Positions 1 through 64,000 of a DNA stretch of 64,000 nt are shown here, one piece after another. The notes beneath the pieces are model-generated. The model saw nothing but the letters and a program-made list of their open reading frames with translations. It did not search any database and had not been told where the DNA came from. The stretch's first letter is position 1. The number at the start of each line of letters is the position of its first letter. This DNA comes from Torpedo marmorata (taxonomy: Eukaryota): NCBI GenBank assembly GCA_977017645.1, contig OZ360223.1, positions 118,544,001-118,608,000 of the forward strand, given 5' to 3'. The position numbers were made by a program, and so were the translations under genes.

Positions 1-264
1 GGCCGATTGGCCCATCGAGTCTGCTCCGCCATTCTAATCATGAGCTGATCCATTCACCCACTCAGCCCCACTCCACGGCTTTCTCCCCATAAACCTTGAT
101 GCCCTGACTAATCAAATACCTGTCAATCTCTGCATTAAATACACCCAATGACCTCGCTTCCACAGCCGCCTGTGGCAACAAGTTCCATGGACTCACGAGC
201 CTCTGACTAAAGAATTTTTTCCGCATCTCTGTTTTAAATTGATGCCCTTTTATCCTGAAATTAT

Positions 265-500
265 AAAGGTAAAGGTTCCATTATTGTCACGTAATACTAC
301 ATTTAGAATGTAACATACATGAAATTCTTAAATTTTTGTCTACCGTAAGGCAGACAGAGGGTCGCTACTTTGTCCAGCGCCTCTCACAGAAACCTACAGC
401 ACCTGGTGTTCCTTGGCGGTCTCCCCTCCAAGTACTGACCAGTCCTGTGCCTGCTTAGCTTCCGAGATCAGACAATCCCAGTCGTATTCAGGCTATTGGT
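265..500 (-). mobile_element. 5S rRNA-derived SINE (SINE3-like) with a Rex/Babar-like 3' tail
   Basis: Head at 390-500 is the reverse complement of 5S rRNA. The tail reads tctgtctgccttacggtagac...gaatttcatg...tgacaataa...aacctttaccttt on the minus strand. It splits the CR1 sequence aaattat|gccctct. Confidence 0.8.
390..500 (-). pseudogene. 5S rRNA-derived sequence (SINE head, not a 5S array gene)
   Basis: The minus strand reads ...gtctgatctcggaagctaagcaggcacaggactggtcagtacttggaggggagaccgccaaggaacaccaggtgctgtaggttt, colinear with vertebrate 5S rRNA including the box A and box C regions. Many substitutions and an eroded 5' end. Confidence 0.9.
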
Positions 501-2232
501 GCCCTCTTGTCCTAGAATCCCCTACCATGGGAAACATCCTTGCCACATCTACTCTGTCCAGGCCTTTCAGCATTTGAAATGCCTCTATGAGGTCCCCCAT
601 CATCCTTCTGTACTCCAATGAGTACAGTCCAAGAGCCGACAATTGTTCCTCATATACTAACCCTTTCATTCTTGGTATCATTCTAGTAAATCTTCTCTGA
701 ACCTCTCTCTAACGCCAGGACATCTTTTCTCAAATACGGCACCCAAGACTGTACACAGTACTCCCAGTGAGGTCTCATCAGTGCCTTATAGAGTCTCAAC
801 ATTACATCCCTGATCTTGTATGCTATCCCTCTCGAAAATTGCATTCGCCTTCTTTACCACCCACTTAACCCGGAGGTCAACCTTTAGGGTATCCTGCACG
901 AGGATTCCCAAGTCCCTTTGCACCATGGAATTTTGAATTTTCTGCCCATCTAAATAATAGTCTGCCTGTCTATTTCTTCCACCAAAGTGCATGACCGTAC
1001 ACTTTCCAACATTGTATTTCATCTGCCACCTCTTTGCCCATTCTTCTAATCTATCCAAGTCTCTCTGCAGCCTTTCGGTATCCTCAGTATCACCTCCCCC
1101 ACCACCTATTTTGGTATCATCTGCAAATTTAGACACAGTCATCTATTCCACAATCCAAATCATTTATATATAAAGTAAAAAGAAGCGGCCCCAACACCGA
1201 CCCCTGCGGAACACCACGAAACCAGTAGCCAACCAGAATAGGATCCCTTTATTCCTACTCTGTTTCCTGATGACCAGCGAATGCGTTCACCATGCTAGTA
1301 TCCTTCCTGTAATTTCATGGTCTCTCATCTTGTTAACAGCCTCATTTGTGGCACCTTGTCGAAGGCTTTTTGAAAGTCCAAATACACAACATCCACTGCA
1401 TCTCCCCTGTCTATCCTACTTGTGATCTCTTCAAATAATTGCAATAGGTTTGTCACGCATGATTTTCCTTCAAGGAAACCATGCTGACTTGGGCATATCT
1501 TTTCATGCACCTCCAGGTATTCTGTAACCTCATCCTTGACAATCGATTCCTTGACACTCTTGATAAAAGAGAGTTTGGTTATCAGCCTTCCCTGTTACAA
1601 CTGATGAAAATGGAGATGCAATGAAATATACTTCCTCTGGACTGAGGTTCTTTACTCATTCCCAATCACCTCGTCCATTCACTCCACCTTTTCATACTCC
1701 ATAACTCTTCCCATTTACCCCCCCAAATTCCATTCTCTCCATCTATTTTCTTTGAACCCTTTACTGAATAATGATGTACTGATTTCCCACTTTGAAAAGA
1801 CTGGTGCAGGCAAACCCAATTGTATCTGTGCACCTCATGGGAGATGTGGCCAAACCTTGTTTATGTGGAGCCACATGCATGTGACTGTGGTCATCAATGG
1901 AGCATATTGCCTCTGATAATTTTCTTCACTCTTTGGTTACTGTTGCGAGATTGAAGCTCTTTGTATATGTTTCTTTCAGCCGTACAATAAAGATCATTCA
2001 TGCACAGTCTAACCCCTCAGATGAAGAATTTGAAGTGTGGGACACGTGTGTATGTGGAACATGGGTGGGTTCATTTTCAGGAAAAGAAAATGGCAATGGA
2101 GGCTAGGTAAGGAAAATAAATAATAAACATGTACAGGGTGCAAATGCTGAAAGATAAAGGAGTGGAATAAGTACACCAGGTTGCTGGGTGCTGTATCTTA
2201 CAATGTAACAAGCATCAACATTTTGGAGGCAT

Positions 2233-2790
2233 GTTTTTTTGTTTTTTTTGAATATTTTATTTTAAGTTTTTAAATTTTTCACACAGTAATACAATGTATA
2301 TAGTATACATTATTGATTCCAGTAAATAAAAAAAACATAATTTGTATTACATAGTGTATGTAACCCATCCCTTAACCCCCCAACCCTTTATATCTTCCAA
2401 ACATTTCAATTGAAATTATTAATTAGTATTAAATGTTAAATATTTCTACCCCACCCTCCACCCTTCCCCTTCCTTTAATTCCCTCCCCTGACTAAAAACT
2501 AAAAAGTAATCAGAAAAGAAGGCATTAGTATTACTTATTAAAACATCTGTACGGATCGCTGCTGGGTCCACAGCTCGACGCATGGTATTCAACATTATTT
2601 TTATTATTTAAATTTGAGAGAGTCAACAGGGTCTAGGATGTAGAGCAACACATTTAAATATTCATACCTAATGATTGGATATATGGATGCCAAATTTGCA
2701 AAAAGACCCCATATTTATTTCTCATATTATATGTTATTTTTTTCCAATGGAATACAACTCCGCATCTCTGTATTCCATCTATTCCCTAAC
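2233..2790 (-). mobile_element. L1/Tx1-like LINE 3' fragment
   Basis: T-rich end at ~2235. Minus-strand translation WNTEMRSCIPL(E)KITYNMRNKY..F.QIW.PY resembles the L1 ORF2 C-terminus and the fragment at 20220-21016. Confidence 0.65.
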
Positions 2791-3434
2791 TCCAGTAGTG
2801 CCAAGGAGTCTTAAAACATTCTGCCCAGTTATTCACCGAATATTTATTTTCATTAAATAGATACCATATCATGGTAAGTAGGAGAGGAATTCGCAGAAAT
2901 TCCAAGTGCACGTAATTGTTTTCTTTTGACACATTTGAAGAGCATGGCAGATGGAAGTAATTTGCTATTATACCAGTCCAGTCCAATGATGCATATTTGC
3001 ACTGGAGATTACATGGTTAAAGCCATTGAGGGAAAATGAAAAACTCTGCAAATCCTATCCAGCAGACTATGCAGGAGAAAGCGGAGAGGTTGCAGCCTCT
3101 GATTAATATACTTGTACATGAGCAGGAGCACCTTCTGGCAAAAGCCATCCACCTTTAATTTACAATTAATTATTCCAGTACATGGCCCCAAAATCAGAAC
3201 AGTGTATCTTTATTAAAATATTATTGGTGTGTTCTGGGGCTTTTGAGCCTTGATCAGCAAGGTTGATGAATAACATAAATCTGATCAGTGGAATTTCATG
3301 GTAAAAATTTCAGGATTTTATTAAAACCATTTCATAAACAATCCTGTGGTTATGGTTACAAGGTTCCACTTTATTTTGAAAATCTCAGGATACACCCTTT
3401 GGGTTCACAGGCTTTAAAAATGCATGGGAGGTTT

Positions 3435-4207
3435 CAAACGGCAATGAGGAAGTGTACAGGAGGGAGATAGATCAGCTCGTCAAATGGTGTAATGACAACA
3501 ACCAAGGAGATGATTGTGGACTTCAGGAGGAAGTCAGGGGAACACGACCCAGTCCTTATCGAGGGCTCAGTAGTGGAGAGGGTCAAGAACTTCAAATTCT
3601 TGGGTGTCAACATCTCCGAGGATCTGTCCTGGAGCCTCCACTTTGATGCAATCACAATGTACAGCGGCTATACTTTGTGAGGTGTCTGCGGAGATTCGGT
3701 ACGTCACCGAAGACTCTCGTAAACTTCTACAAGTATACCATGGAGAGCATTCTGGCTGGTTGCATCACTGCCTGGTATGGAGGCGCCAACTCTCAGGACA
3801 AGAATAAACTCCAGAGGGTTGTTAACTCGGCCTGTGACATCACAGGCACCAAACTTCACTCCATCGAGGACATCTACATGAGGCGATATCTTAAAAAAGC
3901 AGCCTCTATCCTCAAAGACCCCCAACACCCAGGCCATGCCCTCTTCACTCTGCTACCATCGGGAAAAAGGTACAGGAGCCTAAAGACGAGCACTCAACGG
4001 CACAAGGACAGCTTCTTCCCCGCTGCCATCAGATTCCTGAATAATCAATGAACCAAAGACACTGCCTTACTTTTCATGCACTATTATTTATATTTTTTTA
4101 TAGTAATTTCGTAAGATGGTTATAATATGAATGTTTGCACTATGATGCTGCCGCAAAACACTGAATTTCATGACTTGTTCATGACAATAAATTCTGATTC
4201 TTATTCT
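3435..4207 (+). mobile_element. Rex1/Babar LINE, 5'-truncated
   Basis: [24 protein letters not shown] and [20 protein letters not shown] motifs, and a 3' UTR ending tgacaataaattctgattcttattct. Near-identical to the other copies in the window. Confidence 0.92.
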
Positions 4208-5338
4208 AAGTGGCTTTGAAAGGAAAGCATGCACGGTTAAATAAAAATAAGATCCTTCTTGGGTAGTGAGGTCTGATTGGACTTACTCCATGGACAACCA
4301 ATGTGTCACTCTCCAGCCCCCTAACTCTTTCCATCAATCACCTGCACTATATACTCAGCAGGAAGAAGCTGATTGGGCAATTGAGCTCAAGTGACCCAAG
4401 CATCACTATAAATGTGAGGGACTATGTAGCAGAGCGGTCATCGAGGGAGCAGTCATCGTTGGAGTGGTCTGAGTGGTAAGGCTTTGGCTCATGGGGCTTC
4501 AGTGAGAAGAGGGTGAGGTGGTGGTGCAGGAATTGAAGTAAGGGTCACCCTGTTCAAGGAACAAAAAGGATACAGCAGGTAGACACAGGTCAGGGAAGGT
4601 TTATATTTATCTTAAATATTTTTTTTAGTCATAGTGGGAATGGCAACCAAGGCAGGAGAATGCTCCTCTTGCAGAATGTGGGTAGTCAGGGAAGCCAGCA
4701 GTATTCCTGTCGACTTCATCTGCGAGAAGTGCATCCAGCTGCAGCTCCTTACAAACCAAAATAGGGAATTGTAGCTGGAGTTGGATGAATTCCGGATCAT
4801 TCAGGAGGCTGAGGGGGTGATAGACAGGAGTTACAGGGACACTATCACACTAAGGAGGCAGGAGGAGAGTAGATGTGTGACAGGAAAGAGAAAGGGAACA
4901 GGCAGGCAGTGCAGGGCACACCTGTGGCCATTCCCCTCAATAACAAGTATACCATTTTGGACACTTGCTGGAATGACCTACCAGGGAGGAGCCACGGTGA
5001 TCAGGTCTCTGGTACGGAGTCGTCTTGTGGCTAAGAAGGGAAGGGAGGAGAAGAGGCAAGCTGTAGTGCTAGGGGATTCCATAGTTAGAGGAACAGATAA
5101 GAGGTTCTGTGGAAGAGATCGGGAATCCTGGATGGTATGTTGCTTCCCTGGTGCCAGGGTCCGGGATATCTCAGATCGAGTTCAAGGCATTCTCAGGAGG
5201 GAAGGTGAGCAGCCAGATATCGTGGTCCATGTAGGGACCAATAACGTATGTAGGAAGGGTGATGAGGTCCTGCATAGAGAGTTCAGGGAGTAAGGCACAA
5301 AGTTGAAGTTCACGACCTCCAGGGTTGTGATCTCAGGA

Positions 5339-6198
5339 GCTGCCGGAGCCGCTGTAGTGGCAGCGCTGCCACAGGTGCGGACCCACGGGGAGCTAGGGAG
5401 TGGAGATGCAGTGCTCCCATGGGGTCCAGCTGCTCAGTCGACTGCCGTCGGCTCCGCACGGGCTTTGAACGGCCCGTTGAGGGAGCCGAATGTGGTTTTA
5501 TTTGAGATCCCGCGACCGCGAGGTCTGCGCCCAAGATGGCAGCGCCTATTATTTGGCAGCAGCCACGAGGGGCTGCAGGCTCCGGGGAAGCGGAGGACTG
5601 GAGCAGAGCACCAGAGGACGGAAAGATCACTCCCCCCCCCCCCAGTCTGAGAAGGAGAAGCAGAGGAGACGACCCACGGGACGGTGACCACGGCGGCGGA
5701 CCAGTGAGGGGCTCTGAGGCTGAAGGACCAGTGCATGCGGTGGGCTGCTGGCGACTTGAGGCGAGGAACTCGCGGAGGCTGTAGGCTGCTGGAGACTGCT
5801 GTCGGGGGACTCACGCCGGGCTGCGGACTGCTGGAGACTGGCTCGAACTGGCTGGAGGAGTACCAGGTATCGGAACCGGGATACGAGGGGGTGCTGAGGG
5901 TGCCAAAGGTTTTCTGACCGTGTCGGAGTTTCGGATCTGGAGCTTGAGTTGCTGATGGTTTGGACTGGACTCTGTGTGGCTGCGGAGGCTGTGGAAGCGC
6001 TGGAGGTGAATCTATGGACACTCGGTGACTCTGGGGGGACTCTCTTTTGCTTCTCTTTCTCTAACTGTAAGGAATGTTAGAGGTGCTTAGGCAATTTCTG
6101 CCGGTGGCGAATCTGTCTGCCTTACAGCAGGCAAAAAGAAATTTCATGTAATATGACACTGTTTTATTACTATGACAAATTGAATCTTGAAATCTTGA
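5339..6198 (+). mobile_element. GC-rich non-autonomous retroelement, copy 1 (Rex-like tail)
   Basis: Cleanly splits CR1 ORF1 (atctcagga|...|ttgctacccgtgccacg). Highly similar to 39626-40476 and to the reverse complement of 23800-24613. Ends gtctgccttacagcaggc..aatttcatg..atgacaaattgaatcttga. Confidence 0.85.
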
Positions 6199-7300
6199 TT
6201 GCTACCCGTGCCACGTACTAGTGAGGTTAGAAATAGGAGGATAATGCAGCTTAACACGTGGCTAAAGACATGGTGCAGGAGGGAGGGCTTCAGGTTTCTG
6301 GATCATTGGGCCCTCTTCCAGGGATGGTGGCACCTTTTCTGACAGGATGGTTTGCATCTGAACTGAAGGGGGACTAATATCCTTGCGGGAATGTTTGCTC
6401 ATGCTGCTCCGGTGGGTTTAAATCAGATTTGCAGTGAGATGGGAACCAGAGTGCAAGAAGTATTGTAGGAGCATGGATTGGCACGTGGAATTCTGACATT
6501 GTAGCCATTCGTGAAACTTGGTTGCAGGAGGAGCAGGACTTTCGTTGTTTTGGATGTGATAGAGCGGGGGTGGGGGAGGGGTGGATGAAGGGGGGATGAG
6601 TGGCATTGCTCATCAGGGAAAATATCACAGCAGTGCTCAGGCAGGACAGACCAGAAGGCTTGTATTCTGAGGCTATATGAGTGGAGCTGAGAAACAGAAA
6701 GTATTGACCACACTCATGGGGTTGTATTATAGACCGCCCAATAGAAAATGAGAATTGGAGGAGCAAATCTAGAGGGTGACAGCAGACAGCTGCAGGAAAC
6801 ATAAGGTTGTGATAGTAGGAGATTTTAACTTTCCACATATTGACTGGGACTCCCATACTGTAAAAAGGCTGGATGGCTTGGAGTTTGTCATATATATTTA
6901 GGAAAGTTTTCTGAATCAAAATATAGAGGTACCAACTAGAGAGAGTGCATTACTAGATCTCCTATTAGGGAACGAGACAGGACAAGTGACAGAAGTATGT
7001 GTAGGGGAACATTTTAGGTCCAGTGACCATTGTTGCAAGCTTCTGTTATTTTTTTTTTAGTTGAGTGTTACTTTGGGGGCTGGAGCAGGGTGAAAAACAC
7101 TCACAGATTTCATAACAACCTTTTTACAGACAGACTGGCACCCTTAAGTGATATTGAGTCCAAACCATAAACAGAGTTAATGGTTTCAACTCAGAACCCA
7201 GAACAATGGATTGTTTACTCAAGGAAAGACATCTGGTGAGAAGAGAAATCATATGATGATGAGTCATGTTTTTGGGACATTGAAACAGAAACCAGTATTG

Positions 7301-8640
7301 ATCAATAGACAATAGACAATAGGAGCTGGAGTAGGCCCTTCGGCCCGTCGAGCCAGCACCGCCATTTTACAGATCATGGTTGATCACTACTATCAGTACC
7401 CCTTACCAGCCTTATCCCCATAACCCTTAACTCCTCTGCCCACTAGAGTCTTATCGAACTCTCTTTTGAACATAATCAGCGAATCTGCCTCTACCACCCT
7501 CTGTGGCAGAGCATTCCACAGATTCACACTTCTCTGGGTAAAAAAATGTTTCCTCATCTCCGTCCTAAAGGGCCTTCCCTGTATTCTTAAACTATGCCCT
7601 CTAGTCCTCGTCTCTCCCATCATTGGGAACAAGTAATCTGACTTCACCCTGTCTATCCCCTTGATAATTTTGTATACCTCAATCATGTCCCCCCTCATCC
7701 TTCTAAACTCCATCGGATATAAGTCCAGTTTATCTAACCTTTCAGCATATGTCAACCCTGCCATCCCTGGAACTAACCTTGTACATCTGCGCTGCACACC
7801 CTCTATAGCTAGTATGTCCTTCCTCAAATTTGGAGACCAGAACTGGACGCAATACTCCAGGTGGGGTCTCACCAGGGCCCTGTACAACTGCAGAAGGGCG
7901 TCTCTGCTCCTATACTCTAATCCCCTCTTTATGAAAGCCAACATGCCATTTGCCTTCTTCACAGCTTTCTGAACCTGCATGTTAGCCTTCAGTGACCGGT
8001 GAACAAGCACACCCAGATCCATCTGCACTTCCCCACTCCCTAGCTTGTCTCCATTTAAATAATACTCAGCTTTCCTATTACTGCCCCCAAAATGGATAAC
8101 CTCACATTTGCTCACATTGAACTTCATCTTCCATTCTTCAGCCCACTCCCCCAACCTGTCCAAGTCCCTCTGCATTTTCCTGACATCCTCTTCACACTTT
8201 ACACCGCCACCCAGTTTAGTGTCATCTGTAAATTTGCTCATGTTATTAATAATCCCATCATCCAAATCATTTACATAAATGACAAACAACTGAGGACCCA
8301 ACACCGATCCCTGCGGCACTCCACTCGTCACATCCTGCCATCCTGAAAAAGACCCGCTAACCCCAACCCTTTGTTTCCTATTTCTTAACCAACTTCCTAT
8401 CCATGTCAGCACCTTACCTTCAATACCATGCTCCCTGATCTTGCCCACTAGTCTCCCGTGCGGTACCTTATCAAAGGCCTTCTGGAAGTCCAAATACACC
8501 ACATCCACTGGCTCTCCCAAGTCCACCCTTTTTGTCACATCTTCGAAAAATTCCAGAAGGTTAGTCAAGCATGACTTACCCTTAAGGAATCCATGCTGAC
8601 TAGCCCTTATACTATTATTTCTGCCTAAGTGTTCTGCTAT
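7301..8640 (-). mobile_element. Young 5'-truncated CR1 LINE nested in the solo LTR
   Basis: (ATTGTCT)n tail at ~7303-7320 and an uninterrupted RT ORF. Confidence 0.9.
7393..8568 (-). CDS. CR1 ORF2 reverse transcriptase, C-terminal 391 aa (truncated retroelement ORF)
   Basis: VYLDFQKAFDKVPH, GVPQGSVLGP, SKFTDDTKLGG (the usual FADD is altered to FTDD), LYRALVRPHLEYCVQFWSP. Confidence 0.85.
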   Translation of the reverse strand: MTNLLEFFEDVTKRVDLGEPVDVVYLDFQKAFDKVPHGRLVGKIREHGIEGKVLTWIGSWLRNRKQRVGVSGSFSGWQDVTSGVPQGSVLGPQLFVIYVNDLDDGIINNMSKFTDDTKLGGGVKCEEDVRKMQRDLDRLGEWAEEWKMKFNVSKCEVIHFGGSNRKAEYYLNGDKLGSGEVQMDLGVLVHRSLKANMQVQKAVKKANGMLAFIKRGLEYRSRDALLQLYRALVRPHLEYCVQFWSPNLRKDILAIEGVQRRCTRLVPGMAGLTYAERLDKLDLYPMEFRRMRGDMIEVYKIIKGIDRVKSDYLFPMMGETRTRGHSLRIQGRPFRTEMRKHFFTQRSVNLWNALPQRVVEADSLIMFKREFDKTLVGRGVKGYGDKAGKGY

Positions 8641-10446
8641 TGGAATGGCTCTGTGAAATGGCCACCTCTGCTGCTTCTCTTTGTCAGGGAAAACGGTGAA
8701 CCACCGTGACCATTGTAATGGTCATTTTTGATTGACCCATATCTGGGTAAAAGAAGCAGGAGAATTTCTTCATTGGATCGTGACCTTTCTGATGGTTATT
8801 TTGTCTGACCCTTGCCTGGGTCTTTGAAAGCATCGTGGAAGTCACACGTTTTGTTTCCCCTATGCAAGGAAGAGGGGAGTTGTGACGATCATTCATATGA
8901 AAGAACATTTCTCTGGAAGCAACTCGACAAGGATTTCTGCGTTTTGAACAGTCTGATCACTCAGTGTCTCATCTACTTCATAATTACTTCTGAACATCAG
9001 TTTAAAGGTTCTGTGTTTCAACACAGGATTTCTAAGACTGAACTTTGAATTGACTTTCCAGAATTGTGCCTAAGCTGTAATGGTTTGGGTAATCCACACA
9101 CACACACACAGGTATATTTGCGCATAGTTCGGGTTAAGTTTAGATTTAAGTAAGATGTTATATTATTAGTAATTATTAATAAAAATATTGTTTTAAAAAT
9201 GACATTTAATTTCTATTGCTGCTGGTCTATGACGTAACACCATAATGCCATTAATTTCAAGTTAATTATGGAGAAAGATAGGTCTGGGCCTTGGGTTGAG
9301 GTTCTCAATTGGAGAAAGGCCAACTTTGAAAAAATGAGAAAATATTTAGTATGCGTGGATTGGGATTAGTTGTTTCCTGGCAAGGATGTGCGAGGAAAGT
9401 GGAAGACCTTCAGAGGTGAAATTTTGCGAGTACAGAGTTTGTATGTTCCTATCAGGATAAAAGGCAAAGCTAATAGGCATAGGGAACCTTGGTTTTTGAG
9501 GGCATTGGGGATCTGGGTTGGAAGAAGAGAAAGGTGTATAGCAGGTATAGGCAACATGGAGCAAATGAGGTACTTAAGGAGTATAAAAAATGCAAGAAAA
9601 ACCTCAAGAAATAAATCAGGAAGGCTAAAAGAAGACATGAGGTTGCTCTGGCAGACAATGTGAAGGAAAATCCAAAGGTTTCTACAGGTATATTAAGAGC
9701 AAAAGGTCAGGGACAAAATTGGCCCCCTTGAAGATCAGTGTGCTGGCTATGTATGGAGCCAAAAGAGATGGGGGAGATTTTAAATGTTTTATTTGCATCA
9801 GTATTTACTCAAGAAATTGGCACAGCATCAAGGGAAGTTAGGAAAACAAGCAGTGAGGTAATGGAACTGATACAGATTAAATAGGAGGAGGTGCTTGCTG
9901 TCTTAAAGCAAATAAGGGTGGATAAATCCCCAGGGCCTGACAAGATATTCCCTCGGACATTGTGGGAGGTGAGTGTAGAAATTGCCAGGGCTCTGGCAGA
10001 AATATTTAAAATGTCCTTTGCCTCGAGTGTGGTGTTGTAGGATTGGTGGGTTCATGTTGTTTTATCATTTAAAAATGGCTCCAAAAGTAATCCTGGAAAT
10101 CATAGGCCGCTGAGCCTGACGTCAGTGGTAGGTAAATTATTGGAAGTTGTTCTAAGAGAACGGATATACAAGTATTTGTATAGCCAAGGACTGATAAGGG
10201 ATAGTCAACATGGCTTTGTGCATGGTAGTTCGTGTTTAACCAAACTTATAGAGTTTTTCAAGGAGGTTACCAGAAAAGTTGATGAAGGAAAGGCTGTGGA
10301 TGTTGTCTACATGGACATTAGTAAGGCCTTTGACAAGGTCCCACATGGGAGGTTAGTCAGGTAGGTTCAGATGGTCGGTATTCATGGTGAGGTAGTAAAT
10401 TAGATTCGACATTGGCTATGCGGGAGAAGCCAGAGAGTAGAGGTTT

Positions 10447-11675
10447 AGAATCAGAATCAGAAGCAGAATTTATTGTCATGAACAAGTCATGAAATTCGGT
10501 GTTTTACAGCAGCATCATAGTGAAAACATTCATATTATAACCATCTTACGAGATTACTATAAAAAATTATAAATAATAGTGCACGAAAAGTAAGGCAGTG
10601 TCTTTGGTTCATTGATTATTCAGGAATCTGATGGCAGCGGGGAAGAAGTTGTCCTTGTGCCGTTGAGTGCTCGTCTTTAGGCTCCTGTACCTTTTTCCCG
10701 ATGGTAGCAGAGTGAAGAGGGCATGGCCTGGGTGGTGGGGGTCTTTGAGGATAGAGGCTGCTTTTTTAAGACACCGCCTCATGTAGATGTCCTTGATTGA
10801 GTGAAGTTTGGTGCCTGTGATGTCACAGGCCGAGTTAACAACCCTCTGGAGTTTACTCTTGTCCTGAGAGTTGGCGCCTCCATACCAAGCAGTGATGCAA
10901 CCAGCCAGAATGCTCTCCACGGTACACCTGTAGAAGTTTACGAGAGTCTTTGGTGACATACCGAATCTCCTCAGACACCTCACAAAGTATAGCCGCTGAC
11001 GAGCCTTCTTTGTGATTGCATCAACGTGGAGGCTCCAGGACAGATCCTCGGAGAAGTTGACACCCAGGAATTTGAAGTTCTTGACCCTCTCCACTACTGA
11101 GCCCTCGATGAGGACTGGGTCGTGTTCCCCTGACTTCCTCCTGAAGTCCACAATCATCTGCTTGGTTTTGCTGATGTTGAGCTCAAGGTTGTTGTCTTTA
11201 CACCATTCAACGAGCTGATCTATCTCCCACCTGTATACTTCCTCATTGCCGTTTGTGATTCTGCCGACAACTGTGGTGTCATCGGCAAACTTGTAGATGG
11301 CATTGGAATTGTGCCTGGCCACACAGTCATGGGTGTATAATGAGTAGAGCAGTGGACTAAGCATGCATCCTTGGGGTGCGCCTGTGTTGAAAATCAGTGA
11401 GGAGGAGACTTTGTTTCCAATTCGTACTGACTGTGGTCTTCCGATGAGAAAGTCAAGGATCCAGTTGCAGAGGGGGGTACAGAGGCCTAGAGTTTGTAGC
11501 TTCTTGACCAGCACTGAGGGAATAATGGTATTGAAGGCTGAGCTGTAGTCGATGAAGAGCAGCCGTATGTATGAATTGCTGTTTTCGAGGTGATCCAGAG
11601 CTGAATGGAGAGCCAGCAATATTGCATCTGCTGTGGAGCGATTGTGACGATAGGCGAATTGCAGTGGGTCCAGAT
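10447..11675 (-). mobile_element. Rex1/Babar LINE, 5'-truncated, with an open 336-aa RT ORF (10609-11619)
   Basis: [19 protein letters not shown] and KFADD motifs, and an (ATTCTG)n tail. Splits the host CR1 ORF2. Confidence 0.93.
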
Positions 11676-13759
11676 ATTGCTTCTCAGACTGGAGGCCTGT
11701 GACTAGTGGTGTGCGTCAGGGATTCATGCTGAGACCATTGTTGTTTGTTATCTGTATTAATGATCTGGATGATAATGTGATAAATTGGATCAGCAAGTTC
11801 GCAGATGACACAAAGATTGGAGGTGTTGTGTGACAGCGAGGAAGGTTTTCAAAGCTTGCAGAGAGATCTGGACCAGCTGGAAAAATGGGCTGAAAACTGA
11901 CAGATGGAATTTAATGCAGACAGGTGTGAGGTGTTGCATTTTGGAAGGACAAACCAAGGAAGGACATACACGTTAAATGGTAGGGCACTGAGGAATGTGG
12001 TAGAACAGTGGGATCTTGGAATACAGAAGCATAGTTCCCTGAAAGTGGTGTCACAGGTAGATAGGGTTGTAAAGAGAGCTTTTGGCATATTGGCCTTCAT
12101 AAATCAAAGCATTGAGTATAGGAGCTGGGATGTTATGGTAAAGTTGTATAAGGCATTGGTGAGGCCTAACTTGGAGTATTGTGTGAAGTTTTGGTCACCT
12201 AACTATAGGAAAGATATCAATAAGTTTGAAAGATTGCAGAGAAGATTTACTAGTATGTTGCCTGGACTTCAGGAACTGAGTTACAGGGAAAGGTTAAACA
12301 GGTTAGGACTTTTTTCCTTGAAGCGTAGAAGAATGAGGGGAGATTTGATAGACGTATTTAAAATTATGTATACACAGAGTATATGTAGGTAGGTTTTTCC
12401 ACAGGATAGGTGAGATACAAACCAGAGGACATGGGTTAAGGGTGAAAGGTGAAACGTTTAGGGGGAATATTAGGGGGAACTTCTTCATACAGATATTGGT
12501 GGGAGTGTGGTACGAGCTGTCAGCTGAAGTATGAGGGCTCAATTTTAACATTTAAGAATAATTTGGACAGCTACATGGACGGGAGGGCTATGAGTGCAGG
12601 TCACAGGCTAGATGGGATGAAGGGCCTATTTCTGTTCTGTAATGTTCTATGGTTCTATAGCTTTATCCCACAAAACTATTTGATATTCAATTGGAAATCG
12701 ACAAAAATTCATGGCCAGTTCCGACTCGCTCCCCCCAACCCCCAACCCATTCTATCTCCTTCACATTGGACATCGGCCATTTACCTGCAAGGTGTGGATG
12801 GCCATAGGTCACCTTATCTCCCCGACCAACACCTACACTAAACCAAGTGAAAGTAAGTGGATTAAGAGGCTCATAAACGTGTCTCAATGTTGTAATCCTC
12901 TCACCCTATGATTTTGGACGGTGAGTGCCCTTCACATCTGCCTTACCTTCCTGAAAACTACTTCATGCCAGAGTGAAGAAAAATTCTCAATTTAAAAAAA
13001 TATATATACTTATATTTGCTTATTCCATCCACTCACTTACCTGTATTTTGTGGTTTGTTTCACCATTTGGAAGGGAGCAGAGTACAAATTGTGACTTCAT
13101 CAGTAGCTGTGCCCTGTCTTTGTGGCAAGCAGAAGCAGTGAAATTTAAGGTGTGAGAATTCTCACTGACCCTGAGCTGTAGAACAAATATCAATTTTGCT
13201 GAGTTCACAGAAAATCTCAGCAATCTTTGGTAATGTTTACGCAGGGCTCTGAGACAATCAGCAGTTACTCTGTGTTCCCCTCACACAGACAAATGAAAAC
13301 AGGAAGAAGGAATTACATTCTTTATGTCACAATTAAAAAATAAAATCCCACAGCAATTCCTAAGCCCAGAACTTTCACATCCATTGATGTGTGCTCACAA
13401 CACGTCGTGCATTTTATATTGATATTCTCAGTTTGCTACCTGTGAATTAAAAACTATTTAACAAGTAATACATTTTTTTAAACCCTTTCCATTTTAGCTT
13501 AACTGTTCGTATAACCAAAGAGTTCTGAAAATTCAGAGAATGCACAATGTATTTGAGGTTGTGAATAGGAACACTACAGGTCTGGGTCACATGCTGGGTT
13601 ACTAAGGAGGTGAGGAGCAATGTCTAACTGCTTTTCAAATGAGTTGCTGATGGTATTATAGCCACAGGAACAAAACTACAGTCACAAGGCTATGGACATC
13701 CTTGGATTCCACTCTGCCTTCACATTTATACTCACTTAAAACCTTTAGATTCAGGGTTA

Positions 13760-16280
13760 TACAGCTAGTCCCATTTGCCTGCATTTGGCCCATCTCTCCC
13801 TCTTGATCTTTACTATCCAAGTACCAGTCTAAATGTTTTTTAAAAGTTCCTATGGCAGCTCATTCCACATACCCTCCACCCACCGAGTGAAAAAGCTTCC
13901 CCTCAGGTCCTCTTTAAATCTTTCCTCTCTCTAATTTTAGAATCTCTAACCCTTGGAAAAAGACTGTCCATTCACCTTTTCTATGCTCCCATGATTTTTA
14001 TACACCTTTGTAAGGTTATCTCCAGGCCTCCTCTGCTCCAGGGTGAAGAGCCTATCCAGCCTCTTCTTATAACTCAAGCCTTCCAGTCCCAGTAACATCC
14101 TCATGAATCTTCTCTGCACCCTTTCCATCTTAATGATATTATTCCAGTAGCTGGGCAATCAGAACTGCACACAATACATCTCACTGATTTCTTGTTCAGT
14201 TGCAGCATTTCATCCCAACCTCAGTATTTTATGCCCTGACTGATGAAGGCAAGTATGTCAAACGCCTTCCTTACCAACCTCATCCCACTTCCTCCAAATC
14301 AAAGGAGTAGCCATGGGTACCCGCATGGGTCCCAGCTACGCCTGCCTGTTTGTGGGCTTTGTGGAGCAATCCATGCTGCAAGCCTACACAGGCAAGACCC
14401 CTCATCTCTTCCTCCGTTATATCGACGACTATATCGGGGCTGCCTCATGCACCCGCGATGAGCTTGTCAACTTCAACCACTTCGCATCCAACTTCCACCA
14501 CAATCTCAAACTCACCTGGTCCATCTCCTATAACACTCTCCCCTTCCTGGATCTCTCTGTCTCCATCTCAGGAGACAAGCTTTCCACCGACATTTACTAC
14601 AAACCCTCCAACTCCCACAACCATCTGGATTACACTTCCTCACACCCTGTCCCCTGCTAGGATTCCATCCCCTTCTCTCAATTTCTCCGCCTCCGCTGCA
14701 TCTGTTCCCAAGATGAGGTGTTCCAGTCCAGATCTTCTGAAATGTCTGCCTTTTTCCACAAACGTGGCTTCCCCTCCACCACCATCAACTCAGCCCTCAC
14801 CCGCATCTCCTCCATTTCCCGCTCATCTGCCCTGGCCCCCTCTGCCCCCAGACGCAACAAACATAGAATCCCCCTCATCCTCACCTACCACCCCACCAGC
14901 CTCCGCATCCAACACATTATCCACCGGATTTTCCGCCACTTACTACAGGATCCCACCACCAGACACATTTTTCCTTCTCCTCCCCTCTCGGCCTTCCGTA
15001 GGGACCGCTCCCTCCGCGATTCACTCGTGCACTCATCCCTCCCCACCCATCGCACCCCCGGCACCTTTCCCTGTGCCCGCAGGAGGTGCAACACCTGCGC
15101 CCACACCTCCCCCCCCTCACCACGGTCCAGTGCCCCAAACAGGCCTTCCAAGTGAAACTAAACTTCACTTGTACATCCAGAGAACTTATTTACTGCATCC
15201 GGTGCTCCCTTTGTGGCTTTCTCTACATCGGAGAGACCGGTCGTAGATTGGGAGACCACTTTGCTGAGCACCTCCTCTCCGTCCGCAACAACAGCGACCT
15301 CCCAGTAGCCAACCATTTCAATTCTGGGTCACACTCCCACACTCACATATCTGTCCATGGCCTTATGTACTATCCCACCAGGACTACCTGCAAATTGGAG
15401 GAACAACATCTCATTTTCCGTCTCGGCACTCTCCAGCCAGATGGCATTAACATTGACGTTACTGCTTTCCACTAAACCTGCTTGTCGTTCCCTTCCCCTC
15501 CCCCTCACCTGTCCTTCCTGCTTTTCTCCACCTACCCAGCCATCCCTCCTCCCCCTCTTTGCTGCTGTCCCCTCCCTCCTTTCTCCACCTATCATCTCCT
15601 GCCTTTGCCACCCCCCTTCCCCCCTCACTCTTTTGTTCGGACGCCTGCCGGCATTTTATCATACTTTGATGAAGCCCGAAACGTCGGTTATGTATTTCTA
15701 CCTTTGCTACATAAAAGACACTGTTTGACCTGCTGAGTTTCTCCAGCATTTGTGTTTTTTACTTCAACCACGGTGTCTACAGATTTTCGTGTTTTACTAC
15801 TGTCCACCTTTGTTGCCACTTTCAGGGAACTATGTACTTGTACTGCTCAGTATCTCTGTTCTACAGCACTCTCCAATACCCTGCCATTTATTGTGTAAGT
15901 ATTGCCCAAGTTTAAGTTTCCAAAATGTAATACCATGCACCTCTAAGTTAAATTCCATCTTCCATTCCTTGGCCCACTTTCCCTGTTGATGTAGATCCTG
16001 TTGTAAACTTAAATAACCATCTTCATTTTCCACTACACCACTAATTTTGGTGCCATTCACAAACTTTCTAATTATGCCAACAACATTTTTATCCAAATCA
16101 TTAATATAGATAATGATAACAAGGGCCCAGCCCAGATCCCTGCTGTACACCGCTGGTTACAGGCTTCCTATCTTAAAAAAACAACCCTCCACTACGACCC
16201 TCTGACTCCTACCACCAAACTAATTTTGTATCCAATTGGCTAGTTCACTCTGCCTCTCCTCTGATCTCACCTTCCAGACC
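13760..16280 (-). mobile_element. Old CR1 3' fragment interrupted by a Penelope-like element
   Basis: MERVQRRFMRML.GLEGLSY and YINDLD..KMEFN pieces on either side of 14277-15799. Confidence 0.8.
14277..15799 (+). mobile_element. Penelope-like element (RT + GIY-YIG), 5'-truncated and frameshifted
   Basis: GVAMGTRMGPSYACLF, FLRYIDD, LPFLD and LIYCIRC..YIGETGRRL...F.EH. Same family as 26563-28568. Confidence 0.92.
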
Positions 16281-16556
16281 ACCCTCCCAGGCCTACTTTG
16301 TTTTCAGTCCTGATGAAAGATCACAAACTTGAATCATTAATTTGTTTTCTTTCACCTCAGTTGCTGTTAAAACATCCAGAAATGCAGAGTGCTTCCAGCA
16401 TTTTTGAATATATATGAACTTCTGATCAATGTTATGATCTACTTGATATTCCAGTTAGAAACCACCTCAACATATTAAACACAGCAGTTAGAAGTGATTA
16501 GCTTTGCGCTTGCATCATTTGGATGGGTTGGGAATAGTGGGACATGACTATTGTAC

Positions 16557-16770
16557 CGAGGGAGTGAAGCACTGTTGATGATGCTGTCCTTTGATTAGCA
16601 CTGAACCAAGAAGCTGCCTGCTCTTTCCGGTGGGCATAAACATGAGGTACACATCAGAAAAGGGCAGGTGAATTTATTTGACTAATATTTATCCCTTATT
16701 TGCATCATTTATCTGGTCATTATCCCAGATGTTTGTAGAGTCTCATTGAGCCCCAATTGTTTCCTGTATT
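16557..16770 (+). mobile_element. Ancient Deu-domain SINE remnant (SacSINE1/AmnSINE1-like)
   Basis: gagggagtg..gcactgt...aatatttatccct...ttatctggtcattatc..gtttgt matches my recollection of the Deu-domain core. Diverged. Confidence 0.6.
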
Positions 16771-17629
16771 GATAATTATTGACAATGAGTTTATTGTCAT
16801 ATACATTGTATAACGTATATATGCACTGAAATTCTTATTGCTGCAGCCGAACAGGTGCTTTTTAAAAAAAATACAAAAACCAGCTTAAAAAACAACTGCA
16901 ATAGTATACAATTGAATAAAAGGAGACAATAAATACAGAAAAATAGTTATCCTAGTGCAAGGAAAAGTGATTTTGCAATAGTGTAGATAGTGTCGGAACA
17001 GTCTCTGATATGTGTGACAAGGGGCGGCTACAACATTATCTATACCTCAGAACTATTTCACAGAGTATTGATTTTGTAGTGTTCTGTGATCATGAAAGGC
17101 ATGCTCCATGTCCAAGTCCTTTCTTTCTGAGGGTGAACTCCTGTGCATCACCTTCTGCAAAGCTCTATTGATTGCAGTTCCTGTCCAATGAATTGTAGAG
17201 GGATTATGGAAAATATCTGGGGTAAGAGCAGTCAATGAACTGCACAGCAATCACTCAAACAACGGTACAATTAAAGAACAAATAAATCAGAATATATAAA
17301 AGAATCTACAGCAACTTCTCCCAAGAAAAACAAAATAATTTCATCAAGAAAATTAACTGAGCTTCCATTGGACCCGTAACTTTGGTCTTCATATTTTGAG
17401 GTGTCTCTGCCACATTTCAATTTTAAACAATGGGGATGGTTTCATTTAAAATTATGTACTTCAATTTCAGTCGGTTGTAGGAGAAGGATGAGTTGGGTTA
17501 GAATGATCTGATCATTGCTTGGCAATGGAAAATGGAATCAAAGGGGAGCTGATGGACAAGTGAGAAGGAATAAATTGCAGTGTTACGGGAAATTAAGGAG
17601 AGGGGAAATGGGATCGATAAGATTGATAA

Positions 17630-17865
17630 CAGGCAGCATGGTTAGCCTAGTGGCAGCACATGCTATTACAGTGCCAGCAACTTGGGTTTGAATCCAGCAC
17701 TGTCTGCAAGGAGTTTGTACGTTCTGCCCATGACCTGTGTGGGTTTCCTCCAGGTGCTCTGGTTTCCTTCCTCCCTCCAAAATTGATGGGGTTGATAGGT
17801 TAATTGGGTGTAATTTGGTGGCACGGGTTTTATGGGCCGGAAGAGACTTCTCCCATGATGTATCA
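17630..17865 (+). mobile_element. tRNA-derived V-SINE (HE1-like)
   Basis: A/B-box-like head (tggttagc..., gggtttgaatcc) followed by the V-domain gtgtgggtttcctccaggtgctctggtttcct. Confidence 0.8.
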
Positions 17866-19625
17866 TTAAAATATTTTTAAAAATAGCTCTGTTGAGAACT
17901 GACAGGAATGAAATGAGCCAAATGGCCAACTCCATGTCATGGTACATAAGAGGTCCTACTATATTGTAACGCTCATTGTCAGTACTCGGATATTATGTAA
18001 GATTAATATTCACAGGACATATTGAAAAGTTACTAGGGGGCTATTACATATATCCATTCTTTTTCAAGTGGAGCACTTGGAGTGGAATGTGCTTAACAAT
18101 AAATTTCTGACCACAGATCTTCCACTGAAGTGGAATAGCGATAATCCCATCAAAAGCTATGCACAACACATGTTGTTTGCAATCTCAGGTAATCTATATC
18201 TCACAGTTTTACTGTGACTTCTGCATTATTTCTCATTTGTATTTTAAACCTACTTATTGTATTTTTAAATGTGCTAAAAATATAACAGGAATAGTGTTTG
18301 TCGATGCTATGCATTCCTCAGGAGTATGTGTCCAGAAAATATTTCTATCTTGGTAACAGCAATGCCTTGAGGGTCTCTATCACAGCTTGTTACCATTTTT
18401 ACCTTGCAACAAAACTATTTCTTGAAACATTTGTGAACTAGGGGAATCTAGCTCAGGCTCATTACTGTCAACCAGGCAATGAGAGAGAAGAGAGGATCAA
18501 AACAATTGCTGCTGGTTTCTGAGGAACTGAGCTAAAGTATAGGTTTTACTTCCTTTGAATCTTCCCTTGAGTGTAACAGAACAATGGCCTGATACGTGAC
18601 CTATTTAAGGCACGTTCAAAATAGTGAGCTTGACCTTTCTGTATACTTTGAATGGTCTTCATTCAACCCCAAGGAGCTCTTCATTTCTGGATAAGCAGAG
18701 GTCTCAGGTTTCTCTTAATCAACAAAAGACAGATCTAACAGAAGAGATTCGAGGAATCAAGAAATAATTCTACATTTTCTATCGTGGATGGAGGGGGAGC
18801 AATCCTGCTACCTTGGTGATCTTTTTTTTGTTTCTGAGAGACCAGTCAATAATAAGCAAACAACGTCAGGCATTAGAAGGTAGGCTTTACAAGCTTATAC
18901 ATGCAATTTCTGATTCAACAGCAAGAAATGGATAATATATCTTAATATAAGTAGACGCAGTTTTTGTATCAATTAAAGTCGCTTAAATTGGATTTTTAGA
19001 GGTAGTGATGAAAAATGTTTATTCTTTGTGATAAAGTTTTCATGGAACTCTATTAATCATTTTATCATCAAGTAATTTCAATGTTAAAACTTTTTAATTT
19101 TAAGTCATTTAAAAAACCAGATTGTAAAAATGCGATGTCAAAGCATAATTAATTGCTGATTAATGGTAAATTTTACATGTGGCAATGTGCAAACAGTTTG
19201 AGTCAGTGGGGGATGGGGTATTTTTTTCATTGTGGAAGCAATTTGCACAGGAGTCACTAGTTGAGGTCAAAGAGAAATCTTAATGTACGGATTTTTAATT
19301 TGGATATTTAAATGGCCGACCAGCCAAGGACTAGCAGAATGGGAGACCTGTGCATCTTGCCTGTGTTTGACGGGTGCATTAGCTACCATATATTTTGGCG
19401 TATAAGTTGACCGGCAGATAAGTCAGGTCCCCATTTTCAGCCTAATTTTAATGGTTTTATCATATATCGGGCGTATAAGTCGACCCCAAATTTTCGGGCT
19501 GTCCGGGCCTCCCAGCAACAACACAAAATTTGTTACAATACCCAAATCGCCAAGTAACAAAGCTGTAAATTATGCAAGCAAATACAAAAAACAGTAAAAA
19601 AAAAACTTTGCTTCTGGTCAGGAAG

Positions 19626-19775
19626 ATGCCAAATGGAGCTGGGTCCAAGTCTTCAGTATCGGCTGCAGCCGGAGACGGCGACTCCATTCTCAACATCAGG
19701 TGCGGTGCCGTCCCCATCGAAGAAGTCGCATCGCTCCCAAAGTGTGCTTGGTGCAGGAACCATGGCTATGTGTCG
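19626..19775 (+). pseudogene. dmrt1: dmrt1 5' coding fragment (N-terminus and start of the DM domain), truncated
   Basis: ATG-MPNGAGSKSS..., then (+1 frame) SGAVPSPSKKSHR, then (original frame) LPKCAWCRNHGYVS. Compare vertebrate DMRT1 MPN...SKKSPRLPKCARCRNHGY(A/V)SPLKGHK. RLPK and HGY are DMRT1-type; DMRT2/3/A have RTPK and HGV. Confidence 0.85.
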
Positions 19776-20040
19776 GCTCCCGGGCAGGAGCGGCAACCTC
19801 GGCCTACCGGGCAGGAGCGGCGACCTCGTTCTCCCGAGTAGGAGCGGTGACCTCGTTCTCCCGGCAGGAGCGGGAACCTCGGCCTACCGAGCAGGAGCAG
19901 CGATGGCCTACCGAGCAGGAGCGGCGATGGCCTACCGAGCAGGAGCGGCGACCTCGTTCTCCCTGCAGGAGCAGGAACCTCGGCCTACCGAGCAGGAGCA
20001 GCGACCTCAGGCTCCCGGGTAGGAGCAGCGACTTCGGGCT
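19776..20040. repeat. GC-rich minisatellite, ~10 units of 24-27 nt
   Basis: Core gcaggagcggcgacctc followed by either ggcctaccga or gttctccc. Confidence 0.9.
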
Positions 20041-20219
20041 CTACAATTGTAGAATGTCTGGGTGGGTTATGGTGGTGCCTGGTGGTGCGGAGCGGCAGCG
20101 CCGGCGGTGGGGAGGTGCTTCCAGGGTCGTCTTATACGCTGAATCTACGTCGAGCAGTTTTTTTGAGTTGAATTTAAGGTCTCCAAAGTATATCTGGCGT
20201 ATAAGTCGACCCCCCATTT

Positions 20220-21016
20220 AAAAAAAAAAAAATAATTATTTAAAAATTTAAATCACTCAATAATACATATTACAAAATGCAAAATTATCAAAATACATGT
20301 GATATATTTTCACCCCCCTCCCTCCCACCCTTACTATTCTAATAAGATAGAAAGAAAGAAAGAAAGAAAAGATAAAGGAGAATGTCAATCTAAAAAGAAC
20401 ACGTATAAGCTAATTTTATTGTGGAACACAGGTTCGCCAGTCAGATCTGATATCCAGAGATCTTCAAATCCTTAAACCCACAGTTTTTATATAAGGGCTC
20501 CATATTTTCAAAAAGAAATGATATTTGTTACGTAAATTATAAGTAATTTTTTAAAGTGGTATAGCTGAATGAAGTTCTGCATGCCATCTCTCTAACCCTA
20601 AGTCTACATCAGACTTCCATGTAATAGCAATGCATTTCTTTGAAACAGCTAAAGCAATTCGCAAAAATTCTATTTGATACATATTTAATCTCATTTTAGT
20701 ACAAATTATTTTAATATCTCCAAACAAAAATATCATAGGATCCATTGGGAGTGTAATTCTTAATACTTTGCCTAAAAACTTTTTAACTTTCAACCAGAAA
20801 TCATATATCTTTGGACAAAGCCATGTAGAATGTACAAAAGAACCTTCCTCTCTATTACATCTAAAACATAAACCTGATAATGTCGGATTAAATTTCTTTA
20901 ATTTCTTAGGTGTTAAATATAATTGATGCAAAATGTTATATTGCACCAACCCATATCTAACGTTAATAATCTTCGTCATACTTTGTTTACATATTTCTTT
21001 CCAATGTTCCTCATCT
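20220..21016 (-). mobile_element. L1/Tx1-like LINE 3' fragment inserted into the pogo element
   Basis: ORF2 C-terminal CFRC..EGSFVHSTWLC motif (20551-20979). Exact 12-bp TSD GACCCCCCATTT at 20208-20219 and 21017-21028. Confidence 0.88.
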
Positions 21017-21391
21017 GACCCCCCATTTTTGAGAGATTTTTGAGGGTTTCAAGACTCAATTTATACGCCGAAATATACGGTATTAGTAAAAATTGATCTT
21101 GATCATAATCTGAGTAATGCAGAACCACCACTAACATTAGGCTAGAGAATCCAAAGTCTGCTTGCATTACCAACTTATTGCTCTCCTGCTTCCACAGGGT
21201 TATTTAGTTTCTAACATCTGAAAGAATCGATGAAACTTGAATATTCAGTGGACATACAAATAATTCTACCAACTATCATTGTGATTGAAAGTGTTTTAAG
21301 GACTAAGTCCATAAGACCAGAATCCCCAGATTTTTGAGAATTGAACAATGACTTGTGTTTATATCAGGAAAAATAAATTACGCTCTAAGTT

Positions 21392-21930
21392 AGAACATAG
21401 AATATAGAGCGGTACAACATAGAAACAGGCTCTTCAGCCCAATGCTGCCAAATTAAACTAATCTCATCTGCCTGCTTTCAAATCCATTTCCCTCCATTCC
21501 TTGCCTGTTCATGTGCCTGTCTCTTGTCACTATCAAATCTGCTTCCACCATTCCCCAGAAGAACTTTCCAGGCATCTACCACTCTCTGAGCAAAAAACTT
21601 GCCTCACACATCTCCGTAAAACTTTCTCCCTCTCACCTGAAAACTATGCCCTCAAAAATGGTCATTTTCAGCCTTGGCAAAAAGACTTTGACTATCTACC
21701 CTATTTTTACCTCTCCTAAATTTATAGATTTCTATCAGGATACTACTCAGGCTCTGACACTCCAGGGAAAACAATCCAAGTTTGTCAAGTTTGTCCCACT
21801 TCTCATCATACCTCTCCAAATACTCTCTGAACGAGGCAACATCCTGGTGAACCTTTCCTGCACACTCTCCGAAGCCTCCACATCTTCCCTGTAATGTGAT
21901 GACCAGAACTGAACACAGTACTCCAAATGT
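21392..21930 (-). mobile_element. Old CR1 3' fragment
   Basis: agaacatagaatataga tail and the reverse complement of LEYCVQFWS.HYREDVEA.ERVQ.RFTRMLP. Confidence 0.8.
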
Positions 21931-22011
21931 TAAGTTGATAACTTTTGATTAGATGAAAGGTCATTGACCCGAAACATTGACTCCAGAAGCTGCTTGACCT
22001 CCTGACTATTT

Positions 22012-22470
22012 CCTTGACTGTCCATGGCCTCATGCACTGGCAAACTGAGACCACCTGCAAATTGGAGGAACAACACCTAATATTCCGTCTGGGCACTCTC
22101 CATCTGAATGGCATTAACATTGACTTCTTTGGATTCTGTTAGGCCCATCCCCAGTCTCTTTCTCTTCCTCATTCCTCCGTCAGCTTTTCTCCAACTCTCC
22201 ACCTCCTTCCCTCTCCATTCAGAGCTATCCCCTTCCCCCTATTCTCATCTTTTGTCTCTCTGTCATCCCACCCATATCCACCCATGACCTCTTGCCTTTG
22301 GGCCTGTGCTCCTCCCCCTGCCCCTCACCCCACAATTTTATTCAGGTTCTGTTTGATTTTTGGTCATACCTTGAAGGACTCTGGCTCAAAATATTGGTTA
22401 TGTATCTTTATCTTTGCTACACAAAGAACACTGCTTGACTTGCTGAGCTTCTCCAGAGTTTTAGTGTAAA
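22012..22470 (+). mobile_element. Old Penelope-like 3' fragment
   Basis: KLEEQHLIFRLGTL..NGINIDF, a pyrimidine-rich UTR and the ctgctgagcttctccag end motif. Confidence 0.8.
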
Positions 22471-23004
22471 CGACTCGTTCTTTGACCCTTGCCCTTGACC
22501 ATTTCCAACCTCTTTCACCTTTATTCCATATTTCAAACACCCGCGGCAGTTTGGTTTCGTATTTACAAAAATGATCTTTAATGTAGTTGAGCCTCAGTAA
22601 TAGAAAGCTAGTCCACTGGGTGGGTTGTCCAGATATTGGTAATTAGTAGTGTCAGTCTGCGATCCTGGCTAAACTCTCTCTTTGCACAAGAAACTCACTG
22701 GAATTGCTTTGATTTCACTTTTTTTTTCTGAACTCTTATTTTCAGCGACACTGTTCACAGCCTGAACAGACTAACTCAATAACCTAATCCCATCTTGACC
22801 CAATGTTTAGTTCATAGGTATACCCTTCTACATTTGCTGTGTTAAGGCCCAGTGAGGACATAGGTAACCTAAGTGGCTGATGGATAGCTACTTCTGAGAT
22901 TTTGCTATCTCTCTCACTGTACATTTTCTACAGTCTACAATGGCTAATTACCTGTGTTCGATTGAAAACATCCAACTTAATTTGAATTGGAAGTCCCCCA
23001 ACAT

Positions 23005-23245
23005 TTTTTTAGGCATACAGCACAGTAACAGTCCTTTCGGCCCACGAGCCTGTGCCGCTCAAATACACCCAATTAACCTACAACCCCCCACATGTTTTGA
23101 AGGGTGGGAGGAAACCGGAGCACCCAGAGGAAACCCACACAGACACGGGGAGAACGTACAAACTCCTTTCAGACAGCGCTGGATTTGAACCCGGGTCGCT
23201 GGCACTGTAATAGCATTGCGCGAACCGCTACGCTAACCGTGCCAC
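23005..23245 (-). mobile_element. tRNA-derived V-SINE
   Basis: Reverse complement of the same head and V-domain as 17630-17865 (gaggaaaccggagcacccagaggaaacccacac). Confidence 0.85.
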
Positions 23246-23502
23246 TTCTTATTGAACTATTCAGCATCACAAATGTATCAAAAGCTTTTCACCTGACTTC
23301 TGAGAATCAAATGCGTTGGGATCAAGCTTAACCTGCCTGCACCATGTATTTGATTTCTGTGCTGTTCCTGTGGTCAAGCTAATCTCTTGGTGGCCTTGCA
23401 GCAGTGATCACCTAATGTAGTGGAGCAACCTACGCGTGGCAGTTTAGCCACACCGTGCTGATTGCAAGACCCCACCCCATGGATAGCCCTCTGGAGACTC
23501 AT

Positions 23503-23710
23503 GAGAGACTGCAGACGCTGGAATATGGAGCAGAAAACAATCTGATGGAGGAATTCAGTGGGTCGAGCAGCATCAGTGGGAAAAAAAGAATGGTCGACGT
23601 TTCAGGTCGGAACCCTTCATCAAGACTGGATGAAGGGTTCTGACCTGAATCTTCATTTTTTTTCTCCCAACAAGTTCCTCCAGCAGATTGTTTTTTGTGC
23701 TCCATAGACT
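23503..23710. repeat. Palindromic Penelope-derived element (two inverted terminal segments)
   Basis: ttcaggtcggaacccttcatc-aagactg-gatgaagggttctgacctgaa central inverted repeat. Outer arms ggagcagaaaacaatctg / cagattgttttttgtgctcc. Confidence 0.7.
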
Positions 23711-23799
23711 GCTCTTGTGGTTTGTTGCAGCTCCTGCTTTTCCAATCTCTCTAAATGCCTCTGCTGATCAGAGACTTTAAAGAATGAAAAGAATGACGA

Positions 23800-24613
23800 T
23801 CCAAGGTTCCAAGTTCCTTTTATTGTCATGTAATAATACATAAAAATATAATATACATGATATACTTCCACTTTTGTCTGCCATAAGGCAATCAAAGAGT
23901 CACCATGAGCATTGCCTGGTGCCCCGAACAATAAGAGAAGCAGAAGCAAAAGAGAATCCCTCAAAGACAATAAGTGTCCGTGAATTCACCTCCAGGGCTC
24001 CTGCAGCCTTTGCAGCTACACAGACTCCTGTTCAAACCATTGGCAACGTGAGCTCCAGATCCAAACCTCCAATACGACCAGGAAGCCTTCTGCACCTTAG
24101 GCCCTTCAGGAGCCTTTCTTGCCCTCTGCACCCTCTCGAATCCTGGTTCCAATATCTGGTTCCCATGAGCTAGTCTCCAGCAGCCCGCAGCCTGGGTGGG
24201 TCCTTCGACCGCAGTCGCCAACATCCCGTAGCCTATGCGACTCCTTCAGCTGCTGAGCACCTCGCTGGTCTGCTGCTGCGGTCACGTTCCCTGTAGGGTC
24301 ATCTCCCATACTTCTCCTTCTTAACAGGGGGTGTTCTCCCCATTTCTGGTGCTCTGCGAATGTCCGCTGCTTCCCGGGAGTCTGCAACCCCTCGTGGTAC
24401 ACTGCCCAGCACAGGCACCGGCATCTTGGGCGTAGACCTCTATGGGTGCAGGATTTAACAAAAAACACAGTCGACCCCTTTAGCAAGCCGTTTAATCCTG
24501 TAGAGACCCAGGCAGTAGGACCCTGAGGAGCAGCGCTGTGTCTCCGCTCCCTGCTGCCCTGGGTCCGTACAACTGCCAATTTAACATTACAGCAACTTCG
24601 GCAGTGCCATCTT
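23800..24613 (-). mobile_element. GC-rich non-autonomous retroelement, copy 3 (diverged subfamily)
   Basis: The reverse complement starts aagatggcactgccgaagttgctgta and ends ttgccttatggcagac..tgacaataaaaggaacttggaaccttgga. Colinear with copies 1 and 2. Confidence 0.8.
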
Positions 24614-24741
24614 TTTTAAAAAAATGATTTAAAAGAAGAAAATGGGTGAAAATGTTGCCCCTCAGGTCCCCTTTAAATCATTCTCCTTTCACCTTAAATC
24701 AATATCCTTTAGTTTTAGACTTCCCTTCCGGGGAAAAAAAT

Positions 24742-26178
24742 AATCAGAATCAGAATCAGAATTTATTGTCATGAACAAATCATGAAATTCAGTGTTTTGA
24801 GGCAGCATCATAGTGCAATTAACATTCATATTATAACCATCTTACGACATTACTATAAAAATTATAAATAATAGTGCACGAAAAGTAAGGCAGTGTCTTT
24901 GGTTCATTGATTATTCAGGAATCTGATGGCAGCGGGGAAGAAGCTGTCCTTGTGCTGTTGAGTGCTCGTCTTTAGGCTCCTGTACCTTTTTCCTGATGGT
25001 AGCAGAGTGAAGAGGGCATGGCCTGGGTGCTGGGGGTCTTTGAGGATAGAGGCTGCTTTTTTAAGACACCGCCTCATGTAGATGTCCTCGATGGAGTGAA
25101 GTCTGGTGCCTGTGATGTCACAGGCCGAGTTAACAACCCTCTGGAGTTTACTCTTGTCCTGAGAGTTGGTGCCTCCATACCAGGCAGTAATGCAACCAGC
25201 CAGAATGCTCTCCATGGTACACCTGTAGAAGTTTACGAGAGTCTTCGGTGACATACCAAATCTCCTCAGACACCTCACAAAGTATAGCCGCTGACGAGCC
25301 TTCTTTGTGATTGCATCAACATGGAGGCTCCAGGACAGATCCTCGGAGATGTTGACACCCAGGAATTTGAAGTTCTTGACCCTCTCCACTACTGAGCCCT
25401 CGATGAGGACTGGTTCGTGTTCCCCTGACTTCCTCCTGAAGTCCACAATCATCTCCTTGGTTTTGCTGACGTTGAGCTCAAGGTTGTTGTCGTTACATCA
25501 TTCAACGAGTTGATCTATCTCCCTCCTGTACGCTTCCTCATTGCCGTTTGTGATTCTGCCGACAACTGTGGTGTCATCGGCAAACTTGTAGATGGCATTG
25601 GAATTGTGCCTGGCCACACAGTCATGGGTGTATAACGAGTAGAGCAGTGGACTAAGCACGCATCCTTGGGGTGCGCCTGTGTTGATAATCAGTGAGGAGG
25701 AGATGTTTCCAATTCGTACTGACTGTGGTCTTCCGATGAGAAAGTCAAGGATCCAGTTGAAGAGTGGGGTACAGAGGCCTAGAGTTTGTAGCTTCTTGAC
25801 CAGCACTGAGGGAATAATGGTATTGAAGGCCGAGCTATAGTCGATGAAGAGCAGCCATATGTATGAATTGCTGTTTTCGAGGTGATCCAGAGCTGAGTGG
25901 AGAACCAGCGATATTGTATCTGCTGTGGAGCGATTGTGGCGATAGGCGAATTGCAGTGGGTCCAGATCTTTGCTTAGGTATGTGTTAATTCTGGCCATGA
26001 CCAGCCTCTCAAAGCATTTCATCACAGTAGAAGTTAGTGCTACTGGGCGGTAGTCGTTGAGGCAGCTCACACTACTCTTCTTGGGTACCGGGATGATTGA
26101 TGCCCTTTTGAAGCAGGTGGGAACCTGAGTGCCGCAATGAGAGGTTGAGAATGTCCGTGAACACTCCGGCTAGTTGGT
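24742..26178 (-). mobile_element. Rex1/Babar LINE, 5'-truncated
   Basis: ORFs 25498-26070 and 24904-25452 (RT split by a stop codon), plus an (ATTCTG)n tail. Confidence 0.93.
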
Positions 26179-26667
26179 CCCAAAAAAGGATTGCATCCAT
26201 TCAAATGAATAAAGGAATGAAGCATTTATTGTCATGTACATAAGTACAATGTACAGGTGCAATGATAATCTTACTTATGGTCTTAAGGGAAGTAGAAATT
26301 CTGCCCAGCCTGCAGGAAAAAACATCTCAGGTTTCTATGTAATGTTTTGTATGTACTCGAACAATAAATTTGAACTTTGACTTTGTTACTTGGTGGTGCA
26401 AGATGTGCTATATCAGTAGTGCAGACAGAGCTTTAGTTGTCTTGGAGCTGTGTTATGGTTACAGAGAAGTTCAACAATAAATTTATCTCATGTAAATTAA
26501 ATTAAAACATCACTGCTGATTGAAATTTTAAAAACAATCAAGCACCTTATCATCTTCATTTAAGAAATAAACACGAAAATCTGTAGACACCGTAATAATG
26601 TAGTAAAAAACACAAAAGCTGGAGAACTCAGCAGGTCAAACAGTGTCTTTTATGTAGCAAAGATAGA

Positions 26668-26712
26668 AATACATAACCGACGTTTCGGGCTTGAGCCCTT
26701 CATCAAAGTATG
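26668..26712 (-). ncRNA. Minimal hammerhead-ribozyme-like motif in the Penelope terminus
   Basis: The minus strand reads catac-TTTGATGA-agggctcaagccc-GAAAC-gtcg-GTT-atgtat: a (C/U)UGAUGA box, stem II and a GAAA box. A matching copy lies at 42238-42282. Penelope-like elements are known to carry minimal hammerheads. Confidence 0.6.
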
Positions 26713-26897
26713 AGAAAATGCCGGCAGGCGTCCGAACAAAGGAGTGAGGGGGAAGGGGGGTGGCAAAGGCAGGAGATGATAGGTGGAGAAAGGAGGGAGG
26801 GGACAGCAGCAAAGAGGGGGAGGAGGGATGGCTGGGTGGGTGGAAAAAAAACAGGAAGGACAGGTGAGGGGGGAGGGGAAGGGAACAACAAACAGGT

Positions 26898-28568
26898 TTA
26901 GTGGAAAGCAGAAAAGTCAATGTTAATGCCATCTGGCTGGAGAGTGCCGAGACGGAATATGAGATGTTGTTCCTCCAATTTGCGGGTAGTCTGGGTGGGA
27001 TAGTACATGAGGCCATGGACAGACATGTGAGCGTGGGAGTGTGACCCAGAATTGAAATGGTTGGCTACTGGGAGGTCGCTGTTGTTGCGGACGGAGAGGA
27101 GATGCTCAGCAAAGCGGTCTCCCATTCTACGACCGGTCTCTCCAATGTATAGAAAGCCACAAAGGGAGCACCGGATGCAGTAGATAAGTCCTTTGGATAT
27201 ACAAGTGAAGTGTAGTTTCACTTGGAAGGCCTGTTTGGGGCCCTGGACCGTGGTGAGGGGGAAGGTTTGGGCGCAGGTGTTGCACCTCCTGCGGGCACAG
27301 GGGAAGTTTCCGGGGGTAGGATGGGTGGGGAGGGACGAGTGCACGAGTGAATCGCGGAGGGAGCGGTCCCTACGGAAGGCTGAGAGGGGAGGAGAAGGAA
27401 AAATGTGTCTGGTGGTGGGATCCTGCAGCAAGTGCTGGAAATTCCGGCGGATAATGTGTTGGACGCGGAGGCTGGTGGGGTGGTAGGTGAGGATGAGGGG
27501 TACTCTATGTTTGTTGCGTCTGGGGTCAGAGGGGGCCAGGGCAGATGAGCGGGAAATGGAGGAGATGCGGGTGAGGGCTGAGTTGATGGTGGTGGAGGGG
27601 AAGCCACGTTTGTGGAAAAAGGCAGACATTTCAGAAGATCTGGAGTGGAACACCTCATCTTGGGAACAGATGCGGCGGAGGCGGAGAAATTGAGAGAAGG
27701 GGATGGAGTCCTTGCAGGGGACAGGGTGTGAGGATGTGTAGTCCAGATAGTTGTGGGAGTTGGAGGGTTTGTAGTAAATGTCGGTGGAAAGCTTGTCTCC
27801 CGAGATGGAGACAGAGAGATCCAGGAAGGGGAGAGTGTTATCGGAGATGGACCAGGTGAGTTTGAGATCGTGGTGAAAGTTGGATGCGAAGTGGATGAAG
27901 TTGACAAGCTCATCGTGGGTGCATGAGGCAGCCCCGATGTAGTCGTCGATATACCGGAGGAAGAGATGAGGGGTCTTGCCTGTGTAGGCTTGCAGCATAG
28001 ATTGCTCCACAAAGCCCACAAACAGGCAGGCGTAGCTGGGACCCATGCGGGTACCCATGGCTACTCCTTTGATTTGGAGGAAGTGGGATGAGTTGAAGGA
28101 GAAGTTATTGAGAGTGAGGACAAGTTCTGCCAGGCGGAGGAGGGTGGTGGTAGAGGGTGACTGGTCGGGTCTTTGGTCCAGGAAGAAGCGAAGTGCTTTC
28201 AGACCTTCTGTGTGGGGGATAGAGGTATAAAGGGATTGGACATCCATGGTGAAGATGATGCGGTCCGGTTCAGGGAATCTGAAGTCATTGAGGAGATGGA
28301 GGGCATGTGAGGTGTCGCGGATGTAGGTGGGGAGGGATTGGACCAGGGGAGAAAAGATGGAGTCAAGGTAAGATGAAACTAGTTCGGTGGGGCAGGAGCA
28401 GGCAGAAACAATGGGTCTGCCCGGATGGTTGGGTTTGTGTATCTTGGGTGGAAGGTAGAAACGGGCAGTGCGGGGGTGGGGGAGAATGAGGTTGGTGGCC
28501 GTGGAGGGGAGGTGACCGTAGGTGATGAGGTCGGAGATGGTGTTGGAGACAGTGGCTTGATGTGCTTG
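26898..28568 (-). CDS. Penelope-like RT + GIY-YIG endonuclease, uninterrupted ~555 codons (native N-terminus missing)
   Basis: PKIHK..PGRPIVS, MDVQSLYTSIP, GVAMGTRMGPSYA, RYIDD, CARRRCNTC, GLIYCIRC..YIGETGRR. Confidence 0.9.
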   Translation of the reverse strand, partial: QAHQATVSNTISDLITYGHLPSTATNLILPHPRTARFYLPPKIHKPNHPGRPIVSACSCPTELVSSYLDSIFSPLVQSLPTYIRDTSHALHLLNDFRFPEPDRIIFTMDVQSLYTSIPHTEGLKALRFFLDQRPDQSPSTTTLLRLAELVLTLNNFSFNSSHFLQIKGVAMGTRMGPSYACLFVGFVEQSMLQAYTGKTPHLFLRYIDDYIGAASCTHDELVNFIHFASNFHHDLKLTWSISDNTLPFLDLSVSISGDKLSTDIYYKPSNSHNYLDYTSSHPVPCKDSIPFSQFLRLRRICSQDEVFHSRSSEMSAFFHKRGFPSTTINSALTRISSISRSSALAPSDPRRNKHRVPLILTYHPTSLRVQHIIRRNFQHLLQDPTTRHIFPSPPLSAFRRDRSLRDSLVHSSLPTHPTPGNFPCARRRCNTCAQTFPLTTVQGPKQAFQVKLHFTCISKGLIYCIRCSLCGFLYIGETGRRMGDRFAEHLLSVRNNSDLPVANHFNSGSHSHAHMSVHGLMYYPTQTTRKLEEQHLIFRLGTLQPDGINIDFSAFH

Positions 28569-30631
28569 ATCATCTTCATTTAGTTCAGTGCCTCCATTCA
28601 AATGAGTGTGATCCATGCGATATTATACTGGCAATGATTGGGACAAATCTGGGGCTTGATACCAAGCATATCTGCCACTCAATTAAGGATGATCAGGAAC
28701 TGCCCCTGACAAAGAACAAGAGTTCAGCTAACCACAGAATAACACTGTATGGAAGGGCATCATTGGCGGAAGAGCTCGAGTGAACTCTCCTTAAATGTTT
28801 GTTCACCACTCAGGTGCAGAGGCAGAACTTTCAATGCGTGCACATGGAGCTGATCATTTTGAACTGCAGAGTTTTCTGTCAGTTTTCATCGATTATCTCT
28901 GCAGGTGCTGACATATGCAGATGCGGAAGTCCTAAACTATTGACTCACAGACTGAATCTCGCCAAAAGTGGCTCGCAACCAGCCCAATGCAGCCTCATAA
29001 TTGTAGGGATCAGTGGCTGTGCTAAACCACCAGGGCAGGCATGTTCCATTACCCATTGCATTTTGCAATGTTTTTCAACATCCCTTTGGAGAGCTTTGAC
29101 ATCTTTATTTTCTCATCATGTTACTCAAAATGGTAAAAAAGTTTTATTGTAGTGAGGAGTACCAGGTCCTCTCTGGGATCAGTACACAAGTTCTTTCTCA
29201 GGCTGTTATTATTTTATGGCTTTTAGTGTAACAGGTTTCTGTAGTCTAAATACCCAGTGTCCAATAGGCAGTGTGCTGGGTTGAGTTAAGATAGTTAAAA
29301 ACCTTCAGGTGTCAGACAACATCTGAACCCCATTTACAATGGTCATGTTTCAAACTAAAGTTGATTTTATCTACATTTTCGGCATGTTTCCATGCAAAAT
29401 AAGTTTTCACTCAGAAATTTCCACTGTACAATGAACCACCTTCTGAGTCATTTTCAAAAGCAGCATATTGTCCTGGACCACTCGTTCATTCTTCAGCGGA
29501 GAACCTCATGGACAGTTAAGATTCGAGTTCAAATTAATTATTTGATTCATGTAACCACCAGAAAACTCTACAGGTTTAAATGATGCTACAATCAGCTCGA
29601 TGCACAAGCATTGGGAGTGCTGGCTTTGCACCAGAGTAGAGGAAAAAAATAAGAAGAGTTCTATCTTGCCATTCTGCCAGTGCTTCCCTTCCAAATTGTG
29701 TTATGCAATTAAATGCCACCATGACAGTGTCCATCTGGACATATTTAATCACAAATATTGGACCTAGTTTCTGTTGTTTCCACTGACATATGGACTTTTC
29801 AACAAAGCGCCTTGTCTAGGCTTATGAAAATAAACAATGAGTTGTGGAGGTACTCAATGGGTCAGGCAGCATCCATCCTTTCAAGGTTCTGCCCGATACA
29901 TTGATGACTATAGTGAAACAAGAAAGTCCGCAGATGCTGTGATTGTAGTTTACAATCTACAATTTATATGAAGCCTCTCCTTTGTCCCCCTTCACCACAT
30001 CACCTTTGTCCGTCTTTGCCCACACCTCAACGAGTTCCGCTCATGCCTCGATGCCAAACTCTTCTGTCATCTCCACCTATGTGCCTACTTCTTCCACCAG
30101 GATTCTCCATCCCTACTTAAAACTCCTTTTTCCGCCTTAAACCTTCTTCCTCCTCTTGGACTCCTCGTTCTGGCTTTCTGCCCACTCTGTATCTTTATAT
30201 TTCTAACTGCCACGGAGGCGTCAACCATCTGACTTCACCACTTTCCTCACTTATTCTAATCTCATCCCCTCTGAAAGCTCTGCCCTCCACTCTCTCTGCA
30301 CAATCTTCACCTCATGATTAAACCTGCAGACAAGGGTGGTGCAGTTATGGTTTGGCACACTAACCTCTACCTTGCTGAGGCCAGACGACAGCTCTCAGAC
30401 ACCTTCTCTAACTTACCCCTTGTACAGGACCCCACCAAAAAACATCAAGCCATCGTCTCACACACCATCTCTGACCTCATCACTTCCAGTCATCTTCCTA
30501 AAAAAAGCCTCTAACCTCATTGTTTCCCAACCCTGCAGTGCCCAGTTCTACCTCCTACTGAAGATGCACAAACCCAATTGTCCTGGTAGATCCATTGTTT
30601 CCATGTGCTCCTGCCCCACCGAACTGGTATC

Positions 30632-33600
30632 TGTAATATGGAAGGTCATGTGTGTCACGTGATCCTACCAGTGGGTACATAGTCGGAAGTCACCTCACGT
30701 GCCAATCAAGGTCAGGCTCTGCCCACAGATTAGTGCACACCTGACCATTAGCCCATTTAATCACCTAACCCACACCTGGGCCAGACTCTCCAGCCAATTG
30801 CACTATAAAGCTCACCACGTGTAGACCATCTGCCTCTTTTTCCCTCTTCCCCTGGGACGAACTCCAGCTCCACTCCAGGTTGTGAACAATGGGCGATGCT
30901 GGAGAATCATTGGTAAGGTGTGCGCTAACAAAGAGTTGTGAGCTGTAGTATTGTGTACGTAGAGATCACCATTCCTCGTTTAGTTTAGTTAAGAGCCATG
31001 CCTGTACTCTATCAAGGGGTGGCGGGTATTGAATTGTATTCCTTGACTGTAAAGTCGGCGAGGAGAGGCGGAGGCACAGGTAAAAAAGGGTGAGTTTTTC
31101 ATTCTTTTCATTTAATTTTACGTTGGCAGAAGAGTTTGATTTTAGGCATGGCAGGTGAGCTCAGACCTGTGTCATGCTCCTCCTGTGCTATGTGGGAACT
31201 CAGGGATACTGACAGTGTCCCTGGGGGCTACGTGTGCAGGAAGTGTGTCCAGCTGCAGCTCCTGATTGACCGCATGACGGCACTGGAGCTGCATGTGGAC
31301 TCACTTTGGAGCATCCGGGATGCTAAGATGGTGGTGGAGAGCACCTTCAGTGAATTAGTCACACCGCAGCTTCAGAGAGTAGAGAAAGATAGGGACTGGG
31401 TGATCAAAGGTAAGAGTAGTAGTAGGAAGGTCGTGCAGGAGTCTCCTGCGGTCATCTCCCTCCAAAACGGATATACCGCTTTGGATATTGTTGGGGGAGA
31501 TGGCCCATCAGGAGAAGGCAGCAGTAGCCAGGGTCATGGCACAGTGAGTGGCTCTGCTGTGCAAGAGGGCGGGAAAAAGAGCGGTAGGACAATAGTCATA
31601 GGGGATTCCATGGTAAGGGGAATAGACAGGAGCTTCTGTGGCCGCAAATGGGACTCCCGGTTGGTGTGTTGCCTCCCGGTGCAAGGGTCAGGGATGTCTC
31701 GGAGCAGCTGCAGGACATTCTGAATGGGGAGGGTGAACAGCCAACTGTCGTGGTCCATATTGGTACCAACGACATAGGAAGAAAGCGGGATGAGGTCCGA
31801 CAAGCAGAATTTAGTGAGCTAGGAAGGAAGTTAAGGAGTAGGACCTCAAGGGTAATAATCTCTGGATTATTGCCGGTGCCACGAGCTAGTCAGAGTAGTA
31901 ATAGCAGGATAGATAGAATGAATATGTGGCTTGAACAATGGTGTAGGAGGGAGGAGTTCAGATTCTTGGGGCATTGGAATCGGTTCTGGGACAATGGGAT
32001 CAGTACAAACAGGACGGTCTACATCTGGGCAGGGCTGGGATCAATATCCTTGGGAGAGTGTTTGCTAGTGCTGTTGGGGAAGGTTTAATGTGGCAGGGGG
32101 ATGGGATCAGGAGTAGAGAGAGACAGAAAGGTGTAGCATGAGGGTAGAAACCAAAGATAGCAGGGTGAAAAGCAAAAGTGGCAGGCAGGTAAACGCGGGG
32201 CAAAAATCAAAAGGCCACTTTTCAACATAATGGTAAAAGGGTTAAAACTGTGGTAACAACAAGTTTGAAGGCTTTATGTCTTAATGCAAGGAGTATTCGT
32301 AATAAGGTGGATGATTTGAATGTGCAGATAGCTATTAATGAATATGATATAGTTGGGACCACAGAGACATGACTTCAAGGGGACCAAGGCTGGGAGCTCA
32401 ACATCCATGGATTTTCAATATTCAGGAGGGACAGACAGAAAGGAAAAGGAGGTGGGGTAGCGTTGTTGGTTAGAGAAGAGTTAAACGCAATAGAAAGGAA
32501 GGATATTAGCTTGGAGTATGTGGAATCAATATGGGTAGAGCTGCAAAACACAAAGGAGCAGAAGACGCTAGTGGGAGTTGTATATAGGCCACCTAACAGT
32601 GGTCGAGAGGTTGGGGGTGGCATTAAACAAGAAATTGGAAATGCGTGCAACAAAGGTAAGGCAGTTATAATGGGTGACTTTAATCTACATATTGACTGAG
32701 TGAACCAAATTGGTAAGGGTACTGAGGAGGAGGATTTCATAGAATGTATACGGGATAGTTTTCTAACCCAGCATGTTGAGGAACCAACGAGGGAACAGGC
32801 CATTCTAGACTGGGTACTGAGTAATGAGGAAGGGTTAGTTAACAATCTTGTGGTGAGAAGCCCCTTGGGCAAGAGTGACCACAATATGGTGGAATTTTAC
32901 ATTAGGATGGAGAATGACAGGGTTAATTCAGTAACTTAGGTTCTGAACTTAAAGAAAGGTGACTTTGAGGGTATGAGACGCGAATTGACTAAGTTAGATT
33001 GGCAAATGATTCTTAAAGGATTAACAGTAGAAAGGCAATGGCAATCATTTAAAGATCGCCTGGATGAACTACAGCAACTGTTCATCCCTGTTTGGAAAAA
33101 GAATAACTCAAGGAGGGTAGTGCATCCATGGCTAACAAGGGAAATCAGGGAGAGTATCAAATCTAAAGAGGAAGCGTATAAACTAGCAAGGAAAAACAGT
33201 ATACCTGAGGATTAGAAGAAATTCATAATTCTGCCGAGGAAGACAAAGGGATTAATCAGGAAAGGCAAAAGAGATTATGAGAGAAAGTTGGCAGGAAACA
33301 TAAAAAATGACAGTAAAAGTTTTTATAGATACGTAAAGAGAAAGAGATTAGTTAAGACAAATGTGGGTCCCTTACAGTTAGAAACAGGTGAATTGATCAT
33401 GGGGAACAAGGACATGGCAGACCAATTGAATAACTACTTTAGTTCAGTCTTCACTAGGGAAAACACGAATAATCTTCAGGAAATAGTCGGGGACCCTGGG
33501 CCTAATGTGACGGAAAGAATGAGGGAAATAAATGTAAGTCATGAGGTTGTGTTAGATAAATTGAAGGGATTAAAGGCAGACAAATCCCCAGGGCCAGATA

Positions 33601-35299
33601 GTCTGAATCCCAGAGTGCTTAAGGAAGTAGCCCATGAAATAGTGGATGCATTAGTGATAATTTTTCAAAACTCTTTAGATTTTGGAGTCATTCCTGAGGA
33701 CTGGAGGGTGGCTAATGTGACTCCACTTTTTCAGAAGGGAGGGAGAGAGAAAACAGGGAATTATAGACCGGTTAGCCTGACATCGGTAGTGGGGAAAATG
33801 CTAGAGTCAGTTATTAAAGATGTGATTGCGGCACATCTGGAAAGTGGTGGAATCAGTGGTTTTATGAAGGGAAAATCGTGTCTGACAAATCTTATTGAAT
33901 TTTTTGAGGATGTAACTAGTAGAGTGGATAGGGGAGAACCAGTGGATGTGGTATACCTGGATTTTCAGAAGGCTTTTGATAAGGTCCCACACAGGAGATT
34001 GGTGTACAAACTTAAGGCACACGGTATAGGGGGTATGGTACTGAGGTGGATAGAAAATTGGTTGACAGATAGGAAGCAAAGAGTAGGAATAAACGGGTAC
34101 TTTTCGGAATGGCGGATAATAACTAGTGGGGTACCACAAGGCTCAGTGCTAGGACCCCAGTTATTTACAATATATATTAATGATCTAGATGAGGGAATAG
34201 AAAACAGCATTTCCAAGTTTGCAGACGACACGAAGCTGGGTGGCAGTGTTAGCTGTGTAGAGGGTGTTAAGAGGGTGCAGGGTGACTTGGACAGGTTGGG
34301 TGAGTGGGCAAATGCATGGCAGATGCAATATAATGTGGATAAGTGTGAGGTTATCCACTTTGGTGGCAAGAGTGAGAGGGCTGAGTATTATCTTAATGGT
34401 ATCTGATTAGGAAAAGGAGAGATGCAAAGAGACCTGGGTGTCGCTGTGCATCAGTCATTGAAAGTGGGCATGCAGGTGCAGCAAGCAGTAAAAAAAGCAA
34501 ATGGTATGTTGGCGTTCATATCAAGAGGATTCGAGTACAGGAGCAGAGAGGTATTGATGCAGTTGTATAGGGCTTTGGTGAGACCTCACCTGGAGTATTG
34601 TGTTCAGTTTTGGTCTCCTTATCTGAGGAAAGACATCATTGCCATAGAGAGTGCAGAAAAGGTTTACTAGATTGATACCAGGGATGGCAGGACTTGCATA
34701 TGAAGAGAGGCTGGATCGGCTAGGCTTATTCTCGCTGGAATTTAGAAGATTAAGAGGAGATCTAATAGAGATGTACAAAATTCTTCAGGGATTGGACAGG
34801 CTAGATGCAGGAAGGTTGTTCCTGATGTTGGGGAAGTCTAGAACCAGGGGTCACAGTTTAAGGATAAAGGGGAAGTCTTTTAGGACTGAGATGAGAAAAA
34901 AAAATTCACTCAGAGGGTGGTGAATTTGTGGAATTCTCTGCCACAGGAAGTAGTTGAGGCCGGTTCCTTAGCTATATTTAAGAGGGAGTTAGATTTGGCA
35001 CTTGTGACTAAGGGGATCAGGGGGTATGGAGAGAGAGCTGGTACTGGGTACTGAGTGGATGATGAGCCATGATCAAAACGAATGGCAGTGTAGGCTTGAA
35101 GGGCCAAATGGCCTACTCCTACATCTATTTTCTATGTTTCTATGTTTCTATGAGTGTGTGTGTGTGTGTGTGTGTGTGTGTATCTATTATCCCTGTTGCG
35201 ACTTCCCTACACGTGTGAAGAAAGATCACTGTTATAATCAGCCTGTGTTCAGACTTGCTGTTCTTTGGACCCATCAAACTTGTTTTCCCTCACACAACA
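30632..35299 (+). mobile_element. Solo LTR (~570 bp net) interrupted by a CR1
   Basis: TG...CA termini with a 5-bp TSD GTATC (30627-30631, 35300-35304). TATAAA at ~30804. Confidence 0.8.
31056..35152 (+). mobile_element. Near full-length CR1 LINE (ORF1 Zn-finger + SGNH esterase; ORF2 APE + RT), several stops and frameshifts
   Basis: CSSCAMW..CRKC, IGDSMVRG, HIGTND; LNARSIRNK, YRPPN, GDFN, SDHN; RT ORF 33288-34406 with KFADD; (TTTCTATG)n tail. Confidence 0.95.
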
Positions 35300-36383
35300 G
35301 TATCATCTTAATTCGATTCCATTTTGTCCCCCCTGGTCCAGTCCCTCCCTACCTACTTCCGCGATACCTCACATCCTCCATCACTTCAACAACTTCCAGT
35401 TCCCTGAAGTCGACCGTCTTATTTTCACCATGGATGTCCAATCTCTGTGCACCCCCATCCCCATTATTGAAGGTCTCAAAGCCCTTCATTTCTTTCTAAA
35501 CAACAGACTAACTCAATCCCCCTCCACCACCACCCTCCTCACTGGCAGAACTTCTCACCATCAACAACTCATTCCACTTTCTCCAAGTTAAGGGATGGCG
35601 ATGGGTACATGCATGGGTCCCAGTTATACCTGCCTTTTTGTTGGCTCTGTGGAGCAACCCATGCTACAAGCCTACAGAGGCAAGGCTCCTCAACTCTTCC
35701 TCTGCTACATTGATGACAACATTGGTGCTGCCTCATGCATCCATGATGAGCTCGTCAACTTTATCCACTTTGCTGCGAACTTCCACGCCAACCTCAAATT
35801 CACTTAGTCCATCTCTGGAGATATAAGATGTCCTCCTTCTTTAGAAAAGGTGGCTTGCCCTCTACTACCATCAATTCAGCAGTTCCCGTACATCTTCCCT
35901 GGCTCCCTCCTCCCCTAGACGCAACAAGGACAGGATTCAACAGCCTCTGCATCCAACATATTATCTTCCGCAATTTCCACAACTTACAACGTGATCCCAA
36001 CACCAGATGCACTTTCCCCTCTCGTCCCCCCTCGGCCTACAGCATGGACCGCCGCTTCCATGACTCCCTTATCCACTTACCTCATCCCTTCCCACTAATC
36101 ACCTTCTTGGTACTTACCCGTGTGACCGGAGGAAAAACTCTACTTGCACCCACACCTCCTCCCTCACCACCATTCGGGGCACTTCCAAGTGAGGCAACAC
36201 TTCACTTGTGAATCTGCAGGGGTCATCTACTTTAAATTCCGTGACCCACTCCCACACTGACATGTCTATCCATGGCTCATGCACTGCCAAGCTGAGGCCA
36301 CCAACAAATTGGAGGAACAGCACCTAATATTCCATCTGGGCACTCTCCAACCAGATGGTATTAACATTGACTTTTCCAGTTTC

Positions 36384-36601
36384 NNNNNNNNNNNNNNNNN
36401 NNNNNNNNNNNNNNNNNNNNNNNNNNNNNNNNNNNNNNNNNNNNNNNNNNNNNNNNNNNNNNNNNNNNNNNNNNNNNNNNNNNNNNNNNNNNNNNNNNNN
36501 NNNNNNNNNNNNNNNNNNNNNNNNNNNNNNNNNNNNNNNNNNNNNNNNNNNNNNNNNNNNNNNNNNNNNNNNNNNNNNNNNNNNNNNNNNNNNNNNNNNN
36601 N
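36384..36601. other. Assembly gap (run of N)
   Basis: 218 consecutive N. Confidence 1.
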
Positions 36602-36685
36602 CTTCCCTCTCCATTCAGAGAGCTATCTCCTCCATCATCACTTCCCAGCTTTTTTCTCTTTTGCTCTCCAACCTATATTCACCTC

Positions 36686-38195
36686 TGAATCAGAATTTAT
36701 TGTCATGAACAAGTCATGAAATTCGGTGTTTTGCGGCAGCATCATAGTGAAATTAACATTCATATTAACCATCTTATGACATTACTATAAAAATTATAAA
36801 CATTAGTGCACGAAAAGTAAGGCAGTGTCTTTGGTTCATTGATTATTCAGGAATCTGATGGCAGCGGGGAAGAAGCTGTCCTTGTGCCGTTGAGTGCTCG
36901 TCTTTAGGCTCCTGTACCTTTTTCCCGATGGAAGCAGAGTGAAGAGGGCATGGCCTGGGTGCTGGGGGTCTTTGAGGATAGAGGCTGCTTTTTTAAGACA
37001 CCGCCTCATGTAGATGTCCTCGATGGAGTGAAGTTTGGTGCCTGTGATGTCACAGGCCGAGTTAAAACCCTCTGGAGTTTACTCTTGTCCTGGGAGTTGG
37101 CGCCTCTATACCAGGCAGTGATGCAACCAGCCAGAATGCTCTCCACGGTACACCTGTAGACGTTTACGAGAGTCTTTGGTGATATACCGAATATCCTCAG
37201 ACACCTCACAAAGTATAGCCGCTGACGAGCCTTCTTTGTGATTGCATCAACGTGGATGCTCCAGGACAGATCCTCGGAGATGTTGACACCCAGGAATTTG
37301 AAGTTCTTGACCCTCTCCACTACTGAGCCCTCGATGAGGACTGGATCGTGTTCCCCTGACTTCCTCCTGAAGTCCACAATCATCTCCTTGGTTTTGCTAA
37401 CGTTGAGCTCAAGGTTGTTGCCATTACAACATTCAACGAGCTGATCTATCTCCCTCCTGTACGCTTCCTCATTGCCGTTTGTGATTCTGCTTAGGTATGT
37501 GTTAATTCTGGCCATGACCAGCCTCTCAAAGCATTTCATCACAGTAGAAGTTTGTGCTACTGGGCAGTAGTCGTTGAGGCAGCCCACACTACTCTTCTTG
37601 GGTACCGGGATGATTGATGCCCTTTTGAAGCAGGTGGGAACCTCTTACTGCCGCAATGAGAGGTTGAAAATGTTCGTGAACACTCCGGCTAGTTGGTTGG
37701 TGCAGATTTTCAGTACCCTGCCAGGTACGTCGTCAGGGCCTGACGCCTTGCGAGGGTTCACCCTCTTGAATGATGTTCTGACGTCGCCCTCAGAGACAGA
37801 TATCACAGTGTCCTCAGCCTTTTCAGGGATTCTAGTAGGCACTGTTTTGTTCTTCTTCTCAAAGCGGGCATAGAAGGTGTTCAGCTCATCGGGTAGTGAA
37901 GCATCACAGCCGTCTATAGTGTTCGCCCTCGCTTTATAGGCTGTAATGGCCTGCACTCCCTGCCATAGCTAGCGTGTATCTGTCTATGTCTCTAGCTTCC
38001 TCCGGAATTGCCACTTTGCTTCAGAGATGGCCTTCCGCAGGTCGTGCCTGGACTTCTTGTAAAGATCCCGGTCCCCGGCCTTAAACGCCCTTGTTCTCGT
38101 CCTCAGCAGGTTGCGAATTCTCTGATTCATCCAGGGCTTCTGGTTGGGGAACACCCGGTATTTGCGCGTGGGCACACACTCATCCACGCAGATCT
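36686..38195 (-). mobile_element. Rex1/Babar LINE with an internal deletion of the RT core
   Basis: FPNQKPWMN, RKASGPDDVPGRVLK and [17 protein letters not shown], joined directly to [13 protein letters not shown] at ~37490. Confidence 0.9.
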
Positions 38196-38629
38196 TGTCC
38201 TCTTGCCTGTTTTCCTCCCCTGCCCCTTCTTTCCTCCTTCCCCCCACCATTTTATTCAGGTGCCTGCATGCTTTTTGCTCATACTTTGACGAAGGGCTCA
38301 GGCACGCAACATTGGTTATATATCTTTGCTGCCTATGAATGCTGCATGACCTGCTGAATTTCTCCAGCCCTTTTGTGTATCAAACACTGATGACTATGTC
38401 TACTCGTAGGTGCTTCCTGTCTCGCCGAGTCCCTTTCGCAGGTTCATTGTTTGCTGACAATTCCAGCATCTGCAGTGTTTGTGTTTCACAGGAATAATAA
38501 AGGTGGCTATGAACTGGTGGCCATTTACTTTGTCTCTCTGCAGAGGTTCTTTGAAGGGAGATGCAAATTCTGCAAAGGTTTGAATGAAACATTTACTGGA
38601 AAGGGTATAGAAAAAATTCCCGGGGATGT

Positions 38630-39280
38630 TAATGGGACTCAAGAGCTTGACCTGGAAGGAGAAGCTGGATCAGCTGGAGTTTTTTCCATAGAGCATAGGA
38701 GTCTGAGAGGGTGATCTTATGGAGGTGCATAAAATCGAGGGGTAAAGATAAAGTGAATGGTCCCAGTCTTTTTCATCAGGGCATGGGGAATCTCAAACCA
38801 GAGGCATAGGTTTAAGGTGAGATGGGAAAGATTTCAAGGGGACCTGAGCGGCAATGATTTCACATAGGGAGTGATGAGCTTATGGAACAAGCTCCCAGAA
38901 GACACTGCAGGGGTGAAAACAATTATGACATTTGAAAAACATTTAGAAAGGTATGTGAATAGGAAGAGTTTTTTCTGGAGGTACAGCATGGTAACAGGCC
39001 CTTCCAGCCCACGAGCCTATACCACTCAAATATACCAATTAACCTACAAACCCCATACATTTTTGGAGGGTGGGAGGAAACCAGAGCACCCAGAGGAAAC
39101 CCAAGCAGACATGGGGAGAATGTACAAATTCCTTATACACAGTTTTAGATTCGAACCCGGGTCGCTGTTACTGTGATAGCGTTGCGCTAACCGCTACACT
39201 AACTGTCCCACCCATAATTGGGATATGGGCCAAACAAATTCAAATGGGACCTGAATGGCCTGTTTCTGTGCTGTATAACA
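38630..39280 (+). mobile_element. Old CR1 3' fragment containing a V-SINE
   Basis: LRGDLMEVHKI and TRGHRFKV-like motifs. Tail ggcctgtttctgtgctgta. Confidence 0.7.
38975..39210 (-). mobile_element. tRNA-derived V-SINE
   Basis: Same family as 23005-23245. Confidence 0.82.
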
Positions 39281-39625
39281 TAAATCTGTTCGTTAAAAGA
39301 CAGTGGACCTTTCCTTCTCCACCGACTGATCAGTGGCCATGAGATTGTGCTCTGATACCTCATTGTCATGGCCCTTTGGTAATGACTGAATGTTTGTGGA
39401 TGAATGAGATGACACTGGTGATCGACTATTTATTGGCAGGAACAGAAAGGACCTGATGCCAAATTTACTGCCTAAGGATAAAATTTGGGGATTAATACAC
39501 AGCTAGAATATTAATCATGAAGAAGCAGACATTCTCCTCAGTTCCATTGTGTAAACCAAGGGCAAGGGTATAGTGGCACAGTGGCATATCGTTGCACAAT
39601 GGGTAACTTACTGGATTAACAGCTA

Positions 39626-40476
39626 GAAATGGCGGCGCTGCCGGAGCTGCTGTAGCAGCAGCGCTGCCGCTGGTGCGGACCCGCGGGGAGCTAGGGAGCG
39701 GAGATGCAGCGCTCCCGCGGGGTCCAGTCAACTGCCATCGGCTCCGCACGGGCTTTGAACGGCCCGTTGAGGGAGCCGACGGTGGTTTTATTTGCAATCC
39801 CGCAACCACGGGGTCTGCGCCCAAGATGGCAGCGCCTATTAATATAGGCTGCTGCCTATTAATCGGCAGCAGGCACGAGGGGCTGCAGACTCCAGGGAAG
39901 CGGAAGAGTGGAGCAGGGCACCAGAGGACGGAAAGATCACCCCCCGTCTGAGAAGGAGAAGTGGAGGAGACGACCCACGGGATGGTGACCATGGCGGTGG
40001 ACCAGTGAGGGGCTCTGAAGCTGAAGGACCAGTGCATGCGGCGGGCTGCTGGCGACGCGAGGCGAGGAACCCGCGGAGGCTGTGGGCTGCTGGAGACTGC
40101 TGTCGGGAGACTTGCGCCGGGCTGTGGACTGCTGGAGACTGGCTCGAACTGGCTGGAGGAGTACCAGGTATCGGAACCGGGATGCGAGGTGGTGCCGAAG
40201 AGTTCCTGACCATGTTGGAGGTTCGGATCTGGAGTTCGGGTTGCCGATGGTTTGGACTGGGCTCTGTGTGGCTGCGGAGGCTGCGGAAGCGCTGGAGGCG
40301 AATCTACGGGCTCTGGGGGGGAATTCTCTTTTGCTTCTCTTTCTCTGACTGTAAGGAATGTTAGAGGCACTTAGGCAATTTGTGCCGGTGGCGAATCTGT
40401 TTGCCTTGCTGCAGGCAAAAAGAAATTTCATGTAATATGACACTGTTTTATTACTATGACAATAAATTGAAATTGA
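39626..40476 (+). mobile_element. GC-rich non-autonomous retroelement, copy 2 (apparently complete 5' end), inserted in an old tRNA-type SINE
   Basis: Starts gaaatggcggcgctgccggagctgctgtag and ends atgacaataaattgaaattga. Colinear with 5339-6198. Confidence 0.85.
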
Positions 40477-40893
40477 GATTTATGCACCAAGAATCAGGAG
40501 TTGAAATCCTATGCTGACAGCTGAGGAACCTAAATTCAAGAAAGTTGATAAAAATATCCGGAATTTAAAAAAAAGATGGTGGTAATCACAAAACTACTGA
40601 AATATTTTATTGAAATTCCTCAGGGAAAGATATCTTCCATCCTTATTTGTTCTGACCCATATAAACACTCTGGTGGATGGACAATAAGGAGTACATGCAC
40701 CCTGCAATCAAATTTAAACTTGTAAATGCACTATCCTCACAACAGGTCAATGGAAGATGCCATCTCGCTGTCTTCCACTCTGCATTAGATCACCTGGACT
40801 ACATTGGCTATTGCTCAGTGTTCAACACTATCATACCAGTAAAACCTCTAGTTAAGCTCAGGGATCTGGGACTCTATCTGTCCCTCTGCAACT

Positions 40894-41447
40894 GAATCAG
40901 AATCAGAATTTATTGTCATGAACAAGTCACAAAATTTGTTGTTTTGCAGCAGCATCACAGTGCAAACATTTATATAAACCACCTTACAACAATAAATAAA
41001 AAATAGTGCATGAAAAGTCAAAGTAAGGCAGTGTCTTTGGTTCATTGATCATTCAGGAATCTGATGGCAGTGGGGAAGCAGCTGTCTTGTGCCATTGAGT
41101 GCTCGTCTTCAGACTCCTGTTCCTTTTTCCTGATGGTAGCAGAGTGAAGAGGGCATGGCCTGGCTGGTGGGCGTCCTTGAGGATAGAGGCTGCTTTCTTA
41201 AGACACTGCCTCTTGTAGATCTCCTTGATGGAGTGAAATCCGGTGCCCGTTAACAACACTCTGGAGTTTTTCTTGTCCTGAGTGTTGGCACCTCCGTACC
41301 AGACAGTGATGCAACCAGCCAGAATGCTCTCCACAGTACACCTGTAGAAGTTTTCGATAGTCTTCAGTGACATACTGAGACTCACAAAGTATAGCCGCTG
41401 GCGAGCCTTCTTCATGATTGCATCGACATGGAGGCTTCAGAACAGAT
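40894..41447 (-). mobile_element. Rex1/Babar 3' fragment
   Basis: [23 protein letters not shown] and an (ATTCTG)n tail. Splits the host's ctgcaact|ggatcct. Confidence 0.88.
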
Positions 41448-41863
41448 TATTGGATCCTCGGCTTCCTCAATTTCGACCCCAGTCAGTGCGGATTGGCAAC
41501 ACCACCCCTTTGTCGCTAACCATCAACACAGGGGCATGTCATGACTGCGTGCTTAGTCTCCTGCTCTATTCTAGGTACACCCCTGACTGAGTGGCCAAGT
41601 GCAGCTCCAACACAATCTATAATTTCACTGATGGCACCACTGTTGTTGCCCAAACAATGGGAATTGATGAGTCAGAATACAGATTGGTGATTGAGAATAT
41701 GGTTGGGTGGTGCCAGAACAGCAAACTTACTTTTAATGTCGACAAGTCCAGGAAGCTTATTATGGATTTTAGGAAGGGGGGGTCCAAAGGACCACACACC
41801 TGTCTGAGTTAATCGAACATAGGTGGAGAAGGTGAGTAACTACAAGTTCCTGTGAATCCACAT

Positions 41864-42118
41864 TGATACACCTATCAATGACTCACCAGAGGCAGGAAGT
41901 AATGGGAGATCGAAAGGCTTTTATTAGCAGTAAGACTGAGCCTAGGTTAAGTCACAGTTAACCTGCTGAGACCTGCTGGACTATCCCGGAACTGGAGGAG
42001 GGGTCAGTGGCTCAAGGCCTTTATTCAGGGAGGGAGGGGGAGGAGCCACCGGGATAGACAGCAGGCATGCTCAGACCTATCCCCAGCCCCATAGTTCATA
42101 CAACAGTGGTTTACCACA
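41864..42118 (-). mobile_element. Short solo LTR (255 bp)
   Basis: TG...CA termini with a 5-bp TSD CACAT (41859-41863, 42119-42123). AATAAA on the minus strand. Confidence 0.8.
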
Positions 42119-42136
42119 CACATATCAGAGGACCTG

Positions 42137-42584
42137 GTAAAATACAAAAATCTGTAGACACCGTGGTTGAAGTAAAAAACACAAATGCTGGAGAAACTCA
42201 GCAGGTCAAACAGTGTCTTTTATGTAGCAAAGGTAGAAATACATAACCGACGTTTCGGGCTTGAGCCCTTCATCAAAGTATGAGAAAATGCCGGCAGGCG
42301 TCCGAACAAAAGAGTGAGGGGGGGTGGGGGAAGGGGGATGGCAAAGGCAGGAGATGATAGATGGAGAAAGGAGGGAGGGGACAGCAGCAAAGAGGGGGAG
42401 GAGGGATGGCTGGGTGGGTGGAAAAAAACTGGAAGGACAGGTGAGGGGGGAGGGGAAGGAAACGACAAGCAGGTTTAGTGGAAAGCAGAAAAGTCAATGT
42501 TAATGCCATCTGGCTGGAGAGTGCCCAGACAGAAAATGAGATGTTGTTCCTCCAATTTGCGGGTAGTCTGGGTAGTCTGCGGGT
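42137..42584 (-). mobile_element. Penelope-like 3' end (same young family as 26563-28568)
   Basis: 10-bp TSD AGAGGACCTG (42127-42136, 42585-42594), KLEEQHLIF.LGTLQPDGINIDF and a hammerhead-like motif. Confidence 0.9.
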
Positions 42585-44192
42585 AGAGGACCTGTCCTGG
42601 AGCCAGCACATCATTTATGAAGAAGGCACAGCTACACCTGTCTTTTATGAGAAGTCTGAGGAAATTTGCCATGTCATCGAATACTCTATTAAACCACTAC
42701 AGGTGTACTGTGGAAAGTATACTGATTGGTTGCTTCATGGCTTGATTTGGTCATTCGGGTACCCAGGAAAGCAGAAGGTCTTCCTCAAGAAAGCAGACAA
42801 CATCATAAAGGACCCCCATCACCCTGGTCACAACCTCTTCTCACTGCTACCTTTGGGAAGCCTGAAGTGCAGCACCTCTTGGTTCAAGAACAGTTTTTTG
42901 TCCAATGGTTGTGAGGCTCTTGAACCTCCCTTTACTACTCTAATCATAAGCTACACCGGCACCACAAAAAGATCTGTCTGCACTATTGAAACACCACTTT
43001 TTTTCTTTCACCTCTATTATAACTGTGAATATTTACCTATTTATCTTTTAATTTATTATATTTTTTCATACATTAAATTAATGTGTACTATTGGAGATGT
43101 TTTATTTTTACAAAGTACCTGTATGGCTGCAGCATTAAGAATTTTTGTGATATGTACATTGTACTTATGTGTATGATAATAATCTCATTATCATTATCAA
43201 TCTAATTTGCATTTCTGTATGAACAAGAAACTTTGCACAAAGTACTTTGGCTTCAAGTCATACCTATTGCTTTCAGCATTGTACCTTTACTGTACAAAGA
43301 ATGCACAGAAAGAGAACCTTTGTGTTGAATGGTCCAGTGAGCTGGGACCAAGGTTTGAGATTACTCCACTGGGGGATTCATTTGTTATTTTTAGTGGGAC
43401 TGAGCCTTGACAATGTGTGTTTGACCTTCAGGTATTTTTGCCTGTCACTAGTTTCCGAGCAGTTCATTTGTTTTCTGCAACTCTGCGCCATCCAGCAATT
43501 TTTATTTCTGTATTGACTATTTATTTTGCCCTCAAGGCTCTGTACATGAGATTGTCACCCATGAATTAATAGGTAAATGAAAAGTCTTCATGCTTGCTGA
43601 GATCCTTAACTAATATGAATAATTTAGATGTAAAGTATATATATCTCCAGGGAATGACTTTCCATGGAGTCTTTCTCCTTGTATGACCTAACTGAAAGGA
43701 TGATGGAAGCAGATTCAATCTAATGCTGCATTAGAAAGTTGGTTAAATATGGAAAAAGGAAGAAAGTATATGGGAAAGACCAGAGGAATAGGGCTAACAG
43801 AACTCCTTCAAAGAGGAAGCAGAGTTATGATGGGCTGAATAGCCTCCATTTTGGTAAAATAATTGTGTAATCTATATCAGGTTAAGGTAAAATTTATAGA
43901 TTGGTCTGCTGGTAAACAGCAAATAAGACTTTATTTGCTGAAAATGGACACAACAATGAGTGGGAGAAAACTGAATAACATTGAGAGCACATATCTTGGT
44001 TCTAAACAATCCTAAACAATTCCAAAAATTTTCACCAACTTTGTTACTCACACATAACACAATGTACACCCAATACATCCATATATCTATCCAACAGCAG
44101 GATGGTCTGAGGGCCCTCCTCTTGTTCCTTAATAAGAGACCCAAACAATGCCCTGCACCACCAGTCTGCTTCACCTGATTGACCTCATCCCA

Positions 44193-45570
44193 CCATTGAA
44201 CAGCTTCTCCTTCAATATTTCTCACATTCTACAGAGGCTTAGCAATGGAAACTTGCAGAGGCCCAAAGTATACCTTGTACTTTGTTGGATATGCTGAAGT
44301 CCCTGTTTCAGTGCTCTTCAAGCCTCAACCCACCCAACATTTTCCTCATTACATTTACAACTGTCCAGGTGGTACTTCCTACATTGGTGATATTGATATG
44401 AAGATTTTATCCAAGGTTTTAAGCACACAGATGAGAAAATATTCTACCAATAATTATCGATTCTGATCAGACTGGTTTTTATTAAAAATCATTATTCCTA
44501 TTATAATATACATAGATTGTTGAATATTTTATATTTACCCTCCACCCCAGTGATGGAATGTGTTCTTTCATTTGATGCTGAAAAAGCATTTGATCGGGTG
44601 GAGTGGGAGTATTTATTTGCCATTTTAGGATAATTTAATTTTGGTTCTGATTTCATTAAATTGATTAAATTATGATATTCATGCCCTATGGCCTCAGTTC
44701 ATTCCAATTTATAACAATCAAACATGTTTAGACTTAATAGGGGAACTCAGCAAGGTTGCCCGTTAAGTCCTTTGCTTTTTGATATAGTACTAGAACCTCT
44801 AGCTGTCGTTCTTCAACAGTGTAGAGAATTTAAAGGTATAACTAGATGTGGAATTGAACATAAAGTATCTCTTTATGCAGATGATTTATTGCTTTTATTT
44901 CAAACCCTGAGGTCTCTATACCAAATATATTAACTTTGTTTACTCAATTTAGCCAATTTTCAGGTTATAAATTAAATTTACATAAGAGTGAATTATTACC
45001 CTTAAGAGGACCTCTTGTTAGCTATTCCAATTTCACGTTTAAAACAGTGAAAGATCAATTCCAATATTTAGGAATTACAATTACAAAAAGTTACAAAAAT
45101 TTAGTGAAAGAGAATTTAACGGTACTACTCAATAAGATTAAACCATTATTATCAGGTTGGTCACCCTTATCTATTACAATGATGGGTCGTATCAATTCGA
45201 TTTAAATGAATATTCTGCCTAAATTTCTGTATCTTTTCCAAGATTTACCAGTTTTTATTCCTAAAGCCTTTTTTTAGTTCATTAGATTCGGTCATTTCTT
45301 CTTACGTATGGCAGGGAAAACAACCACATACAAATAAAGCCCATCTTCAAAAGATTAAAAGGAACGGAGGGTTATCACTTCCATTTAACAGCTTCAACAT
45401 TTCTCACATTCTACAGAGGCTTAGCAATGGAAACTTGCATAGGCCCAAAGTATACCTTGTACTTTGTTGGATATGCTGAAGCCTCTGTTTCAGTGCTCTT
45501 CAAGCCTCAACCCACCCAACATTTTTCTCATTACATTTACAACTGTCCAGGTGGTACTTCCTACATTGGT
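44193..45570. repeat. ~190-bp direct duplication (44193-44388 and 45381-45570) flanking the L1 fragment
   Basis: ccatt.aacagcttc...ctacattggt occurs twice, with a few substitutions and one 6-bp indel. Confidence 0.92.
44389..45380 (+). mobile_element. Internal L1/Tx1 ORF2 RT fragment (no 3' end)
   Basis: DQTGF, SFDAEKAFDRVEW, RGTQQGCPLSPLLF, VSLYADDLLL, FSGYKLN, GGLSLP. Confidence 0.9.
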
Positions 45571-46126
45571 AGAGAACTCAAAAATGTCATCACCTTTCCT
45601 GCCAAATTCCACTCTGTTTTCACTTTCGCATTGTACACATATCAGTCTCTTCTCTCTCTTTACATTCCTATCTCCATTTCAGTCAGGGACTAAGACTTAT
45701 TATAAGCATATAAACACAACTACACATCTTCCTACTCCCCTTCCTAAAAGTACTTCATTCCACTTCCCCGATTTCTTATTCTCTATCTGCAGTTCCCTAA
45801 CCAGTGCTTTCACAATATCTTCCATTTTTAATGACTGTGGCTTTCCATTTACCTTAGCAGATGGAATTCTCAAAAGCCTTTCCTTTATTTCCCACAAGAT
45901 GAGTATGAGCCTGAGAACTTATTGTCAGATATGCAAGTATAATGTACAGATGGATCAAAGTTCTTGCTTACTGTAGCCACACTGATACGTAAAATACATC
46001 AACAACGTTGTATAAATTGTTACCACAATATGTACAAAAGGGACATTTAAAAGGCACATGAAGATCAGAGGGTTTGAGGCTGTGCGGTAAGGAAGGATTA
46101 GATTGATGCTGGAATAGGCTGATATA

Positions 46127-48096
46127 AAGTGCCATAAAAAGCCTTATGTTTATGTTTGGGACAAAAACACTTTTTTCCTTTATTTTCCCCTGAGCTCCAC
46201 AGTTTTAAATTTGTAATCAAACAATTCACATGTAATTAAAGTGCACATTCCAGATTTTATTCAAGGTTATTTGTATACATTTTGGTTTGACCATATAGCA
46301 ATTACAGCACTTTTTATACATTATCCCCTCATTTCAGGGCACCATAATGTTTGGGACAGTTGGCTTCACAGGTGTTTGTGATTACTCAGGTATGTTTAAT
46401 TGCTTCATTGGTGCAGGTAGAAAAGAGCTAGGCTTGCTTCTAAACTTTTGATCATCTTTGGAATCTGCTGTTGCCATTTTTCAACATGAGGACCAGTGTT
46501 GTGCCAATGAAAATCAAAGAAGCCATTATGAGGCTGAAAAAACAAGAATAAAACAGTAAGAGACATCACCCAAACTTTAGGATTACCAAAATCAACTGTT
46601 TGCAACATCAGAATCAGAATCAGAATTTATTGGCATGAACAAGTCATGAAATTTGGTGTTTTGCGGCAGCATCATAGTGCAAACATTCATATTATAACCA
46701 TCTTATGACATTACTATAAAAAATATATAAATAATAGTGCATGAAAAGTACAGCAGTGTCTTTGGTTCATTGATTATTCAGGAATCTGATGGCAGCGGGG
46801 AAGAAGCTGTCCTTGTGCCGTTGAGTGCTCGTCTTTAGGCTCCTGTACCTTTTTCCTGATGGTAGAGTGAAGAGGGCATGGCCTGGGTGGTGGGGGTCTT
46901 TGAGGACAGAGGCTGCTTTTTTAAGACACCGCCTCGTGTAGATGTCCTTGATGGAGTGGTCTGGTGCCTGTGATGTCACAGGCCGAGTTAACAACCCTAT
47001 GGAGTTTATTCTTGTCCTGAGAGTTAGCGTCTCCATACCAGGCAGTGATGCAAGCAGCCAGAATGCGCTCCACGGTACACCTGTAGAAGTTTACGAGAGT
47101 CTTCGGTGATATACCAAATCTCCTCAGACACCTCACAAAGTATAGCCGCTGGCGAGCCTTCTTTGTGATTGCATCAACGTGGAGGCTCCAGGACAGATCC
47201 TCGGAAATGTTGACACCCTGGAATTTGAAGTTCTTGACCCTCTCCACTACTGAGCCCTCGATGAGGACTGGGTCGTGTTCCCCTGACTTCCTCCTGAAGT
47301 CCACAATTATTTCCTTGGTTTTGCTGACATTGAGCGCAAAGTTGTTGTCATGACACCATTCAACGAGCTGATCTCCCTCCTGTACGCTTCCTCATTGCCG
47401 TTTGTGATTCTGCCGACAATTCCCCTCTCTTGCATGGAGGTTATGGAACTCGTGATTTCCACGATGATTTCACAAACCCAGGCAAGGGTTTTAGACGAAA
47501 TGTCCATTACAAATGGCCAAGAGTAGCACTGCTCTCTCTTAACAAAAAAGACAGTCGAAGTGGCCATCTTTTCCAAAGCCACTGATTCTGTGTTCCTTAC
47601 CTGACAAGGAGAACACACAACAGCACCTTTCTCACTGAAGGTTACTGCATCTCTGACTTCAGATGAATCTGGTTAAATACTTAAAATGCAGCTTTTCAAG
47701 TGTCTTTAATCACATGACTGCTTTGATCATCACTGGCTCTGTTTGAAGTTTCATTTTCAATTTCCAAAAGCACTACTCATGGCAAATGACTCCGGCTTGT
47801 CTACACTGGTCAACAAGCAAATGGCTGTTTGTTTGACCAGGTGTCTCTTTAGCAAACATTCATTGTTTTCAGTATTTCAACAGAACAATCATAAGGCTTT
47901 TTATGACTCTGAACTGAACAATGTTAAGCTTCTTACATCTCTGCATCTGCTTCAAAATGGTGTTGTGTGTGTCTTTGTGTGCGCTTCCCTGTTTCCCACC
48001 CACAATGTCTTTTTACTAAAAATATATATTAAAACCTAAATATTAATAATAGCATAATTCTGTAACACTTTGTCCCAAACATTATGGAGAGCACTG
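46127..48096 (+). mobile_element. Tc1-like DNA transposon derivative (left arm + transposase start, Rex insertion, foreign segment, short right TIR)
   Basis: IR/DR motif (cata)atgtttgggaca at ~46150 and ~46345, inverted at 48071-48096 followed by TA. HTH start MRTSVVPMKIKEAIMRLK..KTVRDITQTLGLPKSTV. The flanks rejoin as a CR1 3' UTR. Confidence 0.75.
46607..47419 (-). mobile_element. Rex1/Babar LINE, 5'-truncated
   Basis: Same C-terminal motifs and (ATTCTG)n tail as the other copies. Confidence 0.92.
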
Positions 48097-48160
48097 TAGG
48101 TCAGCACAATATTGTGGGCCAAAGGGTCCATGCTGCGCAGTACTCTTTGATGTTCTAATA

Positions 48161-48520
48161 CAGGGGTGGGAAACCTATGGCCCGCGATCCAAATTTACCT
48201 GGCCCGCAGGCACGAAGGCTGCAGACCGGATATCCGGCCCGTGATCTAAATTTATCTGTACAGCTCCGCCGCCACCCCCCCGTCCAGTGCCACCCCACCC
48301 TATCCAATGCCGCCACCCCCCAGCCCCTGGTCCGACACCGCCTCCACCACCACCACCCCCCGGTCCGACACCGCCTCCACCACACCCCCCCCCTGGTCCG
48401 ACATCGCTGCCACCATCGCCCCCCCCCCCGGTCCGATGCCGCCGAAAAATTAGCGCAGCCCGCCATTCAACCACAGACTCACCATCTGGCCCACGAATGG
48501 TAAAAGGTTTCCCACCCCTG
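48161..48520. mobile_element. hAT (Charlie-like) MITE with an internal C-rich minisatellite
   Basis: TIR CAGGGGTGGGAAACCT / AGGTTTCCCACCCCTG and 8-bp TSD TTCTAATA (48153-48160, 48521-48528). Internal ccggtccgacaccgcc repeats. Confidence 0.92.
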
Positions 48521-49410
48521 TTCTAATATATCATGAGACAGAAAAAGAACTAATAACTAGAAAAAGATAAATTAAAAAAATATCCACAGTTGCAATTAGT
48601 GCAAAACAATGATGTTTCAACGGTGTAGGCAATAATGTAGGCAACCAAATGATGCCAACAAAAGTTAAAGATGGAATTGGATCCAAAGGTGAGTCACTTA
48701 AATTTGTCAGAAAAATTAGCAGTTCACAATTCAGTAAAAATGAGCCATGAGATTGACAAAGAAAATAAAAAAATAGGGTAAGAGTGCATATATGAATTGA
48801 ATTTTCCAAGTGGACTGCAAACATTTTTACATGTGTATTAAAGAAATAAAAAGATTAATGATTACAATTTGGGTCCTTTGGGATTGAATTAAATTGATGT
48901 TTTTATTGTCACATGTACCAAGATACAGGGACAAGCTTTGTTTTGCACACTATCCAAGCAAGTCAACCTATACTTAAATACAGCAGGTCGCTCAATAATA
49001 AAAGTAGATGGTGTAATGCTACAGCACATTAAGTAGTGCAGGGTACAGTGTTACAAAGTGTGGGATACAGAGAAACTACAGTTAAATAATCAAGAGTGTT
49101 GTCTTTTACCAATGAGAGGACCATTCTTGAGTCTGATAACAGCAGGGAAATAACTCACTTTGAATCGAGAGGTTTGTGTTTTAAAGCTCACTTACCTTCT
49201 GCACGATGTAAGGAGGGAAGAAGGGAGTGTGACCAGGGTTGGATGGGCACTTTAATATGCTGGAAGCTTTCCTGAAACAGCAGGATGTAATGACAGAAGA
49301 ATGGCAGAGTAATTAACAAATACCGTATATTTCGGCGTATAAGTCAACTCGCGGATAAGTCAAACCCCCTTTTTCAGCTTAATTTTAATGGTTTTATTGT
49401 ATATCCGGAT

Positions 49411-49620
49411 TATAAGTTGACCCCCAAAAAATCGCGATGCCTGAGATGCTGAGCGTTGACCGGCATATAAGTCGACCCCCAAAAAATCGCGATGCCTGAG
49501 ATGCTGAGCGTTGACCGGAATATAAGTTGACCCCCAAAAATCGCGATGATTGAGCTGCTGGGGGTTGACCGGCGTATAGGTCGACCCACAACGATCGCGC
49601 TGATTGAGCTGCTGGGCGTT
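49411..49620. repeat. Subterminal tandem repeat (~54-nt unit, ~4 copies) of the pogo element
   Basis: tataagt(c/t)gacccccaaaaaatcgcgatgcctgagatgctgagcgttgaccggc repeated. Each unit contains the TIR core TATAAGTCGAC. Confidence 0.85.
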
Positions 49621-49668
49621 GGCTGGAGGTGATTGTTATTTTGGAGGCTCAATTGAAACGACAAAAGT

Positions 49669-52397
49669 ATCAGAATCAGAATTTATTGTCATGAACAAGT
49701 CATGAAATTCGGTGTTTTGTGGCAGCATCATAGTGCAATTAACATTCATATTAAACATCTAACGACATTACTATAAAAAATTATAAACAATAGTGCACGA
49801 AAAGTAAGGCAGTGTCTTTGGTTCATTGATTATTCAGGAACCTGATGGCAGCGGGGAAGAAGCTGTCCTTGTGCCGTTGAGTGCTCGTCTTCAGGCTCTG
49901 TACCTTTTTCCCGATGGAAGCAGAGTGAAGAGGGCATGGCCTGGGTGGTGGGGGTCTTTGAGGATAGAGGCTGCTTTTTTAAGACACCGCCTCATGTAGA
50001 TGTCCTCGATGGAGTGAAGTTTGGTGCCTGTGATGTCACAGGCCGAGTTAACAACCCTCTGGAGTTTACTCTTGTCCTGGGAGTTGGCGCCTCCATACCA
50101 GGCAGTGATGCAACCAGCCAGAATGCTCTCCACGGTACACCTGTAGAAGTTTATGAGAGTCTTTGGTGACATACCGAATCTCCGCAGACACCTCACAAAG
50201 TATAGCCGCTGACGAGCCTTCTTTGTGATTGCATCAACGTGGATGCTCCAGGACAGATCCTCAGAGATGTTGACACCCAGGAATTTGAAGTTCTTGACCC
50301 TCTCTACGACTGAGCGCTCAATGTGGACTGGGTCGTGTTCCCCTGACTTCCTCCTGAAGTCCACAATCATCTCCTTGGTTTTGCTGACGTTGAGCTCAAG
50401 GTTGTTGCCATTACACCATTCAACGAGCTGATCTATCTCCCTCCTGTACGCTTCCACATTGCCGTTTGTGATTCTGCCGACAACTGTGGTGTCATCGGCA
50501 AACTTGTAGATGGCATTGGAATTGTGCCTGGCCACACAGTCATGGGTGTATAACGAATAGCGCAGTGGACTAAGCACGCATCCTTGGGGTGCGCCTGTGT
50601 TGATAATCAGTGAGGAGGAGACGTTGTTTCCAATTCGTACTGACTGTGGTCTTCCGATGAGAAAGTCAAGGATCCAGTTGCAGAGGGGGGTACAGAGGCC
50701 TAGATTTTGTAGCTTCTTGACCAGCACTGAGGGAATAATGGTATTGAAGGCCGAGCTGTAGTCGATGAAGAGCAGCCGTATGTATGAATTGCTGCTTTCG
50801 AGGTGATCCAGAGCTGAGTGGAGAGCCAGCGATATTGCATCTGCTGTGGAGCGATTGTGGCGATAGGCTAATTGCAGTGGGTCCAGATCTTTGCTTAGGT
50901 ATGTGTTAATTCTGGCCATGACCAGCCTCTCAAAGCATTTCATCACAGTAGAAGTTAGTGCTACTGGGCGGTAGTCTTTGAGGCAGCCCACACTACTCTT
51001 CTTGGGTACCGGGATGATTGATGCCCTTTTGAAGCAGGTGGGAACCTCTGACTGCCGCAATGAGTGGTTGAAAATGTACGTGAACACTCCGGCTAGTTGG
51101 TTGGCGCAGATTTTCAATACCCTGCCAGGTACGCCATCAGGGCCTGATGCCTTGCGAGGGTTCACCCTCTTGAATGATGTTCTGACGTCGCCCTCAGAGA
51201 CAGATATCAGAATCAGAATCAGAATCAGAATTTATTGTCATGAACAAGTCATGAAATTCGGTGCTATGCGGCAGCATCATAGTGCAATTAACATTCATAT
51301 TAACCATTCTAACGACATTACTATATAAAAAATTATAAACAATAGTGCACTAGTGTCTTTGGTTCATTGATTGTTCAGGAATCTGATGGCAGCGGGGAAG
51401 AAGCTGACCTTGTGCCGTTGAGTGCTCGTCTTTAGGCTCCTGTACCTTTTCCCCGATGGAAGCAGCGTGAAGAGGGCATGGCCTGGGTGGTGGGGGTCCT
51501 TGAGGATAGAGGCTGCTTTATTAAGACATCGCCTCATGTAGATGTCCTCGATGGAGTGAGGTTTGGTGCCCGTGATGTTACAGGCCGAGGTAACAACCTT
51601 CTGGAGTTTGCTCTTGTCCTGAGAGTTGGCACCACCATACCAGGCAGTGATGCAACCAGCTAGAATGCTCTCCACGGTACACCTGTAGAAGTTCACGAGA
51701 GTCTTTGGCGACATACCGAATCTCCGCAATCGCCTCACAAAGTATAGCCGCTGACGAGCCTTCTTTGTGATTGCATCCACGTGGATGCTCCAGGACAGAT
51801 CCTCGGAGATGTTGACACCCAGGAATTTGAAGTTCTTGACCCTCTCCACGACTGAGCCCTCGATGAGGACTGGGTTGTGTTCCCCTGACTTCCTCCTGAA
51901 GTCCACAATCATCTCCTTGGTTTTGCTGACGTTGAGCTCGAGGTTGTTGTCATTACACCAGTCAATGAGCTGATCTATCTCCCTCCTGTACGCCTCCTCA
52001 TTGGCGTTTGTGATTCTGCCGACAACTGTGGTGTCATCGGCAAACTTGTATATGGCATTGGAATTGTGCCTGGCCACACAGTCATGAGTGTATAACGAGT
52101 AGAGCAGTGGACTAAGCACGCATCCTTGGGGTGTGCCTGTGTTGATAATCAGTGAGGAGGAGACGTTGTTTCCAATTCGTACTGACTGTGGTCTTCCGAT
52201 GAGAAAGTCAAGGATCCAGTTGCAGAGTGCGGTCACAGGGTCCTCAGCCTTTTCAGGGATTCTTGTAAGCACTGTTTTGTTCTTCTTCTCAAAGCGGGCA
52301 TAGAAGATGTTCAGCTCATCGGGTACTGAAGCATCACAGCCGTCTATAGTGTTCACCCTCGCTTGGTAGGCTGTAATGGCCTGTACTCCCTGCCATA
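49669..52397 (-). mobile_element. Rex1/Babar LINE (424-aa ORF 49891-51165), itself split by another Rex1 copy
   Basis: The sequence gagacagatat(ca) at ~51205 continues as tcacagggtcctcagcc at ~52233, as in the uninterrupted copy at ~37795. Confidence 0.9.
51206..52227 (-). mobile_element. Rex1/Babar LINE nested inside another Rex1
   Basis: Has its own (ATTCTG)n tail at 51206-51230 and is truncated at LCNWILDF. Confidence 0.88.
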
Positions 52398-53696
52398 TGA
52401 GGCGAGTTTTAAATTAAAAGTGATAGAAATGGCCAAGAAAACCAACAACTGTGCTGCTGCAAGAAAATTTGAAATATATGAGAATTTGGTAAGAGATTGG
52501 AGGAAGAAAGAAGATACTTTAAGAAAAATACCAAAAAGGCAATGTTTGATGAGAAGAGGAATCACTCGTTGGCCAGAGTTGGAAAATCATGTCGCAGCAT
52601 GAGTACGTGAACAGAGGCAAGATTGCCACATAAAGTCACCCGAAATAAAATAAGAACATTTGCGCTGAAGTGGGCAAAGTCGCACCCAGAACTCAGTAAT
52701 GATTTTGAAGCTACAGTCGGCTGGTGCAACCGTTTCATGAACAGGAAAAATCTGGTATTACGACAAAAGACAAAAATTGATCAGAAACTACCAAAAGATC
52801 TTGATCATAAAGTTGTAAGTTTTCACCAGTTTATTTTACGTAACCGGCAGAAACACAAGTTTGCATTGGCAAATATTGGAAACATGGACGAAACCCCCAT
52901 GAATTTTGACATGATAGGCAATAGAACAGTGGAATGGAAAGGTGTGAAAACTGTGCAAACCAGGAGTACAGGCCATGAAAGGACCAGGTTTACCGTGGTG
53001 TTATCGTGCATGGCCGACGGGACAAAGTTAAGACCCATGGTAATCTTCAAATGTAAATTTAAACCTTAAATAAAATTCCCTGCGGGTATTTTTGTACATT
53101 TTCATGAAAAAGGATGGATGGATGGATGAAAATGGTGTAAAACTATGGATAGACAATGTGTGGAACAGGCGGCCAGGCGGTTTACGCAAGGAATGGAGTT
53201 TGCTGGTCTGGGATATGTTTCGTAGCCACTTAACTGAGAACACTAAAAGTAGATTAGCACAACATAATACATGGCGGTTATCCTGGGTGGTTTGCCGTCT
53301 ATATTGCAACCTCTCAATGTCTGCTTCAACAAGCCATTCAAATACCATGTGCATGAAGAGTGGAATACATGGATGTCGAGTGCATAAAAATCATTTAAAA
53401 AATGCAGGGCAATGTGTGCTGCATCGCTTGATGTGCTGTGTGACATCGTGCTCAAGGCATGGGACAAAGTGAAAGTAGAGACTATAATAAAATTGTTTAA
53501 AAAGTGCGGTATCTCTTGTGCAATTGATGGTACGGAAGATGATTTATTGTGGGACACTGACGACGAAGCTGAAGCCCCCTCATCAGATACAGACTGGGAC
53601 CCCTATGATGACTCTTTAAACAGTGAGACCCCGGATGTTCTTGCCGAGATCTTTGCCTCAGACGATGATAGCGAAAGTGATTTTGAAGGGTTCTAA
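52396..53696 (+). pseudogene. pogo/DDE_1 transposase pseudogene (first ~10 codons lie at 49641-49670)
   Basis: (EAQLKRQK)[22 protein letters not shown]; WPELE..F.ATVGWCNRFMNR; IGNMDETP; TGHERTRFTVVLSCMADGTKL.PMVIFK; GWMD; LLVWDMFRSH; acidic tail. Stops and frameshifts present. Confidence 0.92.
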
Positions 53697-55621
53697 ATGT
53701 GTTTTTGTTTTCAATAAAAATGTCAATGGAAATTTGTTGCAGTCGGGTTTTTTGTTGGTTTTTCAAGGGTCGACTTATACGCCGAATCGGGTTTTCACGG
53801 GTTGACTTATACGCCGAATCGGCGTTGAGCGGTTTTGGAGCTGATTTTAAGGTCTCAAAAGTATATCCGGCGTATAAGTCGACCCCCGTTTTTTGAGAGA
53901 TTTTTGAGGGCTTCAAGACTCGACTTATACACCAAAATATATGGTACTTTGGTTCTATCTTCACTGAGGAGAACACCAATTACTAGAAATGCAGAGGGAT
54001 GAAGTGTTTAATGAAAATAAGGAATTAATTAATGTTAGTTAAAAATAGTGGCAGGGAAATTAATGATACCAAAAGATGACAAATCCCCAGCTCATCATAA
54101 GCATTATAAAAGAAGTAGGTTGTTAAATTCCAAAATTCTGTGGGTAATTGAATAGCTCCTGCAGATTCAAGGGTGGCAAAAGTAACCTTTTAAATATAAG
54201 GAGATAGAGAAATCAGGGAACAGTAAGACGAACATCACGAAGCAAGAAAATGATAAGTCTATTAAAATGTTATCATTAGAACATAGAACATAGAAAACCT
54301 GCAGCACAATACAGGCCCTTCGGCCCACAAAGTTGTGCCGAACATGTTCCTACCGTAGAAATTTCTAGGCTTACCCAAAGCCCTCTATTTTTCTAACCTC
54401 CATGTATCTATCCAAAAGTCTCTTAAAGGACCCTAACATATCCGCCTCCACCACCGTTGCCGGCAGCCCATTCCACGCACTCACCACTCTCTGCATAAAA
54501 ATCTTACCCCTGACATCTCCTCTGTACCTACACCCCAGCACCTTAAACCCGTGTCCTCTTGTGGCAACCATTTCAGCCCTGGGAAAAAGCCTCTGACTAT
54601 CTACATGATCAATGCTTCTTATCATCTTAAACATCTCTATCAGGTCACCTCTCATCCTCCAAGGAGAAAAGGCCAAGTTCACTCAACCTGTTTTCATAAG
54701 GCATGCTCCCTAAACCAGGCAACATCCTTGTAAATCTCCTCTGCACCCTTTCTATGGCTTCCACATCCTTCCGGTAGTGAGGTGACCAGAACTGCACACA
54801 ATACTCCAAGTGGGGTCTGACCAGGTTCCTATATAGCTGCAACATTACCTCTCGGCTCCTAAATTCAATCCCACGATTAATGAAGGCGAATACACCGTAT
54901 GCCTCCTTCACCACAGAATCAACCTGCGCAGCTGCTTTGAGCGTCCTATGGACTCGGACCCCAAGATCCCTCTGATCCTCCACACTGCCAAGAGTCTTAT
55001 CATTAATACTATATTCTGCCATCATATTTGACCTACCAAAATGAACCACTTCACACTTATCTGGGATGAACTCCATCTGCCACTTCTCATCCCAGTTTTG
55101 CATCCTATCAATGTCCCGCTGTAACCTCTGACAGCCCTCCACACTATCCACAACACCCCCAACCTTGGTGTCATCAGCAAACTTACTAACCTATCCCTCC
55201 ACTTCCTTATCCAGGTCATTTATAAAAATCACAAAGAGTAAGGGTCCCTGAACAGATCCCCGAGGAACACCACTGGTCACCGACCTCCATGCAGAATATG
55301 ACCAGTCTATAACCACTCTTTACCTTCTGTGGGTAAGCCAGTTCCGGATCCACAAAGCAATGTCCCCTTGGATCCCATGCCTCCTTACTTTCTCAATAAG
55401 CCTTGCATGGGGTACCTTATCAAATGCCTTGCTGAAATCCATATACATTACATCTACTGCTCTTCCTTCATCAATGTGTTTAGTCACATCCTCAAAAAAT
55501 TCAATCAGGTTCGTAAGGCATGACCTGCCCTTGACAATGCCATGTTGACTATTGCTAATCATATTATACCTCTCCAAACGTTCATAAATCCTGCCTCTCA
55601 GGATCTTCTCCATCAACTTAC

Positions 55622-56576
55622 TGTTACAAATTCAAACCAGCAATGACAGAAGACACGATGCAAAAGGTGTAAAATTGAAATTTATATTTATTAAAGACAA
55701 TTAAACATATAATTTCACAACAATTAACCCCACTATAAATGTCGATAAACACTATTCTTATCTAAAAAGTGTGTGTGTGTAAAGCCCAGACCATTACATT
55801 CTGTGCCCAACCCTCATGTAAAAATGGAAAACCTTCCCCAAAAACCCCAGGTCAGTCATAAAAATAAGTCAGTCCCAAAAATACAGTCCACAAAAATTCA
55901 CTCTCTATGTTCAGGGTCCAAATTCAGCTCTGTGTGCTGGCAAGAAGGACTTCTTAATGAACGTTGGAGAGAGAGACAATGACTGTTTATGCTTACGAAT
56001 GCTTGGCCTGCTTTTCTTCTCTGATGACTTTCCCTTCTGGTAGTTTCACAAGGATTGCGACTCCAAATCCGTTTTGGATTGCGGCATGTACTTGGATCTC
56101 ACAGCTTGTCTCGCTGATCTCACACCTGTTCTTCACAAAAGTTGCCTTTAACTCAGGATTTTGCTGAATCACCAAGGCCTTGTATTTCTCCCAGCCTTTT
56201 CCCATGGGATGCACAAGCCTGGATTTTGCTGATTCAGGAGGCTCTATGCTCTTCTCCCAGCATTTTCCTCTGGGATGCACAAGCCTGGATTTTGCTGGGT
56301 TCTCCCGCCTTTGCAACTCCAAACCGCCACTGATTCAGTTTTCCACGACTGAACTTTAAGGCCTTCCTGCAGAGGTCTTCACCTGCCTTTTCAAAAGTCC
56401 AACCAAGTATCTTTTTCACAGTTTGTCTTCCCCTGGTGCCTCTCTCTCGGTAAGTACAACAAGTCCTGGGCAAGTTAACTCTTTCAGTACCAGGTCCCAG
56501 TGTGTACTCCAAAAGACTTCATTCATCCTTCCTGCTGACCGTCCGCAGTCCAAATGGTCAGTCATGGTCCATAACA
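55622..56576 (-). repeat. 3' LTR
   Basis: TGTTA...TAACA, a direct repeat of 61366-62323. Preceded on the minus strand by a G-rich tract gtgggtgggagc (PPT-like). Confidence 0.95.
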
Positions 56577-56709
56577 GCTCCCACCCACAAATAAAATTTT
56601 GGTCTGCAAGAACAAAATTTTGGAAATTGAGGTGTTACAAATATAAACAAAACCCACAATGTTCATCCACAAACACAAAATATGAACTATTTTCATTTAT
56701 AAAGTTTAG

Positions 56710-57930
56710 CATCTAGAAAGACAATCAGCAATTACATTATCTTTCCCTTTTATATGTGTTATTACTAAATCATATTCTTGCAAAATTAGACTCCAACAAC
56801 CGTCGATTCTTATTTTTCATTTTACAAAGAAAAACCAATGGATTATGGTCAGTATACACTATGACTGGTTTTTGAGCTGTACAGATATAAACATCAAAGT
56901 GTTGTAGAGCCAACACAAGAGCTAACAACTCTTTTTCTATGGTTGAATAATTCCTTTGATGATCATTGAACTTCTTCGAGAAGTAGGATACCGGATGGTC
57001 AATGTCCTCTTCGTTCTTCCTCTGTAACAGCACCGCGCCCACAACTTCATCGCTGGCATCCACGGCTAAAGAAAATGGCTGTTCTAAATTAGGTGACTTA
57101 AGCACAGGTTGGTGGCATAACATGGCTTTCAATTTGACAAATGCTTCCTGACAACCTGTCGACCATACAAATTTTTCTCTCTTTCTAAGCAAATTTGTGA
57201 GAGGGAGTGCAAGATCTGCAAATTTTTACAGAACTTTCAGTAGAATCCAATCATTCCCAGGAACCTCCTCAGAGTTTTCTTACCAGTTGGAACAGGAAAC
57301 TCGGATATAGTCACAACCTTTGCTTCTACTGGCGCCAACTGCCCCTGTCCTACATAACCCAGATAAATAACAGTAGCATGTCCAAACTCACTTTTACTTA
57401 AATTAACTGTGAGATTTGCTTTGGACAGTCATTCGAACAATTGTTTTAGCTCAAATACATGCTCTTCCCAGGTGTCACTACTTACAATTAAATCATCAAT
57501 GTAAGCACCTGTGTTTTTTAACCCTTGAATTACTGAATTAATCATTCTCTGAAATGTTCCTGGAGCATTCTTCATACCAAAAGGCATAACATTATACTCA
57601 TACAGCCCAAAAGGTGTTACGAATGCAGAAATCTCCCTAGCCCTTTTTGTCAAAGGACACACCAGCACCTTTTCAATAAGTCAATTTTTGTAAAAAATTT
57701 GGCCTTCCCCACCTTGTCTATACAATCGTCTATTCTAGGAATAGGATAAGCATCTGTCTTTGTTACAGCATTTACTTTCCTATAATCAGTGCAAAACCTA
57801 ACCGTTCCATCAGGCTTAGGCACTAAAACACAAGGGGAACTCCAATTGGAAGTAGACTTTCGAATGATATTGTTCTTTACCATGTAGTCAATTTCCTGAT
57901 CTACCAGTTTGCACTTTTCCGCATTTATTC
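56710..57930 (-). pseudogene. Gypsy RT + RNase H (frameshifted)
   Basis: NWSSPCVLVPKPDGTVRFCTDYRKVN, MPFGMKNAPGTFQR, YIDD, VDASD..VGAVLLQ, YSTIEKELLA, YTDHNPL. Confidence 0.92.
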
Positions 57931-58266
57931 AATAGGGATGCTGTTTTATCGGTCTTGCATCTCCTACATCCACATCATGATAAGCGATGGAAATTTTCTG
58001 AGGCACATCGGGAAATAAATTTATAAATTTTAAAAATAACTGACTCATCTCTTCATTTTCTGAAGTTTTCAGATGAGCCAACTTTGTCTCCAGATTGCAC
58101 AAAATCATGGAATTTTCTAACCTCGGGCTTATCAATTTCTGTGTCCCATGAACCTCTCTGAAACTGGTTTTATCTGTCTCCTCCTTACCCTGATCAATAA
58201 CCAGCACCTCTGGTAAATGTTCAGTCTCTTTGTGCGGCACCTGTTCAAAATATGGCTTGATCATAT

Positions 58267-59414
58267 TCACATGACAGACCTGTGTGTATCGTCTGCGATT
58301 AGGTGTTTCTCTATGACATAGGTGACCTCATTAATCTTTGACTTAACTCTATAAGGTCCTGAAAATCTAGGCCTAAAAGGATTTGAATGGATGGGAAACA
58401 GAACTAATACGTTCTCACCAGGTTTAAAAGTTCTCATCTTGGCCTTTCGATCATACCAAACCTTAATTCTCTGTTGAGTGGCCTTTAAAGTCTCCTTTGC
58501 CATCTCACAAGCCCTATGCAACCGATCCTTAAATTTGGAAACATAATCTAACAGATTTAAATGCACATCACTATTAATCCACTGTTCTTTTAATAATCTT
58601 AAAGGACCTCTCACCTCATGTCCGAAAACTAACTCGAATGGACTAAAACCAAGTGATTCTTGGACAGACTCCCTCGCTATAAATAACAACAAATGAACCC
58701 ACTCATCCCAATCCTTTTCCTTCTCACAACAATAGGTTCTAATCATGTTTTTCAAAGTCGAATGGAACCTCTCCAAGGCCCCTTGACTTTCTGGATGGTA
58801 CGCAGAGGATACAATCTGTTTACCTCCCAGTCCATCAACCACTTGTTGGAAAATGCCTGACATGAAATTACTGCCCTGATCTGATTGAATTTCCCTTGGC
58901 AAACTTACCAAGGTGAAAAACTTTACCATAGCCTTTACAATTGCTTTTGCTTTAATGTTTCTCAGAGGAATGGCCTCTGGAAATCTTGTGGCTGCACACA
59001 TAATTGTTAACAAATACTCATTCCCCGCTTTGGTTTTGGGCAATGGGCCAACACAGTCCACAATCACTCTCGAGAAAGGCTCACTGAAAGCAGGGGTTTA
59101 CCCACCACCTGACAAGTGTTACAGGCCCAGCAAAAGCTTACAACCTCCCTTCTCAAACTGGGCCAATAAAATTGTTTCATTAACTTCCTTATAGTTTTCT
59201 TCATGCCAAGGTGACCACCTAAGGGTGTGCTATGAGCCAAAGTTATTATTTCGTCCCTATATACTTTAGGGTTCACTACCTGTTGCACTACTGCCCATTC
59301 TTCATTGGCAGGAACATCACATGGTCTCCACTTTCTCATCAACACCCCATCTTTTTCATAATAACCCACTGGCACCTTTTTAATCTCCTCTTCAGAGAGA
59401 ACCTTATCCCTCAC
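58267..59414 (-). pseudogene. Gypsy integrase (frameshifted)
   Basis: AH....GHLG...CWACNTCQ zinc motif; VDCVGPLP, SDQGSNF, YHPESQGALER; GPY motif. Confidence 0.92.
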
Positions 59415-59612
59415 CTCAGCAAGATCAGGATCCTCCTTTTGGCTTGCTATTAGCTCCTGTCAGGATAGTGACAAATCTGTGCCTTCAGGTGTCTTATCAG
59501 TGGATGGGTGTAACACAGGAGATTGCTCAACCTTTTCCAGGTGTTCTTGATTATCACCTACTTTTTCTTTCACCAATTTAGTTTCCACTGCCTTCTCTGC
59601 AGTGACATTTTT

Positions 59613-61232
59613 CTAAGACATGGCCCTGGTTATGGCACAGGCCGGATAAATATCAGAGTCTTTCTCTGACTTATCAATGACTGGCTTAGTGGTCATTCGC
59701 ACTGCAGGAACGACTTTACCCTCAGCCAAGTCATTGCCTAGCAACAGTGAGACTCCTTCTACTGGCAACTCTGATCTCACTCCTATTATAACAGGTCCTT
59801 CCACCAAGGCTGAGTCCAACCCTATTTTGTGCAAAGGAATGGACTCAACATCACCCCCAATTCCTTTAATTAAATTCATTTCACCGGTGTCAGTAGCTTC
59901 ACAAAATACCAAGACACTATCTAACACAAGTGACTGAGCAGCTCCAGTATCTCGCAAGATTTTCACTGGAACTTGTTTTGATCCTGCCTTAACTGAAAGA
60001 ACACCATCAGTCACAAAAGGTTTAAATACATCCCTAAACTTGTCAGTAACTTTATCTCCTTGCTGGGTGTTATGCCTCTTCTCACTTTGAATACAAGCAT
60101 TAGGTGTTGCATCCTTTTCTCTCTTCTTTTTCAACACTGGACAGCTTGCTAGCATATGACCAGCCTTCCTACAGTAGTGGCAAATGGGACCCGAAGGGTT
60201 TTCCCTTTTCCACTTTCCTTCATCCATTTCCTTAACACCACTTCCAAATTTACTTTCCACTTGCTTGGGATTATCCACAGTGACCTTTTGGAAAATTCTT
60301 CCTGACGTCCACTTAGGCTTGTGGGTTAAAGCATATTCATCTGCTAACTTAGCTGAATTTTGCCAAGTTTTCACCTCCTTTTCATCTAAGTATGCCTTAA
60401 TATCCTCAGGAACACACCTTTTTATCTCCTTAATTATTATCAATTCTCTCAATTGATTGTAATCATTGTTTACCGCCTTAGATGTGCACCACCGGTCAAA
60501 ACACACAACCTTTTCATAGGCAAACTCTGTGTAAGATTGGGTTGCTGATCTTTTTAAATTTCTAAACTTCTGTCTATAAGCCTCTGGAACTAACTCATAA
60601 GCCTGGAGTATAGCCTTCTTCACCGTTTCATAATCAGCAGCTTGCACTGTGGTAAGAGTAGAATAAGCTTGCTGAGCTTTTCCTTTTCTTACACTTTGTA
60701 ACATAAGAGACCATTGGTCTTGTGGCCATTTCAATTTCACAGCCACCTTCTCAAAATGTTGGAAATACTTATCTATTTCCGCCTCCTCAAATGGAGGAAC
60801 CAACCTAAGTTCTCTACTAGCCAAAAACCTCTCAACAGGATGACGAATTTGATCTTGGTGCTCTTCTTATCTCCTCTCATTTTCCAACTAAATCTTTTCC
60901 AGCTCACATTGCCTAATTTTCTCCTCATTCTCTAATCTCTTTTGTTCTCTGTCTTCTTCCAAGTCTAATCTCTTTTGTTCCAATTCCACTTTCTTTAGTT
61001 CCAACTGTATGTTTTCAGAAGGTTTACCCTTGGGAAACTGCTCTAACACGCTCTCCTCAAACATTTTTCCTTTTATATAATATTTGACAATTTCTCTCAC
61101 AATCTCTGCCTTTTTCATTGATGGTTTTACAGAAGCAATGCCCAACTCTGTTGCTATAGCCACTAACTGTTCCTTTTTCACCTTTTTTAAAGTATCAGGT
61201 TCAGGTGATTTCAAAAAAATTTCTACATCCAC
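59613..61232 (-). pseudogene. Gypsy gag (SCAN-like capsid region, CCHC knuckle) + aspartic protease, frameshifted
   Basis: YF.HFEKVA...WP..QW..., AYELVPEAYRQKFR, CHYCRKAGHMLASC, LRDTGAAQS, LLLGNDL. Confidence 0.9.
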
Positions 61233-61343
61233 TGTTGCTGTTTTTTTTTTTTACACACACACTAGCTTTTAATTAGCTTTACAAATGAATGTCTTAAACC
61301 AGACTGGGACTCCTTCAATTACCGAGATGGATTTTGTTTCAAA

Positions 61344-61361
61344 ATCCCGGACGAGCCCCCA
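61344..61361 (-). promoter_or_regulatory. Primer-binding site, tRNA-Pro
   Basis: The minus strand reads TGGGGGCTCGTCCGGGAT, 4 nt downstream of the 5' LTR. This is the canonical 18-nt tRNA-Pro PBS. Confidence 0.93.
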
Positions 61362-61365
61362 ATTT

Positions 61366-62323
61366 CGTTACAAATTCAAACCAGCAACGACAGAAGACGC
61401 AAAGCAAAATGGGTAAAATTGAAATTTATATTTATTGAAGACAATTAAACATATAATTTCACAACAATTAACCCCACTATAAACGTCTATAAACACTATT
61501 CTTATCTAAAAGGTGTGTGTGTGTGTGTGTAAAGCCCAGACCATTACATTCTGTGCCCAACCCTCATGTAAAAATGGAAAACCTTCCCCAAAAACCACAG
61601 GTCAGTCATAAAAACAAGTCAGTCCCAAAAATACAGTCCACAAAAATTCACTCTCTATGTTCAGGGTCCAAATTCAGCTCTGTGTGCTGGCAAGAAGGAC
61701 TTCTTGATGAACGTTGGAGAGAGAGACAATGACTGTTTATGCTTACGAATGCTTGGCCTGCTTTTCTTCTCTGATGACTTTCCCTTCTTGTAGTTTCACA
61801 AGGATTGCGACTCCAAATCTGTTTTGGATTGAGGCGTGTACTTGGATCTCACAGCCTGTCTCGCTGATCTCACGCCTGTTCTTCACAAAAGTTGCCTTCA
61901 ACTCAGGATTTTGCTGAATCACCAAGGCCTTGTATTTCTCCCAGCCTTTCCCCCTGGGATGCACAGGCCTGGATTTTGCGGATTCAGGAGGCTCTGTGCT
62001 CTTCTCCCAGCATTTTCCTCTGGGATGCACAAGCCTGGATTTTGCTGGGTTCTCCCGCCTTTGCCACTCCAAACTGCCACTGATTCAGTTTTCCACGACT
62101 GAACTTTAAGGCCTTCCTGCAGAGGTCTTCACCTGCCTTTTCAAAAGTCCAACCAAGTATCTTTTTCACAGTTTGTCTTCCCCTGGTGCCTCTCTCTCGG
62201 TAAGTACAAGTCCTGGGCAAGGTAACTCTTTCAGTACCAGGTCCCAGTGTATACTCCAAAAGACTTCATTCATCCTTCCTGCTGACCATCCGCAGTCCAA
62301 ATGATCAGTCATGGTCCATAACA
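61366..62323 (-). repeat. 5' LTR
   Basis: Direct repeat of 55622-56576. The terminal CA is mutated to CG. Confidence 0.95.
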
Positions 62324-63059
62324 TTACCAACCACTGAAGTAAGACTCACTGGTCTATAATTTCCTGGGCTATCTCTACTCCCTTTCTCGAATAAGGAACA
62401 ACATCTGCAACCCTCCAATCCTCTGGTACCTCTCCCGTCCCCATTGATGATTCAAAGATCATTGCCAGAGGTTCAGCAATCTGCTCCCTCGCCTCCCACA
62501 GTAGCCTGGGGTACATCTCATCCGGTCCCGGCTACTTATCCAACTTGATGCTTTCCAAAAGCTCCAGCACATAGTTTCTCTTAATATCTACATGCTCAAG
62601 CTTTTCAGTCTGCTGCAAGTCATCACTACAACCACCAAGGTCCTTTTCCATAGTGAATACTGAAGTAAAGTATTCATTAAGTACCTCTGCGATTTCCATA
62701 AACACTTTCCCACTGTCACACTTGATAGGACCTATTCTTTCACGTCTTATCCTCTTGCTCTTCACATACTTGTAGAATGCCTTGGGGTTTTCCTTAATCC
62801 TGCCCGCCAAGGCCTTCTCATGGCCCCTTCTGGCTCTTCTAATTTCCTTTTTAAGCTCCTTCCAGTTAGCCTTATAATCTTCTATTTCTCTAACATTACC
62901 TAGCTCTCAAAACCTTTTGTAAGCTTTACTTTTCTTCTTGACTAGATTTTTTACAGCCTTTGTACACCACGTTTCCTGTACCCTACCATAACTTCCCTGT
63001 CTCATTGGAACGTACCTATGAAGATCTTCACACAAATAACCCCTGAATATTTGCCACAT

Positions 63060-63970
63060 ACTCGTTATACACCCATGACTGTGTGGCCAGTCACAATTCC
63101 AATGCCATCTACAAGTTTGCCGATGACACCACAGTTGTCGGCAGAATCACAAACGGCAATGAGGAAGCGTACAGGAGGGAGATAGATCAGCTCGTTGAAT
63201 GGTGTAATGGCAACAACCTTGAGCTCAACGTCAGCAAAACCAAGGAGATGATTGTGGACTTCAGGAGGAAGACAGGGGAACACGACCCAGTCCTCATCGA
63301 GGGCTCAGTCGTGGAGAGGGTCAAGAACTTCAAATTCCTGGGTGTCAACATCTCCGAGGATCTGTCCTGGAGCATCCACGTTGATGCAATCACAAAGAAG
63401 GCTCGTCAGCGGCTATACTTTGTGAGGTGTCTGCGGAGATTCGGTATGTCACCAAAGACTCTCGTAAGCTTCTACAGGTGTACCGTGGAGAGCATTCTGG
63501 CTGGTAGCATCACTGCTTGGTATGGAGGCGCCAACTCCCAGGACAAGAGTAAACTCCAGAGGGTTGTTAACTCGGCCTGTGACATCACAGGCACCAAACT
63601 TCACTCCATCGAGGACATCTACATGAGGCGGTGTCTTAAAAAAGCAGCCTCTATCCTCAAAGACCCCCACCACCCAGGCCATGCCCTCTTCACTCTACTT
63701 CCACCGGGAAAAAGGTACAGAGCCTGAAGACGAGCACTCAACGGCACAAGGAAAGCTTCTTCCCCGCTGCCATCAGATTCCTGAATAATCAATGAACCAA
63801 AGACACTGCCTTACTTTTCGTGCACTATTGTTTATAATTTTTTATAGTAATGTCGTTAGATGGTTAATATGAATGTTAATTGCACTATGATGCTGCCGCT
63901 AAACACCGAATTTCATGACTTGTTCATGACAATAAATTCTTATTCTGAAATTCTGATTCTGATTCTGATT
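63060..63970 (+). mobile_element. Rex1/Babar LINE, 5'-truncated
   Basis: 214-aa ORF with KFADD and an (ATTCTG)n tail. Splits the CR1 sequence gccacat|ttcttccg. Confidence 0.93.
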
Positions 63971-64000
63971 TCTTCCGTACTTTTCCCTGAGAACATCTGT

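Follow-up and report, generated by a model that had tools for sequence, protein, structure and literature searches.

Host DNA carried between terminal inverted repeats (TIRs) has been surveyed in animals by Tan et al. 2021 (PMC8277862), whose text, as far as it is drawn on here, counts four multicopy cases (1.4%) among such Pack-TIR elements and gives an example with three copies. The filters of that survey asked for at least 90% identity, 80 to 120% of the parent length, and a unique top hit, and the word “shark” does not occur in its main text. Passer transposons are recognized by a DD35D motif, a TA target-site duplication (TSD), TIRs shorter than 30 bp, a length of 1.6 to 4 kb, a protein of 400 to 500 amino acids, and two DNA-binding motifs, according to the parts of their description used here (PMC9976928). 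A different association of transposons with a host gene is described for Xenopus dm-W and medaka dmrt1bY, in which one functional, sex-linked duplicate of dmrt1 received an exon or a promoter site from a transposon (PMC9250109 and PMC2820524, both used in part). For the group to which the present host belongs, the sex-determining gene is given as unknown in the excerpted text of another source (10.1101/2025.02.26.637739).

Here, we analyze an element in a stretch of Torpedo marmorata DNA of 64,000 nucleotides (as a whole, the window). It belongs to a nonautonomous family of the pogo/Passer type that carries captured dmrt1 DNA, probably as a neutral passenger; the family likely goes back to one founding capture and was likely spread in trans by Passer transposase.

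Structure of the window copy

The initial annotation described positions 19386 to 21080 as a single pogo-family element with TA-flanked TIRs of 20 bp. It is indeed one element with TA on both sides (TSDs at 19384 to 19385 and 21081 to 21082), but its TIRs are 25 nt long (left, 19386 to 19410, plus strand; right, 21056 to 21080), and nearly half of it (20220 to 21016) is a nested L1 fragment. Including the TA, the two arms (19384 to 19410 and 21056 to 21082) are 27 nt each and 89% complementary. The left TIR, a young Passer-type end that autonomous copies share, opens a Passer-type-derived left end (19386 to 19490, plus strand) with subterminal GCGTATAAGTCGAC motifs and 88% identity to bases 5 to 107 of the autonomous copy L075. 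Transposase coding sequence is absent from the window copy.

After the left TIR come about 105 bp of transposon end and then 280 bp of dmrt1-like DNA. The latter is composed of the captured dmrt1 5' leader (19500 to 19625, corresponding to positions 1222 to 1350 of the dmrt1 locus L043; 103 of 118 aligned bases match), exon 1 from the ATG to a 44-bp deletion (19626 to 19698; 70 of 73), and exon 1 past that deletion with a 1-bp deletion inside (19699 to 19779; 72 of 81), all on the plus strand. On its right, the last piece is bounded by the CGGCTC microhomology that belongs to a 157-bp deletion. A GC-rich 27-bp minisatellite with 10.3 repeats follows (19773 to 20041, plus strand); it had been noticed before, correctly as to its presence, yet as a thing apart from the captured gene, whereas it is captured intron 1 of dmrt1 (L043 positions 1702 to 2373). 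With respect to dmrt1, the window copy thus spans L043 positions 1222 to 1549 with the 44-bp and 1-bp deletions and then jumps 157 bp to the minisatellite, with 87 to 96% identity by segment.

Farther to the right are a remnant of the 3' untranslated part of an older Passer family (20056 to 20072, plus strand; 17 of 17 bases match L156), a GC block (20073 to 20113) whose source was not found in 43 non-Pack loci or in the flanks of dmrt1 and dmrta1, a Passer-type right subterminal region (20115 to 20219, plus strand; 81% identity to positions 1711 to 1809 of the autonomous element), and the remaining right end with the right TIR (21017 to 21080, plus strand). Between the latter two lies the nested piece, a 5'-truncated L1-like retrotransposon on the minus strand (zf-RVT match with an E value of 7e-4, below the Pfam cutoff) that has its own target duplication of 11 to 12 bp (20208 to 20219 and 21017 to 21028). 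It is private to the window copy, being present at that place in none of 29 other compared copies.

Read from the ATG at 19626, the frame gives MPNGAGSKSSVSAAAGDGDSILNI, twelve shifted codons, and LPKCAWCRNHGYVSA. The start is that of dmrt1, as had been claimed, but the 44-bp and 1-bp deletions cancel each other, so that LPKCAWCRNHGYVS is in frame with the ATG and the SPSKKSHR stretch of the earlier translation is out of frame. Positions 19699 to 19779 encode LPKCAWCRNHGYVSA with three of the eight zinc ligands, the number originally reported, and the PF00751 match in the window copy spans positions 3 to 15 only (E value, 0.026).

The donor gene and its capture

A Pfam DM search of the genome (6.22 Gb in 4,566 contigs) found a single dmrt1 locus, L043 (C2:246.43 Mb), and this locus is matched by the inner DNA of the window copy with an E value of 1e-56. 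The best hit is therefore a DMRT gene, and specifically dmrt1, as the initial annotation had proposed. The exon 1 peptide of the locus has its best matches in shark and ray DMRT1 and also matches human DMRT1 in PDB 4YJ0. Two further DM genes, which we take to be dmrt3 and dmrt2 in view of sequence and order, lie 0.23 and 0.36 Mb downstream. Promoter-type motifs, presumably a GC box, a CCAAT box, and an E-box, are found upstream of L043 position 1110, outside the captured part. The source region is CpG-island-like (observed/expected ratio of 0.84 versus 0.40 for the window), and no match to the autonomous element or to the Pack ends was found in about 42 kb around dmrt1 exon 1.

The DM stretch that is missing from the window copy has five candidates in the genome, namely, the dmrt1 gene itself and four less-deleted copies; the cargo has one source gene, dmrt1. 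Less-deleted copies retain unique intron DNA leading into the minisatellite. Because intron 1 DNA is contained in the cargo, which rules out spliced mRNA, the captured template was either genomic DNA or unspliced RNA. Short microhomologies are present at the left junction (ACC-CCCAA in the transposon versus GCC-GCCAA in dmrt1) and, besides the CGGCTC mentioned above, at the 44-bp deletion (TC).

Over the length of the cargo, the similarity of the copies to dmrt1 is about 93% (253 of 273 by column majority). The DMRT1 proteins of the host and of Narcine bancroftii share the loss of Gly-Val and a PSA/QSA order, neither of which is seen in other rays or in sharks, which fits an electric ray as host. 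Ancestral dmrt1 states no longer present in the host gene (Gly-Val and the Ser of PSAS) are retained in the copies, so that the capture is older than these changes; if the 6-bp loss happened only once, the capture is also older than the split from Narcine. This dating is soft, because the 6-bp loss lies within a 6-bp tandem at which slippage is frequent in the copies.

Family size, insertion sites, and deletion series

A DNA search gave 3,127 candidates, and the 39 nonself sequences among the 40 scored were 88 to 91% alike. A 24-nt pattern across the 44-bp junction had 3,340 exact matches (1,680 on the plus strand and 1,660 on the minus strand; none for the reversed control), while the half DM module of the window copy's type had 1,550 (again none for the reversed pattern). 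Tried on known copies, the junction pattern recovers 23 of 30 and 16 of 28, and the counts suggest that the family carrying the 44-bp junction comprises about 4,400 to 5,800 copies. Among position-sampled copies (the first 30 half-module copies on C1), both TIRs are present in 28, of which 27 have TA on both sides; their lengths range from 682 to 1,858 nt, with a median of 982. Copies occur on both strands within different flanks. Some of them are segmental duplicates, because L123 and L124 are identical including their flanks. The fragment is thus multicopy, and the suspected dispersal of dmrt1 exon 1 DNA by a nonautonomous family, with shared TIRs at distinct TA sites, is corroborated.

The copies form a nested deletion series; of 90 copies given, 88 were classed. 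Stage A comprises three old-end copies in which exon 1 is preserved through all eight ligand positions to CNLI and is followed by intron. Stage B (L055) combines the 44-bp deletion with a whole zinc module, stage C has half of the module (e.g., the window copy), and stage D, with 23 of the 88 classed copies, has old ends and no DM sequence. Stage E retains only the leader, the ATG, and an expanded minisatellite between ends that are up to 95 to 99% alike to the young autonomous element, and it is the youngest subfamily sampled (nine elements). The leader is also trimmed across copies, by deletions of 21 bp and 42 bp and by further ones. A search for longer DM domains in other copies, as the initial annotation had advised, yielded four copies with a whole zinc module, two of which (L052 and L053) stay open in frame from the ATG across most of the module or the whole of it; these four longest copies stop before ERQRVMAAQ, i.e., before the recognition helix.

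A strictly linear deletion series was considered and rejected, as the three longest copies lack a 3' piece of the old Passer family that is retained in shorter ones. These three thus represent a sister lineage of the founder rather than its exact form. In a tree of 85 cargo rows, host dmrt1 falls among the old-end copies, all new-end copies are separate (support, 100/94), and most copies with the 42-bp leader deletion are nested within the latter (98/95), these values being rough and the bootstrap not settled. Four of the 88 classed copies, lacking both landmarks, were left out of the tree.

Younger and older Passer families as probable vehicles

The window also contains a decayed full-length copy of an autonomous partner with the same TIRs (49323 to 53944, plus strand), which is split by a LINE and has transposase remnants at about 52399 to 53696. 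Its matches to BrkDBD (E value, 1e-13), HTH_Tnp_Tc5 (8e-6), and DDE_1 (2e-4), along with the DD35D motif of the partner, bear out the pogo assignment of the window element. The partner protein has 16,529 candidates in the genome; 452-codon open frames exist at 25 of 150 scored candidates, both TIRs were found at 9 of 11 autonomous loci, and autonomous copies are on average 96.3% identical over 36 pairs. L075 measures 1,867 nt and is of the DD35D type, with 35 residues separating the third Asp from the second. The partner has a TA TSD, a TIR of less than 30 bp, one open reading frame (ORF) of about 441 amino acids, and two DNA-binding motifs. Judged by these sequence features (DD35D, TSD, TIR, size, and ORF), it is a family of the Passer/pogo type.

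The young TIR has 23,063 matches in the genome, the first 30 of which, all within the initial 9 Mb of one contig, represent 22 elements: 13 derived from the transposase element and 9 of stage E, with both ends seen in 7 of the 9. All nine nonautonomous elements in this sample derive from the dmrt1-carrying family. The same 9 Mb contains three matches to the 44-bp junction, and the whole family, extrapolated from this one small region, may exceed 10,000 copies.

The old TIR has 109 matches, and the first 30 represent 24 elements, 21 of which carry dmrt1, the other three being deletion derivatives of an older Passer transposase that is 79 to 86% alike to the young one. The first 100 bases of the older Passer element are 89 to 91% identical to old-end copies, compared with 78% for the window copy, and old-end copies also match this element in its 3' untranslated part. 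Because old-end copies match the older element, the older Passer family captured dmrt1 and the young ends were acquired later. Two copies, L085 and L137, are intermediates between old and young ends, and from them we infer a step of end exchange.

Occurrence in other sequencing runs

The cargo, represented by L018, was found in 17 listed runs from 9 studies and 8 organisms, with a share of at least 0.42 in 11 rows; none of these runs is annotated as RNA or by sex. In all four runs examined (organisms B, C, and D), the 44-bp junction is bridged by ungapped contigs with at least 31 letters on each side (X2, record 10; X6, records 18 and 19; X7, record 26; X12, record 1), although one of the organism labels may stand for the host species itself. 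Thousands of contigs lie on the cargo stretch in runs X2 and X7. In X12, contig depth peaks at the ATG region; as the RNA nature of X6 and X12 is no more than a guess and the cover is one of contigs, this says nothing either way about expression.

A second capture, of dmrta1, in a hAT-like family

Among the 20 best DM hits, 13 belong to copies of a paralogue, dmrta1 (parent, L034 at C2:256.48 Mb), inside a different, hAT-like element. Its TIR begins with CAGTGGCGGATT, and 8 of 9 copies with both ends have an 8-bp duplication (7 or all 8 positions match); we take the 8-bp TSD and the short TIR as the marks of a hAT family. The cargo, at about 92%, consists of up to 1,030 bp from exon 1 and intron 1 of dmrta1 and includes the whole DM domain. 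There are 120 candidates, and the 39 nonself sequences among the 40 scored are at 91 to 96%. In 17 copies picked for the best DM score, the eight ligands and the helix are in an open frame in 10, and 15 are preceded by an acceptor-like site and followed by the native donor; an in-frame upstream Met was found in none of the 17. Domain candidates in the genome number 3,768 for DM versus 82 for Forkhead and 115 for the HMG box, the only two control families, neither of which shows such a spread.

Origin of the family and alternative explanations

A single capture from dmrt1 followed by transposition in trans could have proceeded as follows. An older Passer element would have lost its transposase gene and been filled anew through a template switch to the CpG-island region of dmrt1, joined at a short microhomology. 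Transposase from autonomous copies would have cut the Pack element and pasted it into TA sites, with copies gained via repair of the donor site, as is established for cut-and-paste transposition. Master copies may then have suffered microhomology deletions (44, 1, and 157 bp and later the whole coding part), each founding a subfamily, and the family may have gained the ends of the younger Passer family by recombination or by stepwise change, which would have opened a second wave. The copies would afterwards have been methylated and have decayed like any repeat. They are likely to be inert passengers rather than extra sex genes, and neutrality is the simplest reading. However, it leaves two observations unexplained: (i) the dominance of dmrt1 cargo among sampled nonautonomous elements (9 of 9 with young ends and 21 of 24 with old ends) and (ii) the capture of a DMRT gene by a second superfamily, as opposed to the lack of any spread of Forkhead and HMG domains.

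The first of these observations would be accommodated if the cargo aided the transposon in cis, with the leader and the GC-rich minisatellite acting as open germ line chromatin, as a recombination-prone spacer, or as a shelter from silencing (which would also hit dmrt1). Such a benefit would explain how the lineage outlived one transposase wave and came to dominate the nonautonomous copies of the next; every subfamily keeps the leader and the minisatellite, the source region is CpG-island-like, and a conflict model exists for maize (10.1101/777037). Nevertheless, we consider it unlikely. CpG decay is the same in the cargo and the transposon end (0.102 versus 0.108 in 25 copies, without a sign of shelter), as is private non-CpG divergence (2.1%); the leader itself is undergoing trimming; a founder effect yields the same pattern; the samples are small, the young-end sample being confined to the first 9 Mb of one contig; and the maize study, in the part drawn on here, reports no gain in copy number. 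CpG ratios of 5.9, 2.2, and 4.4 were set aside, as differently chosen sets of copies had been compared. Equally doubtful is the wider proposal that DMRT 5' regions are privileged cargo, with DM genes captured by two superfamilies, leader and minisatellite helping in the germ line over two Passer waves, and about 10,000 copies feeding small RNAs or cassette exons into the sex-development network.

It is quite improbable that the copies act on the host, be it that small RNAs or antisense transcripts tune gonadal dmrt1 or that a gene or exon of the dm-W kind arose from a copy with a longer DM piece, either the dmrt1 zinc module or the complete dmrta1 DM domain of the hAT-like family. The similarity of the cargo to dmrt1, the open frames of two of the four long copies, and, in the hAT-like family, the in-frame ligands (10 of 17) and splice-like sites (15 of 17) would speak for it. 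Against this, the dmrt1 copies end before the recognition helix, and the hAT-like copies are without an upstream Met (0 of 17). No dmrt1 copy found extends to the C-terminal helix, which mediates high-affinity binding in DMRT proteins according to the part of PMC1931443 used here. With non-CpG changes counted once, neither codons 1 to 15 (11 synonymous and 27 nonsynonymous changes in 58 copies; P = 0.86) nor the DM half (5 and 14 in 28 copies; P = 1.0) shows a deficit of amino acid changes, although a small number of exapted copies would escape these tests, which take averages across copies. Of 28 position-sampled copies whose start could be located, only 8 have the DM half in an open frame. 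The N terminus of host DMRT1 has not evolved more rapidly than that of other rays (5 changes versus sawfish, compared with 4 to 10 in the others), host escape at the protein level was not seen, and no protein with the Pack junction was found among 61 database candidates, which is a weak test. In view of the missing coding constraint and the progressive loss of the coding part, the link to sex determination and the RNA or peptide effect implied by the initial annotation are without support. An apparent purifying selection (omega of 0.15 for codons 1 to 15; 24 of 29 copies in frame) was rejected, as similarity to the window copy had guided the choice of copies and variants common to several of them had been counted repeatedly; the signal was gone once variants were counted once and copies were sampled by position.

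Finally, that the fragment was never mobilized, being a one-off insertion, a processed pseudogene in a resident element, a segmental duplication, or an assembly artifact, is hardly credible, since, L123 and L124 as segmental duplicates notwithstanding, there are thousands of dispersed copies on both strands, with different flanks, TA at both ends, intron content, and a junction bridged in four of four independent runs.

Comparison with known systems

Read as a Passer-type family with a dmrt1 passenger, the elements form a multicopy Pack-TIR family by the definition of that class: host DNA lies between TIRs, the parent is unambiguous and without a flanking transposon, TSDs occur at distinct sites, and capture took place at the DNA level (with unspliced RNA as a possible template). 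The window copy falls outside the cutoffs of Tan et al. for identity and length, which serve to pick out young cases and are no part of the definition of the class. Because these filters would miss a family of this kind, the rarity of such families in print may partly be a detection limit. We found no report of a dmrt1 Pack family in the open-access literature, and repeat databases may already contain its consensus without the link to dmrt1.

Since the donor gene, the older and younger transposase partners, and intermediates are all preserved, one can follow stage by stage how a family resembling miniature inverted-repeat transposable elements (MITEs) arose from a host gene. This donor is the central gene of vertebrate sex development, and a paralogue was captured separately, which makes cross talk between silencing and dmrt1 directly testable. 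In practical terms, repeat masking will hide dmrt1 exon 1 in species with these families, and probes, primers, and read mapping for dmrt1 and dmrta1 will be confounded there.

Among described systems (each compared through the parts of the cited sources used here), Xenopus dm-W and medaka dmrt1bY likewise join duplicated dmrt1 DNA to transposon DNA (PMC9250109, PMC2820524). Here, however, the transposon is the vehicle, and the copies are many, are without the recognition helix, and show no constraint; a complete DM domain as in dm-W is found neither in the window copy, with its 3 of 8 ligands, nor in the four longest copies, which end before the helix. On present evidence, the family is not an analogue of dm-W or dmrt1bY. 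With plant Pack-MULEs and other Pack-TYPE elements and with bat Helitrons, it shares the capture and amplification of intron-bearing 5' gene fragments by nonautonomous DNA elements, whereas superfamilies and hosts differ and the bat cases are rolling-circle rather than TIR elements (PMC4224331). The partner resembles Passer (PS) in its DD35D motif, TA duplication, TIR of less than 30 bp, length of 1.87 kb, ORF of about 441 amino acids, and two DNA-binding motifs; unlike in Passer, copies are in the thousands and the flagged element is without transposase (PMC9976928). Closest are the animal Pack-TIRs, which also have host DNA within TcMariner/pogo or hAT TIRs, a distant unique parent, and microhomology at breakpoints and which, where multicopy, were moved by transposition and are GC rich (PMC8277862). 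The dmrt1 family differs from them in its at least 3,340 copies, its series of subfamilies, and its two transposase waves, and its copy number lies about three orders of magnitude above those in that survey, the one animal survey found.

Passer-type elements and dmrt1 Pack copies

The window contains a full-length but decayed, LINE-interrupted Passer-type element (49323-53944), whose family comprises 16,529 candidates and shows numerous intact 441-aa ORFs; this family is possibly still active. An older Passer family, represented by loci that derive from it by internal deletion (L149, L156, and L164), is 79 to 86% alike to the young transposase, and the oldest Pack copies carry the ends of this older family. 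Elsewhere in the window, decayed LTR-retrotransposon-like gag and integrase frames lie on the minus strand (58270-60866), and the remainder of the 64 kb consists for the most part of LINE fragments.

Two old Pack copies stay in an open frame from the dmrt1 ATG across the zinc module (L052, 1301-1900; L053, 1300-1575). The L053 frame retains eight of eight ligands and then meets a stop following CNLITG; that of L052 encodes about 200 aa, with the first Cys missing. Two neighboring Pack copies, no more than about 0.5 to 1.5 kb apart (G000:C1:9672065 and 9672554; L099), are probably nested or local hops.

The dmrta1 Pack family and host DM genes

The cargo of a second Pack family (120 candidates; seen among loci L035-L050 and L057-L065) is dmrta1 exon 1, including the entire DM domain, and intron 1; the parent is host dmrta1 (L034, G000:C2:256.478 Mb). 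Its 8-bp TSD suggests a hAT-like family. In most copies the exon piece has an acceptor-like site 5' and the native donor 3', and a 33-bp GC-rich minisatellite has also arisen in some. Intron 1 of host dmrt1 carries a highly homogeneous, GC-rich minisatellite (L043, 1702-2373; 22.7 units of 30 bp) that starts 60 bp 3' of the exon-1 donor.

Further DM matches were found at G000:C2:256448128 (DM positions 1-47), which is 30 kb away from dmrta1, and at C79:10330649 (positions 1-38). A second DM-gene cluster, of three genes (L031, L038, and G000:C22:158178434; C22, 158.07-158.18 Mb), resembles a paralogous dmrt3/dmrt2 block.
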